From IMG/VR virus record IMGVR_UViG_3300033480_000004, positions 1 to 46,825 of that record: 46,825 bases of DNA; one strand, written 5' to 3'. This document shows, one piece after another, positions 1-46,825 of this stretch (positions are counted from its first letter, which is position 1; every line of letters starts with the position of its first letter). The translations under genes were made by a program, and so were the position numbers. Source of the stretch: a virus. Its lineage: Duplodnaviria; Caudoviricetes. The notes below the pieces were generated by a model. That model was not told the DNA's origin. It saw only the letters and a program-made list of their open reading frames with translations, and ran no database searches.

Positions 1-127
1 ACGGCGATGGTATGATCGCTTGCGCCACTGACACAATCCATAATCGCCGCCGTAAGCATCTTGCGCGTGGCAATGCCGTTTATCCGCGTCTCGATCCAGG
101 CGGGTGATTTGCCCCTTGCTTCGTAGC
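1..127. repeat. Terminal overlap, copy 1 (identical to 46699-46825); indicates a circular assembly
   Basis: acggcgatggtatg...gcttcgtagc is present at both ends, 127 nt. Confidence 0.97.
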
Positions 128-560
128 GTCCGATTACTCTTTGCGCGGCCAGTTCCGGGTTCAACCGCTCGGCGTCAAAGAGAACCCCCAATGCCGCCAG
201 ATATTCCTTGATTTGTTTTAAGGCCGGGCGCTTTTTGGTAACGCGCAAATGACCAGCGATGAGATACAACCCCTTGTCATTGGTATGGGCGATTTGATAG
301 GTTTTCCCATTCGTTGCCAAGTAAGGCAACTCTTGTTTTGAAAACACTAGTTGCCCATTGCGCTCAAGATTATGGAGAGATTGGGTTGCTTCCGGTATCC
401 CACATTGGCAGATGCCTGCAATCCAATCCTGGACGCAGTAAAAGTATTCCTCGCCTTGTATATGGTGAGCCAACGGAAAACCCCACTTGGCCGCCACTAA
501 CAACGGGAGCGGGTCGCCGGAGTGATCTTGCTGATTACCGAATAGACTAAGTTGCTGCAT
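1..560 (-). CDS. Bro-N/antirepressor-like protein, N-terminal part (continues across the junction to 46386; about 290 aa in total)
   Basis: Hand translation is open from ATG 558-560 (GGAG RBS upstream): MQQLSLFGNQ...EEYFYCVQDWIAG...PYLATNGKTYQ...LNPELAAQRVIGRYEARGKSPAWIETRINGIATRK, in frame with track ORF 46386..46757. Confidence 0.8.
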   Translation of the reverse strand, partial: MQQLSLFGNQQDHSGDPLPLLVAAKWGFPLAHHIQGEEYFYCVQDWIAGICQCGIPEATQSLHNLERNGQLVFSKQELPYLATNGKTYQIAHTNDKGLYLIAGHLRVTKKRPALKQIKEYLAALGVLFDAERLNPELAAQRVIGRYEARGKSPAWIETRINGIATRKMLTAAIMDCVSGASDHTIA

Positions 561-575
561 GGGTTACTCCTGGAT

Positions 576-710
576 AAACAAAATTCCCAGACGGTACGGT
601 GCTTACCAGACTGACTCAGGTGACTAACCCTAAGTGAAGCGCCGTCCCGTGTGGGAACATTGTCGCTGTCTGGCCTAGCCTCTATCAGGCGGGTAGTCAT
701 TCCGCTACCA
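576..710 (-). ncRNA. c4-antisense-like structured leader upstream of the Bro-N gene
   Basis: Long interrupted stem (TTCCCA/TGGGAA, ACGG/CCGT twice, GCTT/AAGC) followed by TTTTGTTT; loop segments TAGTCA and GTCTGG are complementary to upstream TGACTA and CCAGAC. Confidence 0.65.
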
Positions 711-713
711 TCC

Positions 714-742
714 ATTCTACACCTACTTCGTTTTGGCGTCAA
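714..742 (-). promoter_or_regulatory. Sigma70-type promoter
   Basis: TTGACG-17nt-TAGAAT. Confidence 0.75.
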
Positions 743-1173
743 GGATGGTTATCCCTCGTCTCCACCAATTGATCGAGAACCTGTTGCAAACCCCGGCGTA
801 ATATGGATAACTGTTCCCGGTTTATCGCCCGCCATACTGCCGGGATTGCTTTTGGGTCATCCATCGCCGCCAACCCCAAGCCCGCGCCGTCACGTACTTC
901 TGGGTTTGGGTGTTCTAAACAATACTCCAACAAACTCCGGCGACATTCCCAAGTATCCGGTTCGTCTACGCTTCCTATCCAACGCATAGCCTCGCCAACC
1001 ACGCTTGGGGAAAGGTGAATGTCTACAACTAACACGCGCAATACGCCGACGGCCAAATGTTTATGCGTTTGGATCGCCGCTTCCAAGCCACGAGAGAAAT
1101 AGCTTTCCATGCCATCCTCAAAAAATTCACCGCGTGCGGCTAGGAATAAATCGTAGAGGTAATCGTAGAGCAT
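739..1173 (-). CDS. HEAT-repeat-like protein
   Basis: LEHPNPEVRDGAGLGLAAMDDPKAIPAV matches the HEAT/PBS-lyase repeat pattern; coupled to the helicase stop. Confidence 0.6.
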   Translation of the reverse strand: MLYDYLYDLFLAARGEFFEDGMESYFSRGLEAAIQTHKHLAVGVLRVLVVDIHLSPSVVGEAMRWIGSVDEPDTWECRRSLLEYCLEHPNPEVRDGAGLGLAAMDDPKAIPAVWRAINREQLSILRRGLQQVLDQLVETRDNHP

Positions 1174-1175
1174 AG

Positions 1176-3116
1176 CTATTTATCCTCACTCTTGGCGCTA
1201 AATTCGGCGCGCAAGTTAGGCAACGGTTTGGCGGTTGGCGTCCCGGATTGAATATTGTAAAAGCCAATACCGGGGCGAAACCAAATTGGAATATTTTTGG
1301 TGGTTTCGCCGTCTCGATTTTTGTTGATGCGAAGTTGCAATTTGCGCGGTTGGTTTACCTGTTCCGGTAGCAGCTTGGCCGCGTCCGGGTCATAGATTGC
1401 CAGCGCCGCGTGCGCTTTGGATTCCAACGGCGACCCCCCGTAAGTGTCGTGCAGCTTTGGAGCGTCCCCTAGTTGGGTATGGCGTCCAGTCTGGCAGGTT
1501 GCTAAAATCAACAAATCGGTGCGCCGCGCCAACGCCTCGATCACTAATGCCGTAGCGCGAGTATCCTCATAAATCCCAGAGTTGGCCGACAGGCGCGTCC
1601 CGTCCATACTGTCAAAAATGAGCCATTTAATCGCGTGTCCGGTTATGGCGTTAGTAACGGACTGCTCAATCGCGCCGGGGGTGCTGGTATCTGCCTGCCC
1701 CAGAAATTGGTAATCCATCGCGGATTGTAATTTTGTTTGGGCATTGCGTATCGCCTCATTTTGTTGTGCTGTGAGCGGCAACCAGCGCATATCATTATAA
1801 TCATAATGCCCGCCGCGTGGGATATACCCATACGGGACGTGAGCATAATAGGCTAATAGTCGATCGGTAAACCGTTCCTCATTAATCTCAAAAGAGATAA
1901 TCAAACCAGGCGCTTGGAAGATAAGATTCGCCGCTAATGACGCCATGAGGGTAGTTTTGCCAACGCCAGTATCCGCAGCGAATAAGTACATCGCGCCCGG
2001 CGTCAAGCCTTGTAAGGCCGCGTCTATCCGGGTAATCCCCGTCTGAAACGTGTAATCCGGCTTCCCATCGGTAATGCTCTTTTGCCAACGGGCAATAGAC
2101 TTTTGTAATGCGATCTTGCCGGATACCAATTGCGCCGATTGTTCAGAAGCCGGTAGGGTAGGCAGCTTGCAAATCGCCGGGAAATCGGCGGCAGTATTAT
2201 TTTGGTGTTCCATCACAAAATCAGCTAAATCATAATGTTCTTTTTTGCCAGCGAAGTCCGCCACCTTCACCCGTTCCCGGTAGACGCTCAATTGGTTGAC
2301 AATCTTGGCCGCGCTACTTTGGCCTTGTTTGTCATTATCCAACGCCACAATCAATTGCAGACCGGGGGTTGTTTCCAGGAGTTTAGTTAAGTCCGGCAAT
2401 AGATGTTCCGGGATAGCTTTTTCGCCGTCGGTAAAACAAAACGCTTGCAACCCGTAATGGCGCGCTACCTCGACGCTAATCTGTCCATTGCACAAGACTA
2501 CCATCGGCGCGACGGTTTCGAGGGCTTCGCCAATTTTGCGCGTGCCGGGGAAAGCATACCAACAAATCGCGCCCTCGCCTTCCCGTTCCCGCCAGAACCG
2601 TTTCGAGGATAACAGGCGTATCCGCGGATTGCCATCTGAGGACGGGATGCGAAGGGCTTTTTCGCCACGTACAGTAATCTCCTGCCAGCCTTGCGCTTCT
2701 AGGAGATACCATTGCAAGCCGTGTTTTTTAGCGTACTCGGCGGCGCTGGTATATTCTGGTAGTTTACCATCGGCAGGCGCGGCGGTTAGGTCAACTGCCG
2801 GGGTTAGCGAGTGGCCGTTGTTATTTATGGGGATATGGTATTCTTCCGCGAGCAACTGAATAGCTCCGGCGTAGTCCAATCCAAATTTCTTTTGTTCCCA
2901 GTCGATAATATCGCCGCCGGTAGCGCAAGCCCCGAAACATTTCCAGCGCGGTTTACCATCGTCTCCGGTATAGACCGAAAAAGAACCGTCTTTCTCCTCA
3001 TGGAACATACACTTAATTAATCCCTGTGGCGGCATGGGATGACCGTTTTTGGAGATATGGGCGCGCAAATCAATCGCGTGAATTTGCCGTAAAGTATCAT
3101 CGGAGAACGTAGTCAT
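1176..3116 (-). CDS. Primase-helicase fusion (CHC2 zinc finger, Toprim, DnaB-like helicase)
   Basis: CMFHEEKDGSF..WKCFGAC zinc finger; VALDNDKQG Toprim DxD; AADTGVGKTT Walker A; LIFD Walker B; INKNRDG C-terminal motif. Confidence 0.9.
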   Translation of the reverse strand: MTTFSDDTLRQIHAIDLRAHISKNGHPMPPQGLIKCMFHEEKDGSFSVYTGDDGKPRWKCFGACATGGDIIDWEQKKFGLDYAGAIQLLAEEYHIPINNNGHSLTPAVDLTAAPADGKLPEYTSAAEYAKKHGLQWYLLEAQGWQEITVRGEKALRIPSSDGNPRIRLLSSKRFWREREGEGAICWYAFPGTRKIGEALETVAPMVVLCNGQISVEVARHYGLQAFCFTDGEKAIPEHLLPDLTKLLETTPGLQLIVALDNDKQGQSSAAKIVNQLSVYRERVKVADFAGKKEHYDLADFVMEHQNNTAADFPAICKLPTLPASEQSAQLVSGKIALQKSIARWQKSITDGKPDYTFQTGITRIDAALQGLTPGAMYLFAADTGVGKTTLMASLAANLIFQAPGLIISFEINEERFTDRLLAYYAHVPYGYIPRGGHYDYNDMRWLPLTAQQNEAIRNAQTKLQSAMDYQFLGQADTSTPGAIEQSVTNAITGHAIKWLIFDSMDGTRLSANSGIYEDTRATALVIEALARRTDLLILATCQTGRHTQLGDAPKLHDTYGGSPLESKAHAALAIYDPDAAKLLPEQVNQPRKLQLRINKNRDGETTKNIPIWFRPGIGFYNIQSGTPTAKPLPNLRAEFSAKSEDK

Positions 3117-3430
3117 TTGTTGTCTCCATCCGATAGTATTCTGTTCACGCTATCACAAACGTCTTTCATAATCTGCAACTCGCCGATGATTTGTCCGGCT
3201 TTTTCGGAAGTGACCGTTTGTTCTTTGAAACTGGGATTACCCAGAACCCCCACTTCAATGCGCGCTATTCTATCCACCCCGATAATGATATTGCTTAGGT
3301 AATGAGGCGAATAGATATACGCCAAATAGTAGCGCCCTTCCGATTGCAACTTGAAACCCTTATCGAAGTAACAACCCAACAGCCGCGTTATCCGGCACTT
3401 TTCGCTATGAGTTAATTTCGGCTCGCTCAT
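3113..3430 (-). CDS. Hypothetical protein
   Basis: Abuts the upstream gene and has an ATGA overlap with the primase start. Confidence 0.7.
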   Translation of the reverse strand: MSEPKLTHSEKCRITRLLGCYFDKGFKLQSEGRYYLAYIYSPHYLSNIIIGVDRIARIEVGVLGNPSFKEQTVTSEKAGQIIGELQIMKDVCDSVNRILSDGDNK

Positions 3431-4195
3431 TTAATCACCCCACAATGATAATTGTTTGGTTGGCGCTTTTGGTTGTTCCGGTTGGTGTTGGTGACGCAAT
3501 GGCTTTATGCCGCCGGGGAAGTCCTGGTACAATTGCCCTAGCGCGTCGGGGCGCATCCCTGGAAATTGCCCGGTGCTTTGTTTGAAGTAAAACGCCACGC
3601 CTTGTTTGGCGCATAATGCCTGAGCTTCCCTTGCCCAATTCAACTCAAAATAACGCCGGTTCGCTCCCGACTCCGCGCCGCATACCAACCAGTCAACCCC
3701 CGACAAATCGGGTTTATCCAGACTGCCGAGCGCCGGTTCGTAGGATACCCACCTAACCGCCGCCGGAATCCGCCGCAATAAAGGCAACCGAGAGGTATAA
3801 TCCGCCGATTCTACAGTTACCCCAAACCAGAGGTTACTCGGCCATTTAAGTATCGAGGCGAGTTTGTTTACCACCGTAGGACGTTTCGTGAGTGTTAGAA
3901 ATATCTGTTGTGGATGTTCGGCGATAATCTCATGAATGCGTTGGATATAACCCAACGGCGCTCCTTCGTGATAGGTATCGCTCATATCATTCACAAACAC
4001 AAACGCGCCCGGTTGCCATTGGCGGCATTCATTCATCGCCGATTCGCGCCACTCGATATGATCAGAGGTGTTCTGTGGATATCGTTTGCCTAATTCCAAA
4101 GCGTAACAGTTTTTGCATCCGGCGCTAATGCGAGTGCAAAACCACTTATAGATATTCAAGGCGAAATCCGCATAGGGTACTCCGGTTTGGCTCAT
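3431..4195 (-). CDS. Phage Gp37/Gp68 (DUF5131) radical-SAM-like protein
   Basis: CTRISAGCKNCYA; FVNDMSDTYHE; LTKRP; SYEPALG; GAESG; FYFKQ. Confidence 0.9.
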   Translation of the reverse strand: MSQTGVPYADFALNIYKWFCTRISAGCKNCYALELGKRYPQNTSDHIEWRESAMNECRQWQPGAFVFVNDMSDTYHEGAPLGYIQRIHEIIAEHPQQIFLTLTKRPTVVNKLASILKWPSNLWFGVTVESADYTSRLPLLRRIPAAVRWVSYEPALGSLDKPDLSGVDWLVCGAESGANRRYFELNWAREAQALCAKQGVAFYFKQSTGQFPGMRPDALGQLYQDFPGGIKPLRHQHQPEQPKAPTKQLSLWGD

Positions 4196-4698
4196 AGCTC
4201 ATCTTCCTTATACCCGCGCAATCGCCGAATGGTTTTTTCCGCCGGTTCTCCATCCCATTCTAGGCAACCTCGCGCATCCCGGTAATCACCCGTCGGAATT
4301 AGTTCAAATTCTAACACCCAAACCGTAGGATTGTCCGCCCATGCGTATCCCTTTTTCTTCCCATTGATTTTATCCCAATACGCTGCAAATTCGGCGATGG
4401 AAGCAAATCCCTCGGCGATGGCGTCCGCCTCGGTGATTCCCTGTAAGAATTGTTTACGGATACTGATGATTTCTATTCTACGCCCTATCCCCGGCTTTCC
4501 GCGTCCTAGCTGTAGCGCATAAGTTTGACCGACGCGCCATTTCATCCGTCCGTTTCTTTTTACCCAAGCATAGGAAATTTCTTTCGTCCGATAATCTATC
4601 TCAAGGACTTTGTATTCATCTCCAAGCAAGGCAATACGCCGCGTCTGTGTCTTTTCGTAGCCGAGTATCTTCTCGATTAATTCCGGTTTGAATAACAT
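4192..4698 (-). CDS. ASCH/PUA-like domain protein
   Basis: KILGYEKTQTRR ... LQGITEADAIAEGF ... WADNPTVWVLEF. Confidence 0.85.
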   Translation of the reverse strand: MLFKPELIEKILGYEKTQTRRIALLGDEYKVLEIDYRTKEISYAWVKRNGRMKWRVGQTYALQLGRGKPGIGRRIEIISIRKQFLQGITEADAIAEGFASIAEFAAYWDKINGKKKGYAWADNPTVWVLEFELIPTGDYRDARGCLEWDGEPAEKTIRRLRGYKEDEL

Positions 4699-4707
4699 GA
4701 GGTTCTC

Positions 4708-6810
4708 CTATTCGCTTTCGTCTTCGATTTCATCTTGCCCGTAAATTTCAATCCCACTTGCCCCGCCGACTTCCGGGATAGCGGCGCTTCGATTGCCATT
4801 CTGCCACGCCTTTGCGCTATCAATGTGTTTCAAGTACGCCTCCGGTTGGCAGTTTGTCCAGGGTTTTTCTTGGCCGTCAAAAAATCGTTTGACCATACTC
4901 ACCGTTTCCGAATCATGCCCGGTGTAATGATATTGCCACGCTACCGCTCCTATGCGCTTCCGTGTACCCGGTTCACAACTGGCAAACGTTCCCTGATAGC
5001 AGGCTTGCGCTAATGCCTCGGCAATCGCCTGGACTGCGGGTTCGGCGATTTCGGTAGGGAAATCGTTTTTTACTTTGGCCTTGCGCGGCAACTTAGGCTG
5101 CGCTTTTGATTTGGCGGATGCGGCCTTATAATCCTCAATAGCCGCCATCACTTTGGGTTGCGCTTCGCAAAATGCCCTGCCGGTCTCGGTAATAGTGTAA
5201 CGCGGCTGCAAGGGATTCCCTGTATCCGCTAAATAACCGTGACTGATTAATTTAAACACCGTCATTTTATCGCCGGTGATATGTGGCGACGGCGCGTAAC
5301 GCCCTTCATTGTAGACTTGCGCAAGGATCGACACTACTCGTTTGGTACACCATTCCGGCAGCGAATTGTTGCGACTCGCAACAATTGGTGGGGTTTGCGC
5401 CTGATTTTGGCCGTCTGTACCGCTAATTTCCGCCGGTGGGGTAGGGGGGGCGGCATTAAAGGTAATGGACAAATCGCCCTGATATTCTTCGGCGCGCCGG
5501 GTGATTAGATCAGTAACCGTCACTTTTACCCGTTCCCGGATAGGCACTACTCCCACTTCCGCCAACGCCTGATTTATCAGCGCCATTGTTTCATCCTGGC
5601 CGCCGCCGATGCTAAGAGACGTCGGTGGGGTAGGGGGATTATCCGCATTGAAAGTAATCAGTATATTATCGGTATAACTAGCAATCTCTTGCGATTTGTC
5701 CACTTTCGGTACATGGTGAAATCGCGTGGGCGGCTCATAATTCCGGCAACCCTCGCAGACGGCAACGTTGGTAAGCGATAATGGATTATTGCAGGTATGC
5801 CGGGGCGTCTTTTCGCCAGAATGGAGGGTAGCTTCGGCGCTCAGGTGTTGGCATTCCAGATGATATTTCCGCGCTACCTCTATCGCATGTTTGCTTTCGG
5901 CGGGCGTTAATGGCGACCAATCAATGCCCGGTTTGCCCACTTGCTCCAATACATAGCGCCCAAAATCGGTAATGCGCCAGATACTCCCGTCCTCATGCCC
6001 CGATTCGTCTATACATGGATTAACGATCTCCGGTATATAACGCCCAGTCACACCGGTCATAAGCCACTCATCCATATCCTCGCGGGCTAATCCTTCCGGC
6101 GTTGCTGACTGCCGCAGCTTATCTATAGGCACTCGCGCCAATGGGAAAAAGCGTACCAGCTTTTGGTATTCCCGCGCATAATCCATTTCGTCATTGGGCT
6201 TGCCGCTTACGGTTTCAACTAACGACTCAGCAAACCCTTCCATGTAGTCGCTTGCTTCTCCCTTTACCCAATTCAGGAGAATATTATCGTCGGTTACGTT
6301 TGGCTTATCGCTTTCATCTTGGAGCGCCTCGCCGCTAGGCGAAGAATCTTTTAATGGAATACCTTCTATCTCTTCTGGTATATCTTCTATTGGCAGGGGG
6401 TTTTCCCAAGTTGGAATTTTGCCAAAATGAACCTTAGCATTTAAGCCGTCCAATTCGGCTAAAATGGTTTGGATAGCTTCCGGGTTATTCGGTAGAACCA
6501 GATAGGGTACGATCTCGCCGTTATGTTCCAACGCCCCGGTTAATTGATAGACCGTGCGCCGGTTGTGTAGCGCCAGTTCTTTTTTGCCAATTCGCTCCGA
6601 GTAGGGTACTTCGACTATTGCCCCGATGGTTTCTAATTCTTTTAGCGCGCCGGAGATCGTGCCGATGTCATAGCCGATTTCTTTAGCGATGGTTTTTTCT
6701 TTCGGCCATGCGCGCCAGTGAGTATTCATGTGGAGCATGAGGTTAGTAAGAACGTGTAGCCGAGCGCCCTTTAAGGCGTCCAGATGTTTTCGCAATTCCC
6801 AGTGATACAT
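4708..6810 (-). CDS. Replication initiator-like protein with N-terminal winged HTH
   Basis: RAWPKEKTIAKEIGYDIGTISGALKELETIG fits O/replisome-organizer HTH domains; lies upstream of the primase-helicase. Confidence 0.65.
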   Translation of the reverse strand: MYHWELRKHLDALKGARLHVLTNLMLHMNTHWRAWPKEKTIAKEIGYDIGTISGALKELETIGAIVEVPYSERIGKKELALHNRRTVYQLTGALEHNGEIVPYLVLPNNPEAIQTILAELDGLNAKVHFGKIPTWENPLPIEDIPEEIEGIPLKDSSPSGEALQDESDKPNVTDDNILLNWVKGEASDYMEGFAESLVETVSGKPNDEMDYAREYQKLVRFFPLARVPIDKLRQSATPEGLAREDMDEWLMTGVTGRYIPEIVNPCIDESGHEDGSIWRITDFGRYVLEQVGKPGIDWSPLTPAESKHAIEVARKYHLECQHLSAEATLHSGEKTPRHTCNNPLSLTNVAVCEGCRNYEPPTRFHHVPKVDKSQEIASYTDNILITFNADNPPTPPTSLSIGGGQDETMALINQALAEVGVVPIRERVKVTVTDLITRRAEEYQGDLSITFNAAPPTPPAEISGTDGQNQAQTPPIVASRNNSLPEWCTKRVVSILAQVYNEGRYAPSPHITGDKMTVFKLISHGYLADTGNPLQPRYTITETGRAFCEAQPKVMAAIEDYKAASAKSKAQPKLPRKAKVKNDFPTEIAEPAVQAIAEALAQACYQGTFASCEPGTRKRIGAVAWQYHYTGHDSETVSMVKRFFDGQEKPWTNCQPEAYLKHIDSAKAWQNGNRSAAIPEVGGASGIEIYGQDEIEDESE

Positions 6811-6821
6811 GATTTCTACTC

Positions 6822-7454
6822 CTAGATAATACTTTCGAAATACGTTTCGATCCTCGCAATAATCTCTTTTGCTTTCCGCTTGCCGTATTCACGCTCCAAC
6901 CATTCATCCGGCATAGTGCTATTCTTTTTGTTATTGCATCCCCCTACTCCGTGACAGAGTGGGATAATATTCGTCGCTGTCGTGCCGGGATTATCCTTGC
7001 CTTTATAACTGAGTGGTATCCAATGGTCGGCGGCGGGATAAAATTCACCGAATAGGTCATTCATCTGCCTACCGCACACCGCGCAGCAGCCGTGAAAATA
7101 GTCTAGCGCGTGTCGCCATTGCTCTGGCGTGAATGTATTAGGCAGGTTGCGCTTGCGGGCGCGGCGATTGTGAGTTTTAATACGCCCGTATTCCCGGAAT
7201 TTTGCTGTGGCACGGCGGCGATAGCCGTATTCGCGCATATATTTTTTACGCCAGACTGTTGCAGAAAGTTGGCGTTCGTATCTTTTATATTCAGGGGTTG
7301 AGCGACGCTGACGTTGGCGCTCGCGGGCTTTCGGCGTAGACTTGTATTGTCGGTTGTATTCGCCATTATGATATTTTGAACATTCGGGGGAGCAGCATTT
7401 GGCTTTATTTTGTGCGTCAAACTCTCTCCCACATACGATACATACTTTTAGCAT
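6822..7454 (-). CDS. HNH endonuclease with N-terminal zinc finger (start reassigned to ATG 7452-7454)
   Basis: CAVCG...DHWIPLS...NIIPLC...CNNKK; GGAGGG RBS at 7458-7463. Confidence 0.85.
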   Translation of the reverse strand: MLKVCIVCGREFDAQNKAKCCSPECSKYHNGEYNRQYKSTPKARERQRQRRSTPEYKRYERQLSATVWRKKYMREYGYRRRATAKFREYGRIKTHNRRARKRNLPNTFTPEQWRHALDYFHGCCAVCGRQMNDLFGEFYPAADHWIPLSYKGKDNPGTTATNIIPLCHGVGGCNNKKNSTMPDEWLEREYGKRKAKEIIARIETYFESII

Positions 7455-7465
7455 TATCCCTCCGT

Positions 7466-7605
7466 AAACAAAAGCCGCTTGGATCACGGTTGCCCCGGCT
7501 GTAGCAATTACCCAAGCACAGGTATAGCCTTTGGCACAGCCGTGATCGAAACGGCCTCTTGTGTGATTGGTTAGGCTTGCTACGGCCTTTAGCTTCTTAT
7601 CGCTA
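7466..7605 (-). ncRNA. Second c4-like/attenuator leader, upstream of the HNH gene
   Basis: GGCCG..GATCACGG / CCGTGATC..CGGCT stem then TTTTGTTT; upstream GGCCGTAGCAA is complementary (10 of 11) to loop TTGCTACAGCC. Confidence 0.6.
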
Positions 7606-7610
7606 CCCCT

Positions 7611-7639
7611 ATTCTATACCCGTTCCCGTTTGGTGTAAA
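7611..7639 (-). promoter_or_regulatory. Sigma70-type promoter
   Basis: TTTACA-17nt-TAGAAT. Confidence 0.7.
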
Positions 7640-7678
7640 GGGGCAATTTCCCCTATAGGGCGTCACGGGAGTCTAGGG

Positions 7679-8059
7679 TTAATCGGTAATTGGCTTCCAG
7701 TCCCCGCATATATTTTGGTCGGGATCATATTCTTCTTCTGTGCGCGGTTTCCAAGCAAAGTTCACTTGATAACGACGGCAAACCGCGTCGTAGGTGTAAC
7801 AGTGTGCCGTGTCATTATATGCCCACAGATAGTTTCTGGTTGCATAAATGCAGGTCGAGCAGCGAGGGCGTTCTGGTAGCCGGGTGAAACTGCTCGGCGC
7901 AGGAAGTCTGCGGGTATTTTTACAGTATGAATAATACCCATCTCCATCTCGCCCGCAGTAAAATTTAGTAGGATCATTGGGGTCAGATTGCCCATCTAGC
8001 GCCTGTTGGGATAAGAGGTCTCCGCAGATACAACAGGTTTGTTGCGTAGTTATGCCCAT
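7679..8059 (-). CDS. Cys-rich hypothetical protein
   Basis: AGGAG RBS; several CxxC motifs; C-terminal domain resembles 9046..9270. Confidence 0.7.
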   Translation of the reverse strand: MGITTQQTCCICGDLLSQQALDGQSDPNDPTKFYCGRDGDGYYSYCKNTRRLPAPSSFTRLPERPRCSTCIYATRNYLWAYNDTAHCYTYDAVCRRYQVNFAWKPRTEEEYDPDQNICGDWKPITD

Positions 8060-8078
8060 GTTCGTCTCCTATTCACTA

Positions 8079-8106
8079 TTGACCGGGATGTGTTTTGTGG
8101 TATACT
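8079..8106 (+). promoter_or_regulatory. Antisense-oriented promoter
   Basis: TTGACC-16nt-TATACT with TGn extension. Confidence 0.7.
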
Positions 8107-8141
8107 AACTATAGCACACATCCAAGTGCATTGTTACCGAT

Positions 8142-8169
8142 ACTCGCCTTCCAAGCGAGTTTTCCTTTT
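8142..8169 (+). terminator. Intrinsic terminator closing a short antisense RNA
   Basis: ACTCGC-cttccaa-GCGAGT followed by TTTCCTTTT. Confidence 0.65.
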
Positions 8170-8358
8170 ATATTCCGAAGGCGGTTTTGTGGAGGCCGCC
8201 AACTCCGGGTGTATCACTACTCAGCGAACGAGTCACCTTTTGGATACGGTATAGCGGCGGTTAATTTTCAGGACTTCCACCTACAGAGAACCGCCAAATC
8301 TAGCTACCAGTACAATTTGCCACCACCTACGGCGCACTAGGCGCGTTCAGTGGTTCAC
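8170..8358 (-). ncRNA. Candidate multi-hairpin ncRNA with a T-loop-like hairpin
   Basis: GGCGGTT/AACCGCC stem enclosing AGG-TGGAAGT-CCT; further stems ACCAC/GTGGT, GGTG/CACC, GGCGG/CCGCC; no convincing ORF. Confidence 0.45.
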
Positions 8359-8363
8359 TTATT

Positions 8364-8392
8364 AGTCTATACCCTCTTGCGGCGATTGTAAA
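8364..8392 (-). promoter_or_regulatory. Sigma70-type promoter
   Basis: TTTACA-17nt-TAGACT. Confidence 0.6.
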
Positions 8393-8395
8393 TAG

Positions 8396-8632
8396 TCAAT
8401 TTCGGTCGTGTAGTATTTTGCTGGCGATGCGACGTAAGTCCGGGTCGGTGTCGGCGAGCGCCATTTTCACTAGTTCCTCTTTAGTCATTGTCCGCTCAAG
8501 GTTATGGCGCAGTTTAGCATCCCGTCTGTGCTTGACTTCGAGTGCCAACTTACGATTAAACCATAGGCAAATTACCGATATAACGATAGCGATTGCCGAT
8601 AAGATGGTTGCTATGGTGCTGTACTCGCTCAT
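8396..8632 (-). CDS. Small protein with N-terminal transmembrane helix
   Basis: IATILSAIAIVISVICLWF; ATGA coupling. Confidence 0.7.
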   Translation of the reverse strand: MSEYSTIATILSAIAIVISVICLWFNRKLALEVKHRRDAKLRHNLERTMTKEELVKMALADTDPDLRRIASKILHDRN

Positions 8633-8871
8633 GGTTGTCCCTCTTTCCAGGTTTCACCGCGCAATGAACTTCTTGTCGCCGCCTCGATCTTTGCCGCCAT
8701 CATTTGCGCCTTGCGGTTGGCGCGGTAGGTTCGCTGGTGAATCTGCCAGTTGGGGTTGAGCCGCCGTAGGAATTGATACTCGCTCTGGCGCTGCCGGGAA
8801 CATTCCAGGGAACAGGTTTTCCGGTTGCGCGATTTGTGGAATTCGCCGCCACAAACGATACAGGTTGCCAT
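8629..8871 (-). CDS. Zinc-finger protein similar to the HNH N-terminus
   Basis: CIVCGGEF...TCSLECS versus CIVCGREF...CCSPECS in the HNH gene. Confidence 0.7.
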   Translation of the reverse strand: MATCIVCGGEFHKSRNRKTCSLECSRQRQSEYQFLRRLNPNWQIHQRTYRANRKAQMMAAKIEAATRSSLRGETWKEGQP

Positions 8872-9059
8872 TAGTCGCCTTCCAATTTCTCTAAGGTTTG
8901 GGTGAACAACTTATCAAACTCCGCTATTCTAAGTTGCAGTAATTCCAGTAGCGGCTCTTCGATCAAAGGGAAAGTCGCCATGATTTCGTCGGTTAGATAA
9001 ACGATATTCTGCAGGCGATGCCGCAGTTCGTATTCTATTATCGGGTCAAGGTTGGTCAT
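8871..9059 (-). CDS. Hypothetical protein
   Basis: GAGG RBS, coupled to neighbours. Confidence 0.65.
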   Translation of the reverse strand: MTNLDPIIEYELRHRLQNIVYLTDEIMATFPLIEEPLLELLQLRIAEFDKLFTQTLEKLEGD

Positions 9060-9270
9060 GTTCGCCTCGTAATTTCATTAGGGCAAAATCCGCGCAGCAC
9101 ATAACATCCGGGTCATACGCATCCGGGGTTGTTTCCGAAAACGATACCTGGAAACGATCACAGTGCGGTTCGTCGCCTGGATTTGGTTGGTCGTAATCCC
9201 GGTAGTGATCGCAAATCCAACACCGGTTGACGTAATCAAATCCAGGTGGTAATACAGTCGATTCGATCAT
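9046..9270 (-). CDS. Small Cys4 protein
   Basis: CWIC...HCDRFQVSF...YDPDVMCCADF; ATGA coupling. Confidence 0.7.
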   Translation of the reverse strand: MIESTVLPPGFDYVNRCWICDHYRDYDQPNPGDEPHCDRFQVSFSETTPDAYDPDVMCCADFALMKLRGEHDQP

Positions 9271-9521
9271 GGTTGTTTGCTCTCATCGGCTAGGGTAATA
9301 ACCATCGGAGTGGTAGTTAATTTCCAGGCGAAACAACCGCGCCGAACCGTCTGAGCGTCAAGCGGGTAATCATCCAATAAGCAGTGGGTTTTCACTAGTA
9401 TCTCATCCCCGCGTAATGTAACCCAAAACCCTAGTTGCGCACAAGTGAGGCAGGAATGAAGTAAAGGCGCAGAGTTGCCATAGTTTACCAGTGCGTCGGT
9501 AGTGGAATTGTAATTCGTCAT
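9267..9521 (-). CDS. Small Cys4 protein
   Basis: CLTC...HC...CFAW; ATGA coupling. Confidence 0.65.
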   Translation of the reverse strand: MTNYNSTTDALVNYGNSAPLLHSCLTCAQLGFWVTLRGDEILVKTHCLLDDYPLDAQTVRRGCFAWKLTTTPMVITLADESKQP

Positions 9522-10495
9522 GGTTGTTTGCCTTTTTCGCTTTTATGTAAGGCCGGATAGAGTGCGCCTAGTTCTCGTCGCCAATTTGTGTCACGGGTAA
9601 ATAATGGAATCAATTCACCGTCGGCAATTTTCAAGAATGAACTATTCCAGGTTGGATGAGTAGTCTCATCCAATTGTAAGTAAGCCGTGCGGTTAGGGTC
9701 GCGCCCTGTTCCGAGACAGTGCATCTGGTAGCGCCCGTCTCGGCTATACCCTTGTGCATAGATATGCGGGTGAGCGATGACGATATGTCCTTTGCGCGGC
9801 GACTTGTCAAGAATATCTTGCGCCAGTGACAATGGATTCTTGCGGTATTGTTTGGTGTGTAAAATCCGCACGTCGCCAAATGGCGTAGTAAGCCAGAGAT
9901 AAGAGTACCGGGAATAATGGAAGTTTGGATGTTTAAGTAACATCCCCAAATCTATTCCGGCGTTGGTGGTTTTGGCTATCCTTTCATCATGGTTGCCCGC
10001 AATAAGAACAATTTGAGTAAACCAGATTGCCAATTGGTTTATGATGGTTTGAGCAGTCGCTAAAATCTGTTTTTCATTGGGCGCGTTTTCCGGTTGGTAG
10101 CGTTTTGGGAAGGGTGAGAAATGATCGTTCGCCACAAAATCCCCGGCGATAATAAGCGTTCTGATATGGTTTGCCATGCCTGCTAGTATCGCGCAGCGCA
10201 GATAAAACGGGTCGTGGTCGGGGATTTCTAAATCAGAGATGACAATCGCGCTGGGAGTTTGGATAGGTTCGGCTTGATAAATTGGGGATAATGGTTCAGG
10301 TATCACGATAGACTCGGCTATCTTATGAATGCGCCGCGTCCCTGGGGCGCGCCCTTTACGGCCATACCGTCCGCCCGTCGCCAGAGTAATTCCCCAAAGT
10401 TTGGTATCTGCCTCAATAGAGTCGCCGTTATTCCACCGTTCAGTGAATTCGCGGGTATAATCGGGCGGCCAATACAGCGGCGGTTTATCACTCAT
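9518..10495 (-). CDS. Calcineurin-like metallophosphoesterase
   Basis: ISDLEIP, AGDFVAND, AGNHDERI and AHPH motifs in the expected order. Confidence 0.8.
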   Translation of the reverse strand: MSDKPPLYWPPDYTREFTERWNNGDSIEADTKLWGITLATGGRYGRKGRAPGTRRIHKIAESIVIPEPLSPIYQAEPIQTPSAIVISDLEIPDHDPFYLRCAILAGMANHIRTLIIAGDFVANDHFSPFPKRYQPENAPNEKQILATAQTIINQLAIWFTQIVLIAGNHDERIAKTTNAGIDLGMLLKHPNFHYSRYSYLWLTTPFGDVRILHTKQYRKNPLSLAQDILDKSPRKGHIVIAHPHIYAQGYSRDGRYQMHCLGTGRDPNRTAYLQLDETTHPTWNSSFLKIADGELIPLFTRDTNWRRELGALYPALHKSEKGKQP

Positions 10496-10497
10496 GA

Positions 10498-10830
10498 TTA
10501 TTCTCTCAGTCGATTGTGCGCCTGCAAGTACGCCTCGCAGACGGCCAACGGATAACGCGCCGATTGCCCAATTCCGATAGGCGTCCCGTTATTCAATTGG
10601 ACAACCCTCACCGTCCAGGAATGCGGCGGAAAGTCAGGGTTCTCTTGCGCGTGAACCTCGATCAAACATACAACATTTGGGTTATTCGCCGTAATGGTTT
10701 CCAGTAGTTCATTGGCGAGATTCGCGTCATGGACATAATCCAATTGAAACGCCGTCGCCCGGCTGACCGCATCGTTAAGTTGTTTGGCGCTGGTATCAAT
10801 CATGAGTAGTCTCCTTGATAGCGACTTCAT
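10498..10830 (-). CDS. Hypothetical protein
   Basis: In operon orientation; the start may be the internal ATG at 10803 with GGAG RBS. Confidence 0.6.
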   Translation of the reverse strand: MKSLSRRLLMIDTSAKQLNDAVSRATAFQLDYVHDANLANELLETITANNPNVVCLIEVHAQENPDFPPHSWTVRVVQLNNGTPIGIGQSARYPLAVCEAYLQAHNRLRE

Positions 10831-11011
10831 AGTCCGGGCAGACGTGGGATTTGGATTCGAGTATGTCGCAGAAATTAAAACTGTGCAGGCAACAGATTAG
10901 AAGTGAAGCCATCGCGTATTCGATTTCTGCCCAATATGTACACCAAAGGCATTTTGAGGTAGCGGATTGGTGATAACCGTTAGGCCGTGAGGATTGGTAT
11001 TGGTTAGCCAT
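10796..11011 (-). CDS. Small Cys4 protein
   Basis: CLWC...ICCLH...VCPDY. Confidence 0.6.
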   Translation of the reverse strand: MANQYQSSRPNGYHQSATSKCLWCTYWAEIEYAMASLLICCLHSFNFCDILESKSHVCPDYEVAIKETTHD

Positions 11012-11246
11012 TATCTACTGCCGGTAAATTCTCAGAGCTGATCTGCCATTCGCGGGGTTCTAGGTGGCATTTAGGCGGAATGAGCAAGTGGCGACTCGCG
11101 GAAACGGTAGCATAGGCCGCTTCAAATTTGGTATCGTAAGGGGTTGCCTCGCCGATAGTATTCACAATCCGATTGCCTTGTAAATAACCGCGCGCGTTCC
11201 CATGCTTGGATTGCAATTCGATTACATAAATGCCTTTATTGGTCAT
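11004..11246 (-). CDS. Hypothetical protein
   Basis: AGGAG RBS; overlaps the next gene. Confidence 0.7.
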   Translation of the reverse strand: MTNKGIYVIELQSKHGNARGYLQGNRIVNTIGEATPYDTKFEAAYATVSASRHLLIPPKCHLEPREWQISSENLPAVDNG

Positions 11247-11249
11247 GGT

Positions 11250-11795
11250 TCATTCTCCTGTTTTAATAGAGTGGATGAAATGCCGCAAATCAGTGATGAT
11301 TAATTCCGGGTGACTTTTCTGGCGTTCTCTGGCCTCGGCTTCGGTAAACCGTGTGGCGACTCGGTAATCGGTCACAAACCCGCCGCCATCAAACCGGCGC
11401 TCTTGCCAGTAGAGGTAATGATCTTGTGCGTCTAACGCCAGTGCATAGATATATTCATAGCCGTTGTAAGTGTACCTCCGCCTAGCATAGTTCTCTTGTA
11501 GTTCCGCTTGCCGTTGGGTAATCCCTTGCCGGATTTCGGCCAGCCGCTTTTGCCCCGGCTCGCCGATGGCTTCTTTAGGATCATAGCGGCGCGGCGTTCC
11601 CAACTGGTAATACGGGCAGTCCGGCTGTGCCCATTGGATACACTGCCAGCCTTCCTGTTGGCAATAGATTTCGTTGCCAACGGGGATTTCAATCTTATCG
11701 AGGTAGTCCCGGCGCAAGTTCTCGTATTCCGGTTCCCCGCCGTTATCGTAAATGTGGCGGGCGGAATCACAGGTTTGGCAATTGTGGTCATTCAT
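11250..11795 (-). CDS. Hypothetical protein with N-terminal Cys4 domain (start reassigned to MNDHNCQTC)
   Basis: GAGG RBS and ATGA overlap with the upstream RHH gene. Confidence 0.7.
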   Translation of the reverse strand: MNDHNCQTCDSARHIYDNGGEPEYENLRRDYLDKIEIPVGNEIYCQQEGWQCIQWAQPDCPYYQLGTPRRYDPKEAIGEPGQKRLAEIRQGITQRQAELQENYARRRYTYNGYEYIYALALDAQDHYLYWQERRFDGGGFVTDYRVATRFTEAEARERQKSHPELIITDLRHFIHSIKTGE

Positions 11796-12016
11796 TTGGG
11801 TTCGCCTCGTTTGACCGCACGCCAGCGTTTTTCCGCGCCTTCCTGTTGCGTCATGATATGATAGTCCGGGCATTGGTATCCTTGCGCGTCCATCTGCCGG
11901 TCACACGCCAGGCGTATCCATTCGCTGTACGATATTCCTAACCGCTTCGCGCATTCCTCGATAGCCGCCCGGTGTTCCGGGGTAGTAGAAAAGATAATTC
12001 GAGTTCGGTTTGGCAT
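11792..12016 (-). CDS. Ribbon-helix-helix (CopG/Arc-like) regulator (start reassigned to MPNRTRIIF)
   Basis: RIIFSTTPEHRAAIEECAKRLGISYSEWIRLAC fits the RHH pattern; purine-rich RBS. Confidence 0.75.
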   Translation of the reverse strand: MPNRTRIIFSTTPEHRAAIEECAKRLGISYSEWIRLACDRQMDAQGYQCPDYHIMTQQEGAEKRWRAVKRGEPK

Positions 12017-12052
12017 TGCTGATTTTCCTTTTCTCCGTTTGTTGCTTCTATT

Positions 12053-12081
12053 AGCATAACATACCTGCATACATATTGCAA
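12053..12081 (-). promoter_or_regulatory. Sigma70-type promoter of the RHH gene
   Basis: TTGCAA-17nt-TATGCT; spacer contains repeated GTATG/TATGT. Confidence 0.7.
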
Positions 12082-12096
12082 GTTATTGGTAGTAAG

Positions 12097-12543
12097 TTAT
12101 TTAACCGCAAAAGTGATTTCGACGTAACTATCACGCGGCCAGGGTTGAAAGTTATCCCGCTTGCCCAGGATGGTCACGGTATATCCGTATTTGCCCAGCA
12201 CCGCGCAGATTTGGGTTGCCAGTCTAGCAGTCGTATAACCAGCATGATAGTAGTAACTCCGCCGCGCTACAAACGAGCCGTTCTTTTTGGCAATTACCCG
12301 GTCTGCGCCAGCGAAGGTTACAATCAAGTCGCGGATATACTGTTTATCAATCTTGCTCGGGGTAGCGGCGGCAATGGCGCGGTTTATCTCGATATGCGTG
12401 GCAAAGGTATACAGGCGCGCTGCTTTCAGGTGGTCGCATTCAGCTTCCCATTCCCGTCTGATTTGCGCTGCCGCAAACCAGTTATCGTTGGCGATCTTCA
12501 TCGCCGCCAATTCGATTTCGTGTTCGGTAGTAATCAGGGTCAT
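12097..12543 (-). CDS. Hypothetical early protein, WPRDS-motif paralog B
   Basis: AGGAG RBS; C-terminal domain RRSYYY...FQPWPRDSYVEITF. Confidence 0.8.
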   Translation of the reverse strand: MTLITTEHEIELAAMKIANDNWFAAAQIRREWEAECDHLKAARLYTFATHIEINRAIAAATPSKIDKQYIRDLIVTFAGADRVIAKKNGSFVARRSYYYHAGYTTARLATQICAVLGKYGYTVTILGKRDNFQPWPRDSYVEITFAVK

Positions 12544-12559
12544 GTTGGTTCTCCTAGTT

Positions 12560-12624
12560 CGCCTTAGTCATCGTCAGTGTGGGTTAGGCGTGTACCCGCA
12601 GACCCGCCGGAGCGGGTTTCGACT
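12560..12624 (-). ncRNA. Type II hammerhead ribozyme (HH-B)
   Basis: AGTC-GAAA-CCCGC(TCCG)GCGGG-TC-TGCGGGT(ACACGCCTA)ACCCACA-CTGACGA-T-GACT; loop CGCCT pairs with the 3' tail AGGCG. Confidence 0.9.
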
Positions 12625-12631
12625 TTAGCTA

Positions 12632-12838
12632 CTAACGCCAGTTTTCCAATTTCATTTGATAGAAGTTGGCCTCTTGATGGTATTCGGCGACCCGAAGGTT
12701 ATAGTATTTCTGGAGCGCGGTTTCGCCGTGTTGTCGGGCATCCTCGGCCATGTCCTCATAGTAAATGGCCTTGTCTTCCATTTTAGCAACTATTGCCTGT
12801 AATGCTTGAATTGCTATTTCGTCAATTTGGCTTCTCAT
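12632..12838 (-). CDS. Small helical hypothetical protein between the two ribozymes
   Basis: GGGAG RBS, double TAG stop. Confidence 0.8.
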   Translation of the reverse strand: MRSQIDEIAIQALQAIVAKMEDKAIYYEDMAEDARQHGETALQKYYNLRVAEYHQEANFYQMKLENWR

Positions 12839-12856
12839 TCGTCTGCTCCCTAGTTA

Positions 12857-12905
12857 GTCTCATCAGGCCGGGTTATTCCGGCGACGCCCGCGTGGGCGTT
12901 TCGAC
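12857..12905 (-). ncRNA. Type II hammerhead ribozyme (HH-A)
   Basis: GTC-GAAA-CGCCC(ACGC)GGGCG-TC-GCCGG(AATAAC)CCGGC-CTGATGA-GAC; intact catalytic core with a GUC cleavage triplet. Confidence 0.92.
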
Positions 12906-12906
12906 A

Positions 12907-13395
12907 TTAGGCGTTGGATATCAACCACTGTGTAATTGCAGATTGCATCAAACCTTGCAGCATATTGCGTTCCTCATTACTGTGGATGGTATGGCGGACT
13001 AATTGTATCTGGCGATCCTGGAGTTTATGAGCCAATCTCCAGTACCGTTCATCATGGCTTAAAATATATTCGGCCTTACCAGTCATCACATCGGCAATGT
13101 ACTCGGCGCGCTCGTCGATTATAGCGTTGGTATCAGCAAAAACCTTGATGGTTACGGTATAGAAACTATCACGCGGCCAGTTGTTCCAATGCGTTCCTTG
13201 ATCTTCGATACGATAGACGAGATTAGTCGCTTGCAATTGCTGGTTGACTTTTTCAACGTAACCAGCTAATTGACCTGCTGGTTGGTAAAAGAAACCTCTA
13301 CGGATGGTCACGGTATTGTCACGATGGAAAGTGATTTTGTCGTAACCTACAATGTTTAACGCGGTTTGCACTTGTTGCTTTAGTTGTTTGTTCAC
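12907..13395 (-). CDS. Hypothetical early protein, WPRDS-motif paralog A
   Basis: GTG start with AAGGAG RBS; RRGFFY...WNNWPRDSFYTVTI. Confidence 0.8.
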   Translation of the reverse strand: MNKQLKQQVQTALNIVGYDKITFHRDNTVTIRRGFFYQPAGQLAGYVEKVNQQLQATNLVYRIEDQGTHWNNWPRDSFYTVTIKVFADTNAIIDERAEYIADVMTGKAEYILSHDERYWRLAHKLQDRQIQLVRHTIHSNEERNMLQGLMQSAITQWLISNA

Positions 13396-13482
13396 TGTCT
13401 CTTCTCCTTACTCCGTTGGTCGATACTTGCTCGCTGGTTGCCCCTCTAGTTGCGCGGGGTGTTTGTTTATTTAACTATCTAT

Positions 13483-13511
13483 AGTATAACATACAACCAT
13501 CTAAATGTAAA
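13483..13511 (-). promoter_or_regulatory. Leftward early promoter
   Basis: TTTACA-17nt-TATACT in the AT-rich divergence region. Confidence 0.8.
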
Positions 13512-13536
13512 GTAACATTAATCTGTTGTTAATCTA

Positions 13537-13566
13537 TTGCACGCGCGCCCAAGAATATGGTACACT
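13537..13566 (+). promoter_or_regulatory. Rightward divergent promoter
   Basis: TTGCAC-18nt-TACACT with TGn extension. Confidence 0.55.
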
Positions 13567-13595
13567 GAAGGCAGTGCTAGTGAATGAGGATCGAC

Positions 13596-13931
13596 ATGGC
13601 GAGACGGAAAACTCTATTACGATTAACGGAGTGGATGGCAATGTTTTTAATGGCGCATGGCTATTTCCCTCCGGGCGTGCCGGTAGCAGAATGGGAGCCC
13701 GGCTTCGCTCCAAACTGGGCGCGCAAACGAATTGCCAGTGATCCGGGTTGGGACGGGCAAATGTTGGCAACCCACCTAAAGGTCTGCCCGCATTGTGGCA
13801 ACGAATGGCCGGAAAGTCCGGCCTTTTGGCCGCGTAACAAATACGGACGCGGCGGCCTGTACTCGCTGTGTTTATGTTGCAAACGGGACGCTGACAATGG
13901 TCGATATCGGCGCTTGAAATTTATACGGTAA
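13596..13931 (+). CDS. Zinc-finger hypothetical protein
   Basis: GAGG RBS; KVCPHCG...FWPRNK..RGGLYSLCLCCK. Confidence 0.7.
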   Translation: MARRKTLLRLTEWMAMFLMAHGYFPPGVPVAEWEPGFAPNWARKRIASDPGWDGQMLATHLKVCPHCGNEWPESPAFWPRNKYGRGGLYSLCLCCKRDADNGRYRRLKFIR

Positions 13932-13942
13932 CGTGGTAGAAT
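13914..13942 (+). promoter_or_regulatory. Promoter of the methyltransferase cassette
   Basis: TTGAAA-17nt-TAGAAT with TGn extension. Confidence 0.75.
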
Positions 13943-13953
13943 TTATCTGGCGA

Positions 13954-14049
13954 CAAAAGCAAAAACCGGATAGGTATCCGGTTCTGCCTAGCAGCTTTTG
14001 CGAAGGATTGCTATACTGAGAATATACCATACTCAGGAAAGGATTACAA
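13954..14049 (-). ncRNA. Antisense promoter, short RNA and terminator over the methyltransferase leader
   Basis: TTGTAA-17nt-TATATT (14049-14021), then hairpin AACCGGAT/ATCCGGTT with a U-rich tail. Confidence 0.55.
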
Positions 14050-15230
14050 TGGATAATGAATCAGTAATTGAGTTAAGTTCTTTGGTATCTGGTAAGGCGA
14101 CGCTTTCCCAGACCGGCTTACAAATTGATGAATCGGTTACGTTCTTAGAATGGGAACAAATTGGGACTGTTTTGTTTGCCTTAGAAAAAACTATCCACTT
14201 TGCCATCGGTGATTGGATAAATTTCGGTGAACATCGTTACGGGGAGATGTATGCGCAAGCGTTAGAAATCGCCACTTATAGTTATGAGACATTAAGAATA
14301 GACACTTACGTAGCGAATAGGGTTAAATTGTTGCGCCGGCGCAACAATTTAAGTTGGAGTCATCATCGGGAGGTCGCTTCCCTGGAACAAGACAAACAGG
14401 ATTATTATCTTGATTTAGCAGAGCGTAATGGCCTAGATAGAAATGAGTTGCGCGGCCAAATTAAACAAGATAGAAATCGAGAGCTACTACTGAAGCCGGG
14501 GGGAGGGATTGTTAATGACCCGATGATCCACTATGGCAGGGCTGAGGCGATGATAATGATCGGAGATGAAACGGTTGATTTAATCATCACGTCTCCGCCC
14601 TACAATTTAGGCGGCGAGTCGTGGCCTATGGGAGGGGACGGACGCGCACCCCGCGAAAGCGGAATAGGTTATTCAGACGACCACGAGGAAATCGATTATC
14701 AGCAATGGCAAGTTAATTGTTTGAATGAATGCTATCGGGTTGCTAAACCAGGCGCGTCTATGTTTTATAACCATAAAGTTAGGGTAAAGGGGGGGAGGGC
14801 GATCCATCCGATGGATTGGTTGCGACGCTCGGATTGGATTATCCGGCAAGAGATTGTTTGGGATAGGAAATCCACGCATAATCATAGCCCAACTTTGTTT
14901 TGGCCTGAAGACGAACGTATTTATTGGTTGACTAAAGGAGCGCCGGTTTTATCGGAGCACCCCATTGGTAAATCGACGGTATGGCGTTGTTTCGGGCCGA
15001 TACCAGAACAGTCTTGGCATCCGGCTCCGTTTACATCTGAATTGCCAATTATGATTTTAGAAGCGGTTGGGAGAACTGAAATGGTAGTTCTTGACCCGTT
15101 TATGGGGTCAGGGACTACCATAAAAGTGGCCTTGCAATATGGGTGTCAAGCAATTGGGGTAGATAATAATCTCGAATATATCAATAGAGCATGTCAGGAA
15201 AATGGATGGAAACTAACAAACGAAATTTAA
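14049..15230 (+). CDS. LmbU-like domain fused to a beta-class N4-C/N6-A DNA methyltransferase (start reassigned to MDNES)
   Basis: FAIGDWINFGEHRYGEMY..LSWSHHREVA (LmbU-like); DLIITSPPY motif IV before VLDPFMGSGTT motif I; HPAPF. Confidence 0.85.
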   Translation: MDNESVIELSSLVSGKATLSQTGLQIDESVTFLEWEQIGTVLFALEKTIHFAIGDWINFGEHRYGEMYAQALEIATYSYETLRIDTYVANRVKLLRRRNNLSWSHHREVASLEQDKQDYYLDLAERNGLDRNELRGQIKQDRNRELLLKPGGGIVNDPMIHYGRAEAMIMIGDETVDLIITSPPYNLGGESWPMGGDGRAPRESGIGYSDDHEEIDYQQWQVNCLNECYRVAKPGASMFYNHKVRVKGGRAIHPMDWLRRSDWIIRQEIVWDRKSTHNHSPTLFWPEDERIYWLTKGAPVLSEHPIGKSTVWRCFGPIPEQSWHPAPFTSELPIMILEAVGRTEMVVLDPFMGSGTTIKVALQYGCQAIGVDNNLEYINRACQENGWKLTNEI

Positions 15231-15616
15231 AGGGGTCGCCTAGTCGGGATACTTTCAAACAATGGCATAAGATAGGAATACCTAAAGAGTTTTACGCCTG
15301 TGATATTGACCTGTGCTTAGTCACAAAATTTCCCCAACCTGGGATCGTCGCTTTTATTGATTTTAAAGTTCGGCATGAGAGGGGACGCGAACCGATTAGT
15401 TTCAGTGAGGTAATTGTCTATAATGCTTTATTAGAGGGGGGATATTTAGTTTATATTATTTACGGTGATTATGAAACCGTAGAGCCACTAGACATCTATC
15501 AATACATTGGTGGTGATTATCACCCTAATCCGCCGGTATATCAGTTACGATTAATTGCACAACACATTAACAAAGGCCAATACATTATGTGGGAAAACCA
15601 ATTACGGAAGGCGTAA
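15191..15616 (+). CDS. Putative PD-(D/E)xK-fold nuclease-like protein
   Basis: FYACDIDL...AFIDFK acidic/lysine spacing; overlaps the methyltransferase end. Confidence 0.45.
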   Translation: MSGKWMETNKRNLKGSPSRDTFKQWHKIGIPKEFYACDIDLCLVTKFPQPGIVAFIDFKVRHERGREPISFSEVIVYNALLEGGYLVYIIYGDYETVEPLDIYQYIGGDYHPNPPVYQLRLIAQHINKGQYIMWENQLRKA

Positions 15617-15630
15617 TTTCGCCCAATAGC

Positions 15631-15659
15631 TTGCTTTTTTCTGCACTTGCGCTTATGCT
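15631..15659 (+). promoter_or_regulatory. Promoter preceding a structured RNA
   Basis: TTGCTT-17nt-TATGCT. Confidence 0.55.
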
Positions 15660-15671
15660 TATAGAAGATGG

Positions 15672-15795
15672 GGCGCAATAGGTCAGGCGGTCAACCGTCA
15701 ATAAACACGGTCAAAGTTCTCCTACCCTAAGGTTGCTGATTGCCAAACAATCCCCGTATAAATGCCATGTATCCAGTACCGCCTGACTGCGCGCC
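15672..15795 (+). ncRNA. Candidate ncRNA with long closing stem
   Basis: GGCGC..GTCAGGCGGT pairs with ACCGCCTGAC..GCGCC (perfect 10 bp plus 5 bp). Confidence 0.45.
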
Positions 15796-15824
15796 TTGCA
15801 AAATAATCACCCATCGAGTATATT
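15796..15824 (+). promoter_or_regulatory. Putative late promoter
   Basis: TTGCAA-17nt-TATATT upstream of the packaging operon. Confidence 0.65.
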
Positions 15825-15894
15825 GATAGAAGCGGCGCAATCTCGTGCCGTTATTCTGATAGCTATTGGCGGACATTACTATCCCAAACTCAGG

Positions 15895-15920
15895 ACGCCT
15901 GATGGTTAATCGGGCGTTTT
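15895..15920 (+). terminator. Leader terminator/attenuator before the late operon
   Basis: ACGCCTGAT-ggtta-ATCGGGCGT-TTT. Confidence 0.5.
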
Positions 15921-15943
15921 GGGTTATGATACGAAAGCGATAA

Positions 15944-16486
15944 ATGACTACGATTTTGGGTTGTGTTGAAAACGGTAAGGTCTACATCGGAGCAGATAGC
16001 CAATTTACCAGTGGATGGATGTATTTTGTTTCCGGCGAAAAGAAAGTATTCCGAGTGCAGGACGTGTTATTCGCCTGTTCCGGCACATTACGGGATTTGC
16101 AGAGTATTCGCTATCTAACCCAATTTCCTAACCAATCGCCCGACGAAACAGATGATATTCGTTATTTGGTCACGGTTGTGGCGGATGCGATCCGGGTTAG
16201 TTTACGAGACCAGAACCGGATTAAAAAAGAAAACGAATTGGAGGACGCGGAATCAGATTTCCTGGTGGGTTATCGCAACCGATTATACCGGCTGCATGGC
16301 GATGGCGCTTTTGCCGTATGTCCAACTCCTGTTGCTTGTTTGGGCACGGGCGGCGAATTGGCGTTAGGCGCATTTCTGGCGCGCCCGGAATTACCCCCTA
16401 CCGAACGCATTTTGCAGGCTCTTGTAATTGCCGGTTGTTTGGATATCGCCACGCGCCCGCCTTATTATGTGGAAGTGTTGGAATGA
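15944..16486 (+). CDS. Ntn-hydrolase, HslV/proteasome-beta-like threonine protease
   Basis: M-TTILG N-terminus; IGADSQ; KKVF lysine; ACSG; LGTGGELALG. Confidence 0.85.
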   Translation: MTTILGCVENGKVYIGADSQFTSGWMYFVSGEKKVFRVQDVLFACSGTLRDLQSIRYLTQFPNQSPDETDDIRYLVTVVADAIRVSLRDQNRIKKENELEDAESDFLVGYRNRLYRLHGDGAFAVCPTPVACLGTGGELALGAFLARPELPPTERILQALVIAGCLDIATRPPYYVEVLE

Positions 16487-17019
16487 CCAACGACCTACAC
16501 ATTGCGCCGGAGGCTAATGAGGGCGAACCAAAAAAGCTAACGCGCAGGCAGAAACAATTCATTGTTGAATATCTGAAAGACTTAAACGGCACACAAGCAG
16601 CCATTCGCGCCGGTTATTCTGCTAATGGAGCAGGCGTGGCCGCTAACCGGCTGTTAAAAGATGTTTACATATCCGGTCAGATCGAAACCATATTAACCGA
16701 TAGGGGATTGACGCCCGGCGGGGTAATCAGCCGCTTGACCGAAATGGCACAAGTTACGGTAGATGATTTTTTCGATTTTCCGGGCGGGCTGCCACTTTTT
16801 AATGCGGATAAGGCGCGGGAACGTGGCGTGTTGCATTTAATCGAAAGTATTGAATACGACCCACAAAAAGGCGTTAAGATTAAATTCGCCGATAAACAAC
16901 ATGCGCTAGAATTGGTAGGTCGGTATCATGGCATGTTTAAGGACAAACACGAAGTGACCGGCGCGGAAGGCGCGCCCATTACCATCGGCGTTGTGAAAAT
17001 GGATTTGGATGAATTGTAA
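16483..17019 (+). CDS. terS: Terminase small subunit (start reassigned to MTNDL)
   Basis: LTRRQKQFIVEYLKDLNGTQAAIRAGYS; DKQHALELVGRYHGMF; ATGA overlap. Confidence 0.92.
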   Translation: MTNDLHIAPEANEGEPKKLTRRQKQFIVEYLKDLNGTQAAIRAGYSANGAGVAANRLLKDVYISGQIETILTDRGLTPGGVISRLTEMAQVTVDDFFDFPGGLPLFNADKARERGVLHLIESIEYDPQKGVKIKFADKQHALELVGRYHGMFKDKHEVTGAEGAPITIGVVKMDLDEL

Positions 17020-18371
17020 TGCAGCCGGTGATTATCCAGGCATCGAAGGAAAGCAAAATCGGTTTTGAGTGTTATGGCGGGGCGCGGGAACTATGGCGCT
17101 CCCATGACCCGGAAGTCATCTTAGTTGGTGGTTATGAAACCGGCAAAACCTACCCGGCGCTGATGAAACTTCACTTGCTTCTCTCGAAGTACAAAAACGC
17201 TCAGGCGCTGATGGTACGCAAGACTTACCAATCATTGGTCAATAGCGCGGTTGTGACCTACGAGCGTAAGGTGCTGCCCTACCCTATCGGGGATACTCGC
17301 TGCGCCGTGCGCCGGTATGGTGGCGAATATCCGGCGATGTATATCTACCCAAATGGCTCGCAACTCCGTTTAGGCGGGATGGACAAACCGGATAAATTTC
17401 TATCCTCGGAGTTTGATTTTATTTATGTAAATCAGGTGGAAGAACTACGCCTTGACGACTGGGAAAAGTTGACCGGACGTTGTACCGGGCGCGCTGGCAA
17501 TACCCCTTACGCGCAAATCTTTGGCGATTGTAATCCGGCTTACCCGCAACATTGGATACTCAAGCGCCCGCAGATTAAATTGATTACTACGCGGCATGAG
17601 GACAACCCAACGCTTTATGACCCAACTACCGGCGAAATTACGGAACGGGGCAAGCTCACCTTATCGCGCCTGGACGCGCTTACCGGCGTGCGTTACAAAC
17701 GGGGTCGGTTAGGGTTATGGTCAAGCGTGGAAGGCATGGTTTATGAGGATTGGCAACCGGATATTCATGTGATAGACCGTTTTGATATTCCCTGGGCATG
17801 GCGGCGGTATCGCTGTATTGATTTTGGCTATCGTAACCCGTTTGTGTGCGGCTGGTGGGCGGAAGACGAAGACGGGCGGTTGTATCTGTACCGTGAGATT
17901 TACATGACGGGGAGGACGGTACTCGACCACGCGCAACAGATTAAGGCGCTCTCCGGTTGGGAACAATTCGAAGCGAACATCAGTGACCATGACGCCAGTG
18001 ATCGGGCGACGTTGGAAGAAAACGGGATTACTACCATTGCCGCCATCAAAGATGTGAAGTTGGGCATTGAGCGAGTGCAGGAACGGTTGCGAGTACAGGG
18101 TGATGGCAAGCCGCGTTTATTCCTGTTGCGGGATAGTTTGGTGGAAACCGATTACAGCCTCAAGGAACGGTTTGTCCCTACCTGTACCGAAGAAGAATTT
18201 CCGGCGTATGTTTATCCGCAACATGGCGAAACAAAAGCCGATGACGAAAAGCCGGTCAAACTTTACGATCACGGGATGGATATGACGCGATATATGGTGG
18301 CGCATTTGGATATTGGTGGCGGGAACGAATTGTCCGTCACCCGTAGTCCACTGGAAGATTATCGGGGTTAG
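17019..18371 (+). CDS. terL: Terminase large subunit
   Basis: GGYETGKT Walker A; GDCNPAYPQHW; IDFGYRNPF and DHGMDMTRY nuclease motifs. Confidence 0.92.
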   Translation: MQPVIIQASKESKIGFECYGGARELWRSHDPEVILVGGYETGKTYPALMKLHLLLSKYKNAQALMVRKTYQSLVNSAVVTYERKVLPYPIGDTRCAVRRYGGEYPAMYIYPNGSQLRLGGMDKPDKFLSSEFDFIYVNQVEELRLDDWEKLTGRCTGRAGNTPYAQIFGDCNPAYPQHWILKRPQIKLITTRHEDNPTLYDPTTGEITERGKLTLSRLDALTGVRYKRGRLGLWSSVEGMVYEDWQPDIHVIDRFDIPWAWRRYRCIDFGYRNPFVCGWWAEDEDGRLYLYREIYMTGRTVLDHAQQIKALSGWEQFEANISDHDASDRATLEENGITTIAAIKDVKLGIERVQERLRVQGDGKPRLFLLRDSLVETDYSLKERFVPTCTEEEFPAYVYPQHGETKADDEKPVKLYDHGMDMTRYMVAHLDIGGGNELSVTRSPLEDYRG

Positions 18372-18379
18372 GTGAATGA

Positions 18380-20038
18380 ATGACCTCATTATGGAGTCGT
18401 ATGCAAGCAGCCTTTAGAGCGTTTCGTGACCCCTACGTAGTCACCAATTTATTGAACAACGATGATTTTGCCGATTGGAATGGCCGGTTGCTTCGGTACG
18501 CCATCTGTTGGTCGTTTTACGAGAACACGGCCTACCGGAATATTCACAATTGGGCTGTCCGGTACAAGGTGGATTATAGTCTCTATCGGTATATTCGCAA
18601 CATCTATAACCCGGCGGGGCGGTTAGGGGATTTCTGGCAGACGCATCTTATGGGCGGGTTGTTGGACTGGGACGCCGGTGACGGGACGGTGAAACCATCG
18701 GCGCTGCCGATTATCACAGAGAATGAATTGTTACGCCCGGCGATTGCTCAGGTCTGGGAATGGTCTAACTGGCAAGCGAAAAAAGATTTGTATACTCTCT
18801 ACGGCCCCACGATGGGAGATGTGGCGCTAAAAGTAGTGGACAATCCGCAAAAAGAAAAAGTATACATCGAGGTATTGCATCCGCGTGTTTTGAAAGAAGT
18901 TTATAAGGATTCGTTTGGGCATGTAAAATCGTATGTCATCGAAGAACAGCGTGACGACCCACGCCCGACGGCAGGGGATAGGGACGTAACCTATACCGAA
19001 ATCGCTTATCGGGAAGGCGACGATGTTATCTATCAGACGTTGCTTAATGGCGCGCCGTTTGCCTGGAATGACATAGCGGCGGAATGGAAAGAACCGTATG
19101 GATTTATCCCATTAGTTCACGTGCCGCACATTGACGTAGGGGATACTTCCGGCGGTTGGGGCTGGGCGGAAATGCACAAAATGCGCTCCAAAATCCATGA
19201 GGCCGACGACCTTGCCAGTAAATTGCATGACCAAATCCGCAAGACAGTGGATGCCATGTGGTTGTTTGCCGGTGTTACTAAACCTAAGACTGACCCTACT
19301 CAAAGCACCGCTACCAGTTCTACGGATAGACCCGATCCAGGTCGTGAGGAAATCCCGGCGTTGTATTCTCCTGATGCTAATGCAAAAGCGCAACCACTGG
19401 TCGCCGATTTGCCAATAGCCGAAACGGGCGCGGAAATCAAAAATGTATTGAGTGAGTTAGAACGCGAATACCCGGAATTGCAGTTGGATATTTACGCCAA
19501 TTCCGGCGATAATTCTGGCCGCGCTATGTTGGTCGCCCGCCAGAAAAGCGAAACGAAAGTAGAAATGCGACGTGGCGGGTATGACCGGGGATTGCAAGAC
19601 GCCCACCAAATGGCCGTTGCGATTGCCGGTTTTCGGGGGTACTTGCCGGAAGTGTTTGGGCGATTTAATCTCGATAGTTATGAGCGTGGCGACTTAGATC
19701 ATACCATCGGAAAACGACCAGTATTTGCCGTAGACGAGCGAATGCAATTGGAAGAAAACAAACTCTTTTGGGAAGCGGCGGCCATTGCAATAGAAAAAAC
19801 CGGCATACCGCTTGAATCTTATCTTGAGGCGCAAGGATGGAGCGAGGAAAAGATACGCCTGATTACCCGCCGCCAGCAACGCGCTGCTATCGCCGAAGTG
19901 CGCCGGACAGCGCGGCGGACACCAGTAACTCCTATTGCGCCTGCGCCAGCAACCGAAGGCGAAACGGGGACGGCTACTGAAAACGTAACCGCGCAAGAAA
20001 CCGAAACGCCAATGATCGAAAGCCAAGAGAATGAGTAA
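18380..20038 (+). CDS. Portal protein
   Basis: Size and position after terL; PYGFIPLVHVP motif as in SPP1-like portals. Confidence 0.8.
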   Translation: MTSLWSRMQAAFRAFRDPYVVTNLLNNDDFADWNGRLLRYAICWSFYENTAYRNIHNWAVRYKVDYSLYRYIRNIYNPAGRLGDFWQTHLMGGLLDWDAGDGTVKPSALPIITENELLRPAIAQVWEWSNWQAKKDLYTLYGPTMGDVALKVVDNPQKEKVYIEVLHPRVLKEVYKDSFGHVKSYVIEEQRDDPRPTAGDRDVTYTEIAYREGDDVIYQTLLNGAPFAWNDIAAEWKEPYGFIPLVHVPHIDVGDTSGGWGWAEMHKMRSKIHEADDLASKLHDQIRKTVDAMWLFAGVTKPKTDPTQSTATSSTDRPDPGREEIPALYSPDANAKAQPLVADLPIAETGAEIKNVLSELEREYPELQLDIYANSGDNSGRAMLVARQKSETKVEMRRGGYDRGLQDAHQMAVAIAGFRGYLPEVFGRFNLDSYERGDLDHTIGKRPVFAVDERMQLEENKLFWEAAAIAIEKTGIPLESYLEAQGWSEEKIRLITRRQQRAAIAEVRRTARRTPVTPIAPAPATEGETGTATENVTAQETETPMIESQENE

Positions 20039-20183
20039 CGATATCTTGCCTGATTTTGGAGAGCCGTTGCCGGAAGATGAATTACTGGCAATCGCCGAAA
20101 TAGATACATTGGACATTGACGAAGCGCTCGAATGGTGGGATGAATATGCCAGCGATGATTTTGTAGGCGCGCTTGATGAGTAA
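20031..20183 (+). CDS. Small acidic protein, 50 aa (not in ORF track)
   Basis: MSNDILPDFGEPLPEDELLAIAEIDTLDIDEALEWWDEYASDDFVGALDE; overlaps both neighbours by 8 nt. Confidence 0.7.
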   Translation: MSNDILPDFGEPLPEDELLAIAEIDTLDIDEALEWWDEYASDDFVGALDE

Positions 20184-20817
20184 CGACCTACTTACCGGGA
20201 ATGTCAATTGGGATGAAGTAGCGGCACGTTGGCGCTATGCGGACACGGGTAGATTTGTTTCCGAGAATGTTGTCCGCGCTGAATTGGAGCGGCACGTCCA
20301 GGGGGTCATTGAAACTACGCAGAACCTTACTCGCCAGATGTACGCCGGGCAATTGAACCTTAGCCAATGGGAAACTGCCGTTGCGCAAGAATTAAAGAGC
20401 GCGCATTTAGCGCAAAGCATGTTTGCTAATGGTGGCGTGGCGAATATGACCAGCGTGGAGTATGGCCGGGTAGGCGGCACGTTGCGCGACGAATACCGTT
20501 ATTTACATCAATTCGCTTTAGATGTTCAGGCGGGTAAGGTAAGTGAATTGCAAGCGATTAACCGAGTAGCGCAATACGGCAATGATAGCGCGCAGTCTTA
20601 TTGGAAAGAATATGCGCGGCAACAGGAGAACGCGGCCTGGAATAACTTACCTCGGCTTACTCGCGTACCGCAAGATGGGTCTACCCAATGTCACGGAAAT
20701 TGTAAGTGTTATCTATCTACGCAAGATGACGGCATTTACTGGTATACAACCGCCCTAGAATCTTGCGGAGATTGTATCGAAATGCGGAACGGAAATCCTT
20801 ATCGCCCGATGGTCTAG
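20176..20817 (+). CDS. Minor head (MuF-like) protein
   Basis: Position after the portal; C-terminal PQDGSTQCHGNCKCYL and CGDC. Confidence 0.55.
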   Translation: MSNDLLTGNVNWDEVAARWRYADTGRFVSENVVRAELERHVQGVIETTQNLTRQMYAGQLNLSQWETAVAQELKSAHLAQSMFANGGVANMTSVEYGRVGGTLRDEYRYLHQFALDVQAGKVSELQAINRVAQYGNDSAQSYWKEYARQQENAAWNNLPRLTRVPQDGSTQCHGNCKCYLSTQDDGIYWYTTALESCGDCIEMRNGNPYRPMV

Positions 20818-20826
20818 GAGGATATT

Positions 20827-21150
20827 ATGCCTTTTGTTCGCACACCCTGGTCAAACCCGGAAAGTGATTTAGAAGCTGGCGATTTCTGTTCGTGTTGTTT
20901 AGTGGATACCAACGAAGCCGGGGAAGAAAAAGTGAAAGCGAATTGTAAACTACCCGTACGCTCTACCCCCGGCGGCGCGTACAACATCAATGGGATGCAA
21001 GCGGCGTATGGCGCATTACGTGGCGCTCGTGGTGGTATCTCGGATTTATCGCCGGAAGATCGGCGCAGGGCGGCGCGCAAGTTATTACGATTGTATACGG
21101 AAGCGGGGTTGGCAGTGCCTGACCCGCTACGACAAATGGCCGGAGGCTAA
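20827..21150 (+). CDS. Head-region hypothetical protein
   Basis: GGAGG RBS; CKLPVR..AAYGALRGARGG. Confidence 0.75.
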   Translation: MPFVRTPWSNPESDLEAGDFCSCCLVDTNEAGEEKVKANCKLPVRSTPGGAYNINGMQAAYGALRGARGGISDLSPEDRRRAARKLLRLYTEAGLAVPDPLRQMAGG

Positions 21151-21151
21151 T

Positions 21152-21493
21152 ATGCTTATCCCAAATGGCGTCCATAATTTCGAGAAGTGCGGTATTGGTA
21201 ATAAGCGGTGTTCTATGTGGGTTATTACCACGCCAGAAAAGGCGCAATCTGAAGTGAAAAGGCTGGCGAAGTGGGCGAAGCATCACCGTTATGAAGCGGC
21301 CTTTGTTTTTTGCGCGCAAGATGGAAATGATTTACAGAATAAAAACCCATTCTTGCGAGCGCGTTGGGCAAAGAACGCCGATATCCGCAACCGCAATGGG
21401 ATTTGGGGAGCAGAAGTTAAGTGGTATGACACAAATACGGAATATGTAATTGAGCCAAATTATAATGTGATTAGGCAAATGACCGGACAGTAA
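21152..21493 (+). CDS. Hypothetical protein (start reassigned to MLIPNG)
   Basis: GGAGG RBS just before ATG 21152. Confidence 0.6.
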   Translation: MLIPNGVHNFEKCGIGNKRCSMWVITTPEKAQSEVKRLAKWAKHHRYEAAFVFCAQDGNDLQNKNPFLRARWAKNADIRNRNGIWGAEVKWYDTNTEYVIEPNYNVIRQMTGQ

Positions 21494-21560
21494 CGGCCAG
21501 TTTATTTCTAGGTCGATTTTAGCCTAACGCGACACACGCGGATACTATGTGGAGATAACT

Positions 21561-22184
21561 ATGAGTGATGACACAAAGCAACAAAACTCCGATGAGACGG
21601 CGAAGGCCGGAGCGGTAGTCGATGAAAGCAAAGACGAAAGTCCACTACTTTCCATGACGCAAGCGCAATTTAATAAACTCATGGGGGAACGGGCAGCGCG
21701 GGCGAAAAGAGTAGGCACAGAAGAAATTCTGACTGCCGTTGGCGTGACGGACGAAAAAGAACTGCGCGCCATAATCGAACAGTACCGCAAAGCCAAAGCA
21801 GCCGAACAATCCGAAACGGAAAAGCTGGCCGCCAAACTTGCCGAAGAACAAAGTAAGGCGACGGCAATTCAGGCGGATTATGACGGGCTGCTTATCAAAA
21901 ACGCGCTACTTCAGGCGGCGGCTGACCCAAAGTACAATCTTAACAACTCGGCACGAGAAGCCTTGTTAAAACTCATCGACTATAATACGGTCTCAATTGA
22001 GGATGGGACGGTTAAAGGTATCCCGGAAGCAATCGAGGCCGCGATCAAAGCCTATCCGATACTGCAAAGTAAGGAACGGGCAGGCGATGGGTTAGGCACT
22101 CCGCCGGTGAAACGAGATGTACCGGCAAAGCTCACGTCGCCTGAAGAACGCAAACAACCGAAACGATTTATAGCGCCATTATAG
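21561..22184 (+). CDS. Capsid scaffolding protein
   Basis: TQAQFNKLMGERAARAK; AEQSETEKL coiled coil; precedes capsid genes. Confidence 0.8.
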   Translation: MSDDTKQQNSDETAKAGAVVDESKDESPLLSMTQAQFNKLMGERAARAKRVGTEEILTAVGVTDEKELRAIIEQYRKAKAAEQSETEKLAAKLAEEQSKATAIQADYDGLLIKNALLQAAADPKYNLNNSAREALLKLIDYNTVSIEDGTVKGIPEAIEAAIKAYPILQSKERAGDGLGTPPVKRDVPAKLTSPEERKQPKRFIAPL

Positions 22185-22196
22185 GAGGTCTATCTA

Positions 22197-22622
22197 ATGG
22201 CAAACGAGATTGTGATTACCGCCGCGCAAATTGGCGCGGTGTACCCGCAGCGAGCCGAAATCTACGATTTTATCGCGGCGGAAACCATTACCAAAGGGCA
22301 GGCGGTTTGTTTTAACGCCACCTATGGAACGGTAGAAGTAGCCGATGCGAACTTAGCCGGAAATCAGCAATTCCGAGGGATTGCTTTAGAGGGCGGCGGA
22401 ACAGCACAGGTGATTCCGGTTCTGGTGCGCGGCCATTGTTATGGGTTTACCTTGTCGGGCATGAGTTACGATGACATTGCCTATCTATCAGACACGGTAG
22501 GGGCATTGTCTACAGCGGTGGGCACAATGACGGTCAACTGTGGCCGCGTGGTTGCATTGCCGGACAAGGACAAAACCAAAGTCTTGTTTATCGACGCCGA
22601 TTATCTGCGCGCCTGGGCATAA
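22197..22622 (+). CDS. Capsid decoration/cement protein
   Basis: AAETITKGQAV..GIAL..YLSDTVGALSTAVG; lies between scaffold and capsid. Confidence 0.65.
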   Translation: MANEIVITAAQIGAVYPQRAEIYDFIAAETITKGQAVCFNATYGTVEVADANLAGNQQFRGIALEGGGTAQVIPVLVRGHCYGFTLSGMSYDDIAYLSDTVGALSTAVGTMTVNCGRVVALPDKDKTKVLFIDADYLRAWA

Positions 22623-22636
22623 GGAGATAACAACTC

Positions 22637-23719
22637 ATGAGCGGTATCTTTGGAATTTTGGGATTAGACGATACTGACCGTAGTTTCATCTCTACGTTGG
22701 GTCAGGCGGTGGTTTTTGATGCTACTCAAAAACTGTTGGCAGATTATAACGCGGAATTGGCGTGGCAGTTGCGCGCCTTTGTCGAAATGGAAACTGAGAA
22801 CTACACCGAACGGTACAAACTACCCGGCGGCGGGTATTTGCAACGGCGTTCGGGAACGGCGCAATCGGCGGCGGTGAAAGCCTATGGGTCGTGGGATTGC
22901 TCCTATCCACTAGAGCCGTTTGGCGCTCAAGTGGCCGGGGATACTCGCACGTTAGCCTATATGACTATTGACGAATACAACCGCCACTTGCAAACCGTGA
23001 TGATTCAGGACGCCAATACCCTGCGGTTTGAAATTTTGCGGCGTCTGTTAGACAACGTAGCCGACACGTTTGTTGATCCAATCTGGGGCAGTCTGACCAT
23101 TCAACCGTTGGCGAATGGTGATGCAGTAATCTATCCACCGGTTATTGGTAGCACGACTGAGGCAATCGAAGATCATTATCTCGAATCGGGATATGCTTCG
23201 ACTTCCATTACGGACACCAATAATCCGTATGTCACTATCCGCGATGACTTGGAACATCACTTCGGCAAAGTCACCGGCGGGCAGAACATTGTGTGTTATA
23301 TCAATAGCGCGCAACGTGCCCTAACCGAAGACTTGACCGATTTCTACGATATTCCCGATGCTTATGTGCGCCCCGGTCAGGACACCGACGTGCCGTATGG
23401 CTATCCCGATGTTCCGCCGACGGCGCAAGTGTATGGCCGTTGCTCTGGCGTGTGGGTCGTGGGTTGGAACTGGATTCCGGCCAACTATATCATCGGTATC
23501 CATGCCGACGCGCCGAAACCTTTGAAACTACGGATTGACCCGGCCTATACCGGATTGCCTCGTGGTTTGTCATTGGTATCCACTGACTCGACCTATCCGA
23601 TTACTCAATCTCACTGGGAGCATAACTTTGGGGTTGGTTGTGGCAATCGCCTGAACGGTGTCATCATGGAATTGGGTGTCGGTGGCACGTATTCAATCCC
23701 GTCCGGCTATAGCGTGTAA
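22637..23719 (+). CDS. Major capsid protein
   Basis: Size, position and strong AAGGAG RBS; C-terminal FGVGCGNR. Confidence 0.75.
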   Translation: MSGIFGILGLDDTDRSFISTLGQAVVFDATQKLLADYNAELAWQLRAFVEMETENYTERYKLPGGGYLQRRSGTAQSAAVKAYGSWDCSYPLEPFGAQVAGDTRTLAYMTIDEYNRHLQTVMIQDANTLRFEILRRLLDNVADTFVDPIWGSLTIQPLANGDAVIYPPVIGSTTEAIEDHYLESGYASTSITDTNNPYVTIRDDLEHHFGKVTGGQNIVCYINSAQRALTEDLTDFYDIPDAYVRPGQDTDVPYGYPDVPPTAQVYGRCSGVWVVGWNWIPANYIIGIHADAPKPLKLRIDPAYTGLPRGLSLVSTDSTYPITQSHWEHNFGVGCGNRLNGVIMELGVGGTYSIPSGYSV

Positions 23720-23728
23720 GGAAATCCC

Positions 23729-23917
23729 ATGAAAACAGGTAGGGCTAACGTTAGACTGATGCAGGCGGTTGAAGCTATGCAAATTGAATTGGCAAAAATG
23801 TCAGGTCAATTAGCGGAAATGAACCAACGCCTGCAAAAACTGGAAAAGCTAAACAAGGCGTCGGCTCTACCTGCCGACGGGGAAGGAAAGGACAAACAAT
23901 ATGCCAAGTCGAACTAG
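23729..23917 (+). CDS. Small coiled-coil protein
   Basis: AAGG RBS, heptad pattern. Confidence 0.65.
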   Translation: MKTGRANVRLMQAVEAMQIELAKMSGQLAEMNQRLQKLEKLNKASALPADGEGKDKQYAKSN

Positions 23918-24734
23918 ACGGCGGTTTGGGTCAATCCAAACCAAAAAGCTAGAAATCACCGGGGCGGGAATGGTACTCGATAGCAACGCCGCCGGTACTC
24001 GCGCCACTTTCGCGCCGGTTCGTGATACTGGCGAAGCCTATGGGTATGGCATCAAAATTGACGGAGGTTCATTCTTCCGGGGCGGGGCAGCGCAGAAATC
24101 GTATCTCCTGTACATAAGCGGAGACCGCGAGGCTGCGTATGATCCAACCGGTGATAGCAACGATGCTTATATCCGCGTTTCCGGGAACAACTACGCCCAG
24201 GGGGATGCCAATTTTGTCCTTCGGGGAATCAACATCGGGATTAACCAGCGTTCCGGCGGCACACTAGGGGTATTAGAGGCCGGATCGTTTGGAGCGCAAA
24301 ACAAATCGGGCGGGACTGCGCCAACTATTCGTGGTCTAACCGTGACGCCGGAAAACTACGGCACTTGCGCCACTGAGTTTGGTGGTATTGATATCGGTCT
24401 GAAAAACGAAGGCGCGGTAGCTACTACTCAGTATGGCCTGCGTATTCGTAACCTCGATAACTCTACTGCCAACGCCGTGACCTCGGCCATTTCCGTTACT
24501 GATACCGGGACAAATACCGGGTTTAATTACATCCTGGATTGTTACGGCGCTACCATCTCTACGGCGGCGATTCGGTTTGGGAAGACGCTCACTGAGGACA
24601 TTGTGATCGTAACTGGGGACTTCACCGACGGGGCGGATAGTGGTTTTGCGCCGGGGTCGCTTGGATTGGACACCACTAACGGGCTATTGTTTGTTAGCGA
24701 TACTAACGGCGTATGGCAGGCGGTGACGGTCTAA
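23901..24734 (+). CDS. Virion structural protein, beta-rich
   Basis: Gly/Thr/Asn-rich; within the morphogenesis operon. Confidence 0.6.
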   Translation: MPSRTRRRFGSIQTKKLEITGAGMVLDSNAAGTRATFAPVRDTGEAYGYGIKIDGGSFFRGGAAQKSYLLYISGDREAAYDPTGDSNDAYIRVSGNNYAQGDANFVLRGINIGINQRSGGTLGVLEAGSFGAQNKSGGTAPTIRGLTVTPENYGTCATEFGGIDIGLKNEGAVATTQYGLRIRNLDNSTANAVTSAISVTDTGTNTGFNYILDCYGATISTAAIRFGKTLTEDIVIVTGDFTDGADSGFAPGSLGLDTTNGLLFVSDTNGVWQAVTV

Positions 24735-24922
24735 TGATTACCAACGATTACTTGCAACGGTTACGAGTGGACTTGTTGAAACAACTACGGGAACACGAAA
24801 ACAATGTCGCTTCGGCATTAGGAGCGTTGCAAGTAGTTGACCATCTCATGCAAAAGTTGGGCAACGGGGCGGCAGACGAACCCGCCCCTACCCCGGAAGT
24901 GAAAGCGGGAAAGGAAACCTGA
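24734..24922 (+). CDS. Small helical protein (possible chaperone)
   Basis: TAATG coupling. Confidence 0.6.
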   Translation: MITNDYLQRLRVDLLKQLREHENNVASALGALQVVDHLMQKLGNGAADEPAPTPEVKAGKET

Positions 24923-24923
24923 C

Positions 24924-25406
24924 ATGAGTGTAAAACGATATGGCGCAACCAAAGTAGTGACCGCCACCCCAACGATTACCGCCGGGGCGTATAGTCTTGG
25001 CGATGCAGTAGGTGGCAAGTTGACATTTACCGGCCTGTTTAATGCGGCTTATTGTGGCGGCGTGTTGACGAATGTCACTATTTCCGATAAATCGCAACAA
25101 ATGGTGGCGCTTAATCTTTGGCTGTTTAATCAGGATTTTACCGCCACTGCTGACAACGCGCTTTTTGATCCTAGTGACGCCGATTTGCTCAATTGTATCG
25201 GCGTGGTGAAGGTTGCCGTCGCTGATTATACAGACGCCGTTGATAACAGTATTGCGGACGTAAGTTTCACCCGTGTGATTCACGCCTACGGAACTGGCGG
25301 CGCGATTTACGGCCAATTGCAAGTGCCTAAAGGCGGCGCAGCGCCAACGTATGTTTCCACCGGCGACTTGCAAGTGCGTCTAGCGGTACTCCTAGACCAA
25401 TGGTAG
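24924..25406 (+). CDS. Virion structural protein
   Basis: Coupled ORF; AYSLGDAVGG..LWLFN. Confidence 0.6.
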   Translation: MSVKRYGATKVVTATPTITAGAYSLGDAVGGKLTFTGLFNAAYCGGVLTNVTISDKSQQMVALNLWLFNQDFTATADNALFDPSDADLLNCIGVVKVAVADYTDAVDNSIADVSFTRVIHAYGTGGAIYGQLQVPKGGAAPTYVSTGDLQVRLAVLLDQW

Positions 25407-25410
25407 GTGA

Positions 25411-25881
25411 ATGATGGCATTAACCCGCGCTAATGTGGAAGCTATTCTCATCAAACGAGTAGGCGCGCTCATGACTGCCGTAGGCTTGGACGGTACGACG
25501 GTTGCAGGTACAAACGCCGACCTAAATGATCCAATCGGTTATGCAATTCGTATGGTAGGTGGAACAACGGCTGCTCCGGCCTTGATTACCGACGCTGATG
25601 TAACGACGGTTGCTACTGCTGATTATGATGAGTTTCTCGATATTGCTGAATTGCGCGCTCTTGAAAATACACTAGGCAATCTGGCGTATGTGGATATTAA
25701 AGTTGGGAATCGAGACGAAAAGCTCGGCCAACTTTCGGCGCGGTTGGAAAAGATGATTGCCGGGAAAACCGAACGGCTGCAATTGCTTTACGGGTATAGC
25801 CAAGCCACCTTAGAAGCCGGAACGGTTACTTTGAACTTTGCCGAACACGACGAAGATACTGTGGATGAATTAGGCTGGTAA
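25411..25881 (+). CDS. Head-tail adaptor (putative)
   Basis: Position and size; helical character. Confidence 0.5.
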   Translation: MMALTRANVEAILIKRVGALMTAVGLDGTTVAGTNADLNDPIGYAIRMVGGTTAAPALITDADVTTVATADYDEFLDIAELRALENTLGNLAYVDIKVGNRDEKLGQLSARLEKMIAGKTERLQLLYGYSQATLEAGTVTLNFAEHDEDTVDELGW

Positions 25882-25882
25882 T

Positions 25883-26272
25883 ATGGCCGACGCCAGTTTC
25901 ACCCGATTAGCGACAAGTGTAATCAGCACCTTACGGTCTCCGGCGTTAGCAGGGGGGAAAATAGGGGCGCGGGTTACTCATCTGCAAAGTGTGAAGGTAT
26001 TGCCGATTATGCCCAGTTTAGGCAAAGGCGACGAAGCGGTGACTATGCGCGCCGGGATAGACGGCCAATTTATTGAACGTTGGGAAACCTTTACCCAAAA
26101 TCATACCCACATTGATAGCGGGGCAACCGTGACCCAAATCCCCGATATTAAAAACGGGGATTGGATTGTAGATGGCAGCACAACCTACCTGGTTAAATAT
26201 GTGGGGAATTGGCCGACGACCAACGTCCTGAATAGCTTCCTGCATATTGTCCTGGAAGAAAATAAATCATGA
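25883..26272 (+). CDS. Head closure/stopper (putative)
   Basis: PDIKNGDWIVDGSTTYLVKYV pattern; synteny. Confidence 0.55.
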   Translation: MADASFTRLATSVISTLRSPALAGGKIGARVTHLQSVKVLPIMPSLGKGDEAVTMRAGIDGQFIERWETFTQNHTHIDSGATVTQIPDIKNGDWIVDGSTTYLVKYVGNWPTTNVLNSFLHIVLEENKS

Positions 26273-26709
26273 CGACCTTTATCACCCGTGAAACTGTCCG
26301 CGATGCCTTTGTAACGCTATTCACCACTTCCGCCAAATGGCAATTGGTATTTGGGTACATGCCTAGCGAAAGTGAAGTGGCCGGGCAATCTCCGTTTCTG
26401 GTTATCCGGTCTGGCGGTACGTTGCAAAGCATGAATACCTACAACGCGAACCCTACCACTTATCGGATTACCTTCCGTAACTTTGTACTCTGTGAGGATG
26501 AACAAACCGAAGCTCAGGCGGAAGATAAACTCGACGAATTGGATACCACCTTCCGGCAGATTATCCGGGATAACTGCGGTAGTATCGCCGGGGCAAATTA
26601 CATCCGATTTGAGGATGCGCCTAGCACAACGGGGTATGCTTTTGTAGGCAAGTGGTATCGGACAGAAGATTGGACGGTGTTGGCGCATTATGTCACCGGG
26701 GGTGTTTAA
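26269..26709 (+). CDS. Tail terminator (putative)
   Basis: Synteny; AEDKLDELD helix. Confidence 0.5.
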   Translation: MTTFITRETVRDAFVTLFTTSAKWQLVFGYMPSESEVAGQSPFLVIRSGGTLQSMNTYNANPTTYRITFRNFVLCEDEQTEAQAEDKLDELDTTFRQIIRDNCGSIAGANYIRFEDAPSTTGYAFVGKWYRTEDWTVLAHYVTGGV

Positions 26710-27233
26710 TGCCCGCGCCCCGCACGCCCTACTCTACCGGAACAGGGACAACCATCTATGTCGAGGGAATGTCCGATTTAATCCGCAAGTTGCGTAGTTT
26801 TAACCCGATTGCCAAACGCGCCTCAAAGGGGAAGATGGAAAAGTGGGGCGCGGTAAAAGCGGAAGAAGTGAAAGAGCGTATTCGCAACGCGCCGCGTGTG
26901 GATACCGGCGAATTATGGCAAGGTATCCATTACAAAGTGACGCAGACAATGGACGGGTATCAGGTAGTGGTATCCCCATCCGAAAAGGCCAGCCGGTACG
27001 CCGTATTTGTGGAAAAGGACACGCGCCCTCACTGGCCGCCCCGCGCTGCGCTAGAACCCTGGGCGGAGCGGCATGGTATTCCGGTATTCCTGGTACAGCG
27101 TTCTATCGCTCGGAAGGGGACAAAGGGGATACACATGTTCGAGGAAGAACTGAAACAGGCTATCCCAGAAGCGCGGGATTTGGCGAATGCCATCGGGAAA
27201 GAGATTGTCATCCAAATGAAATGGGGAAGGTAA
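26709..27233 (+). CDS. HK97 gp10-like neck/tail completion protein
   Basis: APRVDTGELWQGI..YAVFVEKDTRPHWPP..GTKG. Confidence 0.8.
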   Translation: MPAPRTPYSTGTGTTIYVEGMSDLIRKLRSFNPIAKRASKGKMEKWGAVKAEEVKERIRNAPRVDTGELWQGIHYKVTQTMDGYQVVVSPSEKASRYAVFVEKDTRPHWPPRAALEPWAERHGIPVFLVQRSIARKGTKGIHMFEEELKQAIPEARDLANAIGKEIVIQMKWGR

Positions 27234-27235
27234 CT

Positions 27236-27574
27236 ATGAGTGTAATCTTACGATACACCGGGGACGGGCGTTCTTATATTGTAGGTGTCCCGGCGCGTGA
27301 TTTAACCGAAGCGGATATTGCCCGACTGATTTTGGAGTTTGGTATCACCGAAGATATTCTATTCGATCAACTGACGGCGCGGGGATTGTATCAACAAATA
27401 GCCGGAGCGCCACGCGCTCCTGAAGCAACTACTAAACCGCGTGGCAAAAACAAATCTAAAATCGAAGTGAAAGATACGGAGGAAGAAAATAATGGCATAC
27501 GGTCTGAAGGCATTTCGGAAACTACAGATATCGAACGTAGAGGGGACGCCGGGGACTGCCGAAGCTGCGGTTGA
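27236..27574 (+). CDS. Hypothetical protein (start reassigned to MSVILRY)
   Basis: YTGDG..GVPARDLT; 3' end overlaps the tail tube start. Confidence 0.6.
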   Translation: MSVILRYTGDGRSYIVGVPARDLTEADIARLILEFGITEDILFDQLTARGLYQQIAGAPRAPEATTKPRGKNKSKIEVKDTEEENNGIRSEGISETTDIERRGDAGDCRSCG

Positions 27575-28529
27575 GGTTCTCTACGGCACGGCGTCCATTC
27601 CCTATGGGGATCGGAAAATCCATTACCCGGAACAGGAGCGCGGTTTGCTTTCCCGGAATATGGCCGACGATTTTGTAGTGGGCAAGGAAGTGGAGGGGTC
27701 AATCGAAATGGCGCTGAATAGCCGCCATGCCGTTTGGCTGTTTTGTAATGCGATTGCTGGTAATGTAACGGCGACTCGTCCTAACTCGGTGTTACAGCCG
27801 CTTGCTTACTACTGGTTGATTCAGCCTAGTTTAACCGCCGCCAATACCCCCGATATTGCCGCCGGGATTGACACGTTTACTTTGGAGTTTGGCGATAATA
27901 CCCAGGCGTATGAAACCGAATACGTATTTACCCGTCGCCTGGAAATTACCGGCGCTCCTAATGAGCCGGTGATGGTCAACTGGGAATGGACAGGACGGCA
28001 AATCACCGAAACGACATTCACTACGTTAGTGGCGCTGCCCGTCCAGTATTATACGTCCAATACCTGCAAATTCTATATTGACGCGGCCTGGGCAACCATC
28101 GGGAATACCGAAAAGTCCTGCGCGATTCAAGGTTGGACATGGACGCTCGAAACGCAATTCACCCCACGTTACGGAGCAAACGGGCAATTGTATTTTTGCG
28201 GCCTGAATGAGGATCGCAAGAATGCCGAATTGAAACTTATCTTCTATCGGGATAGTACCATCAGCGAAGGCGAAAAAGATAAGTATCTTGCCAATTCGAC
28301 AACCTACATCCGCCTGCACATGTTAGGCACAACCGAAATTGACGCCGGTCAAGCCAACGTGCCGTATGTCATGATTGACGGGTCATACCGTTATACGGAA
28401 TGGCCTGAACCGGATGATTCCGATGGCACGGTGACAGAAGAAGTGACACTGCAAAGCGTCTATGATAGCACCGGAGCAAGCGAGTACATTGTCCGCGTCT
28501 ACAACGATATGAATGTGTACCCATCCTAA
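27492..28529 (+). CDS. Major tail (tube) protein
   Basis: GGAGG RBS; EGTPGT N-terminal motif; TFTLEFGD; precedes chaperones and tape measure. Confidence 0.8.
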   Translation: MAYGLKAFRKLQISNVEGTPGTAEAAVEVLYGTASIPYGDRKIHYPEQERGLLSRNMADDFVVGKEVEGSIEMALNSRHAVWLFCNAIAGNVTATRPNSVLQPLAYYWLIQPSLTAANTPDIAAGIDTFTLEFGDNTQAYETEYVFTRRLEITGAPNEPVMVNWEWTGRQITETTFTTLVALPVQYYTSNTCKFYIDAAWATIGNTEKSCAIQGWTWTLETQFTPRYGANGQLYFCGLNEDRKNAELKLIFYRDSTISEGEKDKYLANSTTYIRLHMLGTTEIDAGQANVPYVMIDGSYRYTEWPEPDDSDGTVTEEVTLQSVYDSTGASEYIVRVYNDMNVYPS

Positions 28530-28538
28530 GAGGAACTC

Positions 28539-28934
28539 ATGAGCCGATTTGATATACGAACAGTGGTGATTCATGCGCCCTGGTGGGAAGAAAATGAAAC
28601 CGTGACACTGCGCGAGTTATCCTACGCGGAACAACGGGCAATCCATAAGCGCATTTTTGCCGGGCAGAAAATCGCCACCAACAAACATGGCGAAATGTCA
28701 ATGGATTCTTCGGCCAGTTCCCGAATGCAAGAGGAAATTCTGCGCGCTCATTTGGCGTCCTGGACGTTTACCGATAACACCGGCGCGGCTGTGCCGGTAA
28801 CACCGGAGAATATTGGCCGGTTGCCAGCGCGGGACGCAGATTATATCTTAGAGGAAATTGACCGGCTTACTCCAAGCCGGGACGACCAATTTCCGGGCGG
28901 AAGTGGAGACGGTAGCGCGAATGGGGAAGGGTAA
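28539..28934 (+). CDS. Tail assembly chaperone (G-like)
   Basis: VTLRELS..SWTFTD..VPVTPENIGRL; synteny. Confidence 0.75.
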   Translation: MSRFDIRTVVIHAPWWEENETVTLRELSYAEQRAIHKRIFAGQKIATNKHGEMSMDSSASSRMQEEILRAHLASWTFTDNTGAAVPVTPENIGRLPARDADYILEEIDRLTPSRDDQFPGGSGDGSANGEG

Positions 28935-29088
28935 GTTCCCGGAAGAACTTACCCCGGCGATGATTTGTTTGCGGACGGGTTGGACATTGGATGAATTGGA
29001 TGCTCAACCCGATTGGTTTGTGCAGGATATTGTGATTTGTATGAACGCGGAAACGATTGCCGCCCAAAGCCAAAGTAAGGGCAAATAA
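28891..29088 (+). CDS. Tail assembly chaperone T-like extension, probably reached by +1 frameshift
   Basis: GWTLDELDAQP motif; overlaps the G-like ORF in the +1 frame. Confidence 0.65.
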   Translation, partial: FRAEVETVARMGKGKFPEELTPAMICLRTGWTLDELDAQPDWFVQDIVICMNAETIAAQSQSKGK

Positions 29089-31496
29089 TGGCTCTCGACC
29101 AAGTGTTGCGAATTGTCATGAAATATAGCGATCAAGCCAGCGCCGGTATGCGCGGGACAGAAAGTGCTGCCGCCTCAATGGGGCAGCGCCTTTCGAGTCT
29201 AGGGCGCGGCTTGACACTTGGACTGACGTTGCCATTGCTTGGGATAGCTGCTGTAGGGGTCAAAAGTTTCGCCGATTTAGAACAACAGATGCGCAATATC
29301 CAATCGGTAGGGAAACAAACCGATGCCGAGATGTACGCATTGATGAATACCTTTCAAGAAATGTCGATGAATGTTGACATTACAACTGAGAGTGATATTA
29401 ACCTTGCCAAAGCATTCTACGATATTCAAGGCGCTGGCTTTTTTGCCGCCGACGCTATGGACGTGTTGACCGCCTCGACACAACTTGCAACTGCCGGTAT
29501 GACCGATACTTACACCGCAATGGACGCGGTAACAACCATCCTGAATAGCTATCAAATGGCCGCTAGTGAATCGACGGCGGTAAGCGATATTCTATTTACG
29601 ATGGTTGACCGGGGTAAGGGGAGTTTGGCTGAATTTGCCGGGTCGTTATCTAATGTTATTCCTACCGCCGCCGCCGTAGGCATTCCATTGGAACAAATAG
29701 CAGCAGCAATGGCAACATTAACCCGCAATGGCGCGGATGCCGCAACTGCCAGCACGAATTTAAATGCAGTTATTTCGCAAATGTTATCTCCATCAACGCA
29801 ACTAAGTGCCCTGATGCAACGTGCTGGTTATGATAGTGGTATGGCGATGATTCAATCATTAGGGTTAGCGGGGGCATTGGAGGCGGTTGCTAATGCCGCT
29901 GGCAATGATGCGGAGACGCTTAATCAGGCTTTCGGAGAAATACGCGCCTTTCGAGGCATTGTAAGTTTGACCGGTGGGAATACCCAAGCATTAACTGCTG
30001 ACCTTGAGGCGATGAGTAATGCAGCCGGAAGAACCGCCGAAGCCTACGCAATTCAAACAAAAAGCCTGGCGGAACAATTAAAAAGTCTACGGAATAACGT
30101 CCAGGTCGCTTTACAGCGAATCGGGCAGGATTTAGCGCCGACAGTGGGGGCTATCGCCGGAGGGCTAAAGTTTCTGGTTAATGCTTTCACACAACTTCCC
30201 GCCCCGGTGCGCCAAGTGATCGTCGCCGTTGCCGCATTGTTGGCTTTGTTGGGACCGGTGCTTATGATTGTAGGCGCGATGGCAAGCGGTTGGGGCGCGT
30301 TAGTAGCCATTGGCGGCATGTTGGCCGGAGTATTCAGCACCTTAGCCGGGATATTGCCGGTAGTGGCCGCCGGGATTGCCGCCGTCGGTTGGCCGGTGCT
30401 GTTGGTAGTGGCCGCCATTGCCGCATTGGTGGCGGCGGGGTATTTACTCATCAAAAACTGGGATGCGGTGAAAGCGGCAGCGACGGCCTTCGCCGAACGG
30501 ATGCAACGCGGATTTGAGCGGATTGGCGAGTTTATCAAAGGGTTTATCGCTAAGATAGGTGGTATCCCTAGTTCGCTAGAAAAGATGTTCAACAGCATTC
30601 CCGGCTTTATGGTGAAAATCGCCATTGCTATTGCTAAGGGGTTATGGGAAGGGATCAAGAAGGGGTTCGGTTGGATTGCCGATGGCGTTAAGTCCCTAGT
30701 CAACAGGATTAAAAGCGCGTTGGGAATTGGGTCGCCAGCAACTACAATGATACCTATCGGCGTGGCAATGGCGCAGGGTATTGGGGTCGGGTTTAATAAC
30801 ACTGTCCCTAAAATGCTTGGTGGGGCAATGGGGGGACTTGGGAAGGCAATCCTAGCCACAAGATATAAGGGTTTTATCGTACAGGCTTTTCAAGAGTTAC
30901 TTAGCCCTACTGATTTCCCCCGCGTTGGGAAGGGATGGGAGAATCAGGTTAAGGATTTAATGAAGGTTTTAACTGGGGAAATGTCTCCTCAGCAATTGAT
31001 CGATCAGTTTTCCGCAGCTAACCCAAATCTAAGAAACAAGAATCGATTTATTGCTCAATTAAAAGCAATGGCTGATGGGTTATTGCGCATGAAAGGGTTA
31101 TTCTCCAAAGCTGGTATTGAATTAAGCGATGCGCTTATTCAGAGTATCTTCTCAAATCTTGGCATCGCGTCCCCATCTAAAGTGATGGCTTCCGTTGGCA
31201 AAAACATGGCTTTGGGTCTGTCCTCCGGGTTTTCGTCTAGTTTAGGGGCGGCAATCCCCGCCTTACAACGGGGAATGAACAGTTTGGGCACAGTATCGCC
31301 ACTACGAGTAAACGCTATGAGCGGGGGAATGGCCTTAAGCGCGGCGGGCGCTGGCGGCGGCAATACGGCCATTACTATTCAAAATCTAAATGTGCCGCCG
31401 GGAACAACGCGGGAACAAGTGGACGCGATTATGGCGGAACTGGGCAAGCGGGTGCGCGCTAGAGGCGCAAATTATCACATTGCCAATAGGAACTAA
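29088..31496 (+). CDS. Tape measure protein (TP901-like)
   Basis: Ala/Gly-rich helical; LTLGLTLPL; IPLEQIAAAMATLT; LGIxSP repeats. Confidence 0.92.
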   Translation: MALDQVLRIVMKYSDQASAGMRGTESAAASMGQRLSSLGRGLTLGLTLPLLGIAAVGVKSFADLEQQMRNIQSVGKQTDAEMYALMNTFQEMSMNVDITTESDINLAKAFYDIQGAGFFAADAMDVLTASTQLATAGMTDTYTAMDAVTTILNSYQMAASESTAVSDILFTMVDRGKGSLAEFAGSLSNVIPTAAAVGIPLEQIAAAMATLTRNGADAATASTNLNAVISQMLSPSTQLSALMQRAGYDSGMAMIQSLGLAGALEAVANAAGNDAETLNQAFGEIRAFRGIVSLTGGNTQALTADLEAMSNAAGRTAEAYAIQTKSLAEQLKSLRNNVQVALQRIGQDLAPTVGAIAGGLKFLVNAFTQLPAPVRQVIVAVAALLALLGPVLMIVGAMASGWGALVAIGGMLAGVFSTLAGILPVVAAGIAAVGWPVLLVVAAIAALVAAGYLLIKNWDAVKAAATAFAERMQRGFERIGEFIKGFIAKIGGIPSSLEKMFNSIPGFMVKIAIAIAKGLWEGIKKGFGWIADGVKSLVNRIKSALGIGSPATTMIPIGVAMAQGIGVGFNNTVPKMLGGAMGGLGKAILATRYKGFIVQAFQELLSPTDFPRVGKGWENQVKDLMKVLTGEMSPQQLIDQFSAANPNLRNKNRFIAQLKAMADGLLRMKGLFSKAGIELSDALIQSIFSNLGIASPSKVMASVGKNMALGLSSGFSSSLGAAIPALQRGMNSLGTVSPLRVNAMSGGMALSAAGAGGGNTAITIQNLNVPPGTTREQVDAIMAELGKRVRARGANYHIANRN

Positions 31497-31498
31497 TC

Positions 31499-33586
31499 AT
31501 GCCTACTACTAAAGAAGAATTGCTGATTAGTGTCGCCAATTACCGGGTCGTCCGTAAAGTCCCGAAGGATTCAATTTCGATTACCTTAGAGCGGGGTAAC
31601 CGGATTAGTACCGCCAGTTTTACCATCGAAGATGCGGGCGGTCTTACGATTAAACGCTGGTCGCCGGTGTACATCTATTCCGCCACTGCCTCAGTTGGAT
31701 TATTCTTTGGTTTTGTGACCGCTTTCACGCGCCGCAAACGAGGCCGGAAAATTGATGTTGAAATCGAGGCGTCGTCGTCGCAGATACTATTACAAAAATC
31801 GTATGTTAATAATACTTACGTCGGTTTAGACACAGAAATCCTCGATGATATACTGGCCGATGGTATCCCCGATGTAAGTAATTACTTCGACTTTTCCGGC
31901 GCTACGGATGTATTTGATACTGATATTACTCTACCTTCCCCCGATATATCCATATTAGACGCAATGAACGGGTTAGCGGCGAAGACTGGGGCGAATTGGT
32001 CGTTTGATACTGGCGCGCCAATTCGTGAAAACTTGGTCTATAATCCCAGTTTTGAAGCGAATATGAATTATTACGGGTTTATGCCGTCTGCCGGAACGAT
32101 ACTGCAAGGATGGGCGACGGCAGTGGGTTGGGCTGTTGGGGATGTAGTCTGGAATATTGGGTACGGTGAGACTGCCGGGGGCGTTCGGCTTACCAGTCGT
32201 GGAAATAAAGCCTTTATGCGATTAAGCCGCGCCAGTGACGTCGCCACCTTAACTATCCCATACACCAAAGTAGATAACCAGTGGTTGTATTATACTTATC
32301 GTTGCAAAAAGACCAGCGCGGCTAATGTTAGTAGTCAAGTGGAAATAGCTCTTTACGATACTTCTGGGGTATACCAAGTTAATTTTTTCACGTCTGGCTC
32401 GTCATTTACCCTCACGACAGGGAGTTGGGTAACTCGCGGTTATTATCTAGCCATTGATGCTATTAACCTAGACGGGTATCCAGATAGTGGATATTTGGAC
32501 ATCAATATCGGGTTTAATTCTACCGCCGCGTTTACGGTAGATATTGATAATGTATTAACCGAAATATTTGTTGATGAAACCGAACCTAATAACCCGGCAG
32601 TGACGGTAGATCGCGCCTGGTTTTACGGGGATTCTCCAAATTGTGAATGGACAGATACTGCCTACGCCAGCGCCAGTCTGCAATATACCCCTAGTAACCT
32701 AAATTGGGGTGATACTCCACCGGACGCGCCTTTCGATATTGATATTGGAACTTCGGATAGTGTAGAGGATTTTGAGTATTCCACCAACGCCGAAGACGGC
32801 GCGAATACTGTCATTGTGAATGGCGGCACGGAGAACGTTTACACGGAATACACCTATCCAGGCAACGGCGTTTTAACCCATTTCGATTTGGAACAACGGT
32901 ATTATCCGCTAACGGGCGGAACATATCCGACGGTCTATCGAAATACCGGGACAGACCTCGCGCCAAACTGGACAGAACAGGTAGTGGATAATTGGAATAG
33001 CGGGGCATTTGGCGTCACCGAGGTATTGTATAACCCGGAGGAACATTGGCTAGAATGGGACACCGCCCCCGATGACTTAAAACGTTCCTGGAAAGTGGTC
33101 GGTTATTTACGTCGCCGGATTAAAATCATTGTGCAGGACGAACAAACGATAATCGACGATGAAGTAGCTATCGGCGATTCTATTTACGATGATGGGATTA
33201 TCACTGAGGACGATGCCATCGCCGCTGGTGAAGCGGAACTCGATCAACACGCCGCGCCGGAGAGTGTGGCCTTCTCGACCTATCAAAGTGGGCTATTACC
33301 CGGCCAATCTATAACCATCACCGACGCCGAAACCAGCCTTGCAGTGGAAATGATTATTGAGCGTGTCCGGCGGAAATATCTTGGTGGCGGGTATGCGCTC
33401 TTTGAGGTAGAAGCCGGAACATACACGTCCGACGTAGCGGATATGATTGCCGAGACCTACAAAATGGCGCAGAAAAAGACGCCCGAACAAAGCGCCGCCG
33501 CCGCGATTACCGTTCGTATGCTCTGGGATGACGACTCGCTTATTTTGACCGATGATAATACGATGAACCTGTACGACCAGGAATAA
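31499..33586 (+). CDS. Tail tip/hub protein with inserted carbohydrate-binding-like domain
   Basis: Follows the tape measure; NLVYNPSFE marks a CBM-like insert; GLLPGQSITI OB-like C-terminus. Confidence 0.65.
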   Translation: MPTTKEELLISVANYRVVRKVPKDSISITLERGNRISTASFTIEDAGGLTIKRWSPVYIYSATASVGLFFGFVTAFTRRKRGRKIDVEIEASSSQILLQKSYVNNTYVGLDTEILDDILADGIPDVSNYFDFSGATDVFDTDITLPSPDISILDAMNGLAAKTGANWSFDTGAPIRENLVYNPSFEANMNYYGFMPSAGTILQGWATAVGWAVGDVVWNIGYGETAGGVRLTSRGNKAFMRLSRASDVATLTIPYTKVDNQWLYYTYRCKKTSAANVSSQVEIALYDTSGVYQVNFFTSGSSFTLTTGSWVTRGYYLAIDAINLDGYPDSGYLDINIGFNSTAAFTVDIDNVLTEIFVDETEPNNPAVTVDRAWFYGDSPNCEWTDTAYASASLQYTPSNLNWGDTPPDAPFDIDIGTSDSVEDFEYSTNAEDGANTVIVNGGTENVYTEYTYPGNGVLTHFDLEQRYYPLTGGTYPTVYRNTGTDLAPNWTEQVVDNWNSGAFGVTEVLYNPEEHWLEWDTAPDDLKRSWKVVGYLRRRIKIIVQDEQTIIDDEVAIGDSIYDDGIITEDDAIAAGEAELDQHAAPESVAFSTYQSGLLPGQSITITDAETSLAVEMIIERVRRKYLGGGYALFEVEAGTYTSDVADMIAETYKMAQKKTPEQSAAAAITVRMLWDDDSLILTDDNTMNLYDQE

Positions 33587-33588
33587 CT

Positions 33589-34491
33589 ATGCCTAATATC
33601 AATGCCGCGCAAATATCCAGTATTCGTTTGGAAGAACAAACAGTAAACCCGGATTCCCCGGCGGCTGGTTATTATCAAGTATTCTCCAAAAGCGACGGCC
33701 TGTATATCAAGAGTTCGGCGGGGGTAGTCACGGGACCGTTTGCGCCGCGTGAAGGCGGAGTGACCTTTAATGACGCCGGGGCGGATGTTGATTTTCGGGT
33801 AGAATCAGACGCCAATACCCATGCGCTATTCTTGGACGCTTCGGCCAACGCGCTAGGAGTGAATACCAGTGCGCCTACCGCGCAATTGCATATTGGCGCG
33901 GGAACGGCGGCAGCGGGAACAGCGCCAATAAAATTAACGTTAGGGACATTACTCACCGTTCCAGAAGCGGGCGTCATTGAATTTGACGGGACGGGTATCT
34001 ATCATACCGCCGTGAATCATCGCCGGTTTGTTTCTGTGGCCTCTGATTCCATTATCGCTACCGTCACGGCAACTAATCATGTCGCTCCCACTACACTTTG
34101 GACGGGTGTACTAAACGCTAACGAATTGAAGGCGCAACGGGTATATCTTATTACCGCTTGCGGATTATATACTACCCATGATGCGGCTGACCAAGCGACT
34201 ATTATCCTGACCGTTGGCGGAACAACCGTACTGACCATTAATACACCCGCCGGTCTGGTTACAAACATGCCCTGGGATATGGCAATTTGGTTTACCATCC
34301 GTACCGTTGGCGCGGCGGGGACGGTATCTACGTTTGGGCGCATACAAACCGGGACTACTATCGTTCATATGTGTTACGAATCGATTGCTATTGACACGAC
34401 GGTAATCAACAACATGATTTTAACCGCGCAATGGAGTGACGCCTCAAACAGTCTGAAACTTACTCAGTGTTGGATTGCCGAGGCAGATTAG
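33589..34491 (+). CDS. Tail fibre/receptor-binding-like protein 1
   Basis: DVDFRVESD; GVNTSAPTAQLHI fibre-type motif. Confidence 0.6.
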   Translation: MPNINAAQISSIRLEEQTVNPDSPAAGYYQVFSKSDGLYIKSSAGVVTGPFAPREGGVTFNDAGADVDFRVESDANTHALFLDASANALGVNTSAPTAQLHIGAGTAAAGTAPIKLTLGTLLTVPEAGVIEFDGTGIYHTAVNHRRFVSVASDSIIATVTATNHVAPTTLWTGVLNANELKAQRVYLITACGLYTTHDAADQATIILTVGGTTVLTINTPAGLVTNMPWDMAIWFTIRTVGAAGTVSTFGRIQTGTTIVHMCYESIAIDTTVINNMILTAQWSDASNSLKLTQCWIAEAD

Positions 34492-34500
34492 GGATACACT

Positions 34501-36003
34501 ATGCCAAATATCGGGGCGGCAAATATCGCCAAAATTCGGTTAGCGGAACAGGGAAGTGAACCGGCCTCACCCGCCGCCGGGTTTGTGTACCTGTTTGCCG
34601 AATCGGATGGGATTTACGCTAAACTATCCGACGGCACGCTCATGGGACCGTTTTTTGGTAGTGTGGGCGCAGATTTACAACAAATAAATACATTCTCGGT
34701 GGCGGCGGCGACGGAGCTAACGATAGATGCTGGCGCGATCACAGTAAGTCAAATGTATCATAGCATTGATACGGAGATAGATGCCGCCTCTGATAACCTG
34801 GACACAATAAACGGGTTGGGCGCGGCCATTGGCAGCGTTTGCTATTTACGCGCCAGTAACACGGCGCGTACCGTTATCCTGAAACACGGCACAGGGAACA
34901 TTTATACATTAGGTGGCACGGATATAACGCTAGATAACACCGAAAAAGTTGTCCAGGTCTTTGGTTTTAACGGAAACGTTATGGTAATCGGCGATGGGAG
35001 CGCCGCCGGTGGCGACTTAAAGGCCGATGGCACAGTGCCACTTACCGCCAACTGGGATGTTGGCGCGTTTAAGATCACTGCGAACCAATTGGAAAGTGAC
35101 GTGGCTGCCGGAACAGCGCCGCTTGTGGTTGCCAGCGACACCGTAGTCGCTAATCTAAATGCTGCTAAAGTTGGCGGGATTAGCCCGGCCTCAAGCAAAT
35201 GGCCTCTCGAAAACGGCGGAACGGAAGCGGACTTATCGGCTACCGGTCCCGGAATATTGCGTCAACTAACCAACGGCGCAGTAGCCACCAATCTGCTTTG
35301 TAACTATGCCGCCATTGTTCCGCCAGCGGTAGGCGACGATGTAAATGACGGGTATGCGGTAGGGTCAATCTGGCACGATGTAACGCACGATACCATCTAC
35401 ATGTGTATTGATGCGACAGCAGGGGCGGCAAAATGGCCGCGTATTGACGGCGATGTGATTTTATCCGGGTCTGTGGCCGCCAACGCCGCCAGCGTTTCGA
35501 TTAGCGGTTGGCCGGACGCGCCGGGGGGATATGTGTATAAGTCCTTTGAATTAACACTCAAGGGGATGCGATGCGATTTAGCCGCCACCTATGCCGATAA
35601 TGTAACATTTTACTTTAACGCCGATACCACTGCGGCAAGTTATGATGGAGCGTATTTCCGTAGTCTTGCGGATGCTATGCAAACTGCCGATTCCGTCGGT
35701 GCGCTTCCCTTTGTTACCGCAGCTTGCGCGGCGGTTAATGCTGATGCAAATATGTACGGCAATGCCCATGTTGTAATCTTCGATCCAACCGATACTCACG
35801 ATTTTAAACATTGGATAGCCACCAGTAATATCGGCAACACAACGGCAAATGAATATGGATTAGGGTGTTCTTACGGAATGTATGAAAGCGCCAATGCTAT
35901 TACCAGCATTACATTTTTGCCAACGGCAGGGACAACCTTTGAAATCGGCAACGCCAATGAACCCGTCACGCTCGAATGGACATTACGAGGAATCTTAGGA
36001 TGA
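34501..36003 (+). CDS. Tail fibre/receptor-binding-like protein 2
   Basis: N-terminus paralogous to the preceding gene; GTAPLVVASDTVVANLNA; AITSITF. Confidence 0.6.
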   Translation: MPNIGAANIAKIRLAEQGSEPASPAAGFVYLFAESDGIYAKLSDGTLMGPFFGSVGADLQQINTFSVAAATELTIDAGAITVSQMYHSIDTEIDAASDNLDTINGLGAAIGSVCYLRASNTARTVILKHGTGNIYTLGGTDITLDNTEKVVQVFGFNGNVMVIGDGSAAGGDLKADGTVPLTANWDVGAFKITANQLESDVAAGTAPLVVASDTVVANLNAAKVGGISPASSKWPLENGGTEADLSATGPGILRQLTNGAVATNLLCNYAAIVPPAVGDDVNDGYAVGSIWHDVTHDTIYMCIDATAGAAKWPRIDGDVILSGSVAANAASVSISGWPDAPGGYVYKSFELTLKGMRCDLAATYADNVTFYFNADTTAASYDGAYFRSLADAMQTADSVGALPFVTAACAAVNADANMYGNAHVVIFDPTDTHDFKHWIATSNIGNTTANEYGLGCSYGMYESANAITSITFLPTAGTTFEIGNANEPVTLEWTLRGILG

Positions 36004-36392
36004 GTAACCCCTATCCGCAACAAACTATTTTCACCGGGAAAACCGTAACCTATGCTGATACTACCGATGAATGGGTATTAGCCAACAAACCGCGTTACTT
36101 GCTGCTTACCAGCGACAAGGCGACCATCGGGCACGCCGACCCCCCTATCGATATTGCGACGATTACTGTACAACTACAATCGCCGATTATGACCGACGGG
36201 GAACGCGATAATGTGGCGGCGGCGCTGGTTGACGTGCCTATTTTGTGTGACGGTGAGCCTATAGTGGTAACACTAAATGCCAGTGGGGTAGGGACATTCA
36301 CCGTCGGCGCGATTGAAACCGGGATACTTACCATCCGTTCCGACATTAATAAAACATTAGGCAGCAACGTGTTAGGAATCGAGGTGATATAA
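36000..36392 (+). CDS. Tail-region hypothetical protein (start MSNPYP)
   Basis: ATGA overlap, GAGG RBS. Confidence 0.65.
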   Translation: MSNPYPQQTIFTGKTVTYADTTDEWVLANKPRYLLLTSDKATIGHADPPIDIATITVQLQSPIMTDGERDNVAAALVDVPILCDGEPIVVTLNASGVGTFTVGAIETGILTIRSDINKTLGSNVLGIEVI

Positions 36393-36616
36393 TGGCCGAT
36401 TTTATTAAAGGCAGGAAAGCGGCAATTGAGCTTGACGCCAAGACTGCGATTGAACAATACCAACTGGCTAAAGCCGCGCTTACTACCGACTGGCCGAATC
36501 TTAGCGCCTTACCTGCCTCGGCACAGACGGCGCTTACGGCGCTGAAAAACAACCAACTACGGATGTTGGCCGTGTTGCGTTTTCTCGGCAAAGAATATTT
36601 TGACATTGAGGGATAA
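36392..36616 (+). CDS. Small hypothetical protein
   Basis: GAGGTG RBS, TAATG coupling. Confidence 0.7.
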   Translation: MADFIKGRKAAIELDAKTAIEQYQLAKAALTTDWPNLSALPASAQTALTALKNNQLRMLAVLRFLGKEYFDIEG

Positions 36617-37683
36617 TGAATCATAATCGCCTCTTGCCCCTATTACATCCCAAAGTCACTCGCACGTTGCTTGCGCCGATATTCCCGGTGACTACCGGAT
36701 TAACCATTAAAGACACCGCTACACCTGCCAACTGGACGGTAGGCGCGACGCTTGCGCCGAGCAAACAAACGGCGGGCACGAATAACCCCGGCATTGCCAC
36801 TACCAGCGCCTATAATCGTGTACCGGGATTGGCGTTAATAGCTCGCGTCAAAAATGTGTCTACATTTGGGGGGAATAGCGCGTCCCCAATCGTATGTTGG
36901 GCAACCGGGCAAAATGGCAGTGATGTATTAACAATGGAAGGATTAGCTTGGGTTACTAATCTCTGCGCTAAAGCTATCAGTGGGTCATTGTATCCCTCAA
37001 CCCGAATCACGGCCACTGCGGATACCTATTTCCGTATCACCTTAGTATTTCGTAGCGCCGGAATGTGGATGATTGTCGATGATACCACGTTGGCCTGGTA
37101 TACATCTGCCGGTACAAATTCCCCGATGTATGGGCAAGTTGGTGGGTTGGGCGCTTCTCGTTATCCGCCTGATGTTGCTTATATGCGGATAGCCCAGTTG
37201 GGCGCTCCGTTTAATGCCGATTATGGCCTTTGTACTGCTGCACTTATTGGTACACGTAGCGCCGGGGATATCTTTACTCATGCCGCCGATACATTTATCA
37301 ACTATACTATCACTACTTTGCCCACTGGCGCGAATACCATTGATCTGCATTTCCGTATTCAGGACGCGATAAATTATTGGCAAGTACGGATTACCGCTAC
37401 CGGGGCGCTTACGCTAAATGAAGTCGTCGCCGGGGTAAGCACCCAACGCGCCACTACTGCCGCTGCCGTGACTACCGGAGACCGGATACTTATCTTGGCG
37501 GTAGGGTCTACGATTGCGTCTTATACCGCCAATACCGCACGTTGGGCATATACTAGCGCAACCAATTTCGCAACGGAGACAGACGGTGAATTAGATGCTA
37601 TCGGCGATGGCGTAGTGACTACCTTGACCGCCGCGCCACGTACATTAGACGCCGCCGCGCAAGCCGTGTTAGGACAGGTATAA
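36616..37683 (+). CDS. Beta-sandwich/lectin-like tail-associated protein
   Basis: Thr/Ala-rich; LHFRIQDAINYWQV. Confidence 0.55.
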   Translation: MNHNRLLPLLHPKVTRTLLAPIFPVTTGLTIKDTATPANWTVGATLAPSKQTAGTNNPGIATTSAYNRVPGLALIARVKNVSTFGGNSASPIVCWATGQNGSDVLTMEGLAWVTNLCAKAISGSLYPSTRITATADTYFRITLVFRSAGMWMIVDDTTLAWYTSAGTNSPMYGQVGGLGASRYPPDVAYMRIAQLGAPFNADYGLCTAALIGTRSAGDIFTHAADTFINYTITTLPTGANTIDLHFRIQDAINYWQVRITATGALTLNEVVAGVSTQRATTAAAVTTGDRILILAVGSTIASYTANTARWAYTSATNFATETDGELDAIGDGVVTTLTAAPRTLDAAAQAVLGQV

Positions 37684-37952
37684 TGATGAAAATCTTTGAA
37701 GTTGTAACCGGTTATGCCGGAACAGGGGCGCTAGACAATCCTTATCACCCGATCTTGGCTGATAAATATGCGCTGGCCGAATGGGTAGATGTGACCGGTC
37801 TGACCGTAGCGCAAATCAAAGCAGGCGGGGCGACGACGACTATTAACGTCCGTTGTATGGATGTAACCTATACCCAAATCAATGCGGATAAGGATTTTAC
37901 CGTGAAGGCTATTCCTATCGAGGAAGAACTACTTGAGGCGGAACTCCTATGA
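37683..37952 (+). CDS. Hypothetical protein
   Basis: TAATG coupling. Confidence 0.65.
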   Translation: MMKIFEVVTGYAGTGALDNPYHPILADKYALAEWVDVTGLTVAQIKAGGATTTINVRCMDVTYTQINADKDFTVKAIPIEEELLEAELL

Positions 37953-38506
37953 TCGAAAATTCACTCACTGAACTGGCAACCACTATCGGGGTTATGGCGC
38001 TGGTAGCGGCGGCTATCTTGGTAATGGTACGCCCGCTATTAAAGATATTAGAACAAATGATGACAAAATTCGATTCCGCCTTAGATCGGATTGCCGCCAA
38101 CGCCGATAAACAAACCGGGATATTAGACGGAATCATAGCCCGGATTGAAAATAGCCAAACAGTCAATCAGACCGAACACAAAGTCGCTTTAGAGTTGATA
38201 CAGAAAATGGATACTACATTGAACACCCAAACAAAGTTGACCGCAGAATCGAACGTAGGATTAGAAGCCATCCAAGCCGAGATTCTAGCGATTAAAGGGA
38301 TTGTAACTCAACTGTTGGAAGTAGTTACCCGCCTTGAGGAAACAACGGTGACAACGGCTTCTACAATAAAAGACACTCGCGCTTCTATAGACCATGTGGG
38401 AAAACGGTTAGGCGCGGTAGAAACCAAATTGGAGCAAAACGGGGGTATTCCCAAACCGGGGACAACCCTATCTGACAGTCAGGAAAGCGTGCCTAGCGGA
38501 GGCTAA
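37949..38506 (+). CDS. Membrane-anchored coiled-coil protein (lysis-module position)
   Basis: N-terminal TM IGVMALVAAAILVMV followed by long heptad region. Confidence 0.65.
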   Translation: MIENSLTELATTIGVMALVAAAILVMVRPLLKILEQMMTKFDSALDRIAANADKQTGILDGIIARIENSQTVNQTEHKVALELIQKMDTTLNTQTKLTAESNVGLEAIQAEILAIKGIVTQLLEVVTRLEETTVTTASTIKDTRASIDHVGKRLGAVETKLEQNGGIPKPGTTLSDSQESVPSGG

Positions 38507-38508
38507 CG

Positions 38509-38886
38509 ATGAATAACGAAATTGATTTGGTAGCAGTAGGAACGGAAATTGCGCGCCTGTTTGGAATGGGCGGCGTACTTATGGTGATGGTTGTCGAAGC
38601 GATCAAAATGCTTACGATCAAAGTAGAGCCAATTCGGGCGCGGCTGAATCCAACGGCCTACTTTTATATCGTTAGGGCGATTGTATTTGTTCTGGCGCTG
38701 GTCGTCTCTTTTATCAACAAACGCGATATTCTAGTAGAGATGGGCTATCCGGGGTTCGCTCCGGAAGTAGGTTACGTAGCGCGTGCGTTTTTGTTTGTTA
38801 TGGTTGAAACGGGCGGGGATGCCTTCTGGGATAAGTTCCGAGTTTACTTTGGATTGAAAGAGGCTAACAATGCGTACTATGCGTAA
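38509..38886 (+). CDS. Holin-like membrane protein
   Basis: Two to three hydrophobic segments; VVEAIK motif; GGAGG RBS. Confidence 0.55.
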   Translation: MNNEIDLVAVGTEIARLFGMGGVLMVMVVEAIKMLTIKVEPIRARLNPTAYFYIVRAIVFVLALVVSFINKRDILVEMGYPGFAPEVGYVARAFLFVMVETGGDAFWDKFRVYFGLKEANNAYYA

Positions 38887-39679
38887 AATCATCCTATGTA
38901 TGTTTATCATTTGGCTATCGGCTTGCCGCTCCGACGAGGACTGGTTACTTCTGACCACTACGCCGGAGGATGTGCCGCCGACAATCGCCGTTACGGTTAC
39001 TCTGCCAGCGATTCCCACAATTGCCCCGACAGACATTGCCACAATCGAACCTACGCCGACGGAAGAAACGGGTTGGTCGATAGATTGTGTATCGCCTAAC
39101 GTTGTATTCGTTAATCCGAACCCCTGTCTCTATGGCTTGGAAACTCAGATAATTGGTGGGCATTTACAACAGACGCCGTTACGATATGCGCCTATTTTCG
39201 GAGCGGATACTAACGGCGTGATACAGTATACCGATATCCTACGGCAAGGGAACGGCTTTGCGGTGGATTTGTTATATTACGCTGGCAGCGCCGGACTGGT
39301 TTTAGACCCGCTTGAATTGAGCGAGGGTATTTGTTATCAATTGGTTGTACGCGGGTACTCGAATATCAGTTTCGATAACTATTTCGAGGCGCGGGAAAAC
39401 TTTTTCCTGGTTGCCCACATAACCATTGACGGGCGAGTGTATACTTTATCACAACAGCAGTTGTGTACCGACTGTAATGGTCCCCGAGGGTCTATGGTCG
39501 GAGCGCGAACCTTCTTATTCCCATTCCATACTGTCCGGCATAATCCTACTGTGTCTATTGACGTTATGACTCGTGGTATTTGGGGGAACGGGAAACACGG
39601 GTCATATTGGCGGTTTGAATCAATCACGGTTGAAGAATCCGACGACCTTAATGTCTGCGCTACCGGAGCGACATTCTGA
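38870..39679 (+). CDS. Lipoprotein with Pro/Thr-rich linker
   Basis: MRKIILCMFIIWLSAC lipobox; PTIAPTDIATIEPTPT linker. Confidence 0.75.
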   Translation: MRTMRKIILCMFIIWLSACRSDEDWLLLTTTPEDVPPTIAVTVTLPAIPTIAPTDIATIEPTPTEETGWSIDCVSPNVVFVNPNPCLYGLETQIIGGHLQQTPLRYAPIFGADTNGVIQYTDILRQGNGFAVDLLYYAGSAGLVLDPLELSEGICYQLVVRGYSNISFDNYFEARENFFLVAHITIDGRVYTLSQQQLCTDCNGPRGSMVGARTFLFPFHTVRHNPTVSIDVMTRGIWGNGKHGSYWRFESITVEESDDLNVCATGATF

Positions 39680-40011
39680 TGATACCTTATACGATTGTAT
39701 TCTTCTGGGATGAGGCCGCGCAACTATATTACGCCACCGTCCCGGAAATTCGCGGTTGCCATTCGCAAGGTGAAACGTTGGCAGAGGCGGCGTTTATGAT
39801 CGTGGACGCCTATACGTCACTGACTGAGGTTATGGCCGAACTAGACGAACCATTACCAGAAGTAAAAACCAAATTCTATCTATCAGTGGATCGTAGCGAA
39901 TATGAGATAAAAATCGCGCCCGAACAACGGCTAGACTACGACCCTGCCCACACACTCCGATTAACCGTAGATGGCAAAACCGGAAATATCATTCCGCCAA
40001 ATGATGAGTAA
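39679..40011 (+). CDS. hicB: HicB-family antitoxin-like protein (orphan)
   Basis: YYATVPEIRGCHSQGETLAEA signature. Confidence 0.85.
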   Translation: MIPYTIVFFWDEAAQLYYATVPEIRGCHSQGETLAEAAFMIVDAYTSLTEVMAELDEPLPEVKTKFYLSVDRSEYEIKIAPEQRLDYDPAHTLRLTVDGKTGNIIPPNDE

Positions 40012-40032
40012 ATAATCGCGCTTCAATTCCAC

Positions 40033-40071
40033 AAAATAAAACCCGGCTAGAGGCCGGGTTCGTTTTTGTTT
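40033..40071. terminator. Bidirectional intrinsic terminator between the convergent arms
   Basis: A-tract, AACCCGGC-tagag-GCCGGGTT, T-tract. Confidence 0.85.
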
Positions 40072-40121
40072 ATGGTTCTTTCACTCTGGTTTTTAGTTGC
40101 ACTCATCCCAGACCGATACCT

Positions 40122-40445
40122 TTATTCGACGTTATGACTAGCGTCATACCCCCGTGTGTCACTTCCCCCTATTGCTCCAATCTCATGTAATGCTTCCTCT
40201 ATCGTATGCACAACTGCTTTTTGCCCTTGCCACGTTGCAAAAAACTCCGCTTCGGCGGCGGTTAATTTCTCACCAGGACGCTTGACCTCAAATAGGTAGT
40301 TTGCATCCCGCCAGCCTACAATTAAGTCCGGGCGACCAGGGTCAGAACGGTAATCCACCATTGCCCCGACAGCCCGAAGCCCCGCCACGATTCCGCGTTC
40401 GTTACTATCGCGTTTGGCGGCGCGTTTCGGAATACCTTTACTCAT
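40122..40445 (-). CDS. VRR-NUC-like PD-(D/E)xK nuclease/resolvase (start MSKGIP)
   Basis: AKRDSNE..GRPDLIVG..LFEVK..KLTAAE..F..WQG. Confidence 0.8.
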   Translation of the reverse strand: MSKGIPKRAAKRDSNERGIVAGLRAVGAMVDYRSDPGRPDLIVGWRDANYLFEVKRPGEKLTAAEAEFFATWQGQKAVVHTIEEALHEIGAIGGSDTRGYDASHNVE

Positions 40446-40668
40446 CGTCGTCTTCCACAATCGGGAATACAGGCCGCGTATAGGTTTTTCCAAGTCTAGC
40501 TTTGGTTTTCCAGGTAATCGGCGACTTTGGCGACTCAGGATTGTCGCGCCGCCAACGATAGAACTCATCGGCGGCCAATATCTCATCGCGCAATTCCGCC
40601 AGCGCCGCAGCCGGTGTCCGCAGCACTAGCCAACATAGGGTTAATCGTCGTCGGAGATCATCCATCAT
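40438..40668 (-). CDS. Hypothetical protein (start MMDDLR)
   Basis: Overlap-coupled on both sides. Confidence 0.55.
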   Translation of the reverse strand: MMDDLRRRLTLCWLVLRTPAAALAELRDEILAADEFYRWRRDNPESPKSPITWKTKARLGKTYTRPVFPIVEDDDE

Positions 40669-40963
40669 TCGCCCTTTCCGGCGCTTTTTCGCCGATGCGC
40701 TCATACCATTTCTCACGGGTATCCCACCAGCAGCCAGTCCCCTGATATATAGGGACGCAACCATCTAGTGACTTGATTCGATTGTAATGCAAATCCAAAG
40801 CATCACAGATTTCTACCCCTATCCCGGTCTCGACCTGGAAGACCATGCCCCGCGCTTTTTGCCGGTCCTCGCAGCAAGACGGAAAATCAGGGTAGACACC
40901 GCCCCACATGAGGGATAAACCAGACCAGCTTTCATTCACATAGACAACTGCGAAACTCATCAT
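40658..40963 (-). CDS. Hypothetical protein
   Basis: AAGG RBS, operon orientation. Confidence 0.55.
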   Translation of the reverse strand: MMSFAVVYVNESWSGLSLMWGGVYPDFPSCCEDRQKARGMVFQVETGIGVEICDALDLHYNRIKSLDGCVPIYQGTGCWWDTREKWYERIGEKAPERANDG

Positions 40964-41027
40964 GTGCCTTTCGATTACTCGCGCTAAGGACTCTTATCAC
41001 GAACTAATCTATTCTTCCCCGAAGAAA

Positions 41028-41249
41028 TCAATAATCATCTTCCTCGAAGAAATCAAATACTAGCCGCTTGTATTCGTCCTGAAGCGCCTTGCGGTCATAC
41101 GCATAGCGCCGTTCCACTCGCTCAAGCCTAGTTACCCATTCCCCCTTTATAGCCAGCCACTGGTTTACATGCTCAGGACAAAGCCAAGTCTGGTTTAATT
41201 GCGCGGCGGCTATCTGTTTACAACCTGGTACTTGGCACTTCTCATCCAT
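41028..41249 (-). CDS. Small zinc-finger protein
   Basis: CQVPGC...LCPEH. Confidence 0.7.
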   Translation of the reverse strand: MDEKCQVPGCKQIAAAQLNQTWLCPEHVNQWLAIKGEWVTRLERVERRYAYDRKALQDEYKRLVFDFFEEDDY

Positions 41250-41251
41250 CG

Positions 41252-41545
41252 CTATCCTAGTCCTTCCTCATAAGGATACTCACAAATAACCGATTCGCTA
41301 AAGTTGAACAGGTTGGCGTGTCGGAGTTTATCCATCATCACGTCCGCCCCCATAAACCCCTCGAGGGCATCGCCCTGTCGATCGCCATAAATGGTGTTGC
41401 CAACCTCGCCCTGATCGACCAGCAAATAGCCCCACCGATAGCACACGTAGTAGTAGTTACCTTCCGCGTCCCACATATCCCACTGAGACGGGCAGGCGGA
41501 ACAAGTCTCTATGATTTTAACTATGGTTGGCCGTTTCTCATCCAT
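41252..41545 (-). CDS. Hypothetical phage protein
   Basis: TCSACPSQWD..YYVCYRWG; GAGG RBS. Confidence 0.75.
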   Translation of the reverse strand: MDEKRPTIVKIIETCSACPSQWDMWDAEGNYYYVCYRWGYLLVDQGEVGNTIYGDRQGDALEGFMGADVMMDKLRHANLFNFSESVICEYPYEEGLG

Positions 41546-41547
41546 CG

Positions 41548-41799
41548 CTACACCTCTTCCTCATATCCATCGTGGTCTAGCACAAGGCCGCGCCGGGTTA
41601 CTCGCTCATTACGCCAGTCCTTCAGGTGACGCAACAGCGCCGCCCGGCAACTTTTACATATTCGCAGGTAGTAGCCGCTTTCAACCTCATCGACAGGGAC
41701 GAACTCTTCCGCCACTTCCGTTAAATCATAAAAGCAGGAAATTACCAAAGTGCGTTTGTCCTCACCGTGCGCGTGGCATAGCATACACGTATCGTCCAT
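41548..41799 (-). CDS. Zinc-binding hypothetical protein (start MDDTCMLC)
   Basis: AAGGAG RBS; CMLC..CKSC. Confidence 0.7.
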   Translation of the reverse strand: MDDTCMLCHAHGEDKRTLVISCFYDLTEVAEEFVPVDEVESGYYLRICKSCRAALLRHLKDWRNERVTRRGLVLDHDGYEEEV

Positions 41800-41815
41800 C
41801 GCTACTCCTTTCCCC

Positions 41816-42490
41816 TTAGTTATCGAACCAAAATACGATCCTAACTTGGTCTGGCTTCCCGACACGTAGTAATCGTGGGATTGTAGCATCCCAAAAAGAG
41901 GAACAACAGTTATGCGCCGGGGCAAACCATTGGCAACGCCCGTACAAATTCGCATATTTCTCTTTACAGACCGCCAACGCTTCCTGGTACTTGCCTTTCC
42001 GCAGAGGCAGTAGCCGTTGGCGTAGTTCATCTTCCGATACAATCTCACTTGCGCCGCCACTGATATCATCGCACCAGCCACGAGGGAACAAATCCTGATA
42101 AACTTCCTCAACCGGCCAGAGTTTCCATTGGTAATAATTCACTGCCGAAACGACCTTGTTATAGCGAAGCTCTTGCGTCCAGTCATAATCTAACAACTCC
42201 TGGACAGTAAACCAGCTATCAGAATGCCCGTCTCCACCCCACCCGCTCCGGCATTCTTTCACCTCAACACAGCAATTATCTGGCAATCCACGCGGGTGAG
42301 CGATAGGGATAGCCGAGTAATCATTTCTGACATCGGCCAAAATCGCAAATAACTCGTAACAACGCCCATTGTAAAACCCTTTGCGGAATGGCACATCTAG
42401 CCAACCATCTTCGCTTTTAGCCCAAACATCGGCAGTAACCCATCCACTACCCTTTAACTTCTCGACATATAGATGTATATCGCAGCCCAT
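41816..42490 (-). CDS. Conserved-type phage hypothetical protein
   Basis: MGCDIHLYVE..LFAILADVRN..PRGLP..GHSDSW..RIVFWFDN. Confidence 0.8.
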   Translation of the reverse strand: MGCDIHLYVEKLKGSGWVTADVWAKSEDGWLDVPFRKGFYNGRCYELFAILADVRNDYSAIPIAHPRGLPDNCCVEVKECRSGWGGDGHSDSWFTVQELLDYDWTQELRYNKVVSAVNYYQWKLWPVEEVYQDLFPRGWCDDISGGASEIVSEDELRQRLLPLRKGKYQEALAVCKEKYANLYGRCQWFAPAHNCCSSFWDATIPRLLRVGKPDQVRIVFWFDN

Positions 42491-42512
42491 AAATTACTTA
42501 CCCTTCCTGCCC

Positions 42513-42749
42513 TTATCGCAAGTTATCCGGCGCGCTGAAGTCCTGATTTTCCGCCATCCACTGCTGCACTTTCCCCAGGATGGTATCGAGGTTGTTCCCG
42601 TAGGCCGACAGGTATAACACCCCGTAGGCATCCATCACGGTAACATCGTAATAATCACCAACGCACCAAATGAATTGAGTTTGGTATCCATCCCCGACCA
42701 AGCGTTGCAAGCCCCGCAAAACGTCCCAAATATCTCCCGGCTCGCTCAT
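42513..42749 (-). CDS. Hypothetical protein
   Basis: GGGGGA RBS, operon orientation. Confidence 0.65.
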   Translation of the reverse strand: MSEPGDIWDVLRGLQRLVGDGYQTQFIWCVGDYYDVTVMDAYGVLYLSAYGNNLDTILGKVQQWMAENQDFSAPDNLR

Positions 42750-42762
42750 AGTATCCCCCCGC

Positions 42763-43008
42763 CTAAAACGGCGTTGCTTCGTTCATATCAAACCAACGTT
42801 GGAGCGCGGTTCTTTGCGCCGATGGCGTGTTCTCACAGTTCTCGATAATCGCTATCCCGGTGCTGTGCTGCCATAACCGGCAATTGACACCGGCGTTCCA
42901 TTCATCTTCCATAACTTGCCATTCCAAATCGCCGCGCCCGGTCTCTAGCTCGGTTGCCATCGCCTTAAGCATGACTTTAATTTCTTGCTCAGTGGTTAGA
43001 TCAAACAT
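42763..43008 (-). CDS. Hypothetical protein
   Basis: AGGAG RBS. Confidence 0.7.
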   Translation of the reverse strand: MFDLTTEQEIKVMLKAMATELETGRGDLEWQVMEDEWNAGVNCRLWQHSTGIAIIENCENTPSAQRTALQRWFDMNEATPF

Positions 43009-43017
43009 GATGGTCTC

Positions 43018-44307
43018 CTAGTTTTTCCTGTCGAAGTTCTGTCGAAACAGCTTTAGCTCACTCGGTTGAATAACTTCTGGCGTGTCGGCAATGAGATTAA
43101 CCCATAGGCGCATGGATAGCACCTTATTTGCATTGTATTCGATAACAATAGGTGCTGGCAGTTCAACCGATTCGCCGCCCGGTTGCCAATTTCCTACGAA
43201 CGTGTGCCATGCCCCCTCAGTCCCCCCGTCCAAAGCGCGCAACATATCACGTCCCCAAAGCGCCGGAATGGGCAAGCGATCCTTCCCTGCATCGAAGAAC
43301 GTCACCACACTAGAGCCTTTAGCGTTTTTAGTGTAGCTGGCGCGGTAGGCGGTTTTAGTATAGGTCGGTTCTGGCGTTGGTTCAGGGGCGATACCCCCGC
43401 GTACATGCAACACCGTGTCGGCAAATTCGCGCATAGACGTGGTGTCTACATTTTCCGCTTTGCGGAAGTCAGCTAAGAGGTCGTCAAAAAAAACGTTCTC
43501 ATTTTGGCTATACCAGACCATCACGCATGTCCGCGCCTGAGAAGCCGTTCCGGGATACTCGCCGAGGGTCTTGATTTCTGGCGTGTGATATTGCAATGCT
43601 CCTAAAACCTGGTCTTGCGCCATTTGGTAATGCTCGTCTGCCCACGCCGTGAACTTATTCCGAGTATCACCGTCGGCAAAGATCAAGCCGGTATTCTCTT
43701 TTGCCGGAGGCGCGGTTACTGAGTCCATTGATAAGTTTATCGGTTCAATCGCCTCGATGACTTCACCGTCGCCATCTATTACCACGTCAGGATGCAGTTC
43801 CTCAGTGGTATACAGGCCGTGAATAATATCCGAGAATACGATACGAGCGCAAGCAGACACGGCGCGCCATTTACGCATATTTTCCGGTTGTTTGCGCCAG
43901 GCGTCCCGTCCGCCGAGTCCTAATTCTTTTGCCTTCTCGATAGAGAATGTCTCGGAATGGGGTGATAATCCCTTGCGTTTCATGGTCACGGTACAGGTTG
44001 TGCCGTCGTCGCTGATGGTCATATCCTCCAATTGGCCGGAGGCGTAAATCAATGCCAACATTCCTTGCGGACTGAGTGACGGTGTACCTTGAATGACGTG
44101 AATAAACGAAATCGCCGCCATAGGCGCTAATCCGATTTCGACACCCTTAATCATGATTAAAATCAGGTCGTCTACAGTCCGGTCTTTTTTGTACGTTAGC
44201 GACGATTTCACCAACGTCTGCGCCAAGAATTGAATACTACTCATCTGCACTGGCGAAAGTGATAAGATCGACTTTGGGACTAACACTAGCGTATTATCGT
44301 TACTCAT
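43018..44307 (-). CDS. RecT/Red-beta-like single-strand annealing protein with long C-terminal extension (start MSNDN)
   Basis: GVEIGLAPMAAISFIHVIQGTP; WRKQPENMRKWRAVSACAR..F; GLYTTEEL; GGAGG RBS. Confidence 0.8.
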   Translation of the reverse strand: MSNDNTLVLVPKSILSLSPVQMSSIQFLAQTLVKSSLTYKKDRTVDDLILIMIKGVEIGLAPMAAISFIHVIQGTPSLSPQGMLALIYASGQLEDMTISDDGTTCTVTMKRKGLSPHSETFSIEKAKELGLGGRDAWRKQPENMRKWRAVSACARIVFSDIIHGLYTTEELHPDVVIDGDGEVIEAIEPINLSMDSVTAPPAKENTGLIFADGDTRNKFTAWADEHYQMAQDQVLGALQYHTPEIKTLGEYPGTASQARTCVMVWYSQNENVFFDDLLADFRKAENVDTTSMREFADTVLHVRGGIAPEPTPEPTYTKTAYRASYTKNAKGSSVVTFFDAGKDRLPIPALWGRDMLRALDGGTEGAWHTFVGNWQPGGESVELPAPIVIEYNANKVLSMRLWVNLIADTPEVIQPSELKLFRQNFDRKN

Positions 44308-44506
44308 CTTGTTTTTCCTCCTGATATTCCGGGTCATACCGGTGATTTGGATCAACACTTTGCATCAAGTCGCGTATCGCTTCAGTACAAATAACATAGC
44401 GCACGCGCCCCGTCTTTTCGCACCAATTCGAGAACCATGCGTATAAATCTGGATCGACAATGTGGATAGCGTTTTTGGTTACAATCGGTTTCGTAGGTTC
44501 ATTCAT
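44300..44506 (-). CDS. Small RHH-like DNA-binding protein (start MNEPTK)
   Basis: IVDPDLYAWFSNWCEKTGR..ICTEAIRDLM. Confidence 0.5.
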   Translation of the reverse strand: MNEPTKPIVTKNAIHIVDPDLYAWFSNWCEKTGRVRYVICTEAIRDLMQSVDPNHRYDPEYQEEKQDE

Positions 44507-44551
44507 AGTTTTTGTTAGGCCGAATACAAGGCGTTCGGCTGCGCCACTCAA

Positions 44552-44998
44552 CTATAGACTATCGGGGGTATCCCCGCCAGACATATCCACAACGATTACC
44601 CTATCTTTCCCAAACATACTGGCGGCTTCTTCGATAGGGTCAATCCGAACATGGTCATCCGTGTGCATCGGATAAATAGTAAGGTATTCGCCATACTTTG
44701 GGACGATTTTGTTGTCGATCCAATCATCAATGAATGATTGCACATTTTGGTTGGTGGGTAATACGTCAAATCCGGGGCAGACGACCTCGGCTAATTGCGG
44801 ATAGAGCGCCAAAATAACTGGTTTGGCTTCGTCCGCAACACGAAGCAGCGCGTGAGTGTAAAGCGATTCCCCAGACATATAATCCAAGATATCATAGACC
44901 GCATAGATTGGATATTGATATCCCAATTTGGTATGCGCTACCAGACGTCCTGTAGTAATACATAAGATTGTGCTGATATGGTATTGCTTCTCGGCCAT
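44552..44998 (-). CDS. Conserved-type phage hypothetical protein
   Basis: AGGAG RBS; ILCITTGRL..VYDILDYMSGESLYTHAL. Confidence 0.8.
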   Translation of the reverse strand: MAEKQYHISTILCITTGRLVAHTKLGYQYPIYAVYDILDYMSGESLYTHALLRVADEAKPVILALYPQLAEVVCPGFDVLPTNQNVQSFIDDWIDNKIVPKYGEYLTIYPMHTDDHVRIDPIEEAASMFGKDRVIVVDMSGGDTPDSL

Positions 44999-45072
44999 TA
45001 CTCAATTCTCCTATAGGTTATCAATTATTGGCGTACACCGCCTAGAAATAAAACTATTTGTGTATTGCTTCT

Positions 45073-45101
45073 ATCATAATCTAAAATCATATAATTGTAA
45101 A
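45073..45101 (-). promoter_or_regulatory. Sigma70-type promoter for the recombination operon
   Basis: TTTACA-17nt-TATGAT. Confidence 0.75.
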
Positions 45102-45114
45102 TAGGCAATTCCCC

Positions 45115-45143
45115 TTGTTTCTCAATCTCTAATGTGGTATACT
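45115..45143 (+). promoter_or_regulatory. Back-to-back promoter pointing antisense into the LmbU-like gene
   Basis: TTGTTT-17nt-TATACT with TGTGG extension. Confidence 0.6.
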
Positions 45144-45200
45144 CACCTCGATTAGTTACAAAACCAATACACAAGCGGTTAGGTAACACACCGCGGATCA

Positions 45201-45836
45201 TCAGGACGCCACGTCACTACTTAGGACGTGGTTTTCTTCTATAGCGGCATGGCGCTGTAGCAGGTTCTGTAGTCGATTTAATAGGCCGTCCGCCGCAGAA
45301 CCCCCGTTCGTGCGCTGGCGTTCCTCTAGCGCCTGTATAATCGTCTCAAGCTCAACAATCGTGAACGTCGTTGTGATCGAAATCGGGATGCCAGCATCAT
45401 GTTTAATTTGGCGGTCAAGTTCCCGCGCCGACCAATCATTGCTCACGGCGGCGGCTAGATATTCCCGGCGTTGTTCTATTTCGGGCAACCGAGCGGCGAA
45501 GCGGTAATGCTCATAAGTGAGATTCTCACCGCGCAATGAAGGTGGGATAGCATTAGCTACAGATTGGTAGTTGGCTAATGTACCAGCATCTTTCCCGGTG
45601 ATTCGTACCGCCTGGGTATAGGTTTCACCATAACGATGATCCCCGTAGACTAACCAATCGCCGATTGCCATTTGGATACACAATTCGATTGCCTGCAACG
45701 TCTGGCCGATAGCTTCCCATTCGTAATAATCCAAGCCATCGGCAAGCACTAACCCTTGCGGTGTAAGTTGCGCTTTAGACGTTTGGAGCGGGGTTAGTTG
45801 TATTGCCGCGTGGTTGTCGTTGCCGTTGTCGCTCAT
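45201..45836 (-). CDS. LmbU-like DNA-binding protein (stand-alone)
   Basis: WEAIG..MAIGDWLVYGDHRYGETY..LTYEHYRFAA..WSAREL; paralog of the methyltransferase N-terminus. Confidence 0.8.
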   Translation of the reverse strand: MSDNGNDNHAAIQLTPLQTSKAQLTPQGLVLADGLDYYEWEAIGQTLQAIELCIQMAIGDWLVYGDHRYGETYTQAVRITGKDAGTLANYQSVANAIPPSLRGENLTYEHYRFAARLPEIEQRREYLAAAVSNDWSARELDRQIKHDAGIPISITTTFTIVELETIIQALEERQRTNGGSAADGLLNRLQNLLQRHAAIEENHVLSSDVAS

Positions 45837-45988
45837 GGCCGCTCCAGGTAATCATCGTCGTCTGGTTCGTCGTCGTCGATCACACAACCGCAACATTCGC
45901 AATGCCAAATGAACGTCGTACTGTCATCGGCGTAAATGCGTTTCATCGGGTATTCACATTCTGGGCAATAGTATTCGATTGTCATCAT
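45833..45988 (-). CDS. Zinc-ribbon microprotein with acidic tail, 51 aa (not in ORF track)
   Basis: MMTIEYYCPECEYPM...WHCECCGCVIDDDEPDDDDYLERP; GAGG RBS, ATGA overlap. Confidence 0.75.
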   Translation of the reverse strand: MMTIEYYCPECEYPMKRIYADDSTTFIWHCECCGCVIDDDEPDDDDYLERP

Positions 45989-45992
45989 GATT

Positions 45993-46214
45993 TTAGTCCC
46001 TCACAAACAAGTTGCAATAGAAAGCCAGCGCCAGCATTTCACCCAAATGGCCGTCAATTACTTCATATACAGCCCAGACTGAATCGTCGTAGCTACACTC
46101 GATAGCCGCCGCTTGCGCTTCGTCCAGGTCGTCATACCAACTTCCGTTTTCGGGTTCTGGATTGTTCTCATAGAGAAGCTCAAAGGCTAAAGTTACCAAA
46201 TATCTAGTCATCAT
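45993..46214 (-). CDS. Small acidic hypothetical protein
   Basis: GGAG/GAGGG RBS. Confidence 0.7.
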   Translation of the reverse strand: MMTRYLVTLAFELLYENNPEPENGSWYDDLDEAQAAAIECSYDDSVWAVYEVIDGHLGEMLALAFYCNLFVRD

Positions 46215-46225
46215 ATCCCTCGCTC

Positions 46226-46381
46226 CTAATTCTGCGCCGGATTATGGCGCTGGCTTAACATCTTTGCGATTAGCAATACTACCTGTTTCATTTCATCGGA
46301 AGTAATCGTTTGGCGATTCCCGATGACTTGCGTAGTCGCTTCCTCAACGATAGCCTCTATCTCTTGCGTTGTGAGTTCCAT
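46226..46381 (-). CDS. Small hypothetical protein, 51 aa (not in ORF track)
   Basis: GGAGG RBS; MELTTQEIEAIVEEATTQVIGNRQ...; fills the gap between neighbours. Confidence 0.7.
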   Translation of the reverse strand: MELTTQEIEAIVEEATTQVIGNRQTITSDEMKQVVLLIAKMLSQRHNPAQN

Positions 46382-46385
46382 CAGG

Positions 46386-46825
46386 TTAGCCTCCGGTTAC
46401 TAAAAGCGGGCGCTCAGTGATTAAATCTATGCCTAGCATCTGTTGCGTTGCTTCATATTGGGCGCGAACAAAACCGGCCACGTGGTTAATCACTTCAGTA
46501 GCCAGTTCCAAACTCACCATGTCATCCTCGCCGAGGTTGCGCAACTTATCGCTGATAATGCCTTCGGTAATCGACAAATAACTCAGCGCAAGATAACCCA
46601 TCCAATCGCGCGGATTTTCACGCGGTTTTAATCCAAGCAATTCGCGCAACTGTTTGGCGGTGTACTGCAATAACTTGACATACGTTTGGTCAGTTGTTAC
46701 GGCGATGGTATGATCGCTTGCGCCACTGACACAATCCATAATCGCCGCCGTAAGCATCTTGCGCGTGGCAATGCCGTTTATCCGCGTCTCGATCCAGGCG
46801 GGTGATTTGCCCCTTGCTTCGTAGC
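46386..46825 (-). CDS. Bro-N/antirepressor-like protein, C-terminal part
   Basis: KQLRELLGLKPRENPRDWM resembles the GLK..ENLRD.M motif of Bro-N family C-termini; same frame as 1..560. Confidence 0.8.
   Translation of the reverse strand, partial: YEARGKSPAWIETRINGIATRKMLTAAIMDCVSGASDHTIAVTTDQTYVKLLQYTAKQLRELLGLKPRENPRDWMGYLALSYLSITEGIISDKLRNLGEDDMVSLELATEVINHVAGFVRAQYEATQQMLGIDLITERPLLVTGG
46699..46825. repeat. Terminal overlap, copy 2
   Basis: Identical to bases 1-127. Confidence 0.97.

Follow-up and report, generated by a model that had tools for sequence, protein, structure and literature searches.

Two type II hammerhead motifs occupy the gaps on either side of a complete 68-aa gene in the putative early region of a phage, and one DNA contig of a related strain lacks the first motif together with that gene. 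Both hammerheads likely self-cleave in cis, which would yield linear single-gene messages, and related phages likely gain or lose the ribozyme-gene unit as a single DNA block (probability of about 0.7 for this reading).

The window is the whole virus record (46,825 bases), which carries direct terminal repeats and has a CheckV completeness estimate of 58%. Judged by its gene content, including terminase subunits, tail proteins, a primase-helicase, a DNA methyltransferase and a RecT-like protein, the source is a tailed dsDNA phage; the sequencing runs that contain it are wetland metagenomes. The best named terminase matches were actinophages (37-46%), and a host scan with the 360-aa ORF at 22637-23719 gave a single weak match.

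Two type II hammerheads in consecutive gaps

The elements of the locus are listed below in the order in which they would be transcribed.

13483..13511, minus strand: P1, predicted early sigma-70-type promoter (TTTACA, 17 nt, TATACT, extended TG)
12907..13395, minus strand: gene A, ORF of 162 aa with an unnamed alpha/beta domain at residues 1-86
12857..12905, minus strand: HH1, type II hammerhead with predicted cut 12883/12882 (descriptor, RF02276 at 28.2 bits, fold)
12601..12882, minus strand: predicted inter-cut RNA of 282 nt, with 5'-OH and 2',3'-cyclic phosphate ends deduced from the predicted cut sites
12846..12852, minus strand: Shine-Dalgarno (SD) sequence preceding the small gene; predicted pairing of its 5'-most bases with the gene A stop region extends stem II
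12632..12838, minus strand: small gene, ORF of 68 aa with SD and an ATG at 12838
12560..12624, minus strand: HH2, type II hammerhead with predicted cut 12601/12600 (descriptor, RF02276 at 22.3 bits)
12097..12543, minus strand: gene B, ORF of 148 aa, of which residues 63-147 are the domain common with gene A
12053..12081, minus strand: P2, predicted second early promoter, resembling P1 and directly 3' of gene B

The first-pass annotation had placed a type II hammerhead in each gap around the 68-aa gene, and this was confirmed by a descriptor, by the RF02276 model and by the predicted fold. Both copies have the core C3 U4 G5 A6 N7 G8 A9, G12 A13 A14 A15.1, U16.1 H17, with closing loops on stems I and III, an open stem II and intact core-flanking pairs. 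The 5' half of HH1 consists of the stem II strand GUC (12905-12903), G12 to A15.1 (12902-12899), a stem III of 5 bp and C17 (12883), and its 3' half of a 5-bp stem I with a 6-nt loop, CUGAUGA (12866-12860) and GAC (12859-12857). In HH2, GUC (12623-12621) and G12 (12620) are followed by a stem III of 5 bp, C17 at 12601, a stem I of 6 pairs including one C-A mismatch, CUGACGA (12577-12571), an extra U at 12570 between A9 and G10.1, and GAC (12569-12567). As the annotation had observed, stem sequences differ between the copies while the pairing and the full core are kept in both. An extra base after A9 occurs in 11 of the 124 phage motifs surveyed (see below); for the CChMVd viroid hammerhead, the available text of PMC3705267 reports that an extra A at that position is tolerated and that a U increases the trans-cleaving rate 3-4-fold.

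HH2 can form a 5-bp pseudoknot between loop I and the tail (12590-12586 with 12564-12560), as is typical of type II; the pseudoknot test found none in HH1 (2 bp at best), and one of at least 4 bp is possible in 78/124 surveyed motifs. Such a pseudoknot was required for fast cleavage in the tested case; about 40% of hammerheads use a pseudoknot and others rely on other contacts. The last 8 bases of gene A (12914-12907) are identical to part of HH2 loop I (12591-12584), the longest stretch in common, so that both could pair with the HH2 tail. In the shorter strain described below, the gene A end and HH2 loop I would compete for the pseudoknot partner.

Searched on both strands with the descriptor, the genome contains exactly two type II motifs, both on the minus strand and in consecutive gaps; no type I or type III hammerhead was found within the 46,825-base record. 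The chance of a loose descriptor match was 0.045 per dinucleotide shuffle, and a strict match was obtained once in 2740 shuffles, with strict thresholds chosen after the motifs were seen. The RF02276 search recommended by the first-pass annotation aligned both copies to the full model (1-66 of 66), with E-values for this genome of 2.4e-5 (28.2 bits, HH1) and 8.5e-4 (22.3 bits, HH2), both below the 37-bit gathering score, which is why a default Rfam scan at gathering thresholds is empty. HH1 and HH2 resemble RF02276 (Hammerhead_II) in their whole-model alignment and conserved core and differ in scoring below the gathering cut-off; they are assigned to the type II structural class, not to the curated Rfam members. 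The minimum free energy (MFE) structures of both are hammerhead folds of unremarkable stability (z -1.66 for HH1, -0.92 for HH2), and folding in context, without pseudoknots, predicts stem II occupancies of 0.39 and 0.29.

The motifs begin shortly 3' of stop codons, as annotated, with G12 lying 5 nt (HH1) and 12 nt (HH2) past the last stop base. The predicted cuts at 12883/12882 and 12601/12600 stand, and the 282-nt piece between them contains the whole 68-aa ORF with its SD.

To place this arrangement among other phages, a narrow pattern built from HH1 was run on 5 of the 64 parts of IMG/VR and gave 131 loci, which corresponds to an estimated 1700 or so matching IMG/VR stretches. The survey set comprised 80 loci retrieved with flanks (72 contigs, 124 distinct motifs), of which 79 passed the descriptor. 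The same layout, which the annotation had proposed to look for in related phages, is indeed found elsewhere: at least two same-strand motifs are present on 29 of the 72 contigs, as counted on the stretches retrieved. A stop within 20 nt upstream combined with an SD-led start within 40 nt downstream was found for 68 of the 124 distinct phage type II motifs, and inter-cut pieces of at most 450 nt with exactly one SD-led ORF made up 24 of 53 (one of the 53 being a zero-length duplicate). The HH1/small gene/HH2 layout is typical of the phage type II class, known and common. Among eight terminase relatives of the present phage (38-49% identity), for which partial loci were examined, none had a hammerhead.

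Two unrelated phages (L012, L019) have a type II hammerhead directly 3' of a gene of about 315 aa with a HELAH motif, presumably ArdC-like and anti-restriction; this adjacency echoes the published ardA association. The Ala-stop bases that precede the motif in both loci were considered as a sign of kinship and rejected, the upstream genes being unrelated.

Gain or loss of the ribozyme-gene unit as DNA

Contigs of three runs were aligned to positions 11000-14500 at 80% likeness, and the following unit was delimited. The one run labelled metatranscriptomic, which is probably DNA, yielded no aligned contig, and no RNA run was listed among those that contain the record; neither result bears on expression.

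12625..12906, minus strand: HH1, SD and small gene as a DNA unit of 282 bp, absent from one related-strain contig (boundary ambiguous by 3 bases)

The contig concerned (record 13 of run X2, 140 nt, depth 2.76) joins 12907 to 12624 and skips 282 bases. It covers 64 bases on the gene A end (10 differences) and 52 on the shorter side, with 3 bases of ambiguity at the joint; since 64 + 52 and a loose end of 24 bases add up to 140, there are probably no letters inserted at the joint. The order in this strain would be gene A, one ribozyme and the gene B leader. The joint is located upstream of the catalytic core, where the copies have a few bases in common, and not at the cut site, a position that fits gain or loss at the DNA level and does not fit RNA splicing followed by reverse transcription. 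A related-strain contig without exactly this 282-nt ribozyme-gene unit is new here, and the evidence for the deletion consists of this one low-depth contig; each form is represented by one contig, from a single study to which the likely source run also belongs.

A second X2 contig (record 10, 1126 nt, depth 5.5) reaches from P1 to P2 and differs in what lies between them, including no more of gene B than its start. Loose contig ends in run X1 correspond to further variants of the early region. Between 11843 and 13581, the co-occurring X1 and X2 variants keep the promoter regions and differ in the genes between them, as in a hypervariable early region. No close relative of the gene B locus with its flanks was found in viral contigs, and the same search in metagenome contigs returned the phage's own record only (L035).

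Junctions were then compared over 142 loci. Flanks were shared on one side only in 16/19 related junction pairs at hammerhead gaps (4/5 families) and in 2/9 at plain gaps (2/4 families). The number of pairs is small, they are not independent of each other, and the choice of loci around hammerheads biases the count towards one-sided matches at hammerhead gaps. A cruder count based on DNA only gave 37/46 one-sided junctions. This comparison is only suggestive of swapping at hammerhead gaps.

The closest parallel to the gain or loss of the unit is PeSL-mediated shuffling in T4-type phages, for which DNA mini-circles were shown (Arbiol et al. 2010, PMC2839356). In both cases, as far as the available text of that article goes, repeated intergenic elements would border genes that come, go or are exchanged within a variable early region. 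PeSLs are promoter-terminator repeats, whereas the element here is a predicted ribozyme whose copies have only short identical stretches. No promoter- or terminator-like site was found in either hammerhead gap, and the combination of promoter and terminator stem-loop at gene borders that defines PeSLs is absent, so the parallel is considered as a resemblance and not as membership.

Genes and promoters of the early region

P1, the promoter of the first-pass annotation, has 10/12 consensus bases and an extended TG. The scan alone did not place it above chance, since the region has 8 such sites and shuffles have 5.7 +/- 3.0. Better support for P1 comes from two similar sites on the minus strand, at 12081 and 45101, which were found with a pattern tuned by eye and suggest a family of early promoters; P2, the first of these, falls under the threshold of the standard promoter scan. 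The AT-rich promoter-like sites at 13511, 12081 and 45101 (minus strand) are probably the early promoters.

Residues 1-86 of gene A and 63-147 of gene B are paralogous (E 7e-7). In the DNA, this domain of about 85 aa (A/B domain) corresponds to 13395-13138 and 12357-12103 (minus strand) and has the motif WP[KR]DS[YF]. A profile built from three sequences matched 720 proteins at E <= 0.001 (50% clustering), with many stand-alone forms of 80-110 aa among the 150 matches listed; the recognition of this unnamed domain with its 720 relatives is also new here. Gene A had no match in Pfam or PHROG, and among 60 members of the domain family no Pfam or PHROG family was found at E <= 0.001. The AlphaFold2 model is a small alpha/beta fold (mean pLDDT 93.8) for which the PDB gave neither a sequence match nor a Foldseek match at E 0.001, and the one structural match was an uncharacterised viral model (E 6.8e-4). 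The domain may represent an early host-takeover family. In several viral loci, read by eye, its gene appears directly 3' of promoter-like sequence.

Hammerheads lie within 2.5 kb of an A/B family member in one of 13 viral loci (L031), which indicates that the ribozymes are neither tied to nor required by A/B domain genes. In L031, three type I hammerheads are found between small genes at 3226-4620 (plus strand), downstream of the family member.

For the small gene, the protein search returned no homologue beyond itself, Atlas feature matches were at most 0.82, structure matches were under the naming bar, and the Pfam family PycTM scored 20.1 bits, under its cut-off of 27.2.

Elsewhere in the record, the N-terminal part of the methyltransferase gene (13998-15230, plus strand) and a 211-aa ORF (45201-45836, minus strand) both match DUF1016_N weakly. 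They resemble each other by eye, possibly through a common domain fused to an N6/N4 methylase. A gene for an HslV/proteasome-family peptidase (15944-16486, plus strand) is situated immediately 5' of the small terminase subunit.

Processing of the early transcript and its alternatives

From these elements we infer transcription from P1, cleavage of the transcript and a purpose for that cleavage. The early transcript would start at P1 and cover gene A, the small gene and gene B, and cleavage would release a gene A message, the 282-nt small-gene piece and a message from gene B onward. At the start of each downstream message, a 5'-OH end would be followed by the hairpin of stem I, a short leader and then the message's own SD. 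5'-OH ends affect RNA decay in a direction that depends on the host nucleases. Every gene could thus receive a fixed leader and a decay rate of its own, irrespective of the gene upstream, which would suit early genes that are often swapped. Full cores, paired stems and the presence of only two matches in the genome, both in consecutive gaps, favour processing; the missing pseudoknot of HH1, the low stem II occupancy and the scores under the Rfam cut-off speak against it.

The division of the early transcript into single-gene RNAs, as the first-pass annotation described it, is the most likely reading, and it is already published for this layout. The available texts of PMC3088659 and of a 2019 review (PMC6765202) carry this processing hypothesis, so the locus is not the undescribed system it had been taken for. 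Perreault et al. 2011 (PMC3088659) described, in the part available, hammerheads that flank single prophage genes, demonstrated cleavage, and proposed single-gene mRNAs, splicing and circles from such arrangements; cleavage in vitro was seen for three tandem arrangements, of which that from Agrobacterium also cleaved in E. coli, and 14/18 consensus hammerheads tested were active and 4 inactive. According to the consulted text of PMC6765202, the products may differ in stability or translation, more work was called for, and as of 2019 no purpose had been defined for the hammerheads found between phage genes. As in the clustered phage hammerheads, two same-strand motifs flank one gene in a phage genome here. 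Compared with the available content of PMC3088659, in both cases several type II hammerheads border single variable genes of a phage transcript, a loop I-tail pseudoknot can form (in HH2 here), and what has been proposed there, namely single-gene mRNAs, splicing and circles, applies here as well. The present locus differs in its phage and genes, in HH1 without a pseudoknot, in the extra U after A9 of HH2, and in the existence of a DNA form without one ribozyme-gene unit, none having been found in that text.

Cleavage could also act as a translation switch, with an extended stem II holding the start of the downstream SD until cutting or a terminating ribosome frees it. In both MFE folds, the first bases of the next SD are indeed paired with the stop region that precedes the motif, and the access gain of HH1 is 2.6 kcal/mol in one context, a value reached by 10/91 survey motifs. 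The gain nevertheless varies with the folded window (HH1 0.6-4.1, HH2 -0.5 to 2.0 kcal/mol, 21 contexts each, in pseudoknot-free calculations), and the survey median of 0.28 kcal/mol (n=91) indicates that SD gating is not a general design. On this median and the context dependence, SD gating as a general design was ruled out; a small effect of cleavage on SD access at HH1 is possible in these models, and a switch at this locus is considered unlikely. It is somewhat less likely still that HH1, or both motifs, would be slow or idle in vivo, as a passenger that arrived with the gene and is masked by ribosomes terminating gene A. The footprint of a terminating ribosome reaches G12 of HH1, which is 5 nt past the stop, and the lack of a pseudoknot is consistent with a slow or idle ribozyme, as is the inactivity of 4/18 consensus motifs in the available text of PMC3088659. 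Against an idle ribozyme, however, the core bases and core-flanking pairs are all intact in both copies, and a pseudoknot is used by about 40% of hammerheads, others using other contacts. Removal of the small gene by RNA splicing, joining the gene A piece to the gene B piece and giving the shorter DNA via reverse transcription, is hardly credible. The deleted form is shorter by exactly 282, but its joint (12624/12907) precedes the cut site by about 24 nt, while a spliced product would be joined at 12600/12883, and no reverse transcriptase match was found among the phage's own genes. The gene A 3' flank pairs better with the HH2 tail than with its own (-10.8 against -5.3 kcal/mol), but this pairing is weaker than that of HH2's own flank (-12.3) and has a p of 0.126 by shuffling, for which it was dropped as a splicing design.

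The first-pass annotation had also proposed the 282-nt piece as a candidate circular mRNA, which could be closed by a host RtcB or by the reverse reaction of a chimeric hammerhead made of the stem III end of HH2 and the stem I and core of HH1 through their common 3-bp stem II. The predicted ends are chemically suited to closure, the gene is complete with its SD, HH1 and HH2 have the same stem II pairs, as a self-ligating chimera needs, and RtcB is common in possible hosts (10/14 control genomes); retrozymes form circles from tandem hammerheads, according to the available text of PMC7761336. The candidate gained no support: no RtcB match was found among the phage's own genes (the host may carry one), the fold of the circle, with 52% of its bases paired, is ordinary (-67.9 against -62.0 +/- 4.9 kcal/mol in shuffles, z -1.2), and closure would recreate a full hammerhead at the junction. 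End-to-end pairing is likewise ordinary, 12/52 survey pairs being equally strong. The probability of the chimeric stem II is 0.06 in the closed form, which disfavours self-ligation and would also shield a protein-ligated circle from re-cutting. In the accessible part of PMC3088659, where the idea already appears, such arrangements gave neither circles nor spliced RNAs that could be detected ("data not shown"), and within a literature largely without subscription journals, as judged from titles and the starts of abstracts, neither circles nor hammerhead-bounded gene swapping were shown in phages. Retrozymes, as presented in the available text of PMC7761336, are alike in that a unit whose ends can be ligated could be released by two hammerheads spaced some hundred nt apart. 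They are multi-copy retroelements of eukaryotes, their motifs are of type I or III and their circles accumulate; the unit found here is coding, single-copy and bounded by type II motifs, and its fold is unremarkable (z -1.2), which sets it outside the retrozymes. A circular mRNA is therefore considered quite improbable, and the wider proposal, in which swappable ribozyme-gene cassettes build phage early regions and the 282-nt RNA becomes a translated circular mRNA, a shade more so. If true, the latter would be a natural protein-coding circle from a DNA phage in a bacterium and a new kind of phage mRNA.

Cleavage in cis into linear single-gene messages, with the ribozyme-gene unit exchanged as DNA, thus remains the preferred reading. 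Hammerheads between phage genes pose a real open question, of which this locus, one compact example among many and without a cultured host, is not the best place to settle the purpose. Its modest contribution is a natural pair of forms that differ by one ribozyme-gene unit, together with two copies of an early-gene domain that is unnamed and has a large family.
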